Positions 1 through 41,800 of a stretch of DNA of 41,800 nt are shown here, piece by piece; positions within the stretch are counted from its first letter, which is position 1; every line of letters begins with the position of its first letter. The stretch is from Escherichia phage vB_EcoD_Teewinot. Position numbers and translations under genes: made by a program. The stretch lies in the sequence record NC_073053.1; one strand, 5' to 3'. A model generated the notes under the pieces. That model was not told the origin of the DNA, did not search any database, and saw only the letters and a program-made list of their open reading frames with translations.

Positions 1-31
1 CGGCAGCCAGTAATCCTCCCAGCCTGCCGAT

Positions 32-60
32 TTGGTGGGCTTTTTTGTGCCTGTTATAAT
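32..60 (+). promoter_or_regulatory. sigma70-like promoter upstream of the small terminase gene
   Basis: TTGGTG (32-37), 17-bp spacer, TATAAT (55-60), with TG at 52-53 (extended -10). The track ORF start at 32 is therefore probably an artefactual N-terminal extension. Confidence 0.4.
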
Positions 61-130
61 CCCACTTAGATGGCAGGGCCGTCTCCTATGTTGCCGATGG
101 TCGGCGCATATGAACAAAAGGGCTTATATC

Positions 131-682
131 ATGGCAGAAATCAAAGTTAAGGGCCGACGCGCCAAACTGGACGGACGAGTCGCAGTTACCCCGCGCCGTA
201 AACCAGGAGAGCAAACCGAGCACACCAATCTCGGACCTGAAATCGAGTACGGAAAGCGCCGCAAAGGCGGTAAATGCGGACGCCCTACGGACTACCGATC
301 CGTTTACTGTGACCAGCTTCGCCGCTATTTTGCCGACGCCGACGCCTGGCAGGTAAACTACTCCGATAAAGGCGCTGCGCAAGTAATCCCTCGCAACAAA
401 ATGCCAACCTTCGGTCGATTTGCCGCGGAAATCGGCGTGGGCGTAGCTTGCCTGTATCGCTGGGCGCGTGCGCATGAGGAGTTCGCCGAGGCGATGGCGG
501 ACGCTATGGAGTTGCAGAAAACTTTCCTGATGGAAGCCGGTGGTGTGACCATCGCGGCAGGCTTCGCTACATTCCTGCTTAAAGCGAACCACGGCGTCCG
601 CGACGATGTACCGCTGGATGACGACGAAGATGATAACGGCGACGTAGTTGTCGAACCTTCCGGCAAAGGCCAGGGTGAATAA
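131..682 (+). CDS. terS: terminase small subunit (putative)
   Basis: First gene of the structural block, ATG 131 (alternative ATG 109); stop overlaps the terL start at 682 (ATGA). Small protein with acidic C-terminus. Assigned by position and size, not by a recognised motif. Confidence 0.5.
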   Translation: MAEIKVKGRRAKLDGRVAVTPRRKPGEQTEHTNLGPEIEYGKRRKGGKCGRPTDYRSVYCDQLRRYFADADAWQVNYSDKGAAQVIPRNKMPTFGRFAAEIGVGVACLYRWARAHEEFAEAMADAMELQKTFLMEAGGVTIAAGFATFLLKANHGVRDDVPLDDDEDDNGDVVVEPSGKGQGE

Positions 683-2067
683 TGCGTAACTATGCGGCAG
701 AACACCGCGCCCTCGAACGGGCGATCGCAAAGCGAAATCGACCGCCGCGACCGACACGCGTTGCGCAGGCCGTCCGCCTGTATCAGCCTGATTGCTTGCC
801 GCACCAGGTTGAACTACTGCGCGACACAAAGACTAAAATCCTCGGCCTGTGTTCCGGCTTCGGCGGTGGAAAGTCGTGGGTCGCTGCGCGTAAGGTCATC
901 CAGCTTTTAACCCTGAACCCCGGTCATGACGGCATCGTTACAGAACCGACTATTCCCCTCCTGGTTAAGATCATGTATCCGGAACTGGAGAAGGCATTCG
1001 ACGAGGCAGGCTTCCGGTGGAAGTTCAATAAGCAGGACAAGATCTATAACGTGCTTGTGAAAGGCAAATGGACCCGCGTTATCTGTGAGTCGATGGAGAA
1101 CTACACCCGCCTTATCGGGGTTAACGCCGCGTGGATTGTTGCCGATGAATTCGATACCACGAAGCAAGACGTTGCGCTGGCGGCGTATCACAAATTGCTC
1201 GGTCGTCTGCGTGCAGGCTTTGTACGCCAGTTCGTCATAGTGTCCACCCCGGAAGGCTACCGGGCGATGTACCAGATTTTCGAGGTGGAGAAGGATAGCC
1301 AAAAGCGCCTGATCCGGGCGAAGACCACCGACAACCACCATTTACCGGCAGACTTTATCGACACGCTGCGCAGTCAGTACCCGGCTAACCTTATTGACGC
1401 GTACCTGAACGGCCTGTTTGTCAACCTTACATCGGGCGCGGTATACAAGATGTTTAATCGCGAGGAGAACGCCAGCACCGAAGAAGTACAACCGGAAGAC
1501 ACGCTGATTATCGGTATGGACTTTAACGTCACGAAAATGGCGGCGGTCGTGTATGTAAGACGGCAGCGTACCACCGAGAACAAGGAGTTCCGCGACGAGA
1601 TTCACGCCGTGGATGAATTCGTGGACCTGTTTGATACCCCGGCTATGATTGAAGCGATCGAGGAGCGCTACCCCGATCATTGCGCTGCCGGTCGTGTTGT
1701 CGTGTACCCGGATAGCAGCGGCAAATCCCGCAAAACGGTTAACGCTTCGTCGTCCGATATCGCGCAACTGGAAGATGCGGGCTTCGAGGTGGAATACGAC
1801 AGCGTTAACCCGCCTGTGAAAGACCGATTGATCGCGATGAATACGATGATGTGCAACTCGAAGGGCGTGCGCCAGTATTTTGTCAACCTGGATAAATGCC
1901 CTACACTAGCGAAATGTCTGGAACAGCAGGTTTACGACCTGAAGAAAGGCGAGCCGGATAAAACCGCCGGTGTGGACCACATGAACGATGCCGCGGGTTA
2001 TCCAATTGCGCACCTGTTCCCTGTGATTCGTCCAATCGCCGTTGTTCCTACCGTAGATTTCTACTAA
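682..2067 (+). CDS. terL: terminase large subunit
   Basis: 461 aa; P-loop-like GLCSGFGGGKSW followed by acidic IVADEFD (Walker A/B-like); position directly before the portal gene. Confidence 0.85.
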   Translation: MRNYAAEHRALERAIAKRNRPPRPTRVAQAVRLYQPDCLPHQVELLRDTKTKILGLCSGFGGGKSWVAARKVIQLLTLNPGHDGIVTEPTIPLLVKIMYPELEKAFDEAGFRWKFNKQDKIYNVLVKGKWTRVICESMENYTRLIGVNAAWIVADEFDTTKQDVALAAYHKLLGRLRAGFVRQFVIVSTPEGYRAMYQIFEVEKDSQKRLIRAKTTDNHHLPADFIDTLRSQYPANLIDAYLNGLFVNLTSGAVYKMFNREENASTEEVQPEDTLIIGMDFNVTKMAAVVYVRRQRTTENKEFRDEIHAVDEFVDLFDTPAMIEAIEERYPDHCAAGRVVVYPDSSGKSRKTVNASSSDIAQLEDAGFEVEYDSVNPPVKDRLIAMNTMMCNSKGVRQYFVNLDKCPTLAKCLEQQVYDLKKGEPDKTAGVDHMNDAAGYPIAHLFPVIRPIAVVPTVDFY

Positions 2068-2078
2068 GGAAACCGACC

Positions 2079-3599
2079 ATGACCGTTAACGTTGACAACC
2101 AGCACCCGCTCTATGCGCGCATCGCGCCAGAGTGGAAAATGATCCGTGACTGCGTAGCAGGGGAGCGCGCCGTGAAGGCGTGCGGCCCATTGTACCTGCC
2201 TCATCCCGCCAGTGGCGACAATACTGACCCGAAAGCACGGGCGCGGTATAAGGCGTACAAGCAACGCGCTGTATTCCTGAACGCCACCGCCCGCACACTT
2301 AACGCGCTGTTAGGCGTTGCCTTTGCTAAACCGGTAAGTCTGGACCTTTCCGGGGCGATGGCTGACCTGATTGACGACGTAGACGGCAGCGGTATGCCTC
2401 TGCCGCAACTCCTGCGCGGTGCTATGGCGGAAGTGCTGCAATCAGGACGTGCGGGCTTTATGGTGGACTACGACCGCCAGGCTAACTTTGATGAGCTGGG
2501 TAACGTAGTTCCGCAGACAGCCGCCGAGATGGCGTCACACCGCCCGCTTATACGCCTGTACACGGCAGAACAGATCATCAACTGGCGGCAGACCCACGGC
2601 GTCGATACGCTAATTGTGCTGAAGGAAACGGACGAAATCAGCACCGAAGACCCGGACGACTTCGCAAACCACGAAGTAACAATCTGGACCGAGCTTCGCA
2701 TGATTAATGGTGCGGCACACGCCCGCCGCTGGTACTACAACGCGGACACGTCCGAGGTGCAAATGGATTTGCCGCGTGGATTCACCCGCACCGACCTGGT
2801 GCCGCTGGTGGATGCCTCCGGTAATGCGCTTACACAACTTCCGTTTTGCTGGTGTGGTGCGGTGGACAACAACGCAACGCCTGACGCCGCTCCGCTGGCG
2901 GATATCGCGTCCATCAACATTAAGCACTACAACGCCGAAGCGGACGTCGCCGAGATTGCGCACATCGTGGGCCAACCTACCCTCGTTGCGACGGGCTTGA
3001 CCCAATCATGGGCTGACAAGAACCTGAAGGGCGGCATTGCCCTCGGTGCGACTAAGGGCGTTATCCTGGGCCAGAACATGGACGCTAAACTGATTCAGGC
3101 CGAGGAGCGCAACTTGTCTGTTGCGCTGTGTGAGCGTCGCGAATTGCAAATGGCTAAACTTGGCGCGGCCCTTGTCGAGAAGGGGACCGCACCTAAGACG
3201 GCAACCGAGGCGGCCTACGATGCGCAGACTGATAACAGTATCCTGTCGCTTATCGCCGGTAACGTTGAGACGGCTTTCAACCGTGCGCTGCAAATCGTCC
3301 AGCTATTCACGGGCGACACCGCCGACCAGCGTGTGACGCTGAATAAGTTCTACACCGAAATCACGGTTGATGCTCAGCTTATGACCGCGATGATGTCGGG
3401 GGTGCAGACTGGTACGGTCCGCCTGGCTGACTTCATCAAGTGGATGATGGCGCAGGGCGTCATAGACGACTCGCAAACCGTCGAGCAGGTGGAAGACGAA
3501 TTGCGAAATCAGAATCCATTGCCTCAAATGTCCCCTGATGCGGTAGAATCTACCGAAGAAGACCCGGACAAGGTAGCGGACAATGGCGAAGACAGTTAA
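2079..3599 (+). CDS. portal protein
   Basis: 506 aa ORF immediately after terL with acidic C-terminal tail; conserved gene order terminase-portal-head morphogenesis. Confidence 0.7.
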   Translation: MTVNVDNQHPLYARIAPEWKMIRDCVAGERAVKACGPLYLPHPASGDNTDPKARARYKAYKQRAVFLNATARTLNALLGVAFAKPVSLDLSGAMADLIDDVDGSGMPLPQLLRGAMAEVLQSGRAGFMVDYDRQANFDELGNVVPQTAAEMASHRPLIRLYTAEQIINWRQTHGVDTLIVLKETDEISTEDPDDFANHEVTIWTELRMINGAAHARRWYYNADTSEVQMDLPRGFTRTDLVPLVDASGNALTQLPFCWCGAVDNNATPDAAPLADIASINIKHYNAEADVAEIAHIVGQPTLVATGLTQSWADKNLKGGIALGATKGVILGQNMDAKLIQAEERNLSVALCERRELQMAKLGAALVEKGTAPKTATEAAYDAQTDNSILSLIAGNVETAFNRALQIVQLFTGDTADQRVTLNKFYTEITVDAQLMTAMMSGVQTGTVRLADFIKWMMAQGVIDDSQTVEQVEDELRNQNPLPQMSPDAVESTEEDPDKVADNGEDS

Positions 3600-4686
3600 T
3601 CAATATTTGGCGGATCGAATGATTCGCCGTCACATCTTCACCCAGCGCCTGAGCAATGATCAGGCGCGGAGGGTGCTGGCTATGTGGGAGAAGTTCCGGC
3701 CCACTTTACTTGGTAAGCTGACCGAGTTACTTGATGGCAAAAAGTCCATGAGCAACAAGGCACTTACCACACTGTTAACGCAACTCGACAAGACCGTCAA
3801 AACGGAACTGCGCGCCGAGTTTAAAGTGCTGGCGGAGAGCCTTCAGGAGTTCGCCGACACCGAGGCTGATTATCTCGCGGACACACTAACGGCAGCGATC
3901 CAGCCCGCTGTCGCCGTACCCGCTGTTGAAGTAGTTGGCGTTGTTACCGGCGCGCAGATTGCAGCGACGGCAATGAAAAACCCGTTCCAGGGTAATACTA
4001 TGATGCAATGGCCTGATTCCCTTTCCGAGTGGACCAGGACGCAGATCGGTAATCAGGTGCGCGCTGGCTTCATCCAGGGCAAGCCAACGATGGAAATTAT
4101 CGCGGACGTGAGGCGCGCGCTAGGCGGTCGTAGTGCGCAAGCCATCTCAAGCGTTGTTAAGTCCGCAGTAAACCACTATGCGGCGACTGCCCGCGAACTA
4201 ATGGTAAAAGCAAATGACGATATTCTCGAAGGTCGCCAATGGTTATCTACATTGGACACACATACTTCTCCCATGTGCCAGCTACGCGATCGCCTGTTTT
4301 ATCCGGTTGATGTTACTCCCGACACCAAAGGAAAGCGCGGCGGGAAAGTGGTGGCGGGGTCACAGTATGGCGCTGGCCCAGGCAAGCTGCATTATTGCTG
4401 CCGGTCAACGGAGACGTGGAAAGTCAAAGGCATGGAAGATTGGCCCAGTGGTAAGCGTCCGGCCCTGAAGGCTGACGCGGGTCGGTTGCTGAGTGAGCAG
4501 GTCGACGCGCAGACTGATTTCTTCTCCTGGGTGCAGCGCCAGCCGCGCCACATCCTGGAGGAATTATATGGGGTGCAGCGCGCGGACCAGATTATGCGCG
4601 GCGTGAAAGTGCCGAAGATGTTCACTGATACCGGCGAACTAATGACTGTTGCACAGCTTAAAAACCGGGGGTTATGGCGTGATTAA
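3583..4686 (+). CDS. head morphogenesis / minor head protein
   Basis: 367 aa ORF overlapping the portal stop; position typical of SPP1 gp7/Mu F-like head morphogenesis proteins. Confidence 0.55.
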   Translation: MAKTVNQYLADRMIRRHIFTQRLSNDQARRVLAMWEKFRPTLLGKLTELLDGKKSMSNKALTTLLTQLDKTVKTELRAEFKVLAESLQEFADTEADYLADTLTAAIQPAVAVPAVEVVGVVTGAQIAATAMKNPFQGNTMMQWPDSLSEWTRTQIGNQVRAGFIQGKPTMEIIADVRRALGGRSAQAISSVVKSAVNHYAATARELMVKANDDILEGRQWLSTLDTHTSPMCQLRDRLFYPVDVTPDTKGKRGGKVVAGSQYGAGPGKLHYCCRSTETWKVKGMEDWPSGKRPALKADAGRLLSEQVDAQTDFFSWVQRQPRHILEELYGVQRADQIMRGVKVPKMFTDTGELMTVAQLKNRGLWRD

Positions 4687-5008
4687 ATATGCAGCGATCG
4701 GGGTGGTTATCGGCCTGGCGGTTGGCTTCTGGCTGGGTGATTCCTACCGCGCTGGCGTTGTGGCGAGCGCGGCGCAAGAAGCGCAAGCGAAAGCCCGACG
4801 GCAGCAAACTAAGGTTGTCGAGGGGGCAGTGCAGGCAGAACAGGCCCGCGACGTAGAATACCGGACTATCACGAAAGAGGTTGTAAAATATGTTACGCGT
4901 CCTAACCGTCCTGATTGTAGTTTTGATGCTGAGCGCGTGCGGATCAAGCAACGTGCCGTTGATGCCGCTAACGGAGTCGGCACTGCGACCGCCGTGCAAG
5001 TTCGATAA
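4679..5008 (+). CDS. i-spanin (Rz-like), putative
   Basis: N-terminal TM helix (IKYAAIGVVIGLAVGFWLG) followed by A/Q/E/K/R-rich helical region. GTG 4679 preceded by GGGGGT; the track gives a TTG start at 4649. A lipoprotein ORF is embedded in the +1 frame over its 3' end. Confidence 0.5.
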   Translation: MIKYAAIGVVIGLAVGFWLGDSYRAGVVASAAQEAQAKARRQQTKVVEGAVQAEQARDVEYRTITKEVVKYVTRPNRPDCSFDAERVRIKQRAVDAANGVGTATAVQVR

Positions 5009-5120
5009 CCCGTCCGCGGACCCCGACGAAGATTTGATGATTGACGTGAAAAATATGGAATGCGGCGCGAAGCTAAGGGCGCAAGTGCTGGAGTTGCAGA
5101 AAATAATTCGGGGGCCGTGA
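4890..5120 (+). CDS. o-spanin (Rz1-like outer-membrane lipoprotein), putative
   Basis: Signal peptide with lipobox (VLMLSAC-GSS), proline-containing mature part with a Cys; embedded out of frame in the 3' end of the preceding TM protein gene; stop codon sits in the loop of a terminator. Confidence 0.55.
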   Translation: MLRVLTVLIVVLMLSACGSSNVPLMPLTESALRPPCKFDNPSADPDEDLMIDVKNMECGAKLRAQVLELQKIIRGP

Positions 5121-5134
5121 TGGCCCCTTTTGTT
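5111..5134 (+). terminator. rho-independent terminator
   Basis: GGGGCC-gtgat-GGCCCC followed by TTTTGTT. Confidence 0.6.
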
Positions 5135-5250
5135 AGCGTGGAATACCGCAGATTTCGAGAGTCCATCATGATTGATTTGGCTTCGGTCGCTATTTCGTGG
5201 TCGCGCAGGATGTTAGCCAGAATCTGGTTTTTAATGTCTTTCGTCAGTCT

Positions 5251-5311
5251 CATTAGTGTGTCCTCGTTGTTGGTGTGCAACCAATATATGCAACCAATAC
5301 GAGGATTGCAA
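5251..5311 (-). promoter_or_regulatory. leftward promoter-RBS-ATG cassette (duplicate of the cassette at 38308-38369)
   Basis: On the minus strand: -35 TTGCAA (5311-5306), 17-bp spacer, -10 TATATT (5288-5283), two ATTGGTTGCA copies, GAGGA RBS (5265-5261), ATG (5253-5251). The 28-nt stretch TATATTGGTTGCACACCAACAA(C)GAGGAC is shared with the promoter of the gene at 38367. Confidence 0.45.
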
Positions 5312-5318
5312 GCGAATT

Positions 5319-5346
5319 TTGCGATTATTTTTATCGCTGATAATAT
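5319..5346 (+). promoter_or_regulatory. sigma70-like promoter for the scaffold/capsid genes
   Basis: TTGCGA (5319-5324), 16-bp spacer, TAATAT (5341-5346). Confidence 0.3.
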
Positions 5347-5401
5347 TAGAAGCGTGAAGTCGAGCGGGTGGCCTGCTCTGCCACAATCCCAGGGGGATAG
5401 C

Positions 5402-6106
5402 ATGAAACTTACTAAAGCAGAATATGACGCGTTGCCGGAAGGTATGAAGGCGCTTTTTGTTGCCGATGGCGACGGGTATAAATCAACTTTCATGACCGCA
5501 GAAGAAGTACAGGCGGAAATCAAGGGTCTGAAAGAAAACAACGCGAAGCTGGTGAGCGAGAAGAAAGCAGAAGCCGAACGCCGCGCCGAAGCTGAGCGCC
5601 TTGCGAAAGAGAAAGAGGAAGCCGCCGCGCGCAAAAATGGCGACCTCGAAGCGATCGATAAGTCCTGGAAGGATAAGTTTGCGAAACACGAAGCAGATAC
5701 ATCGGGAAAAATCGAAGCCTACCGCAAGCAGATCCACGACCTAACCATCGGCAGCGCTGCCAAAGACCTGGCATCGAAGCTATTCGGTAAGAATGCGGGC
5801 ATCATGCAACGCCACGTAATGGACCGCCTGACGCTGGAAGACGGCGAAGATGGCAGCTTGAAAGTGCGTGTCTTGCAGGATGGCAAACCGTCCGCGCTGA
5901 CTATGGAAGAGCTTGAAAAAGAGTTCCGTAATAACGCCGATTTTGCATCCGTCCTGGCTGGCACGCCAGCCGGTGGCGCGCCTAGCAAACCGACGCAGGT
6001 TGTCGAAGATGTGAAGTCGAAAATCACTATGGGCCACAGCTTCGGTATCACTGACCTTACGAAACAGGCAGGTGAAATCATCGCTAAGATGGGCGACGAC
6101 GAGTAA
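5402..6106 (+). CDS. scaffolding protein (putative)
   Basis: ATG 5402 preceded by AGGGGGA; 234 aa, charged and helical (KEKEEAAARK-type coiled coil), immediately upstream of the major capsid gene. The track ORF start at 5060 is an upstream extension through the intergenic region. Confidence 0.6.
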   Translation: MKLTKAEYDALPEGMKALFVADGDGYKSTFMTAEEVQAEIKGLKENNAKLVSEKKAEAERRAEAERLAKEKEEAAARKNGDLEAIDKSWKDKFAKHEADTSGKIEAYRKQIHDLTIGSAAKDLASKLFGKNAGIMQRHVMDRLTLEDGEDGSLKVRVLQDGKPSALTMEELEKEFRNNADFASVLAGTPAGGAPSKPTQVVEDVKSKITMGHSFGITDLTKQAGEIIAKMGDDE

Positions 6107-6110
6107 GCAG

Positions 6111-6136
6111 ATTGCCCGCGAAAGCGGGCAATTTTG
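6111..6136 (+). terminator. terminator/attenuator between scaffold and capsid genes
   Basis: ATTGCCCGC-gaaa-GCGGGCAAT followed by TTTT. Confidence 0.45.
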
Positions 6137-6203
6137 CGAGCGCGTAAATCTAAGGTAACATTAACGTCACTGGGCGAATGCTCACAACTCAAAGGATTTC
6201 GAT

Positions 6204-7304
6204 ATGACTTTAACAGTGTTCCAGCGTAAACTCGTTACCGCGGTTACGCAAATGATCCCCGACAACCTGAACGTTTTCAACGCCGCCGCCAATGGCGCTG
6301 TTGTTCTCGGTACTGGTGAAGTGCTGAAGGATGTTATTGAGAAAATGTCCGTAGGCTTGATCGCCAACCTCGTTACCGACCGTAACGCCTACGCCCCTGT
6401 CGGTACTCCGGCAACCGCTAAAGTGCTGGCGCGTATGCTGACCAACTCCGTTAACCTATCCGCGAAAGTGGGTCCGGTAGCGATCACTAAGGCTATGATG
6501 GCTAAGATCGAAACCAACGTTAACAGCGTTGCGGCTGAGATTGCGGCGCAGGCCACTCAAGCGATTATGCTGCACTACCTGAAAGCGGGTATCGGTGCGG
6601 GTAAAGCGGCGATCGAAAGCAACGAAGCGGCAAAATACACCCAACCGGCGCGCGTTGACGGCGTTGGCGGTCGTACCTTCCCGACCCTGGCAGACTTCCC
6701 GCTGGCGGCTTCTAAGTTCGGCGATCAGGCGTCTTTGATTAAGTCCTGGTTTATGGACGGCGTTACCTGGGCAAACTTCATCGCGTACCAGGCACTCCCT
6801 TCCGCTGAACAGGTATTCGCAATTGGCGATCTCCAGGTAATGGGTGATGGCCTGGGCCGTCGTTTCATTATCTCCGATGCCGCTGCCGATGCTATGGGCA
6901 CGGGTAACATGCTGGGTCTGGTCCCTGGCGCGGTTGCCGTTACCACCAACGGCCTCGATATGCTGGCGCAGGAGAAAGGCGGTAACGAGAACATCGAACG
7001 CTGGTGGCAGGGTGAGTTCGACTTCAACGTGGCTGTTAAAGGCTACCGTCTGAAGGCGTCCGCTCGTACCCCGATCGAAGGTGTGCGCTCGTTCAAACTG
7101 GACGATATTACCACTTCCGCTAACTGGGAATTGGATCAGGGCCAGGTAGACAACGCACCGGCAACCGTTCAGGATGTTGGCGCGGTGGGTGATGTCGATA
7201 CTAAAGGTCGTCGTAAGACCCAGGCCGCACAGGCAGTGCCTACCCGTCACATCAAGGAAACCGCTGGCGTACTGGTTACGCTGACGGCGACCACAGCGTC
7301 TTAA
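6204..7304 (+). CDS. major capsid protein
   Basis: 366 aa ORF after the scaffold gene with AAGGA RBS, followed by a strong terminator; position and size typical of an HK97-fold capsid protein. Confidence 0.8.
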   Translation: MTLTVFQRKLVTAVTQMIPDNLNVFNAAANGAVVLGTGEVLKDVIEKMSVGLIANLVTDRNAYAPVGTPATAKVLARMLTNSVNLSAKVGPVAITKAMMAKIETNVNSVAAEIAAQATQAIMLHYLKAGIGAGKAAIESNEAAKYTQPARVDGVGGRTFPTLADFPLAASKFGDQASLIKSWFMDGVTWANFIAYQALPSAEQVFAIGDLQVMGDGLGRRFIISDAAADAMGTGNMLGLVPGAVAVTTNGLDMLAQEKGGNENIERWWQGEFDFNVAVKGYRLKASARTPIEGVRSFKLDDITTSANWELDQGQVDNAPATVQDVGAVGDVDTKGRRKTQAAQAVPTRHIKETAGVLVTLTATTAS

Positions 7305-7322
7305 TCGACGCACATCCCAAAT

Positions 7323-7349
7323 GGGCGGGCTTATGCCCGCCTTTTTTTA
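7323..7349 (+). terminator. rho-independent terminator after the capsid gene
   Basis: GGGCGGGC-ttat-GCCCGCC followed by TTTTTTT. Confidence 0.7.
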
Positions 7350-7363
7350 TAGGAGTGAATAAG

Positions 7364-7864
7364 ATGTATGGCGACCCGCAAACCTTTGTTGTTTATGCCG
7401 CTGCGCGAGGCGTTGAAATTACGCAGAGCGACGCAACGCGACACCTTACCATTGTTAATGACTTCCTTAACGGCATCGACTGGATCGGCGAACAAGCGGA
7501 CCCGACCGGAATTGACGCATGGCCCCGCGTCAACTACCCGTCAGACGGTAAGCCGGTGCAAAACACGCTTACTGAAGATTTGGCAGTAGTTCCCGCTGGG
7601 CAGATTGTAGACTTCGCGTCAATCCCTGTTGCCGTTGAGCAAGCCGTTTACCGGCTGGCTATGCTGGTGGCGGACGATGTTGATATTTCTCCGATCGGGG
7701 ACGGTAAGGAGACTATCCGCGAAACTGTAGGCCCGATCACGATGGAGTATGACCCCGCGACGATTGGTAGCGGGGTGTCGTTCCCGTGGTGGGATGGCTT
7801 GTTAGGCCACTGGGTTGATTCAGGCGGCAACGCCGCAGGCAATTTCGACGTATTCAGGGGGTAA
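7364..7864 (+). CDS. hypothetical head/connector protein
   Basis: ATG 7364 preceded by AGGAG (7351-7355); 166 aa; lies between capsid and tail genes. Confidence 0.5.
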   Translation: MYGDPQTFVVYAAARGVEITQSDATRHLTIVNDFLNGIDWIGEQADPTGIDAWPRVNYPSDGKPVQNTLTEDLAVVPAGQIVDFASIPVAVEQAVYRLAMLVADDVDISPIGDGKETIRETVGPITMEYDPATIGSGVSFPWWDGLLGHWVDSGGNAAGNFDVFRG

Positions 7865-7865
7865 T

Positions 7866-8084
7866 ATGAATCCTGCATTACTCGCGGCTATTATCGCCGC
7901 AAATACTAAACGCCGACAGGAACCGGAACCACCGGTACCAGCGCCAGAACCGGAACCACCGGTACCAGCGCCAGAACCGGAACCACCGGTACCAGCGCCA
8001 GAACCGGAACCACCGGTACCAGCGCCAGAACCGGAACCACCGGAACCAGCGCCAGAACCGGAACCACCGGTACAGGAGGGCTAA
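7866..8084 (+). CDS. small proline/glutamate repeat protein
   Basis: ATG 7866 preceded by AGGGGG; 72 aa, N-terminal hydrophobic segment followed by about five copies of PEPEPPVPA encoded by a 27-bp tandem DNA repeat. Confidence 0.5.
   Translation: MNPALLAAIIAANTKRRQEPEPPVPAPEPEPPVPAPEPEPPVPAPEPEPPVPAPEPEPPEPAPEPEPPVQEG
7920..8076 (+). repeat. 27-bp tandem repeat (about 5.8 copies) inside a coding region
   Basis: Unit GAACCGGAACCACCGGTACCAGCGCCA repeated head-to-tail from 7920; four exact copies, a fifth with one substitution, and a partial sixth. Confidence 0.85.
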
Positions 8085-8088
8085 GAAG

Positions 8089-8442
8089 ATGGCGGGCTTT
8101 AATTACGCAGGATTAAAGCGGAAAGTGAATCCGCTGATTAAAAAATTCGGCATGACCGTTACGGTTACGCGTCCGGGGTCGGTTGACCGTGTAGACGGCG
8201 AAGAAGTGGTCATCCCACCGACCTCGTTTGACGTCATCGGTCTTCGCGAGGAGTACAAGCCGAGCGAGATCGACGGAACGCGTATCGTTGCCGGTGATGT
8301 GAAGTTTTTATGTCGGGCGGTTGAGCAATTGCGGGTGGGCGACCTGGTTAACCTGAACGGTGCTGACTACCGTGTCGTCAATCCTAACCCACTGCAACCG
8401 GCTGGCACTACCATGCTGTTTCAACTACAGCTAAGGGGCTAA
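8089..8442 (+). CDS. hypothetical head-tail connector protein
   Basis: 117 aa ORF with AAGAAG upstream, in the connector region between head and tail genes. Confidence 0.45.
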   Translation: MAGFNYAGLKRKVNPLIKKFGMTVTVTRPGSVDRVDGEEVVIPPTSFDVIGLREEYKPSEIDGTRIVAGDVKFLCRAVEQLRVGDLVNLNGADYRVVNPNPLQPAGTTMLFQLQLRG

Positions 8443-8443
8443 C

Positions 8444-9037
8444 GTGGCTGAAGTCTACTCATTCGCCGCCACTATTGCTACGTGGGTGGACAAGACGAAG
8501 GAGAACAACGACAAGGCGGTGCGGGCGTACGGTATGCAAATACTCGGACGCCTGGTCGAGATCTCCCCAGTGGGCGACCCCCGCCGGTGGAAAATTAACA
8601 GGGCTTACGCGCTCGCCCGCCAGCACGCAAACAAGGTGAACGCCGCACAGCGTCGCAAGAATGGCGGCAAACTGAAGCGCGGGCAGAAAAAGCACGCCAG
8701 CGTGCTGGTATCATTCAAGACTAAAAACGGCAACGTCACGTTCCGCCAGCGTGGCTGGGCTGCGAAGAATTACACCGGCGGACGCTTCCGGGGAAACTGG
8801 CAGGTTACGTTCGACCGCCCGGCTGTTGGCGCTATTGACCGCGTGGACAAGGCCGGAACGGCAACATTAGCCGCTGGGCGTGAAGTGTTAGCGCACTATG
8901 ATTCGAGTGAATACGGGTCGATCTGGTTTACTAACAACGTGCCATACGCGCAGCGACTTGAGTATGGCTGGAGTAAACAAGCGCCAGCGGGGATTGTTCG
9001 CGTCGTAGCGGCAGAAATTAATTCGAAGGTGAAATAA
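8444..9037 (+). CDS. putative head-tail joining protein (HK97 gp10-like, from memory)
   Basis: GTG start after AAGGGGC; 197 aa; C-terminal NNVPYAQRLEYGW resembles the conserved end of HK97 gp10-family proteins as I recall it. Unverified. Confidence 0.4.
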   Translation: MAEVYSFAATIATWVDKTKENNDKAVRAYGMQILGRLVEISPVGDPRRWKINRAYALARQHANKVNAAQRRKNGGKLKRGQKKHASVLVSFKTKNGNVTFRQRGWAAKNYTGGRFRGNWQVTFDRPAVGAIDRVDKAGTATLAAGREVLAHYDSSEYGSIWFTNNVPYAQRLEYGWSKQAPAGIVRVVAAEINSKVK

Positions 9038-9459
9038 TGAGCAATACCGCAATCCGCAAAGCGCTTAACAGCGTGGTTGAAGAGTTATCGGCAAGCCTGA
9101 GCACAAGCCAGCGTCCGATTAGGGTTAACTGGGAGAACGTGAGCGGCGACCACGCAAACGGCAGCGGTGTCTACCTGGAACCGTACCTGCTTCCGGCCCC
9201 TACCCAGTTTGTGGGCTTCCAGCAGAAGGGCCGTATCTATGCCGGTGTGTATCAGGTTGCCGTGGTGTTTCCCGCAGGAACTGGAACACAGTACGCGAGC
9301 GAACTGGCGGACGCCATCGCTACGTCTGATAAGTGGCTGGAGGTGAAGATTTCCGGTGCGTCATTTCAGCTTCAGGACGCGCCATACACCAGTTCAGTGA
9401 TTGAAGACGTTGATCGCGCCCGCATCGTGGTTACAGTGCCCTATTCCTGTTGTGCCTGA
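9037..9459 (+). CDS. hypothetical tail-completion/connector protein
   Basis: 140 aa ORF, start overlaps the previous stop (ATGA); position just upstream of the major tail protein gene. Confidence 0.45.
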   Translation: MSNTAIRKALNSVVEELSASLSTSQRPIRVNWENVSGDHANGSGVYLEPYLLPAPTQFVGFQQKGRIYAGVYQVAVVFPAGTGTQYASELADAIATSDKWLEVKISGASFQLQDAPYTSSVIEDVDRARIVVTVPYSCCA

Positions 9460-9460
9460 T

Positions 9461-9489
9461 TTGGCGCTATTCTGCGCGTGCTGTATCAT
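9461..9489 (+). promoter_or_regulatory. sigma70-like promoter for the major tail protein gene
   Basis: TTGGCG (9461-9466), 17-bp spacer, TATCAT (9484-9489). Confidence 0.35.
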
Positions 9490-9520
9490 TAAACCGTATA
9501 TCTAAACAGGAGCGTTCATT

Positions 9521-10246
9521 ATGGGTTATCAACTCCCCAACGGGTCCAGCGTCCAGATTGGGTCCGTACTGGGCAACGGCATCGCTGTTACGGCAGCTAC
9601 CAACGCCGCCGCGTCGATCTCCGACCTTACGCAAGGTTGCGTAATTACCTGCGCGGAGTCTCACGGTCTGGTTGTTGGCGACGTTGTTATGTTCACTAAA
9701 ACCCCGTGGGTCCGTGCGCTGAACCGCGCGTTCATCGTTGGTAAAGTATCGGGGAACGACGTTACACTGGCGCGCTTCGACACCGAAGACGTCACAAAAT
9801 ACCCGACCGGCGCTTTCAGCGTAGGCACTCCGGGCGAAGTGGTGAAGGTGTCGAGCTTTATCGACTTCCCTTTCATTACTAACGTTGCCGTGTCTGGTGG
9901 CGACCAGCAGACGACTACATTCCAGCCGTTGCAGGTGAACACCGCAATCAGTCTGAACACCACGAAAAACCCGTTGGTTCAGACTTACACCTTCACCCAC
10001 GACGAAGAAGACCCGATCCGCCCAATCCTGGAAGACCTGGACGACACACAGAAAACCACTGTGATTAAGTTCACTAACCCGGCAGCGGCAAGCGGCAAAG
10101 GTGAGATCCGTATTTACCCGGCTAAGGTATCTTTCCAGAAGATTCCGTCCGCTGAAGTAAACAACGTGGAAACAGTACAAGCCACTCTGACCATGCAGTC
10201 TGATATGGTTATCTACCGTAAGGATCTTGTCGAGGCATTGTCTTGA
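9521..10246 (+). CDS. major tail protein (putative)
   Basis: 241 aa ORF with AGGAGCG RBS, followed by a strong terminator and then the G/GT chaperone and tape measure genes. Confidence 0.6.
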   Translation: MGYQLPNGSSVQIGSVLGNGIAVTAATNAAASISDLTQGCVITCAESHGLVVGDVVMFTKTPWVRALNRAFIVGKVSGNDVTLARFDTEDVTKYPTGAFSVGTPGEVVKVSSFIDFPFITNVAVSGGDQQTTTFQPLQVNTAISLNTTKNPLVQTYTFTHDEEDPIRPILEDLDDTQKTTVIKFTNPAAASGKGEIRIYPAKVSFQKIPSAEVNNVETVQATLTMQSDMVIYRKDLVEALS

Positions 10247-10276
10247 TTTGGTCGCTTAAATAGCGAGTGATAATAT

Positions 10277-10300
10277 GGGGCCAGCACGGCCCCTTTTTTA
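10277..10300 (+). terminator. rho-independent terminator after the major tail protein gene
   Basis: GGGGCC-agcac-GGCCCC followed by TTTTTTA. Confidence 0.7.
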
Positions 10301-10315
10301 TTGGAGAATACTACA

Positions 10316-10678
10316 ATGGCTAAAGCACCACTCTTTACACTTGACCCTAAGCCAACCTTTAAGCTGCCGATTGAGATCCCGCGCCCTGGCGAGAACGAAC
10401 CGGGCAAGATGACGTTTACCGTCCGCCACCGCCCGATCGACGAATTTTCGCAAACCATGCAGGAAACTGAACGAAAGCTATCGGAATATGACGACAATGA
10501 CCCGGACGGCTTTAACGTTATGGTCGAGGCCATCATGCACGTCGCAGAAGGCTGGAATCTGCCGGACGAATTTAACGCGGAGAACGTCCGCCGCCTGGTG
10601 GTCAACTATCCGCGCGCGTTTGGCGTGTTCCACACGTCGTACTATCTCGAACTGATGGGGTTGCGTGAAAAAAACTAA
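10316..10678 (+). CDS. tail assembly chaperone (G-like)
   Basis: ATG 10316 preceded by GGAGA; 120 aa, acidic; ends at TAA 10676-10678 directly after an A-run slippery site. Confidence 0.6.
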   Translation: MAKAPLFTLDPKPTFKLPIEIPRPGENEPGKMTFTVRHRPIDEFSQTMQETERKLSEYDDNDPDGFNVMVEAIMHVAEGWNLPDEFNAENVRRLVVNYPRAFGVFHTSYYLELMGLREKN

Positions 10679-10992
10679 TTGAGGCGGCGCGACGCTTTTA
10701 TGGCCCGCCGCCACCCTCCGAAGATTTAGCCGCAAGTTTATGGGGTGCGGCCCCCGAAGATGTTTGTCCGCCTGTTGCGCTATGGCCCGACAACGCGAAG
10801 GTAGTCGCAGTCTTCACAGATTGCTCCACGCAATGGCGCACCGGTTTTGGTGGCGCATACGGCATCGACTACGGCGTGCTGGAGTGGTTATTTAAGATGC
10901 ACGGTATCGAAAACGAGCAGCGCGCGTTTAAAGATATCAAGCTAATGGAGCGAATCGCGCTTGATGAGATGGCGCAGCAGAACCCCGCATAA
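10316..10992 (+). CDS. tail assembly chaperone GT-like fusion made by -1 programmed frameshift
   Basis: The -1 frame is open with no stop from 10675 to TAA 10990-10992 (hand-translated: LIEAARRFYGPPPPSEDLAASLWGAAPEDVCPPVALWPDNAKVVAVFTDCSTQWRTGFGGAYGIDYGVLEWLFKMHGIENEQRAFKDIKLMERIALDEMAQQNPA). It has no ATG of its own. Slippery heptamer A AAA AAC lies at 10669-10675. Confidence 0.55.
10669..10675 (+). promoter_or_regulatory. -1 ribosomal frameshift slippery heptamer (A AAA AAC)
   Basis: X XXY YYZ heptamer in the last codons of the G-like ORF; the downstream -1 frame is open for about 105 codons. Confidence 0.5.
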
Positions 10993-11135
10993 TGAAGCGG
11001 GACAGGCGGGACGTCCCGTTTTGTCCCGCCTCTGTAAAACTGCATATCTACTCACTTCCACTGCATAAACTCAAAACGGGACAAGCGGGACGTCCCGCTT
11101 TGTCCCGCCCTGTAAATGTGCATACCTATGCAGTT
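10993..11135. repeat. pair of 30-bp GGGAC palindromes with TGCATA-containing spacers
   Basis: Two near-identical imperfect palindromes CGGGACAAGCGGGACGTCCCGCTTTGTCCCGCC around 11003-11040 and 11084-11120, each centred on GGGACGTCCC, separated by CTGTAAA(N)TGCATA-type repeats. Confidence 0.7.
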
Positions 11136-11139
11136 TTAT

Positions 11140-11313
11140 TGCATAAAGTAAGCGGGACAAAAAGCGGGACAAACAAGGGGCGGGACAAAGCGGGACAGCA
11201 CCCCGTCCCCGCCAGTGCTGCCGCGGTTTTCAGCCGATCGGGACAGCGGGACAGCACCCCAGTCTTTCAGACTAGACGGGGGTCAATGGCCCCCCTCGTC
11301 TGAGACTGAATAA
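11140..11313. repeat. 174-bp GCGGGACA-array element, copy A
   Basis: Four tandem GCGGGACA units spaced about one helical turn apart, a variable centre, two more GGGACAG units, then a long imperfect hairpin (AGACGGGGG...CCCCCCTCGTCT). Near-identical copy at 37996-38169. Confidence 0.8.
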
Positions 11314-11331
11314 GGTTTGTTTTGAAATCGC

Positions 11332-11340
11332 TGATACAAT
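11332..11340 (+). promoter_or_regulatory. extended -10 promoter element upstream of the tape measure gene
   Basis: TGaTACAAT at 11332-11340; no good -35. Low confidence. Confidence 0.25.
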
Positions 11341-11376
11341 ATCCATCGGCAACTGCATAAAAAAGGGGACTGCATA

Positions 11377-14019
11377 ATGGCAGGTCAGGCAGCAGGCATC
11401 ACGCTAAAGGCTGATGTTGCACAAATCAGAACGGCAAATACTGTGCTGGACTCCTTCGCACAGAAATCCGAGAACACAGAAAACAAGGTTAAGAAATTAA
11501 ACGACACCCTCGGCAAATCCAAAAAGGTGACGAGTGACGCCGCGGGCGGAATGGAAAAGCTGGCAAACGAATCGCAGCGCGCCGCCGATGGCATGACGAA
11601 ACAGGAGCGACTCGCCAACAGGTTAGGCATGTCGACTAAAAACTTGGGCTTTGCCTCGCGTAACGCCGCATTCCAGTTACAGGATATCGCAGTTACGCTT
11701 GAGATGGGGATGCCGGTACACCGCGTTATGCTTCAGCAGTTACCGCAGCTAACTGGGGCGTTCGGTGGATTGGGTAACACTCTGCGTTATGTTGCTGGCT
11801 TCCTCGGTCCAGTTGGGATCGGCCTTGCTGCGGTAACGGCAACGTTAGGCGTGGGCGTAGCAATTACGTCCCGCGCAGAGAACCAGGTCGCAGCGCTTAA
11901 CAAGACGCTGGCGCTGTCAGGTAACATTTCCGGCCTAACGGCAAACCAGATCCTGGTGCTATCCGAGAACGCCGAGCGCATGGGCGGGTCGTTCCGCAAG
12001 ACGCGTGACACAATCCAGGCGCTGGCGGCGGCGGGTGTGAAAGCGGGGGCGGACTTCGGCCCGCTGGCGAAGGTTGTGAATGACTTCGCGAAGGCGTCTA
12101 ATCAGCCGATCCCTGACGTGGTTGAATCCATCTCAAAATTGTCGAACGACCCAGTGGGCGGACTGCGTGCGCTGGCGGATAAGTATCATGTCGTTACCGA
12201 GGCGCAGATCCAGCAGGTGCAATCGCTTGTAGATATGGGGCGTGAAACGGACGCGGTTGCTCTGGCTAACAAAACAGCCGCTGCGTCGTTCTCCAGCATG
12301 ACCGATGAGGTAAAGTCCAACATGGGTACGCTTGAGCGGTCGATGAACGTAGTTACATCGGCAGCTAAATCTATGTGGGATGCCATCCTGGATGTGGGCC
12401 GCGCGCAGTCCTCGAATGAGTCCGAGATGAAAGCGCGTGAGTCCTTGCAGCGCATGACCACGGCGTACTATGCCGAGATGAGGGCGGTAAACGCTGCCGG
12501 TGGGGTAATGACCGAAGCGCAGAAAGCGCGTATTAACATGCTTTACAGCGAACTGGTCGCCCAGGAAAAGGTAGTAGCGTCGCTCACCCTTCGCAACCGT
12601 GCCGAGCGAGACAGCGCCAGCGCCGCGGATGAAGCAGCAAAGGCGAACGAGGAGGCAAACCGCGCCGCCCGCGACCGCTCCGCGTTTGAGAAGGAGTACG
12701 CAACCAACGCGAAGCGGCGAGCCGACGAGATCGCCCGCCTAAATTTGCTGAATAAGCGCGGTGTTATTAACGAGAAAGAACTAGCCGAGGCGGTGAAGCA
12801 GGTCAACGAGCGTTACAAAGACCCCGCGCCGAAGAAAGCGGAGGCAGTTCGAGTCGATGCCGGGCTGAAAATGCTGGAAGTCGCGCGAAGCGAATTAGCC
12901 CAGCTTCGTGAGTCTGGAAAGCAGATCGAAGCCAACGCATCGACGCAGACCCGCACGCAACGCGCGCAAGCGTCCCTGAACAAGCTGATTGCCGATAATG
13001 AGCAGTTAATCACCGCGAGCAAGGAGCGCGCACTCACGGCAGCAGAAAAGCAGCAAACGGCGGCGTTCGAGGCGGTTAAATCGGTACGCGAGCAGATCGT
13101 CGAAGAAGCCAAATTGCTGGACGCGAAAGAGAAGCAGATCAAAGCACACGCCCAGGTCGATGCATTCATCAAGAACCAGAACGCCGAGCTAAAAGCCACC
13201 GCGGCGGGATATGCGCTTTCCACTCGCGAAGCGGCTAACCTGCGCGAAGAATTGCAGCTAATTGATCGCCTGAAGCGGGTGGGCGCTAACGATACCGATA
13301 TTGATCTGGCGGTGTCTAAGCTGCGCGAAGTGCAGGAAGCACAGACCGGTGCTAACGCCTCGCTATGGGATGGCTTCAGCCGCGGGCTTAAGGATAGTGT
13401 TGATGAAATGGGTAACGGCTATACGCAGATGACGTCACTCACAAAATTCACGTTCGGCGCTATGCAGGACACGATGAACGAGTTTTTCGAGACTGGCAAG
13501 CTGAACGCAAAAGATATGGTTAAGTCCATTCTGAGCGAATTAATAAAGCTGGCTACCTCGCAGGCGTTCAAGTCCATCGTTAGCGCTTTCGGCGGTGACG
13601 GCGGCAAAAACGGATTGTTCGGCGCTATTTTCTCCGGCCTCACTAAGAATGCGGACGGCGGAGCGTACGCAGGGGGCAACCTCGCGGCCTATTCGGGGCA
13701 AGTGGTAAGCCAGCCCACCTTTTTCAGTTATGGCGTCCAGGCGTTCGCTAAGGGCGCAGGATTGATGGGGGAGGCTGGCCCCGAGGCCATCATGCCGCTT
13801 AAGCGCGGGCCAGACGGTAAACTTGGCGTTGCCGCGGCAGGCGGTGTCGGGGGAATGATTGTAACGACCAACGTTAACATGGGGACCGGTAAGACGGATA
13901 CCAGTGTTAGCGGTCCAGACCCGCGCACCGCGCAGGCGTTCGGAAAGCAAATCACCGAGTCGGTCAAGGCCGAGATCGTGAAGGCGACGAAACCGGGTGG
14001 TGTACTTTACAAACGATGA
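11377..14019 (+). CDS. tail tape measure protein
   Basis: 880 aa, long helical A/Q/K/E-rich protein with glycine-rich C-terminal part, AAGGGGA RBS; located after the G/GT chaperone and before the tail tip genes. Confidence 0.85.
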   Translation: MAGQAAGITLKADVAQIRTANTVLDSFAQKSENTENKVKKLNDTLGKSKKVTSDAAGGMEKLANESQRAADGMTKQERLANRLGMSTKNLGFASRNAAFQLQDIAVTLEMGMPVHRVMLQQLPQLTGAFGGLGNTLRYVAGFLGPVGIGLAAVTATLGVGVAITSRAENQVAALNKTLALSGNISGLTANQILVLSENAERMGGSFRKTRDTIQALAAAGVKAGADFGPLAKVVNDFAKASNQPIPDVVESISKLSNDPVGGLRALADKYHVVTEAQIQQVQSLVDMGRETDAVALANKTAAASFSSMTDEVKSNMGTLERSMNVVTSAAKSMWDAILDVGRAQSSNESEMKARESLQRMTTAYYAEMRAVNAAGGVMTEAQKARINMLYSELVAQEKVVASLTLRNRAERDSASAADEAAKANEEANRAARDRSAFEKEYATNAKRRADEIARLNLLNKRGVINEKELAEAVKQVNERYKDPAPKKAEAVRVDAGLKMLEVARSELAQLRESGKQIEANASTQTRTQRAQASLNKLIADNEQLITASKERALTAAEKQQTAAFEAVKSVREQIVEEAKLLDAKEKQIKAHAQVDAFIKNQNAELKATAAGYALSTREAANLREELQLIDRLKRVGANDTDIDLAVSKLREVQEAQTGANASLWDGFSRGLKDSVDEMGNGYTQMTSLTKFTFGAMQDTMNEFFETGKLNAKDMVKSILSELIKLATSQAFKSIVSAFGGDGGKNGLFGAIFSGLTKNADGGAYAGGNLAAYSGQVVSQPTFFSYGVQAFAKGAGLMGEAGPEAIMPLKRGPDGKLGVAAAGGVGGMIVTTNVNMGTGKTDTSVSGPDPRTAQAFGKQITESVKAEIVKATKPGGVLYKR

Positions 14020-14028
14020 TAAAATGGC

Positions 14029-14054
14029 CCTCACTACAACGTGGGGGCTTTTTT
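14029..14054 (+). terminator. hairpin plus T-tract (attenuator-like) abutting the next start codon
   Basis: GGCCCTCAC-tacaac-GTGGGGGC (one mismatch) followed by TTTTTT, then ATG 14055 immediately; the only SD-like GGGGG is inside the stem. Confidence 0.35.
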
Positions 14055-14654
14055 ATGGCGCAAGGTACAATCACACTAACTAAGGGAAGTAAGACCATCA
14101 CAGGCGTGGGAACCGCGTTCTTGAGCGAGATCGGGAAGGTCCGCGTATTTACCCGCATCGACGGCAACGACTACACCGGAAAAATTGCGGCATTCAACTC
14201 TAACACCGTCATCACCCTGGCGGATAACTGGGCCGGACCGACAAAAGCCGGTGCAGCTTATGAGCTAATCGAAGCGCACGACCCGCGATCAAACGAATGG
14301 CCCTATTACTGGCACATGCAATTGCAAGGTGGCGGAGACGTGCAGTTGGCTTTCCGGTCCGAGGAATTGCAGTTTGGTAATGGCTACGGACAGAACATCG
14401 CGGACGGCCCGAACGCCGAAACGAAACAGTTCCCCGTGCAATTCGTCGGGCTGACTACGGACAAGTGGTGCAACCCTAAACTGGTTTACAACTTCCTTCG
14501 CGGGCACTTCGTCAAGCCGTTTGTCGTCACCGCGCCGGATGGCGAAACAGGTTTATTCGTGGTCGAGCGTTCGAGCTTGTCGTACACGGACAACGGACAC
14601 CTCACGGCAACCGTATCCGCCACCCTTAAGACTGCTATTGGATTCGTAAGATGA
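14055..14654 (+). CDS. minor tail protein (M position), fibre-like N-terminal domain
   Basis: 199 aa from ATG 14055 (MAQGTITLTKGSKTITGVGTAF...); the N-terminus is paralogous to that of the ORF at 21541. Confidence 0.5.
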   Translation: MAQGTITLTKGSKTITGVGTAFLSEIGKVRVFTRIDGNDYTGKIAAFNSNTVITLADNWAGPTKAGAAYELIEAHDPRSNEWPYYWHMQLQGGGDVQLAFRSEELQFGNGYGQNIADGPNAETKQFPVQFVGLTTDKWCNPKLVYNFLRGHFVKPFVVTAPDGETGLFVVERSSLSYTDNGHLTATVSATLKTAIGFVR

Positions 14655-15439
14655 ATAAACTTTATCGCGAGGCGACGCGCTTTGACCCATCGGGTCGCGT
14701 TCGCCTGATTCACATTGACGCGCAGGACGTGGAACCAGGCGACGGTGCGATCGGCGCGGGCCATCACTATTTCCACTACTGCTTTATTCCGCACACTGCC
14801 GAGGATATTGCTGCCGCCGGTGGTGACGAGGATAAGCTAAAACCTAAATCAATCTTCTTCGGCGGGCAGGAGTTCGAATTTTGGCCCTTCGATTTGTCCG
14901 GCCTTAACTTCTCCACATCGACGGCGGCAGAACCGCAACTAACAATCGTCGATATTGGCGGCATAATAACCCGGCTGTCGCTGAACCACGATCAGCTACT
15001 TGGCGCGAAGGTTGAGATCATTGATACGTTCGCGAAGTTCCTGGATAACGGGACAGATCCAGACCCGACGCAGAAACGAGTTCAGGAGTATTACATCGAC
15101 TCCCAGGTGGGCCGAAATCCGGGCAAGCAAATTACCTTCGCACTATCCTCGCCTGCGGATATGGAAGGGCAGGTCGTTCCCCGTCGCCAAATCATGAACA
15201 TGTGCGAATGGGCGCTCAACGGGAAGTACGCCAGCGGGGACGGGTGCACCTGGAACCTTGCGAAGCCTGGTATAAAGTATTATGACGAGCGAGGTAATGA
15301 AGTCATCGCGATGAACATGGACCGATGCGGCGGCTGTTTGTCAGACTGTTATCTTCGATTTGGGCAAGGGCTTGCGGACCCTAAAGCGGCGGTGCTGGAC
15401 TTCGGCGGCTTTCCGGGGTCCAGATTAATTAAGGGGTAG
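14651..15439 (+). CDS. minor tail protein L-like
   Basis: 262 aa; C-terminal cysteine cluster (C..C...CGGCLSDC), as in the Fe-S-binding C-terminus of lambda gpL; position after the M-position gene. Confidence 0.6.
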   Translation: MNKLYREATRFDPSGRVRLIHIDAQDVEPGDGAIGAGHHYFHYCFIPHTAEDIAAAGGDEDKLKPKSIFFGGQEFEFWPFDLSGLNFSTSTAAEPQLTIVDIGGIITRLSLNHDQLLGAKVEIIDTFAKFLDNGTDPDPTQKRVQEYYIDSQVGRNPGKQITFALSSPADMEGQVVPRRQIMNMCEWALNGKYASGDGCTWNLAKPGIKYYDERGNEVIAMNMDRCGGCLSDCYLRFGQGLADPKAAVLDFGGFPGSRLIKG

Positions 15440-15441
15440 TT

Positions 15442-16182
15442 ATGTTAACGAGAAAGGTTAAAAGCGATATCGCCGCACACGTTGCGGCGTGTCTGCCGGA
15501 AGAAGCCTGTGGGCTGGTCGTCATGGTGGGTCGTAAGCAAGTATTCGTACCATGTCAGAACGTATTCGAAGACCCGACCGGCGTGCGCTCCCGCAAAGAC
15601 GCTTTTACGATTAGTGATATGGCCTGGATGGATGCCGAGGATATGGGCGACGTCGTGCGCGTAGTCCACTCACACCCGGGTCAGCGCGAGTTAACCCCCT
15701 CACTGGGCGACGTTAACGGATGCAACGGCAGCGGCGTAGTGTGGACCATCACTAACGAATATGGCGACTTTATTGAGATTGACCCGGAAGACCCGCCGCT
15801 GGTAGGCCGCCGATTTGTTCTCGGAATTACGGATTGTTACGGCCTCGTCATGGACTGGCACAAAAAGCAGGGAGTAAATTTGCCAGACTTCCGCGTGCCG
15901 TATAACTGGTGGGAGACAGGCGAAAATCTGTATATGGATAACTGGTACGGCGCTGGATTCAGGGAATGCGAGGAGAATACGCCGGGGGCGATGGTCATCA
16001 TGCAGATTAGCGCGCCAGTGCCTAACCACGCCGGGATATTCCTTCCGGGCAACCAACTCCTACACCATATCTACGGCAGTCTGTCGAGCGTGATACCCTT
16101 CCGGTCAGGATTTTTCCGGGACAATGTGGTTAAATGGGTACGTCATAAAGACCTACCGGGGAATATAACAGAATGGCAATGA
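15442..16182 (+). CDS. tail assembly protein K-like (JAB/MPN plus NlpC/P60-type)
   Basis: 246 aa; VVHSHPGQRELTPSLGD resembles the JAMM metal-binding motif, offset by one residue; position between L-like and I-like genes. Confidence 0.65.
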   Translation: MLTRKVKSDIAAHVAACLPEEACGLVVMVGRKQVFVPCQNVFEDPTGVRSRKDAFTISDMAWMDAEDMGDVVRVVHSHPGQRELTPSLGDVNGCNGSGVVWTITNEYGDFIEIDPEDPPLVGRRFVLGITDCYGLVMDWHKKQGVNLPDFRVPYNWWETGENLYMDNWYGAGFRECEENTPGAMVIMQISAPVPNHAGIFLPGNQLLHHIYGSLSSVIPFRSGFFRDNVVKWVRHKDLPGNITEWQ

Positions 16183-16790
16183 CCACATTTAAATTATACG
16201 GCGTTTTAGGACGTCGATTCGGTAAAGTGCATAAGCTGGACTGCTTCACACCGGGCGAGGGTATCACCGGCCTGTGCGTGAAGTTACCCGGCTTACAGGA
16301 CTTTCTAATGTCGGCCCACCTGGACAATATGATGTTCAAGGTGCGCAAAGGCGACCACACGATGACCGGCTATGATGAGCTGGGCGAGTTCCACGGCAAC
16401 CGCGTAGTTACCATCGCGCCGGTTATGACGGGCGCAAAAAGCGGGTTGGGACAATTGCTGGCGGGTGTCGCGATCGTAGTGGCGTCGTTCTATACGGGCG
16501 GACTTGCTGCTGCCGCTTTCGGGGCTTCGGCTGCAACCGCTGCCGCTATCGGGACGGCGACGTTTTCGTTCGGGATGTCGATGGCGCTGGGTGGCGTTAT
16601 GCAATTGCTGTCGCCACAACCGAAAGGATTGCAGACAAGGCAGGACGTGGATAACAAAGCGTCGTACGCGTTCGGCGGGCCAGTGAATACAACAGCGCAA
16701 GGCACGGCGCTTGGTGTATTATGGGGCGAGCGTGAGATCGGCGGCGCTATTATTTCAGCCGGAATCGTAACCGAGGACTTGAACGAATGA
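16173..16790 (+). CDS. tail assembly protein I-like
   Basis: 205 aa with glycine/alanine-rich hydrophobic central segment, overlapping the K-like stop and the J-like start. Confidence 0.55.
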   Translation: MAMTTFKLYGVLGRRFGKVHKLDCFTPGEGITGLCVKLPGLQDFLMSAHLDNMMFKVRKGDHTMTGYDELGEFHGNRVVTIAPVMTGAKSGLGQLLAGVAIVVASFYTGGLAAAAFGASAATAAAIGTATFSFGMSMALGGVMQLLSPQPKGLQTRQDVDNKASYAFGGPVNTTAQGTALGVLWGEREIGGAIISAGIVTEDLNE

Positions 16791-19700
16791 CGATTATCTA
16801 CGACGTCACTGGGCATAAAGGCGGCGGCGGCAAACAGCACACCCCGCAGGAAACGCCGGATAGCCTGCATTCCCTGGCTAAAATCCGCATCTTGCTTGCG
16901 CTAGGGGAAGGGGAATTCGAAAGTATTACCAGCGCCAGCGAATTACGGCAGCGCGTATATCTGGACGGAACACCGATCCAGAACGCCGACCTATCGGAAA
17001 ACTTCCCCGGCGCGCGCGTGGAGTTCCGCCCCGGCACACAGCACCAGGATGTGATCCACGGATTTTCAGCGGTGGAAAGTGAGCAATCTGTCGGCGTAAA
17101 ACTGGAAAACGGTACGCCGTGGGTACGCCAGATTAACGATACCAGTCTGGACGCCGTTCGCATTCGCATCGGAATTCCGGCCCTGTACACTACCGAAGAT
17201 AATGGCGACCTGGTTGGCGGACGCATTGACTATAAGATCGTTGTGTATACGGATAACGCCGACCCGCGTGAGTTCAGATTCGCCGCCGTTGGTAAAACAA
17301 TATCGCTGTATGAGCGCGACCACCGCATCGAATTACCGCCGAACGTGAATACCGGCTGGCGCGTGGAGGTGCACCGCATAACGGCAGACTCCACATCGGC
17401 GAAAGTGGTTAATGATATCCGGGTGCAGTCCATCACTGAGATTATTGACGCCCGCCTGCGTTACCCGCTAACCGCGCTGTTGTTTGTGGAGTTCGACGCC
17501 AAAGCGTTCCAGAACATCCCGCGCGTGTCCATCAAGTGCAAAGGTCGCAAAGTTCTAATACCGAACAACTACGACCCGATCAATCATACCTATTCCGGGG
17601 ACTGGGACGGCACGTTTAAACGCGCATGGACGGATAACCCTGCGTGGCACTGGTACGATATTTGTATTACTGAGCGCTTCGGCCTCGGTCGGCGTATCAA
17701 ACCGCAAATGCTAAACCGATACGCGCTCTACCAGATTGCGCAGCGCTGCGATCAGTTGGTCAGCGACGGCAACGGTGGTCGAGAAATCCGCTTTAAGAAT
17801 GATATGTACATTCAGTCACAGACGGATGCCTGGACCGTGCTTAAGGATTTAGCCGCCATCTTCGCCGGAATGACCTGGTGGGGCAACCAGATGTTGAATA
17901 TCGTCAGTGACCAACCGGTCGCAGCAGTGTCGCACACTATCACCAACGCCTCGGTTATTGATGGGCGCTTCGACTACGCGTCCGGTAGCCAGAAAACTCG
18001 GTACTCCACGTTCGCAGTAGCATACGGCAACCCGAAGAACCACTATGAAGATGCTATCGCAACGGGGCAACGTGTCGAACTGGTACGCCGCCATAAGATT
18101 AACCGTCTCGATATTACGGCGATCGGCTGTACGCGTGAATCTGAAGCGCAGCGTCGCGGGCACTGGGCGCTAATTTCCAACCAGCTTGACCAGCAAGTTA
18201 GCTTTAAAGTTGGCATGGAAGGGTTATTCTTTATTCCCGGTAGCGTAGTCGCGATCGCGGATACAAACATTTCTGGCGGTTTTGAGACGCGCGGCGGTCG
18301 ACTGTTGTCGGACCCCGGAACTCGTACCGTGCTGAACACGGACAGCGAAATCACATTCCGCCCTGGCGATAAGTTCCTGGTACGCACCGATAGCGGTAAT
18401 GTGGAGACTCGCGAGATCGCCAGCGTCAACGGCAACAAGGTAACGCTAAAAACCGCACTGGACGCCAACCCTATTCCTGACCAGCCGTTTTGCGTTGATG
18501 GCGACGATATCCAGTTGCAGAAATTCCGCATCACCGACCTGGAGTATGACGACTCTACGAGCACTTTCTCGGTGCGCGGGATTGAGTACAACGATAGCAA
18601 GTATGATGCCGTTGATAATGGCGCGCGCCTTGATCCGGGTATCTTTACGCAAGTGCCTGACGGGGTAATGAAGGGGCCGGAATCCGTGACCATCACCCCG
18701 TCGCAGATTTCATCGCAAGGGCAGCTAATCACCAACGTGGATATTGTATTCCCTCCGGTGAAGGATGCCGTGGTGTATGAAATCCAGTGGAGGCGTACCA
18801 GCCTTCAGAATATGGAAATCCAGTGGGGTAACGACTGGGTGAATATCCCACGCACGGCGTCGAATGGGGCGCACATCCCTAACGTGTTCTCCGGTAACTA
18901 CCAGGCACGCGTCCGCGCGATCGGTATGGGCGAGATTTCATCTCCGTGGGTGTCGTCCGCCATCACGCCGGTGGAAGGTCGTCTCGGTGGGCTTAACGCA
19001 CCAATCATCACCAACGCTATTTCGGGCCTTCACCAGATCTTGTGGAAGTGGAACCACAACAACGCCGCTACTGATATCTCGTACACCGAGCTTGAAGTGC
19101 GCAAGACCGGTGAGACTGAATGGAAATTCCTTACCAACGTCCCATATCCGGGGGCGGAGTATGCGCAAACATCGCTGGAGTTCGGAATTTACCAGCAGTT
19201 GCGCGCCCGTGTAGCGGATAAAATCGGCAACCTGTCGGACTGGTCGGCCCCGTTTGAAGGGCAGGTGAGTGACAAAGTTGACGAGTACATGAAGGGGCTT
19301 GATAACGAGTTCTTGACTTCCGAGGATGGTAAACGCTTCCAGGAAGCAATCAACACGATCCCGCAGGGTATTTACGAGGCGATGCTCACCGACGCGCATC
19401 AATTGTTCAACGCCCGCGCCGAGTACAAGGGTATTTATGCGGAAATCTCGGTCGCGTATAACGTGGCGGCGGACGCCCACAAGGCGGTCTCTCAACTGGA
19501 GACGTTGATCGGCACGCGACTTGATGACGCGGAAGCTGCGATCCACACGTTGCAGACCGCGCAGAGCACACATGAACAAGCGTTCGCCCAGTACCAGCAA
19601 ACTGTTGCCGCTAAGTTCAGGGAACAGGAAGCCGCCATCCAGCAGGTACAAACGGCAACCGCAGACGTGGCGGGAGCGCTGGCGGAATATAAGACCCAGG

Positions 19701-20206
19701 TCGCTACACAGTTCGGTCAGCAGTCCGCCGCTATCGAGCAGAAGATGACGTCCTCGTTTAACCACTCTGGTGGTAGCGCCACGTATAGCCTTAAGGCTGG
19801 CGTGACATATAACGGGACTTATTATGATGCGGGTATGCAGCTTTCCGTTGTGACGTCTGGCAACGCGGTTAAATCGCGTATTGCGTTCAAGGCGGACCAG
19901 TTCTACATCATGCATCCGTCCAATGGGACGCTGTCGTCTGCGTTTATTGTGGACGGTGGCGCGGTGTATATCGACACGGCACGCATCAAGAACGCGTCCA
20001 TCAACTTCGCGCATATAACAGACACGCTGCAATCGAATAACTACGACGGCAGCACGCGCGGCTGGCGCTTAGGGAAAGATGGAACGTTTATCAACCTGGG
20101 CACCGGTAGCGGCGGCGGGATGAAACAGACGAACACAAGAATCAGCGTGAAGGACGGAAACGGCGTTCTCCGCGTGCAGATTGGTGAGCTTACTGGTAGC
20201 TGGTAG
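16787..20206 (+). CDS. central tail fibre / host specificity protein J-like
   Basis: 1139 aa, by far the largest ORF; follows the M/L/K/I-like genes in lambda order. C-terminal third is Q/A-rich helical then a probable receptor-binding region. Confidence 0.8.
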   Translation: MTIIYDVTGHKGGGGKQHTPQETPDSLHSLAKIRILLALGEGEFESITSASELRQRVYLDGTPIQNADLSENFPGARVEFRPGTQHQDVIHGFSAVESEQSVGVKLENGTPWVRQINDTSLDAVRIRIGIPALYTTEDNGDLVGGRIDYKIVVYTDNADPREFRFAAVGKTISLYERDHRIELPPNVNTGWRVEVHRITADSTSAKVVNDIRVQSITEIIDARLRYPLTALLFVEFDAKAFQNIPRVSIKCKGRKVLIPNNYDPINHTYSGDWDGTFKRAWTDNPAWHWYDICITERFGLGRRIKPQMLNRYALYQIAQRCDQLVSDGNGGREIRFKNDMYIQSQTDAWTVLKDLAAIFAGMTWWGNQMLNIVSDQPVAAVSHTITNASVIDGRFDYASGSQKTRYSTFAVAYGNPKNHYEDAIATGQRVELVRRHKINRLDITAIGCTRESEAQRRGHWALISNQLDQQVSFKVGMEGLFFIPGSVVAIADTNISGGFETRGGRLLSDPGTRTVLNTDSEITFRPGDKFLVRTDSGNVETREIASVNGNKVTLKTALDANPIPDQPFCVDGDDIQLQKFRITDLEYDDSTSTFSVRGIEYNDSKYDAVDNGARLDPGIFTQVPDGVMKGPESVTITPSQISSQGQLITNVDIVFPPVKDAVVYEIQWRRTSLQNMEIQWGNDWVNIPRTASNGAHIPNVFSGNYQARVRAIGMGEISSPWVSSAITPVEGRLGGLNAPIITNAISGLHQILWKWNHNNAATDISYTELEVRKTGETEWKFLTNVPYPGAEYAQTSLEFGIYQQLRARVADKIGNLSDWSAPFEGQVSDKVDEYMKGLDNEFLTSEDGKRFQEAINTIPQGIYEAMLTDAHQLFNARAEYKGIYAEISVAYNVAADAHKAVSQLETLIGTRLDDAEAAIHTLQTAQSTHEQAFAQYQQTVAAKFREQEAAIQQVQTATADVAGALAEYKTQVATQFGQQSAAIEQKMTSSFNHSGGSATYSLKAGVTYNGTYYDAGMQLSVVTSGNAVKSRIAFKADQFYIMHPSNGTLSSAFIVDGGAVYIDTARIKNASINFAHITDTLQSNNYDGSTRGWRLGKDGTFINLGTGSGGGMKQTNTRISVKDGNGVLRVQIGELTGSW

Positions 20207-20210
20207 TATA

Positions 20211-20229
20211 GGGGCTTCGGCCCCTTTTT
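20211..20229 (+). terminator. rho-independent terminator after the J-like gene
   Basis: GGGGC-ttcg-GCCCC followed by TTTTT. Confidence 0.7.
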
Positions 20230-20242
20230 AACGAGGTTATTT

Positions 20243-20545
20243 ATGGCATTCGGTATCGCAACGTGGGACGAGCAAGGACGCCCAAACAACTACGGCATTA
20301 AACCGGTAAGCGTGATCGGAAGGATTCATCTTGCGGAAGGACAAAAATCAGGCGCATGGTCATTCCCTGTACCGGCGGGGATGAAGGTCGGATACGTGGT
20401 CGCACTGGATAACGGCGCGGTCGGGCCAGGCCGCAGAATAACCGCCAGCGGGAACACTATCACGGTTTCCGCGGCAAGTGCGGTAGGTGGCGGGGTTTAC
20501 TCCGCATCTGAATGTGACGTTATTGTTTTTGTGGAGCGAGCATAA
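20243..20545 (+). CDS. hypothetical tail-associated protein
   Basis: 100 aa ORF with GAGG RBS after the J-gene terminator. Confidence 0.45.
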   Translation: MAFGIATWDEQGRPNNYGIKPVSVIGRIHLAEGQKSGAWSFPVPAGMKVGYVVALDNGAVGPGRRITASGNTITVSAASAVGGGVYSASECDVIVFVERA

Positions 20546-21219
20546 TGGCTAATTACGGCGCGTTGATTGACTTACCAAACGGCAACCCGTTTATCACACC
20601 AGAATCGACGCCGTTTTGTCTATTCCGCCGTGTGGTTGTTGGGTCTTCGGCTAACGGCACTATGCAGTCGGCGGCTGCCGATATTAATTTGGGTGGTGAC
20701 TACCCTGCAATAGCGTTTGTGAAAACTACGCACACCGCCCAGCCGACCGTCGTAGGGTCTTCTCGCGTTGGTAATGTGGTGAAGGTGAGCGCCAGCAATC
20801 CATTCGGGCAAGGCTTCACGATGACGGCTTACATCTTTGCCATATTCCCACAGACCCTTCCGCGGTGGGGCTTCGCTATTTGGGATAAGACGGGGAAGCT
20901 AGTGCTTACTAATGAGAGTCGCGTACTAAGCGATTTAGTTACCGTCGGATCGCCAGGCGCTAACGGGGGGATTAACATTGACCAGACGCTAAATGGCAGC
21001 TACGCCGTCGCTCCGGGCATATTGGGGTCTACGCTGATCCGGTTTTTTGTGCAGGGCCAGCCGCAAGTAATATCGATAACGGCGTACACGGGGGCCAGAT
21101 TTGATGGGTCGCGAACGCGTATATCGGCAGCGTCGGCGGGGAGAGCCACGGGGGGTGTGGTGGGGTATACTAACAACGGCAACGCGATTATGGCGATTAA
21201 CACGGCCAATTATGATTGA
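20545..21219 (+). CDS. hypothetical tail fibre accessory protein
   Basis: 224 aa ORF, start overlaps the previous stop (TAATG), glycine-rich; followed by a bidirectional terminator. Confidence 0.5.
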   Translation: MANYGALIDLPNGNPFITPESTPFCLFRRVVVGSSANGTMQSAAADINLGGDYPAIAFVKTTHTAQPTVVGSSRVGNVVKVSASNPFGQGFTMTAYIFAIFPQTLPRWGFAIWDKTGKLVLTNESRVLSDLVTVGSPGANGGINIDQTLNGSYAVAPGILGSTLIRFFVQGQPQVISITAYTGARFDGSRTRISAASAGRATGGVVGYTNNGNAIMAINTANYD

Positions 21220-21221
21220 AG

Positions 21222-21245
21222 AAAATCCCCTTTCGGGGATTATTC
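21222..21245. terminator. bidirectional terminator between convergent genes
   Basis: ATCCCC-tttc-GGGGAT flanked by an A-run on one side and T-rich sequence on the other; sits between the + gene ending 21219 and the - gene ending 21240. Confidence 0.55.
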
Positions 21246-21458
21246 GCAGGTGGTGTTTTTGAAATGGTCTACCGACACGTACTGGAAGCTAAACGGATAA
21301 CCCGCCCTTAGCATTTTATGCCCGGAGAAGTCCGCAACACCATACACAGGGACCACATAATCCATGCCGCTATTCTGGTATGTGGCGTCGCAGACTTTAG
21401 CGGGCATGTCGGCACAACCTGACAAAAGAACCGCACAAATCATAATTAAAGTTTTCAT
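21240..21458 (-). CDS. small lipoprotein (candidate Cor-like superinfection exclusion protein)
   Basis: 72 aa, signal peptide with lipobox (AVLLSG-C), GAGGA RBS, own promoter; only minus-strand gene inside the tail gene block. Confidence 0.55.
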   Translation of the reverse strand: MKTLIMICAVLLSGCADMPAKVCDATYQNSGMDYVVPVYGVADFSGHKMLRAGYPFSFQYVSVDHFKNTTCE

Positions 21459-21491
21459 GGTATCATCCTCTATATATTTGGTTGAGTTTTA

Positions 21492-21519
21492 GTATTACAC
21501 CGCTCAACCAGGATTGCAA
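21492..21519 (-). promoter_or_regulatory. sigma70-like promoter for the lipoprotein gene
   Basis: On the minus strand: ATTGGTTGCAA supplies -35 TTGCAA (21519-21514), 16-bp spacer, -10 TAATAC (21497-21492). Confidence 0.4.
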
Positions 21520-21540
21520 CCAATTTATGGGGATTTAGCT

Positions 21541-22281
21541 ATGGCAGCGGGTACGCTATCCGTAACGAACAATAGCACGGCGGTAGTAGGAGTCGGCACA
21601 ACGTTTACCGCGTTTAAAGCTGGCGACTTCTTAACGCTGGTGGTAGGACAAGTGCCTTACACAGTGGCGATCGCATCAATCGAAAGTAACACGGCGCTTA
21701 CGCTGGTGTTGCCGTTCGACGGCCCAACGGCAACCGGCCTTGCTTGGGATGGTGTTAAGCGCGATACCATGTCGCTGGCAACGATGGGCGTTACCGTACA
21801 GGCACAGAAAGCGTTGCGATTGATGATTGCAGATGAAAACAACTGGCGTGCGATCTTCGGCGACGCTGAAGAAATTACCGTGACGTTACCTAACGGGCAA
21901 GTCATGCAGGGTATGTCATGGGGCTATCTGTCGAAATTGCTTAAGAACGTAGATCTGGTTGAGATGCGCGACCTCGCAGCGCAAGCCGAAGCATCAAAAT
22001 TGGCAGCGCAGGGATTCCGCGATCAGGCTGAGGAGTGGGCCCGCCAGCGCTTCGGTATTATCGCCGAGGAAGCGGAGCTAATTGCGCCGCAGTACGTTAA
22101 ACACCACGAGTTCCCGATCGAGGATATTCTCGACGAAGACGGCAACAAGATCGGGGAGAAGATGACGGACCGCCCATCCATCGACGTTAACCCGATCGTA
22201 ATGGACTTGATGGGATGTGTTCAATATCTCAATAAGCAGGTGGAGGAGTTGAAGGCCGAGATCGCGGCGTTGAAGAAATAA
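21541..22281 (+). CDS. tail fibre-like protein with C-terminal coiled coil
   Basis: ATG 21541 (the track start at 21514 is a TTG inside the promoter motif); N-terminus MAAGTLSVTNNSTAVVGVGTTF... is paralogous to the ORF at 14055; C-terminus ends in a heptad-like EELKAEIAALKK. Confidence 0.5.
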   Translation: MAAGTLSVTNNSTAVVGVGTTFTAFKAGDFLTLVVGQVPYTVAIASIESNTALTLVLPFDGPTATGLAWDGVKRDTMSLATMGVTVQAQKALRLMIADENNWRAIFGDAEEITVTLPNGQVMQGMSWGYLSKLLKNVDLVEMRDLAAQAEASKLAAQGFRDQAEEWARQRFGIIAEEAELIAPQYVKHHEFPIEDILDEDGNKIGEKMTDRPSIDVNPIVMDLMGCVQYLNKQVEELKAEIAALKK

Positions 22282-22288
22282 ATAGAAG

Positions 22289-22310
22289 GGGCCATACGGC
22301 CCCTTTTTCT
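22289..22310. terminator. bidirectional terminator between convergent blocks
   Basis: GGGGCC-atac-GGCCCC with an A-run upstream and T-run downstream; separates the plus-strand late block from the minus-strand block. Confidence 0.6.
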
Positions 22311-22884
22311 AGTTTGAGTTTTCCCAGGCCATTTTGCGCCGCACCAACGGGCTTTCGTAATACTCCTTTCCCTCCACTTCCACTAAGGGCCAGTCATTAA
22401 CAATGACGTATGGTTCCGCGATATCTTCAATAACGCCGTGCGCGCTTTGTGGCCCGAACGATACGCCCACCAGGATAACACCGGCAACTCTACGGGTGAG
22501 ATACTCGCGAGCGCAACGTGCTTCCACCAATCCGCGACGGATGCCGCTGGTGGCCTTAACCTCGTAGGTCCAGACGGCATCGATCACATGCTCGCGGAAG
22601 TCGGGGCCGGATTTAACCTTGCGCTTACCGACCATGATGATATCGCCGCGGTCGATGGTATTGGCGCTGAACAAGCCGGTACGCATGAGCAAGCCTTGCG
22701 GGATACAACTGCGCCCGCCTGCGTGCCCTTCTAGGTACATGCCCGCAAACATTTCGCCCAGCACACCGACCAGTCGGCTTTGCTTGCACGAGTCGGACGT
22801 TAAGCGCCATTGATCAAACTCGATGCTTGCTATCATTGCCGCCAGGTGGAATTGTTTACCTGATATTTCATATTCGCCGTACAT
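22309..22884 (-). CDS. hypothetical protein, possible PD-(D/E)xK nuclease
   Basis: 191 aa; contains GPDFREHVIDAVWTYEVK, i.e. a literal PD...ExK arrangement. Function is inference only. Confidence 0.4.
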   Translation of the reverse strand: MYGEYEISGKQFHLAAMIASIEFDQWRLTSDSCKQSRLVGVLGEMFAGMYLEGHAGGRSCIPQGLLMRTGLFSANTIDRGDIIMVGKRKVKSGPDFREHVIDAVWTYEVKATSGIRRGLVEARCAREYLTRRVAGVILVGVSFGPQSAHGVIEDIAEPYVIVNDWPLVEVEGKEYYESPLVRRKMAWENSN

Positions 22885-22926
22885 CGTGTGGTCCTCATTG
22901 ATGCGGGCCGAAGCCCGCGATTAGAG

Positions 22927-23448
22927 TTATTTAAGTGCGCCCGTCACCAGTGTTTTTTCCATGTTACGGAAGTCTTCCGGCGTCATGAGGATTTTCGTTC
23001 CGTCCTCGCCAGTGAGCACTACCATCGGCTGGACGTCCTTGGATACGACGCCGAAATTGGCGGCTTTGACAGTCTTGCCCGCCGATGCCGAAGGATGCCA
23101 CGTTCCGCCGGTGGCGATGGGCCAACCTTTAAGGCTGTCGTATTGCGCTGCCGTTGTATCGACCTGAATCTCGTCGTGTACGGTCATGTACGACTCGCCC
23201 AGCAAGGCCGCATACGCTACCAGGTCGACGATATTGTCTTCCTGGTGCTTACGGTGCTGGCGAACCAGCTTCAGGCAGATCAAGAAGGTCCAGGCTTCTT
23301 GCTCGGTCAGGTCGCGCCCGGTAAGCGCGTTAAACACGTCAGCGATTTGTTTAGCGCTGCGTTCTTCTTTCGCGTTGTCATAGCCGTTTTCTTTCCCGCG
23401 CTGCTCCATAGTGGTGGCGGCGTTTTTGCAGTATTCGTATGCTTTCAT
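22927..23448 (-). CDS. hypothetical protein
   Basis: 173 aa from the ATG at 23448 (AAGGA RBS). The track start at 23472 lies in the loop of a GGGGC/GCCCC hairpin. N-terminal helical region with EQEAWTFLICLKLVR; not confidently recognised. Confidence 0.5.
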   Translation of the reverse strand: MKAYEYCKNAATTMEQRGKENGYDNAKEERSAKQIADVFNALTGRDLTEQEAWTFLICLKLVRQHRKHQEDNIVDLVAYAALLGESYMTVHDEIQVDTTAAQYDSLKGWPIATGGTWHPSASAGKTVKAANFGVVSKDVQPMVVLTGEDGTKILMTPEDFRNMEKTLVTGALK

Positions 23449-23496
23449 TATGTGGTCCTTTTTAGGGGCCATATCGCCCCGACGCGTTAACTATAG

Positions 23497-23518
23497 TGCA
23501 ACCAACCTATTGGTTGCA
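23497..23518. promoter_or_regulatory. perfect inverted repeat of the ATTGGTTGCA motif (operator-like)
   Basis: TGCAACCAA-ccta-TTGGTTGCA; the TAG stop of the HAD gene lies in the 4-bp spacer. Confidence 0.5.
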
Positions 23519-23977
23519 AGTAAATTTTGCAACATTTATTGCGTAAATTTTCGGTACCAGATCGCTGCACGCCCGACGAATTGCCGCGATGTTATTCTCG
23601 CAATCTTCAATGATGACCAGTTCCGACACGTCTGCATAGCAGACCATTTTGAATACAGCGCACGCCTTAAACTCCGGCGGCGGGGTGTCGTCCAGCATGT
23701 GGCGCATAAACAACCGGCCTACGGGGAATACTTCCAATTGCTCGACGGTAGTCTCCCAGCATTCTCGCTGCCGGTTTGTCAGATACGCGATCTCGAAGCC
23801 TTGCTCTTTGTACATGCGCAACAGCGGCAGCATATCCATGTTCAGGTCTTCGCGTACATGCGCTTTGTGCCACTTTGCCCAAAAGGTTGATTTCGTTTTT
23901 ATCCCCGGCACCAGGTCGGCACGCGCATCGCTTGAACCGTTAATAACGCCATCCAGATCGCAAATCAGTAATTTCAT
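23507..23977 (-). CDS. HAD-superfamily phosphatase (putative nucleotidase)
   Basis: 156 aa beginning MKLLICDLDGVI, the DxDG(T/V) nucleophile motif of HAD hydrolases. Confidence 0.6.
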   Translation of the reverse strand: MKLLICDLDGVINGSSDARADLVPGIKTKSTFWAKWHKAHVREDLNMDMLPLLRMYKEQGFEIAYLTNRQRECWETTVEQLEVFPVGRLFMRHMLDDTPPPEFKACAVFKMVCYADVSELVIIEDCENNIAAIRRACSDLVPKIYAINVAKFTCNQ

Positions 23978-24198
23978 TTCAACTCCTCGATCAGATTCAT
24001 ACGAACAACACGGGCAGAAAAAGCGTCACACACAAGATGACAACGGGCGGTCATTACAAGCCAGCCGGTGAGGTCAAGGCCCATGATGTATTCGGGGCGA
24101 GACGCGCGCACCACACGATTGCGTCGCGGGTCAATACAGTAGTATTTTTGCATTTGGTCTACTACCGCGGGGTCGCGGTCAACGATTAAGATATTCAA
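23974..24198 (-). CDS. hypothetical protein
   Basis: 74 aa ORF, start and stop overlap neighbouring genes (translational coupling). Confidence 0.4.
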   Translation of the reverse strand: MNILIVDRDPAVVDQMQKYYCIDPRRNRVVRASRPEYIMGLDLTGWLVMTARCHLVCDAFSARVVRMNLIEELK

Positions 24199-24664
24199 GG
24201 AGTTCTCCTTCGCTCATTATTTCAATTTGTGCGCTGCCGATGGGTGGCGCTTCGTCAAAGATTATCAATTGCTGGCACTTGTTATTGCGAGGCCCGACTT
24301 CGCCGGTGACGGCGTGAATGAATCTAATCCGCCAGTCCAGAAGAATTATCAGGTTTGCAGTCTTCCTGGCCAGCTTCGCCCACTTCGTCGACGTGTCCTG
24401 ATTCAGTAGCATGACAGTCCGGCGTCCGTGCGCTGCACACTCGACCCACGGCAGCGGATCGGAATACGGCGGATTGCACCACTTCCACCCTTTCAACTCT
24501 GACCAGTCCACATCAAGCGCGCTGTGCTCTGCCGTGAAGTAACGCGGTAGCAGATGGTTGGCGTAGCTTGCCGCCATATCGTAACGGAATCGGAACTTAC
24601 GGCGCAGCGGTTTAAATAAAGCTGGCGGCGTGCGCCAGCTATCTTTCTGCTCACTCTTCTGCAT
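24179..24664 (-). CDS. DNA N6-adenine methyltransferase (phage Dam-type)
   Basis: 161 aa with DSWRTPP near the N-terminus and WCNPPYS (NPPY catalytic motif). Confidence 0.7.
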   Translation of the reverse strand: MQKSEQKDSWRTPPALFKPLRRKFRFRYDMAASYANHLLPRYFTAEHSALDVDWSELKGWKWCNPPYSDPLPWVECAAHGRRTVMLLNQDTSTKWAKLARKTANLIILLDWRIRFIHAVTGEVGPRNNKCQQLIIFDEAPPIGSAQIEIMSEGELLEYLNR

Positions 24665-25094
24665 AGTCTGGATCTATCGCATACAGGGCGGTTTTCTTGC
24701 TGCTGGATAGCACGCGTTGGACTCTGGACATCTCCTCCTTACTGAGCTGTCGGCTATCGGAATAGTAGCTGCCGTTTGCACGCCACGCTATACGCACCAG
24801 TCCTTTCAGCGGTATCGAAGACTTGCGACCTTTGGGGCGCACGTACGCCTCGGCCCGTTTGCAATGCTCGCGCAAACCTTCTGCTGTGAGTCGATTTAGT
24901 GCGACGGTGCGCTGCATAATACCCATCAACTCATACAGCAGATCGAAGCGCTCCTCTAATTCCTTGCGCGCCTTCTCCTCGCCTTCATAGCTCGCCAGAT
25001 AGGTGTCTGCCAGCGCGCTAACACGTTCGGCCTGTTCGCGGGCTTCGAGGCATTGCGCGGCCCAGTAATTTTTCTCTTCTTGTAAAATTTTCAT
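24651..25094 (-). CDS. hypothetical protein
   Basis: 147 aa, helical charged N-terminal half; GGAG RBS. Confidence 0.45.
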   Translation of the reverse strand: MKILQEEKNYWAAQCLEAREQAERVSALADTYLASYEGEEKARKELEERFDLLYELMGIMQRTVALNRLTAEGLREHCKRAEAYVRPKGRKSSIPLKGLVRIAWRANGSYYSDSRQLSKEEMSRVQRVLSSSKKTALYAIDPDYAEE

Positions 25095-25337
25095 TTATTT
25101 AATCTCCGTAGTGCGGATTTCCTTGCGCGGAATAAATTTGCCGTCTTTCTCGACCCAGCAAGTTCCGAAACGCCATTGGGTATTACGGCCTGTTTGCTCG
25201 GCATATACGGTCTTGCATTCGTAGCGTTCCGTATAGTAAATAGCCGCGGTAGGTACGAAAATACAAACGGCAAACATGAGGGTGAGTATCACCCAAAATC
25301 GAAGGTCGCCGTCGTAGTCGAAAAATAATGATCTCAT
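25095..25337 (-). CDS. small membrane protein
   Basis: 80 aa with one clear TM helix (FWVILTLMFAVCIFVPTAAIYY). Confidence 0.45.
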   Translation of the reverse strand: MRSLFFDYDGDLRFWVILTLMFAVCIFVPTAAIYYTERYECKTVYAEQTGRNTQWRFGTCWVEKDGKFIPRKEIRTTEIK

Positions 25338-25351
25338 CGTGTTGTCTCCAG

Positions 25352-25383
25352 GTATTAAAAAGGGCGTCCAAACAGGACACCCT
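25352..25383 (-). terminator. minus-strand terminator
   Basis: On the minus strand AGGGTGTCC-tgttt-GGACGCCCT followed by TTTTAAT; the mismatch is a G-U wobble only in the minus-strand RNA. Confidence 0.5.
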
Positions 25384-25401
25384 TAATGTAATGCAACCAA
25401 T

Positions 25402-25725
25402 TTACGCATAAAAGTTTGGGTCGCGTGCAACGTCTACCAGGTAAAGGTTGCTTATGCGGTTGCCGTAGTGCCCTGGAGTGCGCTGGCGGCACACAACGGC
25501 GAAGCCTGGAGGGATTGTATTGCCCGTCTCAATAATCCATGCCACGCGTGCGCCAGACAGCGTCTTGCCGTTGCATTCGATGCGTGTCCCACCATCGGCA
25601 GTATTGATGTTGCCAATCTTGCATCCGGTGGACTTCAGACGGATGACTCCGGTTTTGCTGTCGTAGGTGAATAGCTGGTTAGTCATTGCGACCGAAAAAT
25701 CGATTGGTTCGTATGTAGCGTTCAT
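25402..25725 (-). CDS. HNH_3-like protein with degenerate catalytic motif
   Basis: 107 aa; ARVAWIIETGNTIPPGFAVVCRQRTPGHYGNRISNLYLV aligns by eye to the HRLVWE...G.IP.G..IDHINGD..DNR..NL pattern of HNH_3 homing endonucleases, but the DH of IDH is replaced by VC. Confidence 0.45.
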   Translation of the reverse strand: MNATYEPIDFSVAMTNQLFTYDSKTGVIRLKSTGCKIGNINTADGGTRIECNGKTLSGARVAWIIETGNTIPPGFAVVCRQRTPGHYGNRISNLYLVDVARDPNFYA

Positions 25726-25907
25726 TTTAAATTTTCCTCGTTAACCGCTATCGCGAAGCCGCGCGGAGTGAGCGACCGGATTAATTTTGTGCGGGCTGAT
25801 TTACCACCGAGGCGACTATACTGTTTCGAGTACCCTTTTTCAACGAAAACAGGTTTCTTCTCTGGCATACGGAAGCCGCTGCCGTCAAACAATGGCCAGA
25901 TTATCAT
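25722..25907 (-). CDS. hypothetical protein
   Basis: 61 aa ORF tightly packed between helicase and HNH-like gene with overlapping start/stop codons. Confidence 0.35.
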   Translation of the reverse strand: MIIWPLFDGSGFRMPEKKPVFVEKGYSKQYSRLGGKSARTKLIRSLTPRGFAIAVNEENLK

Positions 25908-27328
25908 TTGCGCGCCTTCTTAGCTTTCATGTATTCCATCAAGTCGTCCTGAATGTCTCGCTTACTGTCGCGACGCTCGGCGACCAATTCGTCCAGTGTC
26001 CCGCGAGCCTGGATAATGTAGACGAATACTGGTCGAGGGTGTCCGGCTTGCATCTGGCGAACCGGCCCGATACGTTCAACGATCTGCGAAAAGTGTTCAA
26101 AGTTCCAGGTGTCGGAGAAGATTGCCAGGTGATGACCGCCGTCCTGCAAGTTAAGGCCGTGGCCCGCCGATGCCGGGTGTGCAAACATGATGGGGATCTC
26201 GCCCCTGTTCCATGCTTCCATATCCTTATTGCCCTGCTTACCTTTACCCAACGCAACGCCGTGCGGGAATTTCTTCTTGAGACGTGCCAGATCATGCTTG
26301 TACTGGTAGGCAACGAGCAACGGTGCGCCGTTCAACTCCTCCACGATACTTTCCAGCGCGTCCAGTTTAGCGTCGTGAATTTTCACCCATTCGTCGGTGC
26401 GCTCGCCGTCTTCGTCGACCTTATACACGGCCCCGGAAGCAAGCTGAAGGCACTTAATAGTCTTCGAAGCAGCGTTCGCCGCCTCCACCGTTCCGCTTTC
26501 CAGTTCGGCAAATAGCTCCGCTTCGAATTGGTCATAAATCTTGCGGGCTTTTTTCGGCAGGTCCACAACAACCGGCGTATAGATTGGCTTGTCACACCCG
26601 AAGTATTCAGCCGCATCAACGGTTAGCGACACGTCGGACAGTCGTTGTTGTATTTCTTTCTCGGAGTTCTTAAGCGGGGCGTGCTGCATCGTGAAGCTGC
26701 CAGGCTTAACAGGCTTGCTAATAAACCAGCGGTCCGTGAACGCCTTATAGCTACTGCCGAGACGTTCGCCGCCGTCGACAAACCACGTCTGACCCCATAG
26801 GTCTTTCAGCCCGTTCGGTGCGGGTGTGCCAGTCAGGTTAATCCAGCGCTTGACGTGCTTATGTGCGATCGCTGCCAGCGCACGGGCGCGCTTACTTCCC
26901 TGCTTGCTTCTATAGCCTTTCAGCTTAGTCGATTCATCGGCAACAACGACCGTAAAGGGCCACTCGTCGCCGTAATAGTCGACCAGCCACTCAACCACAT
27001 CGTAGTTAACACAAACCACGTTAGCGTCGCTCTCAAGCGCCGCAATACGGTCCTTCTCCGGCCCGGTGCCGTCTACTACCAGCAAGGCTGGGAAGCGCCA
27101 TTTCTCCTGTTCCGGGGGCCATGTACCGGACGCAACGCGCAGCGGGGCCAGCACCAGTACGCGGTCATCCTGGTTGGACAGGATGCCAGTCTGGAACATT
27201 TTATTCAGCGCCCACATGGTCGCGCCGGTTTTACCCGACCCCATTGTCGCCCAAATATTGCAGCGCTTATGCTTGAGGATGAACGCGGTTATCAACTTCT
27301 GATATTCGCGACGTCGGAAACGTGCCAT
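25904..27328 (-). CDS. SNF2-family helicase
   Basis: Walker A TMGSGKTG, DExx box VVADESTK, C-terminal helicase domain. Start placed at ATG 27328 (MARFRRREYQ); the alternative ATG 27418 has no RBS. Confidence 0.75.
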   Translation of the reverse strand: MARFRRREYQKLITAFILKHKRCNIWATMGSGKTGATMWALNKMFQTGILSNQDDRVLVLAPLRVASGTWPPEQEKWRFPALLVVDGTGPEKDRIAALESDANVVCVNYDVVEWLVDYYGDEWPFTVVVADESTKLKGYRSKQGSKRARALAAIAHKHVKRWINLTGTPAPNGLKDLWGQTWFVDGGERLGSSYKAFTDRWFISKPVKPGSFTMQHAPLKNSEKEIQQRLSDVSLTVDAAEYFGCDKPIYTPVVVDLPKKARKIYDQFEAELFAELESGTVEAANAASKTIKCLQLASGAVYKVDEDGERTDEWVKIHDAKLDALESIVEELNGAPLLVAYQYKHDLARLKKKFPHGVALGKGKQGNKDMEAWNRGEIPIMFAHPASAGHGLNLQDGGHHLAIFSDTWNFEHFSQIVERIGPVRQMQAGHPRPVFVYIIQARGTLDELVAERRDSKRDIQDDLMEYMKAKKARK

Positions 27329-27514
27329 ATCTTTATTCCGCCTTTTTCCAGACTTCTGTTTCACTGTTCCAGTTCCTTTTTGTGGCGTCGTAGTTGGTGG
27401 CGTGTCCGATGTGCACACCGGTAGCCCGGTTTACATTCGCCCAGCTTGGTGAGTCGGTAGTGTTCTTTCATCGTCATGTCTCCCAAAAATGGCGGGACAA
27501 GCCCGCCGTATTAA

Positions 27515-27690
27515 TTATTTTTGTTCTGCACGGTAGCGGCGCTGCCGTTCGCGCTCTTTCTTATTGCGGCACGATTTGCACTCTGCCCGATACCCGTCTG
27601 GACTGCGCGCAGTCTTACCGGTGTATTTGTGGAACTGGGATAGCGGCTTTACACAGCCGCAATTACTACAACGTTTTTCTTCAATCATCT
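27515..27690 (-). CDS. small zinc-ribbon protein
   Basis: 58 aa from ATG 27690 (GAGGA RBS): CSNCGCVKPL...ECKSCRNKKERERQRRYR; the same module occurs twice in the N-terminus of the HNH protein at 28004-28606. Confidence 0.4.
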
Positions 27691-27728
27691 CTAAAATCCT
27701 CGATATGGCTAACCGGCACACTATACCG

Positions 27729-28007
27729 CTATGCGACCAATTCAGCAACCAATAAATCGCAGTCGGCTATGTTGTCGATAACGCGAACGTCCGCACCGCG
27801 GCGGGCCATTCGATCATGTTCACGTACTTGGTGCGGCTTCGGTTTTCCTCCGGGGCGCTTCACTTCGACGAACACTATTTTGCCGTTGATGATAATAATC
27901 AGGTCGGGAGCACCTGCGCGCCCCTCCCATGCCAGTTTTCTGCAGAATCCGCCGACCTCTTTAACCCGTTTCATAAGGTGACGCTGCACCTTGCCTTCTG
28001 GTGTCAT
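27729..28007 (-). CDS. VRR-NUC domain nuclease
   Basis: 92 aa from ATG 28007; DLIIIINGKIVFVEVKRPGGKPKPHQ is the characteristic D...E.K core with downstream Q; start overlaps the HNH stop (ATGA). Confidence 0.6.
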   Translation of the reverse strand: MTPEGKVQRHLMKRVKEVGGFCRKLAWEGRAGAPDLIIIINGKIVFVEVKRPGGKPKPHQVREHDRMARRGADVRVIDNIADCDLLVAELVA

Positions 28008-28606
28008 TGTCGGCTTTTCCTTACGGCAGCGATGGCAGGTCCGATAAACTTCTTCATTTCGTCCGGGGTAAACCGGTCTCCGCGGGCTATGTTGCACTCT
28101 ACGCAGCACGGCACGCAGTTATCTTTCGTATGGCCTACTGCGTTGTCGAGTCGGTCCGCGCCATTGTCGCCGGTGAATCCGCAGTATGCGCATGGTTGAG
28201 AAGTAAGGCGTAGCACGTCCTCGGTGGTTAGGTCGGTGTTTAACCCCTTCCTTTCGTCCGCCTTACGGTACTGAAAGAGCTTATAGTAAGCTCGGATCTC
28301 TGGTGTCCGGCGGTTGTACTCACGGCGGGACTTATTAGCGCACGACCGGCATTCTTTACGAATGTGTGACTGGCTTGCCAGGTTTCCGGGCCGGAAGTTT
28401 TCCGGCGTAAGCGGCTTACGTTCCCCGCACTGACGGCACGTTACGATCTCCCCGGTATACTCTCGCCATACTTCGCGCGGCGGCGCTCCTCTTTCCTTAT
28501 CTCGTCTCTCTTTCTTATACGCCGCCATGCATTTGGCGCACCACGACTGACCCTTGTTGAAAGCGGACTCATCTTTATCCGTATTACAACGCCCACAATG
28601 TTTCAT
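28004..28606 (-). CDS. HNH endonuclease with two N-terminal zinc-ribbon modules
   Basis: 200 aa from ATG 28606 (GGGGGGT RBS); C-terminal CAYCG...GHTKDNCVPCCVECNIARGD HNH motif; inserted between the polymerase and VRR-NUC genes. Confidence 0.65.
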   Translation of the reverse strand: MKHCGRCNTDKDESAFNKGQSWCAKCMAAYKKERRDKERGAPPREVWREYTGEIVTCRQCGERKPLTPENFRPGNLASQSHIRKECRSCANKSRREYNRRTPEIRAYYKLFQYRKADERKGLNTDLTTEDVLRLTSQPCAYCGFTGDNGADRLDNAVGHTKDNCVPCCVECNIARGDRFTPDEMKKFIGPAIAAVRKSRQ

Positions 28607-28673
28607 ATACCCCCCCGAAAAATAAAACGCCAGACAATATTGCCCGACGTTTCCGCTAAAAGCAACATTTCCG

Positions 28674-30965
28674 CTACTTGCGGTAGCGATACATACAATC
28701 ACCTTCTGCGGCAAGTGGGAAGCCTTTCGCCCAAATAGGCAGGTCGCACATCAGCGCGCAAAGCTCCTCTGTCGTGTAGTCGTCGGTGTCCGGCACTTCT
28801 GTGATCAATTCATCATGCACCGATAGAACGATTTCATATCCGGCGGCTTCAACGCCAGGCATGGACCACGCGAGAATATCGCGGCACAACGCCTGTACGA
28901 TGTTCTCCGTCAGTTTGCCGCCGTAGGTATACTGGAAGCCCCACTGGCGCGTCGTCTGATTCTCGCCCTGATATTTAATGCGTGTGCTGGTGCGCTTCTT
29001 GCCGGTGTCCTCGTCGATCTCGGTCGTGACCGACAGCGCGATGCCCGGGTAGCTCATGATGCGCCCGGACGGCAACTCAATTTTCAACCACCACCCCGCG
29101 GCGTTCGGATCGTCGCGCTCCTCGTCGAAGGTTGGGTCGTGCTTCGCCTTCGTGCGCACAATCTTGAGCGCTTTCCTACCGTCCGGGCGAACGTTAGCGC
29201 CAGCCCAGTATGCTTTGCCCGGATTGCGGATTGCACACAACACCGCGTCCTCAAGCTCGGCCCAAAAGGCGACCGTCTTCGGGTGAGCCTCGCGCCACAT
29301 GCGTTTGATTGCGTCACAAGTCAGCCATACGTTTTTCGGAAGTATGTATGTTGGGCGCTCGTCTTTCTTGCCTGGCTTCGGTGGGCGTTTCGCTTCGTTA
29401 ATACGAGCGTACTCATAACCGCGTTTAGCTGCCGCCCAAATGTGATCGGGGAATGTACCCTTCATCACGTCCGCCATAGCGTAAAGGTCGAGGCCCAGGT
29501 TTTTAGCGAACTGCAAGAACGCCGCGACGCCGCCACCATAGCCCAGTCCCAATTCACACGCCTTACCGATCTGGCGCAAGTCTTTGCGGTTGGCTTTAAT
29601 GTAGTCCGGGTCCAGGCCGAACATCTTACCGGCAGTCTCACAATAGATATCGCGACCGGCCCTAAACACCATTAGCGCGGTTTTCTCGCCCGCGATCCAG
29701 GCAAGTCCACGCCCTTCCACGTTGGAGTAGTCCGCTACGACAAACTTCTTGCCCTTAGCCGGGATAATGCACCCGCGAACGGTAGAGGCTGTTAGCTTAG
29801 ATATGTCATACGCCCAGTGCGCGGTCCCGCGTAACAGGGAATTGATGCCGTTGGTGAGCATGTGCGACCGGACCCAAAACGAGACGTCGCTTTCACCCTC
29901 GCGGCGTTTAATCTTCCCTTCGTGGTCGTCGCTGTACTCGCCACGTGCCAGGTTTTGAGGCTGGAAGCCTTTACCCGCCCAGCGCAGCGTGCGCTTTGCG
30001 CCACCATACTGAAGACACCCACGGCGGCGACCATCTGCGGATAAGCCGTTAACTAGCGGATTGTACTTAGTCGATGCCGTTGATGACGCACCGAGGCGCA
30101 TTTCGATAAGCGCTTTGCCTTCGTCGGGGAAGTCCGGGTCTTCAAGCAGGTCGTTAAGTGTGGATTTCTGCGCGTTGTGGATTGTGAACGCCGGGGCGAT
30201 ATCACGCAGGATTGGCAGGAAGTCATTGCCTGTCAGTTTACCACCAAATCGCTCCCAGGCTTCCTCCTTCAATTCTTCCTTATGCGCCTGCACCGCTTTG
30301 ATCGCGGCGTTCGCCAGGTCAACGTCCACATAGAAGCCGCGGTCGTTGATCAACTGGTCGATAAGCAGGATTTCATCTTCCTTCGGAGTATTACCCCAGT
30401 CCGGTATGCGCCAGTAGACCTCACGCATCGCGATAATATCCAGCGCGGCATATCGCAAAAATTTGGCCCATTCTTCAGGGTGAGTCTCGCGAGTGTAGCG
30501 GCGGATTTTGTAAGTCTTAGGGGTTGGCTTACAGAAGCGTTTGATCAGCGCCTTGCCAGCCTTATCCTTCGCGTGTTCTGCGTCAACGCCCAGCACCTGG
30601 CATTGCATGTCGAGACTACCGGGCAGCGCGTGGCGAAAGGCCATAATCATGGTGTCTTCGATCTGGCTTACCGGCAGGTCAATACCCCACTTCTCGCGAA
30701 TAACCAGGCGGTCAAACAGGAGGCCGTTAGCCATCACTATTTTTGCTTTCTTGCGGGAAACATGGCGGAGCGCCTTGCGCAGTTCACGCGGCATTGTGGG
30801 GGATTCAGTGCAATCCCATGTCTGCACGCGGCCCTCGTCGATGGCGTATGTGCAAATCATAATCTCGGTGGTTGGGTGCTCTGCGTAGGCGTACGCCCCA
30901 ACTTTCTTCAGGTCCACCCCGCTAAATGTCTCGGTGTCGAGAAACAGACGTTCGAAGTCTTTCAT
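28674..30965 (-). CDS. DNA polymerase, family A, with 3'-5' exonuclease domain
   Basis: 763 aa; N-terminal LFLDTETFSG (exo motif I-like), C-terminal SVHDELITEV (motif C) and K...YG region; GAGGATAAAG RBS. Confidence 0.85.
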   Translation of the reverse strand: MKDFERLFLDTETFSGVDLKKVGAYAYAEHPTTEIMICTYAIDEGRVQTWDCTESPTMPRELRKALRHVSRKKAKIVMANGLLFDRLVIREKWGIDLPVSQIEDTMIMAFRHALPGSLDMQCQVLGVDAEHAKDKAGKALIKRFCKPTPKTYKIRRYTRETHPEEWAKFLRYAALDIIAMREVYWRIPDWGNTPKEDEILLIDQLINDRGFYVDVDLANAAIKAVQAHKEELKEEAWERFGGKLTGNDFLPILRDIAPAFTIHNAQKSTLNDLLEDPDFPDEGKALIEMRLGASSTASTKYNPLVNGLSADGRRRGCLQYGGAKRTLRWAGKGFQPQNLARGEYSDDHEGKIKRREGESDVSFWVRSHMLTNGINSLLRGTAHWAYDISKLTASTVRGCIIPAKGKKFVVADYSNVEGRGLAWIAGEKTALMVFRAGRDIYCETAGKMFGLDPDYIKANRKDLRQIGKACELGLGYGGGVAAFLQFAKNLGLDLYAMADVMKGTFPDHIWAAAKRGYEYARINEAKRPPKPGKKDERPTYILPKNVWLTCDAIKRMWREAHPKTVAFWAELEDAVLCAIRNPGKAYWAGANVRPDGRKALKIVRTKAKHDPTFDEERDDPNAAGWWLKIELPSGRIMSYPGIALSVTTEIDEDTGKKRTSTRIKYQGENQTTRQWGFQYTYGGKLTENIVQALCRDILAWSMPGVEAAGYEIVLSVHDELITEVPDTDDYTTEELCALMCDLPIWAKGFPLAAEGDCMYRYRK

Positions 30966-31132
30966 TGCTTTATCCTCACTACGGCGTCAGCGCTGCCGAT
31001 CATGGAGAAGATGCCGTCTGACAGGGCGATCTCTTCGCCGTTGTTGCGAATCTCGGCAACTGTGAAATATTCCCCCAGTAGCTTGGACCATACTTGCATT
31101 CCGACTTTTACTTCGCTGGCTTTAATACGCAT
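30962..31132 (-). CDS. small hypothetical protein (absent from the ORF track)
   Basis: 56 aa (MRIKASEVKVGMQVWSKLLGEYFTVAEIRNNGEEIALSDGIFSMIGSADAVVRIKQ) with AGGA RBS; its stop overlaps the polymerase start (ATGA). Confidence 0.35.
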   Translation of the reverse strand: MRIKASEVKVGMQVWSKLLGEYFTVAEIRNNGEEIALSDGIFSMIGSADAVVRIKQ

Positions 31133-31144
31133 TTTTCATTGTCC

Positions 31145-31171
31145 TATTAAAAAGCCCGCATTAAGCGGGCT
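31145..31171 (-). terminator. minus-strand terminator after the SSB-like gene
   Basis: On the minus strand AGCCCGC-ttaat-GCGGGCT followed by TTTTAAT. Confidence 0.55.
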
Positions 31172-31190
31172 TGAATAGTGGGCTTTGCCC

Positions 31191-31973
31191 TTAACGGCGG
31201 CGACGTTTACGTGGCGCTTCGTCTTCGTCGTCGTCCTCATCTTCGTCATCGCGTGGCTTACGACGTTTGCGAGGTTTTTCATCTTCCTCATCGTCGTCGT
31301 CATCGCGGCGCTTGGATTTCTTGGACTTGCGCGGCTTGTCATCTTCATCATCGTCATCACGACGTTTTGACTTTTTGGACTTGCGCGGTGCTTCGTCTTC
31401 GTCGTCGTTGTCCAGGTCTTCATCGGAGCAAGAAGACCCGCCACCTCCGAAGGCTTCGCCGTCTTCACGGAATCGCAGACCCAGCAAGCCAGCCCCGAGA
31501 CCCTTGCCGTTGGTATTGTTCCATGCCCAAATATCAAGGGACACGTTGCAATAACAACCGGAGTAGATCTCCTGGCCTTCAATCTCGTCGCCGTCGATGG
31601 TCAGACCTTGTTCAGTCTGCTTCTCGCCGAGTGACGTTTGAATGATCGGCTGTTTGAACGATTTGGCGTTGATGTACAACATGCCTTCGAATTCTTCGGT
31701 TACTTCGTCGCGCTCGTCACCGTCGCGAACTGCGCATTCCTTAGAATCCTGGGCGTAGTGGCGGTCCATCCACTTATCAGCATTCTTCTCGGATTTCAGC
31801 TTGTCGGTGAGCACTGCGCGCGCTGCCGCTTCCACTTTGTCCACCTGCGGATCTTCTTTATCAAGGAGAATCACTGCACGGTATGCCGGTTTTTGTCCAT
31901 CCTGTTTAGGGGTATCACGTTCCCAAATTTTCAGGAAGCATACGCGCACATTTTTCAGGTTGACTTTAGCCAT
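31191..31973 (-). CDS. ssDNA-binding protein (T7 gp2.5-like/DUF2815-like, from memory) with charged repeat tail
   Basis: 260 aa from ATG 31973 (GAGGA RBS), beginning MAKVNLKNVRVCFLKIWE; the C-terminal third is a DDDEDDKPRKSKKSKRR-type repeat ending in RKRRRR; sits between polymerase and Cas4-like nuclease genes. Confidence 0.5.
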   Translation of the reverse strand: MAKVNLKNVRVCFLKIWERDTPKQDGQKPAYRAVILLDKEDPQVDKVEAAARAVLTDKLKSEKNADKWMDRHYAQDSKECAVRDGDERDEVTEEFEGMLYINAKSFKQPIIQTSLGEKQTEQGLTIDGDEIEGQEIYSGCYCNVSLDIWAWNNTNGKGLGAGLLGLRFREDGEAFGGGGSSCSDEDLDNDDEDEAPRKSKKSKRRDDDDEDDKPRKSKKSKRRDDDDDEEDEKPRKRRKPRDDEDEDDDEDEAPRKRRRR

Positions 31974-32063
31974 TTTCCAATTCCTCATTTTCACATGTAT
32001 CGGGGTTATTGTGAGCCACCCCGTCCGGCTTGGTTGCTAATTTACTTGGTTGCGCTTAAGCGG

Positions 32064-32306
32064 TCAAGCATTTTCATTAAAAAGATTTCTGGTAACGTAG
32101 TCGGTAGCGTTCTCGATCCAGCTTAATGGCGGGCGGTCGATATTCTTCGCCACCCAATCGGCGGCAGCTTTGCTATAACCGTCATCCCGCCAGCGGGTCG
32201 GATGCCGAATCATCCACGCCACCATTAACACGCCATGCACACAATGCAGGATAAAGCCCAGCGCGCCGATAACAAACATCAATAATATTGCGAATACTTT
32301 ATTCAT
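32064..32306 (-). CDS. small membrane protein
   Basis: 80 aa with two hydrophobic helices (FAILLMFVIGALGFILHCV and GVLMVAWMI). Confidence 0.45.
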   Translation of the reverse strand: MNKVFAILLMFVIGALGFILHCVHGVLMVAWMIRHPTRWRDDGYSKAAADWVAKNIDRPPLSWIENATDYVTRNLFNENA

Positions 32307-33729
32307 TGCTTAAGTCCTCGTCAGTAGCTACAGACCACGCAGGGCGCGGGTCGTCGATGGGTGCTAATACCGGTTTAGCCGGTGCGCGCGTTATTATATC
32401 ACACAACTTTGCCCACACTTTCGGCTTCTCGTCCTTCAGTACCTTCTCGGCATCAGTAGGGCTGAGTAATGTTTCTTTGTACATAACATCGCGCTTGATC
32501 CGGGCCTTCGTGAAGATTTCAATCACTTCGCTTTCGTCCGCCCACTTGCGGATCCCTTCCTTACCGGCAACCATTTTGAGGCCCAGCGATTCGCCTTCGC
32601 CAGCCATAACCGCCTTGAATACCGCGGACTCTATAGCCTTGATGTGCTGGCGCATTGCGTCTAAACCTTCATATGCCTTGCGCAGTTCTGCGGCGGTCAT
32701 AGCGCCTGGGGCCGCTTCTTTCTTACCACGCTTCGCACGTCGTGCCGCTTTGCGGGCTTCGCGGGTCATATTGCGATCGTGATTGGCGCATTCTTCCTCT
32801 GTCGCAATACTCACGTCGTCGCCCAGGTCTTCGTCTGTTGCCGTTGGTGGGGTCATCGTGTCGATTGCGGCCTTAGCGCGGGCGCTACACTGATCCGCAA
32901 ATCGGCACCACTGACACGCATCAACGCTCGGTCTGAAGTCGGCACGGGTGAGTCCCTTTTTGCCGCGGGCGTACGCTTCCAGGGCGGCGATAGCACGCTT
33001 GGACGCAAACTTCGCGAATATCTCCAGGGCTTCTACCGAAATATCCCACTCCGACGCCCCGCCGCAATACGGCTGGAAGATAACCAGGCGCACGGTCGTA
33101 ATGTCGTACATAGTTTTCAGCTTGCGCAGCAGGCCGAGCGCGTACAACATAAGCTGTTTGTTTTCTTTCGCCTCGACCTTATGTCGTCCCGTCTTCAGGT
33201 CGCCAACAATCAGCATGTACGTGCCGTCGGTCTTCTTCATGACCATAACCATATCGGCAGTACCGAACGTCTTAACCAGGTTGCCGTCGATCTCGAAGCC
33301 TGAGTGAAGGACGCGGGTCAGATCGGCGCGCATCTCAAGCTGAACAAACTCCGCCACTTCGAGGAGCGGTCGCCAGTGGTCGATGTACGCGTCGCACTGT
33401 TTCACCATGTCGTCGTTGACCAGTACGCCGCCTTTCGGTGCTTTCGGGTGGGCCTTTACTGGCCCCTTGCCTTCGTTCTCGACGTAGCACCCTTTATACG
33501 TCTTCGCGGTTATCAGCTTCTCACCGGCGATAATGCGGTTTAGCACGACCTCTGATACGGTGTGCATACTCGTACCGTTAATCGCCGCTTGCCCGGATTC
33601 GTTCGGGATATCTTTTTCCACCACCAGGGCGGCAGGGCAACCCATCCATTTTTTAGCACCGGACGGCCCGAGTAATGAGTGTTCCGTGTTGCTACCGGAT
33701 TGCGTTTTACGTTTTGGTTTAATCGCCAT
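32299..33729 (-). CDS. Cas4/RecB-like PD-(D/E)xK nuclease (DUF2800-like)
   Basis: 476 aa; central GDLKTG...K region and a C-terminal cysteine cluster (C-x2-C-x5-C in SVDACQWCRFADQCS) as in Fe-S-containing Cas4-like nucleases; conserved neighbourhood with SSB-like and polymerase genes. Confidence 0.6.
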   Translation of the reverse strand: MAIKPKRKTQSGSNTEHSLLGPSGAKKWMGCPAALVVEKDIPNESGQAAINGTSMHTVSEVVLNRIIAGEKLITAKTYKGCYVENEGKGPVKAHPKAPKGGVLVNDDMVKQCDAYIDHWRPLLEVAEFVQLEMRADLTRVLHSGFEIDGNLVKTFGTADMVMVMKKTDGTYMLIVGDLKTGRHKVEAKENKQLMLYALGLLRKLKTMYDITTVRLVIFQPYCGGASEWDISVEALEIFAKFASKRAIAALEAYARGKKGLTRADFRPSVDACQWCRFADQCSARAKAAIDTMTPPTATDEDLGDDVSIATEEECANHDRNMTREARKAARRAKRGKKEAAPGAMTAAELRKAYEGLDAMRQHIKAIESAVFKAVMAGEGESLGLKMVAGKEGIRKWADESEVIEIFTKARIKRDVMYKETLLSPTDAEKVLKDEKPKVWAKLCDIITRAPAKPVLAPIDDPRPAWSVATDEDLSNE

Positions 33730-33896
33730 TATTCCACCCGTGTAAACTTGACAATTACATATTTCACATTAGCCAGGCCCGCTTTTTCGACTCGGCGCTT
33801 AACTTCATTTTGCGCGTCCACAAAGCAATTGCTTGCGAACAATAAAAGAAGTGTGATCGTTTAATTCGTGGCAAGTTGCCATGACGAAGAATTTCA

Positions 33897-34148
33897 TTAT
33901 TTTGTCTCCCAGCGGTCGATTGTTTTTGCTTCGGATGCAACTGCGAAGCGAACATATTCCAGATTGGAATCCGCCCAAATATAAAAGTCGGGGTTAGTAA
34001 AGGTGGTGCGCTTAATTTGCGCGGGGGTGTTACGGCGTTTATCTATTACGGCAACGCGTGACTGAAAGCTGCCGATGCGTTCGAATAGCCAATAGTACGG
34101 GCGCTGGTCGCGGGAGTCCACCGCCTCGATTAGCGTGAAGCGTGCCAT
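33897..34148 (-). CDS. hypothetical protein
   Basis: 83 aa ORF with GAGGACGAG RBS immediately downstream of a terminator. Confidence 0.5.
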   Translation of the reverse strand: MARFTLIEAVDSRDQRPYYWLFERIGSFQSRVAVIDKRRNTPAQIKRTTFTNPDFYIWADSNLEYVRFAVASEAKTIDRWETK

Positions 34149-34159
34149 TGTCTCGTCCT

Positions 34160-34190
34160 CTAAAAATAGGCCCGCAGATTAGCGGGCCGG
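34160..34190 (-). terminator. minus-strand terminator after the acidic protein gene
   Basis: On the minus strand GGCCCGC-taatct-GCGGGCC followed by TATTTTTAG. Confidence 0.5.
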
Positions 34191-34196
34191 AATACA

Positions 34197-34640
34197 TTAA
34201 TCTTCCAGTTCGAAATAGGTTTCGACGATTTCTTTTAAATCTTTGTGGAAGTCTTCAACGTCGTCGTCTTCCAGCTTGGCGATGGATTTAATTTCGAACG
34301 CTTCCAGCAGATCATCAAATTCGTCGTTCGCGTCGTCATCGTCACCACCGGCAATAATCGCGGCATACTGTTTGATTTCGTCGCGCATCTCTGCCAGCGG
34401 ATCGGCATCTTTCTTACCTTTGCCTTTCGCCGGTGCTTTTTTAGACTTAGCCGGTTTTTCGTCGTCGTCATCTTCTACGACTTCTTTTTTAGCCGGTTTT
34501 TCGTCGTCATCTTCGACAACTTCTTTTTTGGCCTTAGACGGCTTCTTGTCTTCCTGCTTACCAACGGTTTCATAATGCTTAGCGATGGTTTCCAGTGCTA
34601 CTACTCCGCGAGTGATCAGGTTTACGATTTGCTCAAACAT
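34197..34640 (-). CDS. acidic repeat protein (candidate early anti-defence/DNA-mimic protein)
   Basis: 147 aa from ATG 34640 (GGAG RBS); runs of D/E (EDDDE, EDDDDE, GGDDDDANDEFDD, EDDDVED) and a duplicated KKEVVEDDD(D)EKPAK unit; first gene after the leftward promoter, with its own terminator. Confidence 0.6.
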   Translation of the reverse strand: MFEQIVNLITRGVVALETIAKHYETVGKQEDKKPSKAKKEVVEDDDEKPAKKEVVEDDDDEKPAKSKKAPAKGKGKKDADPLAEMRDEIKQYAAIIAGGDDDDANDEFDDLLEAFEIKSIAKLEDDDVEDFHKDLKEIVETYFELED

Positions 34641-34836
34641 GGTATATCTCCGATTGGTTAAGTTTAGGTGTCGGCAGTTAACTTCGTCGGTGGCCTTAAC
34701 ATATTGCCAGGTTACGCGTTCTCCCGTTCGGGTAGTGGACCTGGTTATATAATCACGGTTGGGAATCCTGACACTTCGATCCGGCCCCTGCGTTGCCCCT
34801 CTCCAGTTTGCGTCCTGCATCCTGTCGACGGAGTGA

Positions 34837-34866
34837 ATGATAGATTGGTTGCAGGATGGGTGTCAA
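34837..34866 (-). promoter_or_regulatory. leftward sigma70-like promoter with ATTGGTTGCA in the spacer
   Basis: On the minus strand TTGACA (34866-34861), 18-bp spacer containing the motif, TATCAT (34842-34837). Confidence 0.4.
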
Positions 34867-34877
34867 CAACTAATTTC

Positions 34878-34913
34878 AAAAAAAAAAGCGCCGAGGCAAA
34901 ATGCACCGGCGCT
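34878..34913 (-). terminator. strong minus-strand terminator inside the divergent control region
   Basis: On the minus strand AGCGCCG-13 nt loop-CGGCGCT followed by a T10 run. Confidence 0.55.
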
Positions 34914-34943
34914 AACCAATAAGAGACAATGAGACGGGAATTA

Positions 34944-34971
34944 TTATTACACGCGTGCGCGCCCGTTTCAA
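34944..34971 (-). promoter_or_regulatory. leftward promoter candidate for a short terminated transcript
   Basis: On the minus strand TTGAAA (34971-34966), 16-bp spacer, TAATAA (34949-34944); the terminator at 34878-34913 lies about 30-60 nt downstream. Confidence 0.3.
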
Positions 34972-34983
34972 TATCCAAAGGAC

Positions 34984-35012
34984 TTGACACCTTGTGGTTT
35001 TAGGTGTAGTTT
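34984..35012 (+). promoter_or_regulatory. rightward sigma70-like promoter for the HTH/primase operon
   Basis: TTGACA (34984-34989), 17-bp spacer, TAGTTT (35007-35012); followed by inverted repeat TTGGT-cattA-ACCAA (35015-35029) and AGGAGA RBS. Confidence 0.45.
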
Positions 35013-35043
35013 CATTGGTCATTAACCAACAGGAGACTGAATT

Positions 35044-35373
35044 ATGAATATCAAAGAAGCAATTGAAGTGTTATCTAATGCAATCCGCGGCGAAGCGGGT
35101 AAATCCTGGTATTACACAAATGCGGTGGATACTCTGTTATTTGAAGTGTCCAGATTATCGCGTGCTGAGAAGGAGCTTACCGCGAAGCTGGAATTGCTCA
35201 ACGGCACGGCAGCAAGCAAGCTGCAAAAGCACAATGAAGAAATGGAAGAATACAAAAAACAGGTTATCCGTTTGCGCGCCGAGGGCAAATCCTGGGCGAT
35301 GATTGCCGAGTTGACCGGAATTAATCAGAGCACAGTGCGCTCCTGGGTACGCAATAATAAAACTTCTAAGTAA
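35044..35373 (+). CDS. HTH DNA-binding regulator
   Basis: 109 aa; C-terminal GKSWAMIAELTGINQSTVRSWV is a typical helix-turn-helix; first gene of the rightward operon. Confidence 0.65.
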   Translation: MNIKEAIEVLSNAIRGEAGKSWYYTNAVDTLLFEVSRLSRAEKELTAKLELLNGTAASKLQKHNEEMEEYKKQVIRLRAEGKSWAMIAELTGINQSTVRSWVRNNKTSK

Positions 35374-35383
35374 GGCCACGGCA

Positions 35384-37648
35384 ATGAACTTAATTAAATT
35401 CGCTGTAACACGACCCGCTAAAAAAGGCGAAAAAGCCAGGGCGGAAAACTTCCAGATGACCACCGATGAGTTTTTCGAATTTATTAATGATGCGAAAGAA
35501 ATATCCTCGGTGCATATCAACAAGACGGAAGATAAAGCGGAGTATGCGCGCCGCAAGCGTAAGGCTGATGGTATTGTGGCTTATACCCGTGACGGCTTAC
35601 GCCGCAAGACCAGTGCCGTGGACCGCTCGATCCTGTTCTTCGATATCGACCGTACCGACACCCGCACCCTGCGCCGCTGCCGTAAGGCTTTCATCGACGC
35701 GGGGCTGGAGCACGTATTTCACACCACAACCGGCGACCGCCACCCGCTGAAAGGCGGCACGCGTTGCGCTCGATTCCTGGTACTCACGGACAAGCCTGTA
35801 CCGGCTGAAGACCTGGGCCGTGTCCAGTATGCGCTATTACACCAACTGGGTCTGTCAGATGTGGACTTCGACGATTGCACGAAAGACACAAACCGCCTGA
35901 TGTACCTGCCACACCAGCAGTCTGTCGTTAAGTGCCACTACGGCAAGCGCGCCCGCGTCCGTCGTCTGCTCCGCCTGGCTGACAAGCTGGGAGTCGAGAA
36001 AGAGGAAGTACGCCGCGAACTGACCCAGGGCGATGATGGTGTGGCGGACGGTATTCTGGATTGGTGCTTCCAGGCGGGATTCGAACCGCTGTCGTCTGGT
36101 CGTGGTTATGAAGTGCCATGCCCGAACGAACACCTGCACAGCGGCGAAGGGTCCACCGCTATCTTGGTTAAGGATGGCGAGATCCGTTTCAAGTGTATGC
36201 ACACCGGCAACGAGTGTTGCTCGGAGCTGAACAGACACCAGCACCTGGCGCTACGTCTTATCGGGATCCCGGACCACCTGAACGTCGAGCCACACAACAT
36301 GTCCCGTAAGCAAATCGCCGCCATCCTCCCCGGACTGGACGACGAGGAAGTGGAATCGTGCTATGAACATATCGTTGATGCGGTCGGAGACGGCGACGAG
36401 TACGGCGTGTGTACTGATGCAGACCTGGACAACGAGCCGGTCGCACTGTTCAGTAAGCACGACCCGATCATCGAAGGCCTGGTCAACTTCAAATCGACCT
36501 GGTATCTCGCCGGTGAGTCGAACATCGGTAAATCGTTCTACGTGCTGGGGCAAATGGGTGCGGTTGCCGCGGGGATTCCGTTCGGCGGTGCGAAGGTCGT
36601 CCAGTCCCATTGCTTCTATTTCGACGCGGAAGGTGGCGAAGCCTCCAACCAGCGTAAGGAAGCATTGCAGATCAAATACGAGCACGACCTCGACAAGCTG
36701 CACATTATCGATCTGCAATCACGCGGCTGGGATATCACCAGCAAATCCGGCTTGCGTGAAGTTATCAGCTTCATCAACCGCACCGCTAACGGCGAACCGG
36801 TTGGCCTGGTGGCGTTCGACTCACTCAACCAGACGGTTGCGCTGCGGTCCGCCGATGCTAAACCGTTCGACGAGAACAACGCCAGCGATATGGGTGAAGT
36901 GGTCAAAGCGCTGAAGGCCATCGCGGAAAATACAGGCGGCAGTGCTGGCGTCATCCACCACCCGGCGAAGGGTGCAAACGGCAGCAGATCCCCCCGCGGG
37001 TCCGGCGCGCTGCATGGTGCTGTAGATTCCGCGTTCTTCCTGGAGCAACCGGACGACAATCAGCCCGGACAACTTAACCTGTATCACGAGAAGGCACGTA
37101 ACGGCATCAAGCAAGCGCCGCGCGGCTTCGTCCTGCTCAAGTGCAAGGTTAAGGTGGATCTCCGCAAGTCCGAGGCGTTCGAGGCGCACCAGTCCACCAG
37201 CACCGGGCCAGACTTCGGCGACGTGGTTGCCGGATGGGACGTCAAGCCGATTGCCTCCACGCCACGCGACGAGACTCTCTACCTCGTACCGGTCGCCCTG
37301 GCACCGTTCGCTATAGAACAGGCGAAGGCGGCTGGCAAGGCCGCGGTTAAGGACGAGAATGCCGCAGGACCGCGCAACGAAAAAGAGAAAGTGCTTTATG
37401 CGGCACTGGAAAAACTGATGGAAGATAACCCGGACCATACCGGATTCAGCAAATCGGCAATTGTCCGCCAGGCGGGATTGGCAAAAGGTGGAACATCTAC
37501 GAAGGCAATAGACGATATGGTTGAGCGCGGAGTGTTAGGTTTTTATACCGATCCGCACACCGGGGCCATCTATGGGTCGTCGAATATAGTCATCAAAACG
37601 AATATACCCATCACGCTTTCTGCGACCGATGACGACCTGAAAGATTAA
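35384..37648 (+). CDS. primase-helicase (AEP-type primase domain plus P-loop ATPase)
   Basis: 754 aa; N-terminal SILFFDIDRTD (hhhDhD primase-polymerase motif) and DDCTKDTNRLMYLP, a Cys/His zinc-binding segment, then Walker A GESNIGKS. Confidence 0.7.
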   Translation: MNLIKFAVTRPAKKGEKARAENFQMTTDEFFEFINDAKEISSVHINKTEDKAEYARRKRKADGIVAYTRDGLRRKTSAVDRSILFFDIDRTDTRTLRRCRKAFIDAGLEHVFHTTTGDRHPLKGGTRCARFLVLTDKPVPAEDLGRVQYALLHQLGLSDVDFDDCTKDTNRLMYLPHQQSVVKCHYGKRARVRRLLRLADKLGVEKEEVRRELTQGDDGVADGILDWCFQAGFEPLSSGRGYEVPCPNEHLHSGEGSTAILVKDGEIRFKCMHTGNECCSELNRHQHLALRLIGIPDHLNVEPHNMSRKQIAAILPGLDDEEVESCYEHIVDAVGDGDEYGVCTDADLDNEPVALFSKHDPIIEGLVNFKSTWYLAGESNIGKSFYVLGQMGAVAAGIPFGGAKVVQSHCFYFDAEGGEASNQRKEALQIKYEHDLDKLHIIDLQSRGWDITSKSGLREVISFINRTANGEPVGLVAFDSLNQTVALRSADAKPFDENNASDMGEVVKALKAIAENTGGSAGVIHHPAKGANGSRSPRGSGALHGAVDSAFFLEQPDDNQPGQLNLYHEKARNGIKQAPRGFVLLKCKVKVDLRKSEAFEAHQSTSTGPDFGDVVAGWDVKPIASTPRDETLYLVPVALAPFAIEQAKAAGKAAVKDENAAGPRNEKEKVLYAALEKLMEDNPDHTGFSKSAIVRQAGLAKGGTSTKAIDDMVERGVLGFYTDPHTGAIYGSSNIVIKTNIPITLSATDDDLKD

Positions 37649-37960
37649 ATTTTGCGCGCATTGGGAATTCCCATATCGCTAAAGATTAAATTTTGCGCGC
37701 ATTGGTTGCCATTTTGGGAATTCCCATATCGCTAAAGATTAAATTTTGCGCGCATTGGTTGCCGATATGGGAATTCCCATATCGCTAAAGATTAAATTTT
37801 GCGCGCATTGGTTGCCATTTTGGGAATTCCCATATCGCTAAAGATTAAATTTTGCGCGTATTGGTTGCCATTTTGGGAATTCCCATATCGCTAAAGATTA
37901 AATTTTGCGCGTATTGGTTGCCATTTTGGGTGTTTTTAACTGGTCGTATTGGTTGCCGTG
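37640..37960. repeat. iteron array, about six tandem 53-bp repeats (candidate origin of replication)
   Basis: Unit AAAGATTAAATTTTGCGCGCATTGGTTGCCATTTTGGGAATTCCCATATCGCT at 37681, 37734, 37787, 37840, a 41-bp first copy at 37640 (12-bp deletion) and a degenerate sixth; each has the palindrome TGGGAATTCCCA, extended to GATATGGGAATTCCCATATC in the third copy. Starts in the last codons of the primase-helicase gene. Confidence 0.75.
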
Positions 37961-37995
37961 TAGGGTGATTATTATGAATAGTTATGCAATAAAAC

Positions 37996-38169
37996 TGCAT
38001 AAAGTAAGCGGGACAAAAAGCGGGACAAACAAGGGGCGGGACAAAGCGGGACAGCACCCCCGTCCCGCCCCGGATGGCGCGGCTTTCAGAGGAGCGGGAC
38101 AGCGGGACAGCACCCCAGTCTTTCAGACTAGACGGGGGTCAGTGGCCCCCCTCGTCTGAGACTGAATAA
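37996..38169. repeat. 174-bp GCGGGACA-array element, copy B
   Basis: Same length as copy A (11140-11313); identical over the first 60-odd bp and the last 70-odd bp except one A/G difference, with a diverged roughly 40-bp centre. Confidence 0.8.
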
Positions 38170-38307
38170 AATCCCAATACACGGCAGCATAGTGAAAATT
38201 GCGTCGAGGGTAGAACTCGGCAACCAATGCGGGTTGGATAATGGAGAGTGGGAAATGCAGCCACCGCGGATAGCGATCAACTTTTTCATGCGCATGATTA
38301 ATATTGG

Positions 38308-38336
38308 TTGCATTCGTGCCAGCACCCTGCTATATT
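38308..38336 (+). promoter_or_regulatory. sigma70-like promoter built from two ATTGGTTGCA copies
   Basis: TTGCAT (38308-38313, from motif copy 1), 17-bp spacer, TATATT (38331-38336), then motif copy 2 (38334-38343), GAGGA RBS and ATG 38367. Confidence 0.45.
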
Positions 38337-38366
38337 GGTTGCACACCAACAAGAGGACTGCACAAA

Positions 38367-38708
38367 ATGAAATTTCCAGTAACTATCACCGGCAACGACC
38401 ACGGCACTTACGAGAGTACCAAAATGAAAGCATTAATCTGGAATTACACAATGGCGATGGCAAAGCTGAACGAAGCGAAAGCGCTGAACGGCAACATCGA
38501 CCGCGCGGCACATATCGTAATACTGGCACAGCAGGCAATCATGTGCGCGCTCGACGGCATGGATGAACTGGCGAAGGCAATTCACGAATACGCGCAGGCA
38601 TTCTCCCGTGAGCGCCTGGCATATCGCTTCGGGATCGGCGAGACGGCAGTGACAAACGTCGCCCGGATTAAAGCCCAGCGCGAACTATTCGCCCAGCTTG
38701 CGAAATAA
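38367..38708 (+). CDS. hypothetical protein
   Basis: 113 aa from ATG 38367 (GAGGA RBS); the track start at 38304 lies inside the promoter. Confidence 0.55.
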   Translation: MKFPVTITGNDHGTYESTKMKALIWNYTMAMAKLNEAKALNGNIDRAAHIVILAQQAIMCALDGMDELAKAIHEYAQAFSRERLAYRFGIGETAVTNVARIKAQRELFAQLAK

Positions 38709-38717
38709 GGGGTCAAA

Positions 38718-38987
38718 ATGGGCCGTAGGCGAGCAAAACAGCTTTCGTGGCATATTCCCCTGCATTGCATACGAATATGGGCTCAGAATGCGACTGAGGG
38801 CGATTCTGTGTCCTGGAGCTATCGCGATGATGTGAAGCCGCTGACGCAGACTCGCTACTTGCACCAGTTCGCAGCGCAACACGATTTCAGGGTGCGGACT
38901 TCCTTGCGACCAATGGGAATACGTATTACATTACGCAAGAAGCCCGCCATTGAGCGGGTGGGCAAACACTGGAGACTGAGCAAATGA
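38718..38987 (+). CDS. hypothetical protein
   Basis: 89 aa, basic, AAGGGG RBS. Confidence 0.5.
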   Translation: MGRRRAKQLSWHIPLHCIRIWAQNATEGDSVSWSYRDDVKPLTQTRYLHQFAAQHDFRVRTSLRPMGIRITLRKKPAIERVGKHWRLSK

Positions 38988-39076
38988 CACCAATGCAAAG
39001 AGCGCTAATGGCGGGATTCTCGCAGAAGTTTATTTCGGTAGGCGACTATAAGACTGTTGAGGAGACTGAGCAATGA
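38984..39076 (+). CDS. small hypothetical protein (absent from the ORF track)
   Basis: 30 aa (MTPMQRALMAGFSQKFISVGDYKTVEETEQ); start overlaps the previous stop and its stop overlaps the next start, both in GGAGACTGAGCAA(A)TGA contexts. Confidence 0.3.
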   Translation: MTPMQRALMAGFSQKFISVGDYKTVEETEQ

Positions 39077-39318
39077 GATTACTATTCCGCCGCATACTGA
39101 CCTGGATTCCTAAGTCCGCTTGCACCACGCGGCAAGCGATCGGGTATTCCGCGCATCGAAGGGCACATTGCCGCAGTTCTTCGAAGTCCTCACACACGAT
39201 ATTGAGCGCGGCGATGTGTTGCGTGATATTCGCGACGGGCAGCTATGGATCGTGGAGCACCCCACCAGGTTGCGCATGTGGTGGCTATGGTATCGGCAAG
39301 TGGTCCATTTTCGATTAA
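39073..39318 (+). CDS. hypothetical protein (frame uncertain)
   Basis: 81 aa ORF with coupled ATG and GGAGA RBS. Composition is odd (Cys/Ser/Arg-rich); the overlapping frame at 39120-39332 reads more protein-like but has no ATG/GTG start and no RBS. Confidence 0.3.
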   Translation: MRLLFRRILTWIPKSACTTRQAIGYSAHRRAHCRSSSKSSHTILSAAMCCVIFATGSYGSWSTPPGCACGGYGIGKWSIFD

Positions 39319-39336
39319 ATACGCAAGCGTGATATA

Positions 39337-39371
39337 GTCCCAGTGAGCTAAAACTTACTGGGACTTTTTTA
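39337..39371 (+). terminator. terminator abutting the holin start codon
   Basis: AGTCCCAGT-12 nt loop-ACTGGGACT followed by TTTTTT, then ATG 39371 immediately. Confidence 0.55.
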
Positions 39372-39661
39372 TGGATAAGCTAAACGAGTGGTTATTCGCC
39401 CTTGCGTGTCTTGCTGGTGGCTTCGTGGGCGCACGCATTCACGGCGAGGCAACGAAAGGGCCGTTGAACTTCGTTTTATATGTCGTAGTTGGCTTCCTGT
39501 GCGCCATATTTGGTGCGCCAGCCATTGCCGAGTGGTCTGGTTTGTCTGGCGAGCGCACTGTCGCCGGTTTGGGCTTCGTAACTGCAATCTTCTGGATGCC
39601 AATAGCCGCCCGGATCAGGGAGACTATTGAGTCGTTCCGACTTCCGGGGGGCGCAAAATGA
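39371..39661 (+). CDS. holin (putative, three TM helices)
   Basis: 96 aa with three hydrophobic helices (WLFALACLAGGFVGA; LNFVLYVVVGFLCAIFGAPAI; VAGLGFVTAIFWMPIAA) and a charged C-terminus; two genes upstream of the endolysin. Confidence 0.55.
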   Translation: MDKLNEWLFALACLAGGFVGARIHGEATKGPLNFVLYVVVGFLCAIFGAPAIAEWSGLSGERTVAGLGFVTAIFWMPIAARIRETIESFRLPGGAK

Positions 39662-39903
39662 TTATCTCCGTCCTGTTGTTTGTTATCATAGGGGCTTCGT
39701 CCCTGTTTAACGTGTATGCGCCGTCCGTCCAGGATGGCATTTTAGGCCGGGTGTTATATCTGCTAACGGCGATGATCTGCGTTATCGGATTGTTGCAAAC
39801 AGGAGACGTATCTGACACCACCTGGACCGCGTTAATCTGGTTGTTTGCATTGCGCACGCTGCGTAATGCTGTTTTGAATGGGGTAAAACATGCGATTCAG
39901 TGA
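39658..39903 (+). CDS. second holin-like membrane protein (holin/antiholin partner?)
   Basis: 81 aa with two to three TM helices, GGGGGG RBS, overlapping start/stop codons with its neighbours. Confidence 0.5.
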   Translation: MIISVLLFVIIGASSLFNVYAPSVQDGILGRVLYLLTAMICVIGLLQTGDVSDTTWTALIWLFALRTLRNAVLNGVKHAIQ

Positions 39904-40381
39904 CAACGGTCTACGATTTACGGCAGCATGGGAGACTTTCAGCCCAGTGCCGTATTTCGCGACTAAGAAAGAGCAGGCCCGCGGCCTGTACACCTGGGGT
40001 TATGGTCATACCGGCACTAACCCGCCTCGAAGCATTACCCGCGCGGAAGCGCTGGAGCTACTCAAGCGCGATGTGGCGTATGCTGAGGACCGGGTGAACA
40101 AATACGCACATCCGAGCATTAACCAGGCGCAATTCGACGCGCTGGTGGACCTGGTGATCAATGCTGGTCCCGGTCCGATCGTACCGGACGACGTAGCCGG
40201 TGACTTCGATGATGCGGTGCGACTGGGTGACTGGGCGAAGGTCCGTGCTACTCTGCCGCAGTTCCGCAAGCAAGGTGGGGAGGTGCTTAAGGGTCTGGTC
40301 CGTCGAGCAATCGGCAGGCAAGCGCTATTCGATGGAAAGCAGTGGGACGTTGCCGAGAAAATCGGTCGTAACGCAGCATAA
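39890..40381 (+). CDS. endolysin, GH24 lysozyme type
   Basis: 163 aa; recalled P22-type lysozyme landmarks match: SDNGL near the N-terminus, catalytic E (WETF), YTWGYGHTG, INQAQFDALVDLVINAG, C-terminal RRAIGRQALF. Confidence 0.8.
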   Translation: MRFSDNGLRFTAAWETFSPVPYFATKKEQARGLYTWGYGHTGTNPPRSITRAEALELLKRDVAYAEDRVNKYAHPSINQAQFDALVDLVINAGPGPIVPDDVAGDFDDAVRLGDWAKVRATLPQFRKQGGEVLKGLVRRAIGRQALFDGKQWDVAEKIGRNAA

Positions 40382-40397
40382 TACGAGGTAACACAGT

Positions 40398-40565
40398 ATG
40401 CTAAAAAGTATTCTTGATCATAACGCCGACGCGCTCGCCGCGCTGGCTAAAACCGAAGACCCAGGCGCACGCGCCATTATCGCGGACACAATCAGTCATG
40501 CGGGTGTCTTTGATGCGAAGCTGCCGAGTCCGCCACCGCAGGAGGAATCTGGTCCTGCAGCGTAA
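40398..40565 (+). CDS. small hypothetical protein in the lysis cassette (absent from the ORF track)
   Basis: 55 aa (MLKSILDHNADALAALAKTEDPGARAIIADTISHAGVFDAKLPSPPPQEESGPAA) with GAGGTAA RBS, followed by a clean terminator. Confidence 0.45.
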   Translation: MLKSILDHNADALAALAKTEDPGARAIIADTISHAGVFDAKLPSPPPQEESGPAA

Positions 40566-40572
40566 ACAATCA

Positions 40573-40597
40573 AGCCCGGAATTATCCGGGCTTTTTA
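40573..40597 (+). terminator. rho-independent terminator
   Basis: AGCCCGGA-atta-TCCGGGCT followed by TTTTT. Confidence 0.65.
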
Positions 40598-40657
40598 TTG
40601 CTTGACTCGGGACCGTGGTATATTGTCCTCTGACCAATAACCAGGAAGTTAATTAAT

Positions 40658-41800
40658 ATGCACCCGCAAACTAAAATCACCGACGAGCAATTGATCGCCG
40701 AGTTGCAATCCGGCACTACCTCGAAAGATATTGCGAAGAAATACGGCCTTTCCCTCCGAAATGTCTACATGCGAAAAGCCCGCCTGTCGAAGAAAGGGAT
40801 TGGACACGGCAATGATGCCGTAATCCGTAAGCGCGTTGCCGATGGATTTGGCGTTAAGCGTGTATCCGCCCTGGTGCGCGGCAATGGCGAAGAGGTCATG
40901 TCGTGGGTTATCACTGAGCAGGACAAGGAGCGCCAGCTTGAGGCGATGCGCGCAGTGCTGGATGGCATGAACAGCGAAATCACACCGGCAGCACCAGTTA
41001 GCGCCCCGCCAGTACCGATCCAGGCGCTCGACTTGCTCAACCTGTACACCGTGTCAGACTTCCACCTGGGCATGTTGGCATGGGGCGAGGAGACTGGCGA
41101 AGACTGGGATATGGCGATCGCCGAAGACCTGTTCTACCGCTGGTTTGTCGAAGCCTTCGCACGCGCCCCGGACGCAGGCACTGCCGTAATTAATATCCTC
41201 GGTGATATGGCCCACTTTGATAGCCTCGATGCTGTCACTCCGGCAAGTGGTCACATACTGGACGCCGACACCCGCTACCAGAAACTGGTCCGATACATGA
41301 TTCGCATGGTGCGCAACGTCGTCGAACTGGCGCTGCAAAAACACCACAAAGTCAAACTGCTAATCGTCCAGGGAAATCATGACGAGTCGGGTATGATTTG
41401 GCTGGCTGAGATGTTCAATACTCTGTACGAGAACGAGCCGCGCGTCGATGTGGATACGTCCCCGGACGTCTACAAAATGGTGCAGCACGGTAAGACCACG
41501 CTATTCTTCCACCACGGGCACAAAGCGCGATTCGATGCTATCGAGCAGGTTATGATTTCTAAATTCAGACAGGCTTTCGGATCCAGTGAGTACAGCTACG
41601 CGCACGTAGGCCACTTGCACCACCAGAAGATTGTAGAATCCCGCAACATGATTGTTGAACAGCACCGGACGCTCGCAGCGAAAGACGCCTACGCCAGTCG
41701 TGGCGGTTGGATGTCCGGTCGCAGCGCAAACGTCATTACCTACAGCGCCAACTACGGCGAAGTAGCGCGCTTAACCATTAGCCCGGAAATGTTGAAGTAA
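40658..41800 (+). CDS. SbcD/Mre11-like metallophosphoesterase nuclease with N-terminal HTH
   Basis: 380 aa; N-terminal HTH-like TTSKDIAKKYGLSLRNVYMRKARL; phosphoesterase motifs VSDFHLG, ILGDMAHFD, VQGNHDE, HHGH, GHLHH. Complete ORF ending at the window edge. Confidence 0.6.
   Translation: MHPQTKITDEQLIAELQSGTTSKDIAKKYGLSLRNVYMRKARLSKKGIGHGNDAVIRKRVADGFGVKRVSALVRGNGEEVMSWVITEQDKERQLEAMRAVLDGMNSEITPAAPVSAPPVPIQALDLLNLYTVSDFHLGMLAWGEETGEDWDMAIAEDLFYRWFVEAFARAPDAGTAVINILGDMAHFDSLDAVTPASGHILDADTRYQKLVRYMIRMVRNVVELALQKHHKVKLLIVQGNHDESGMIWLAEMFNTLYENEPRVDVDTSPDVYKMVQHGKTTLFFHHGHKARFDAIEQVMISKFRQAFGSSEYSYAHVGHLHHQKIVESRNMIVEQHRTLAAKDAYASRGGWMSGRSANVITYSANYGEVARLTISPEMLK

Follow-up and report, generated by a model that had tools for sequence, protein, structure and literature searches.

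The 3' end of the genome of Escherichia phage vB_EcoD_Teewinot (NC_073053.1) carries a gene in which a helix-turn-helix (HTH) segment precedes a metallophosphoesterase, which raises the question of what kind of phosphoesterase this is, whether it has an SbcC/Rad50 partner, and what it might do for the phage. The window, that is, the whole stretch of DNA analyzed here, is the circularly closed 41.8-kb genome of this Dhillonvirus, in which the end joins the start. The gene and its flanking signals are as follows:

40572..40598, + strand: intrinsic-terminator-like hairpin and T run, closing the lysis cassette upstream of the gene
40616..40624, + strand: extended -10-like element TGGTATATT, a candidate promoter of the gene's own, read by eye
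40643..40648, + strand: ribosome-binding site AGGAAG, 9 nt 5' of the ATG, read directly from the sequence
40658..41800, + strand: complete coding sequence, 380 aa plus stop, HTH-metallophosphoesterase of the PHROG 704/T1 gp16 family
21..47, + strand: terminator-like hairpin and T run, directly 3' of the gene after circular closure of the genome

The reading frame begins with ATG and ends with a TAA codon formed by the final three bases of the window. It is not a chance frame, as its product matches PHROG 704 over the full length (E=7e-161), with residues 5-380 aligned to positions 2-390 of the 390-position profile. Moreover, it shares 97% identity with a 510-member protein cluster, and the GC content of the gene is 55.0% versus 54.5% for the genome. 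In the upstream hairpin, AAGCCCGGAATTATCCGGGCTT, 6 of the 9 bp of the stem are G-C pairs, and TTTATTGCTT comes directly after it. The TGGTATATT element was not called by a consensus promoter scan and lacks a properly spaced -35 (TTGACT at 40602-40607 stands only 11 nt off). On the other side, the hairpin at 21..47 is followed by TGTTATAAT (52-60) and then by terS. With a terminator and a promoter-like element 5' and a second terminator 3', the gene is an insulated unit, predicted to be monocistronic. Rfam and tRNA scans of the window gave no matches.

Because the window closes circularly, the sequence beyond position 41800 is the terminator, followed by terS and terL. The earlier note, which described the protein as an SbcD/Mre11-type nuclease with an N-terminal HTH, had suggested that an SbcC-like partner, if any, would lie past this edge; it is not there. 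No SbcC/Rad50 gene was found across the closed junction, in related complete genomes, or among the large ORFs of the genome, where the eight of at least 450 aa are all accounted for (TerL, portal, tape measure, tail fiber J, helicase, PolA, phrog_69 exonuclease, and helicase-primase).

The catalytic part of the protein comprises the following elements:

41018..41797, + strand: calcineurin-like binuclear metallophosphoesterase domain, residues 121-380, ending with the catalytic core and without a capping domain
41054..41071, + strand: motif I, SDFHLG, residues 133-138; D134 and H136 invariant
41198..41221, + strand: motif II, LGDMAHFD, residues 181-188; G182, D183, and D188 invariant, H186 nearly invariant
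41213..41275, + strand: family-specific insertion after motif II, residues 186-206, consensus HxDxxxxVTPxSGHxLDADxR
41369..41386, + strand: motif III, QGNHDE, residues 238-243; N240 and H241 invariant
41507..41521, + strand: motif IV, FHHGH, residues 284-288; H286 invariant, H285, G287, and H288 nearly invariant
41609..41623, + strand: motif V, GHLHH, residues 318-322; G318 and H321 invariant
41657..41722, + strand: second highly conserved segment EQHRTLAAKDAYASRGGWMSGR, residues 334-355, aligned with WTLTAGDENDPRGFWM of T4 gp47

As seen, the five motifs of the calcineurin-like superfamily (DxH, GD, GNH[DE], H, GHxH) are present in order. Residues D134, H136, G182, D183, N240, H241, H286, G318, and H321 are invariant in 46/46 relatives with 31-47% identity, and the metal-ligand residues are invariant or nearly so also across an alignment of 99 relatives. 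The Pfam scores of the protein fall just below the gathering thresholds, with 20.7 bits for PF00149 (cut-off 21.5) and 22.8 bits for PF12850 (cut-off 27); 13 of the 46 members of the relatives' alignment match PF00149 at E<=0.01, and two further relatives score above its cut-off (25.1 bits). The AF2 model (pLDDT 81) matches the metallophosphoesterase fold with a Foldseek probability of 1.0. The insertion at residues 186-206 is among the most conserved segments, yet it is modeled with low confidence; it is absent from T4 gp47 and is probably a substrate loop.

Two further parts precede the catalytic domain:

40679..40795, + strand: three-helix HTH (AF2 helices), residues 8-46, probably of the LuxR/GerE or sigma-70-region-4 type
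40841..40975, + strand: connector, residues 62-106, in which a long beta-hairpin (64-73, 79-88) precedes a helix (90-105)

In the AF2 model, the HTH helices span residues 9-17/18, 22-29, and 33-45, with block-mean pLDDT values of 84-90. The Pfam HTH match of the protein itself is sub-threshold (GerE, E=0.019), with clear matches in relatives (Sigma70_r4_2, 1.5e-9; GerE, 2.4e-8), and the PHROG 704-family profile matches GerE, DesR, and NarL. A Foldseek search with residues 1-121 of the model retrieved NarL/LuxR-type DNA-binding domains (DosR, LiaR, VraR, EvgA) at probabilities of 0.8-0.94, but with E>0.1; the rmsd was 0.8-2.1 Å for the best-fitting and 4.6-8.2 Å for the others, and the matches of the isolated N-terminal region had E>0.04 throughout. 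An N-terminal extension of at least 100 aa before motif I is found in 141/146 cluster representatives, and the longer relatives carry one or two HTH domains only, with no informative extra domain. The N-terminal HTH is real, and it may bind DNA. The earlier observation of phosphoesterase motifs behind an N-terminal HTH-like segment was thereby borne out: positions 40658-41800 form a single, complete 380-aa ORF that carries the five motifs, and the segment is a three-helix HTH. An HTH on a general DNase is unusual. As for the connector, G77 and W83 are nearly invariant and no known domain was matched; it could serve in dimerization or as a DNA "wing." A PDB sequence search with the single protein returned only repeat-protein matches to the connector region, which we judged spurious.

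The structural and profile comparisons suggest that the catalytic domain is nearest, among detectable relatives, to the Mre11/SbcD/PolD-DP1 nuclease branch. In Foldseek against the PDB, Mre11 (4tug, 5dny, 3auz) and the proofreading exonuclease PolD DP1 take the leading places, with E-values from 1.4e-7 (Methanocaldococcus jannaschii Mre11, the best match) to 7e-7, and with the non-nuclease phosphodiesterases YfcE, GpdQ, and Rv0805 only about tenfold weaker (E=5e-7 to 6e-6). In a search of PDB sequences with the family profile, the sole metallophosphoesterase chains at E<10 were those of Thermotoga maritima SbcD/Mre11 and "Nuclease MPE." When the family was compared by hhalign with single sequences, T4 gp47 reached 79.8% (E=1.4e-5, 187 columns), in an alignment spanning motifs I to V plus the TLxAxD..RGxW segment, and the values for T5 A1, YfcE, CpdA, Escherichia coli SbcD, and lambda NinI were 17%, 4.3%, 2.8%, 2.5%, and 0.7%, respectively; the hhalign link to the SbcD side thus comes from one single-sequence template, gp47, with E. 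coli SbcD itself at 2.5%. The claim that the motifs are not those of a PPP-type Ser/Thr protein phosphatase holds: PPP enzymes are absent from the 50 best Foldseek matches, lambda NinI scores 0.7%, and the GDxVDRG and GNHE signatures are absent, motif II reading GDMAHFD and motif III GNHD. The assignment to an SbcD/Mre11-type nuclease stands in part. The nearest detectable relatives probably lie in that branch, but membership in the family proper does not follow, as the protein matches no SbcD/Mre11 model in phrog_100 (which both T4 gp47 and E. coli SbcD match), NCBIfam, or Pfam. The capping/SbcC-binding region is also missing: the protein ends at residue 380, 25 residues past the last gp47-aligned position, and only two closing beta-strands form its C-terminal end in the model. 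Since it has no SbcD model match, no such region, and no accompanying SbcC gene, the 380-aa protein is not a bona fide SbcD/Mre11.

Among known systems, T1 gp16 is the closest. It belongs to the same family, shares the three-part architecture (PHROG 704, E=7e-155, versus 7e-161 for the window protein), and likewise adjoins the lysis cassette with a terminator after the gene. Nothing essential differs, except that the T1 gene precedes the lysis genes and the window gene follows them; T1-like relatives are approximately 43 to 47% identical to the window protein. The name "DNA repair exonuclease," carried by T1 gp16 and PHROG 704, is a prediction. T4 gp47/SbcD and the archaeal and eukaryotic Mre11 proteins have the catalytic fold and the five motifs in common with the window protein, and in gp47 the similarity continues past motif V; however, the window protein adds the N-terminal HTH, the connector, and an insertion of about 20 residues after motif II, and it lacks the capping domain, the SbcC/Rad50-binding C terminus, and a partner ATPase gene. 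PolD DP1, a 3'-5' proofreading exonuclease, also carries a beta-rich module N-terminal to an Mre11-like core (Foldseek E=1.7e-7 to 8e-7), although sequence identity is 11 to 13% and the PolD large subunit is absent from the phage because the phage uses a family A polymerase.

A further point of comparison is T5 A1, a predicted metallophosphatase that is necessary and sufficient for host DNA degradation and has been likened to nucleases of double-strand-break repair and to the proofreading exonucleases of polymerases (bioRxiv 10.64898/2026.04.02.716235). Like the window protein, A1 (phrog_1745) is a stand-alone phage metallophosphoesterase without SbcC, in this case working alongside the DNA-binding protein A2, and both proteins have a similarly long spacing between motifs II and III and an "NHDxxxSxWL" stretch. 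In contrast, A1 has 556 aa, a different N terminus, and a separate family, and the phrog_1745 profile does not match the window protein. Placing A1 in the same family was rejected, as hhalign gave 17% with the single sequence and 37% with a 7-sequence profile over motifs II-III only, and A1 is kept as an analogy. The idea that A2 corresponds, as a separate protein, to the N-terminal region of the window protein was likewise discarded (hhalign 1.3%).

PHROG 704, the T1 gp16 family, is annotated "DNA repair exonuclease," includes Rhizobium phage 16-3 p044, and is found in 2005/50,697 phage records (approximately 4%). NCBI names its proteins "metallophosphoesterase" or "winged helix-turn-helix domain-containing protein," and some viral relatives are annotated "DNA polymerase II small subunit." It occurs in all 155 Dhillonvirus-like records: the gene region and terL each have 155 matching records, and the two counts agree for every organism name. 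In Drexlerviridae, an exonuclease-holin-endolysin-spanin module is present in 508/522 genomes (PMC13164509). The gene belongs to the core of both Drexlerviridae and the Dhillonvirus-like phages examined, and it is also present in Jersey-like phages, where it forms its own small unit between tail genes. It stands before the lysis genes in T1-like phages, and after them and before terS in the window. Elsewhere, it occupies the distal end of nin-like recombination/repair modules, adjoining Q, lysis genes, or PNK: in 25 of 79 IMG/VR loci, a gene for NinB, NinG, endonuclease VII, a RuvC-like resolvase, a RecA-dependent nuclease, or a 5'-3' exonuclease-like protein is found at most five genes upstream. 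A lysis function as the primary reading was set aside, since in this wider sample the neighbors are nin-type recombination genes, Q, or PNK, and the Jersey-like gene is a unit of its own. No experimental work on the PHROG 704 family was found in the literature on Dhillonvirus, Jerseyvirus, Drexlerviridae, host DNA degradation, escape mutants, or transcriptomes.

Its status as a core gene and its position at the distal end of nin-like modules, next to Q, lysis genes, or PNK, point to a role in phage DNA metabolism. On balance, we favor the reading that the three-part T1 gp16/PHROG 704 protein acts there as a stand-alone, HTH-tethered, metal-dependent DNA phosphodiesterase or nuclease. The HTH, possibly dimeric via the connector, would hold the enzyme on DNA, and a di-metal center would hydrolyze DNA phosphodiester bonds. 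This center would be built from D134, H136, D183, N240, H286/H288, H319, and H321, with H241 as the putative transition-state histidine. The enzyme would work alone, without an SbcC/Rad50 ATPase, and the conserved, family-specific loops at residues 186-206 and 334-355 probably shape the choice of substrate. One possible role is the breakdown of host DNA for nucleotides, as carried out by T5 A1, of an unrelated family, and by T4 gp46/47; another would be end processing in support of recombination-dependent replication. In T1, mutants impaired in the degradation of host DNA show better transduction.

A different, unlikely reading is that the protein heals or repairs nucleic acid ends (3'-phosphate, 2',3'-cyclic phosphate, or damaged termini) and does not degrade DNA processively. 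It would then pair with the polynucleotide kinase and ligase of the phage, for instance in mending DNA or tRNA cut by host defenses. The neighborhoods are consistent with this, with a PNK-like/HAD gene at most five genes downstream in 12/79 IMG/VR loci (immediately downstream in 10), a dNMP kinase within the same distance in 9/79, and the PNK-like/dNMP kinase arrangement again in Yersinia phage vB_YenM_39; likewise, in Drexlerviridae without the SH3 gene, the genes that most often come straight after the exonuclease are those for PNK and dNMP kinase (PMC13164509). A PNK (phrog_415) and a small "DNA ligase" (phrog_10530) are encoded in the window too; however, they lie approximately 17 kb away on the opposite strand. 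Weak, sub-threshold hits to the ligase-associated nuclease PdeM/"Nuclease MPE" fall short of significance (E=0.18 and E=1.5), and the best homology is to SbcD-type nucleases.

It is likewise unlikely that the protein is primarily a transcription regulator of the late/lysis genes or of its own promoter, with the phosphoesterase serving as an accessory module or sensor. The HTH resembles the sigma-r4/LuxR type that activators carry, and the gene is an insulated unit at an early/late boundary (before the lysis genes in T1-like phages and before terS in the window). The genome carries conserved arrays of GCGGGACA boxes at 10997-11253 and 38008-38109, which are candidate binding sites for such a regulator, and 53-bp repeats at 37608-37983; nevertheless, a link between the boxes and the gene's own promoter was rejected, as the CGGGAC promoter hexamer does not fit the 8-mer box. 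In RcSalem, the gene ends the late operon, after the lysis genes, and in the lambdoid contigs the role of late regulator is already filled, since a bona fide Q antiterminator (PF06530) is encoded immediately downstream in 12/79 IMG/VR loci. The same 12 loci weaken a late-regulator role read from the "Q position" in L005/L006. Moreover, none of the catalytic residues varies, and conservation is far higher in the catalytic domain than in the HTH (43-57% versus 20-23% identity), which suggests that the enzyme is the selected function.

Hydrolysis of a nucleotide second messenger or another small molecule, such as the anti-defense destruction of cyclic nucleotide signals, appears improbable. The structural matches to class III cNMP phosphodiesterases (Rv0805, GpdQ) and to YfcE are strong, as given above, and an Acb2/Tad1-like sponge gene lies nearby in one lambdoid context. 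However, variable anti-defense genes differ from this strictly core gene (155 matching records for the gene and 155 for terL, and 508/522 Drexlerviridae [PMC13164509]), PADLOC, a defense/anti-defense catalogue, gave no match, CpdA and YfcE are far behind gp47 in hhalign, and a fused DNA-binding domain would be of no obvious use to a small-molecule hydrolase. Finally, it is highly improbable that the protein is a true SbcD subunit working with SbcC recruited from the host, or a Ser/Thr phosphatase of the PPP type such as lambda NinI: motif I (SDFHLG) resembles the SDWHLG of E. coli SbcD, and NinI shares the superfamily and, in lambdoid genomes, the nin-region slot directly upstream of Q, but the capping and SbcC-binding region and a phrog_100 match are lacking, and NinI belongs to a different branch, the window protein being about 160 aa longer, with an extra HTH and no GDxVDRG/GNHE.

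Overall, the gene is ordinary and already catalogued, with a predicted name in databases and 97% identity to existing entries. It is a very common core phage gene that has been named "DNA repair exonuclease" purely by similarity, and "SbcD-like" as an annotation of the 380-aa protein should not imply an SbcCD complex. The absence of SbcC, the predicted DNA-binding domain, and the NinI/pre-Q slot in lambdoid phages make its function directly testable, and they raise the questions of whether T1-like phages use this protein as their nuclease for host-DNA degradation or end processing and what the HTH recognizes. More tentatively, PHROG 704 may be an SbcC-independent, HTH-guided branch of Mre11/SbcD enzymes that performs an essential step in thousands of siphophages, either destruction of the host chromosome or site-specific cutting of phage DNA. 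In the first case, one polypeptide would combine what T5 divides between A1 and its DNA-binding partner, the selective destruction of the host chromosome; in the second, it would cut or process phage DNA at specific sites, for which the GCGGGACA box arrays would be the obvious candidates. Either reading, if true, would represent a new targeting mode for Mre11-like enzymes.

The product of the gene under study gives a full-length match (E=7e-161) to PHROG 704 ("DNA repair exonuclease"), a family that also includes gp16 of phage T1 (ST16) and p044 of Rhizobium phage 16-3. The gene and its flanks carry the following features.

39371-40565: lysis cassette (holin-holin-endolysin-small ORF), upstream of the gene
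40572-40598 (+): terminator-like hairpin with T run, 5' of the gene, ending the lysis cassette
40616-40624: extended -10-like element TGGTATATT, read from the sequence, between terminator and ribosome-binding site
40643-40648 (+): ribosome-binding site AGGAAG, 5' of the ORF
40658-41800 (+): complete single ORF, 380 codons, with an ATG start and TAA as the last three window bases
21-47: terminator-like hairpin, 3' of the gene once the genome is closed
52-60: TGTTATAAT element, between the 21-47 hairpin and terS
131-682: terS, after TGTTATAAT
682-2067: terL, after terS

Many Dhillonvirus (HK578-like) coliphages share the gene region at 93-95% DNA identity. The records of phages welsh and Sponge open at other points, and in them a short intergenic stretch separates the gene from terS, with terL next. 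Since the welsh sequence directly past the stop codon is identical to window bases 1-60, the window is, by sequence, a closed phage genome whose end joins its start. The SbcC/Rad50-like partner that the earlier note placed, if it existed, past the window edge is therefore not there; the edge leads instead to the terminator-like hairpin, TGTTATAAT, terS, and terL, and no SbcC/Rad50-like gene was found 3' of the PHROG 704 gene or elsewhere in the whole genome. All eight ORFs of at least 450 aa are identified (TerL, portal, tape measure, central tail fibre, helicase, family A DNA polymerase, phrog_69 exonuclease, and helicase-primase). Given the terminator-like hairpins at 40572-40598 and 21-47, the gene reads as an insulated unit with terminators on both sides. 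We infer a candidate promoter at TGGTATATT; a consensus promoter scan did not call this element because a -35 at proper spacing is absent. The GC content of the gene (55.0%) matches that of the genome (54.5%). The same layout, a terminator hairpin followed by an extended -10-like TGGTATATT or TGTTATAAT that lacks a recognisable -35, is seen 5' of both the terS operon (1-130) and the PHROG 704 gene (40566-40657).

The encoded protein carries metallophosphoesterase motifs I to V in order, together with two family-specific segments.

Residues 133-138: motif I, SDFHLG
Residues 181-188: motif II, LGDMAHFD
Residues 186-206: family-specific segment 1, HxDxxxxVTPxSGHxLDADxR, an insertion relative to T4 gp47
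Residues 238-243: motif III, QGNHDE
Residues 284-288: motif IV, FHHGH
Residues 318-322: motif V, GHLHH
Residues 334-355: family-specific segment 2

Because D134, H136, G182, D183, D188, T194, N240, H241, H286, G318, and H321 are invariant among 46 cluster representatives only 31-47% identical to the window protein, the predicted metallophosphoesterase is almost certainly active. The protein scores just under the curated thresholds of Pfam Metallophos and Metallophos_2, and an NCBIfam search of it gave no significant match. Conservation is highest in the two family-specific segments, which show 61-87% identity with the window protein in two family alignments, and in the AlphaFold2 model (99 sequences in the alignment; mean pLDDT, 81) both have low confidence, as would be typical of substrate loops.

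Moderate evidence places the catalytic domain nearest to the nuclease branch. Foldseek against the PDB ranked M. jannaschii Mre11 first (1.4e-7) and the PolD DP1 proofreading exonuclease next, with YfcE, GpdQ, and Rv0805 within about one order of magnitude of the top match. The only metallophosphoesterases reached by the family profile among PDB sequences were T. maritima SbcD/Mre11 and "Nuclease MPE," with nonsignificant E-values. When the family alignment was compared with single sequences by hhalign, T4 gp47 gave 79.8% (E=1.4e-5) over 187 columns spanning motifs I to V and the TLxAxD..RGxW segment, followed by T5 A1 (17%), YfcE (4.3%), CpdA (2.8%), E. coli SbcD (2.5%), and lambda NinI (0.7%). 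The low NinI value, and the absence of PPP-type Ser/Thr phosphatases from the Foldseek top 50, bear out the view that the enzyme is not of the Ser/Thr-phosphatase type. Nevertheless, the protein falls outside the SbcD/Mre11 family. It has no match to phrog_100, the PHROG of gp47 and E. coli SbcD alike; it ends 25 residues past the last gp47-aligned position, and thus has no capping or SbcC-binding region; and it lacks a partner ATPase. Overall, what the earlier note observed is confirmed and its interpretation is partly supported: the HTH and a nuclease-type domain stand, whereas SbcD/Mre11 membership and the SbcC partner do not.

The N-terminal HTH appears real. Models of the full-length protein and of residues 1-121 agree on three helices (9-18, 22-29, and 33-45), then a disordered stretch, a long beta-hairpin (64-73, 79-88), and a helix at 90-105/107. 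The protein's own Pfam HTH score is subthreshold (GerE, 0.019), but matches are clear among the 46 relatives (Sigma70_r4_2 to 1.5e-9, GerE to 2.4e-8, also HTH_1 and HTH_8), with one or two HTH domains in longer relatives. The family profile matches the DNA-binding domains of GerE, DesR, and NarL, and Foldseek with the N-terminal model returned only DNA-binding HTH proteins, NarL/LuxR-type ones at a probability of 0.8-0.94 with E>0.04 for such a small domain. Of 146 representatives, 141 have an extension of at least 100 residues before motif I. Identity is 20-23% for the HTH and 43-57% for the enzyme, so that the HTH is by far the faster-evolving part.

The family comprises 4668 cluster representatives (50%-identity clusters; E<=1e-3) and is present in 2005 of 50,697 phage records, mostly phages of Escherichia, Klebsiella, Salmonella, and Vibrio, with others of Campylobacter and Rhodobacter. 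Searches with the gene region and with terL each gave 155 phage records, and the counts agreed for every organism name, which suggests a core gene of the genus Dhillonvirus. HNH homing endonuclease genes lie directly next to or within the homologous gene in several phages (T1, 6029-6511; a Vibrio phage, 6010-6519; Salmonella phage S100), and the homolog is split or truncated in the records of Jk06 (JK_62P-64P), phiJLA23, and KpV79. Dhillonviruses carry the gene between their lysis cassette and terS. In T1-like phages it is directly 5' of the lysis genes, in one Casjensviridae phage it comes after them and closes the late operon, and in one Jersey-like phage it is a small unit in opposite orientation between tail genes. 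Among 79 IMG/VR loci with relatives of 46-98% identity, 25 have a recombination/repair-type gene (NinB, NinG, endonuclease VII, RuvC-like resolvase, RecA-dependent nuclease, or 5'-3' exonuclease-like) within five genes upstream. The Q antiterminator (PF06530) is immediately downstream in 12, a PNK-like gene is within five genes downstream in 12 (immediately downstream in 10), and a dNMP kinase is within five genes downstream in 9. These neighbors indicate that in lambdoid genomes the gene takes the slot that belongs to NinI in lambda, at the distal end of the "nin" region with its recombination and repair genes. A lysis role was rejected as the primary reading, since nin-region gene order best accounts for the frequent nearness to lysis genes.

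Several repeats were observed elsewhere in the genome. Six 53-bp tandem repeats (37608-37983), each holding the palindrome TGGGAATTCCCA and AAGATTAAATTTTGCGCGC, directly follow the helicase-primase gene (35384..37648); they look like iterons and are a candidate replication origin. Two dense GCGGGACA box arrays, one upstream of the tape-measure gene (10997-11253) and one adjoining the 53-bp repeats (38008-38109), contain 21 of the genome's 34 CGGGAC hexamers in about 360 bp together, with perfect palindromes CGGGACGTCCCG at 11007-11018 and 11086-11097. Kept at the same place in welsh and Sponge, with CTGCATAAA motifs close by, they are probably binding sites for a phage DNA-binding protein. A duplication of ~195 bp (11119-11313 and 37975-38169; 89% identity, 26.9 kb apart) spans the distal part of both arrays, ends in a long imperfect hairpin (GACGGGGGTCA[A/G]TGGCCCCCCTCGTC), and matched no Rfam family. 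In the head-gene region, 27-bp (9-codon) tandem repeats GAACCGGAACCACCGGTACCAGCGCCA (7893-8100) lie between ORFs 7355..7864 and 8089..8442 and, if translated, would give a Pro/Glu-rich EPEPPVPAP repeat. The arms of a perfect 22-bp inverted repeat, TTGTTGGTGTGCAACCAATATA, lie 33 kb apart (5267-5288 and 38331-38352), with related TGCAACCAA motifs at 5276-5310 and 23497-23531.

The protein would most likely be a two-metal DNA phosphodiesterase or nuclease that is tethered by its HTH and acts alone in phage DNA metabolism, with T4 gp46/47 and T5 A1 as precedents. T5 A1 is a predicted metallophosphatase said to resemble nucleases of double-strand-break repair and proofreading exonucleases of polymerases; it is both required and sufficient for the degradation of host DNA (bioRxiv 10.64898/2026.04.02.716235). 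However, A1 belongs to a separate family (hhalign, 17-37%, motifs II-III only), and its DNA-binding partner A2 is unrelated to the N-terminus of the window protein. As the most likely role we infer either breakdown of host DNA or processing of ends for recombination-dependent replication. Next in likelihood is an end-healing enzyme that acts together with PNK and ligase; the genome also encodes the following proteins, which could partner it in end repair or self-protection.

23510-23977 (-): PNK (phrog_415)
24654-25094 (-): "DNA ligase" (phrog_10530), very small at 147 aa
24182-24664 (-): DNA methyltransferase (phrog_111)

A transcription regulator, which the HTH could suggest, is less likely, as Q already lies downstream in lambdoid contigs and the enzyme is conserved more strongly than the HTH. 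A small-molecule phosphodiesterase ranks lower still: the gene is core, PADLOC gave no match, and similarity to CpdA and YfcE is low. Last come a genuine SbcD and a PPP phosphatase, the protein falling outside both families by their defining tests.

The protein is already catalogued, with 97% identical proteins, a named PHROG, and T1 gp16, and its novelty is low; we found no experimental work on any PHROG 704 family member in the literature. Interest remains in the fact that a core gene of so many phages bears a name resting on prediction, for which this analysis supplies concrete hypotheses.
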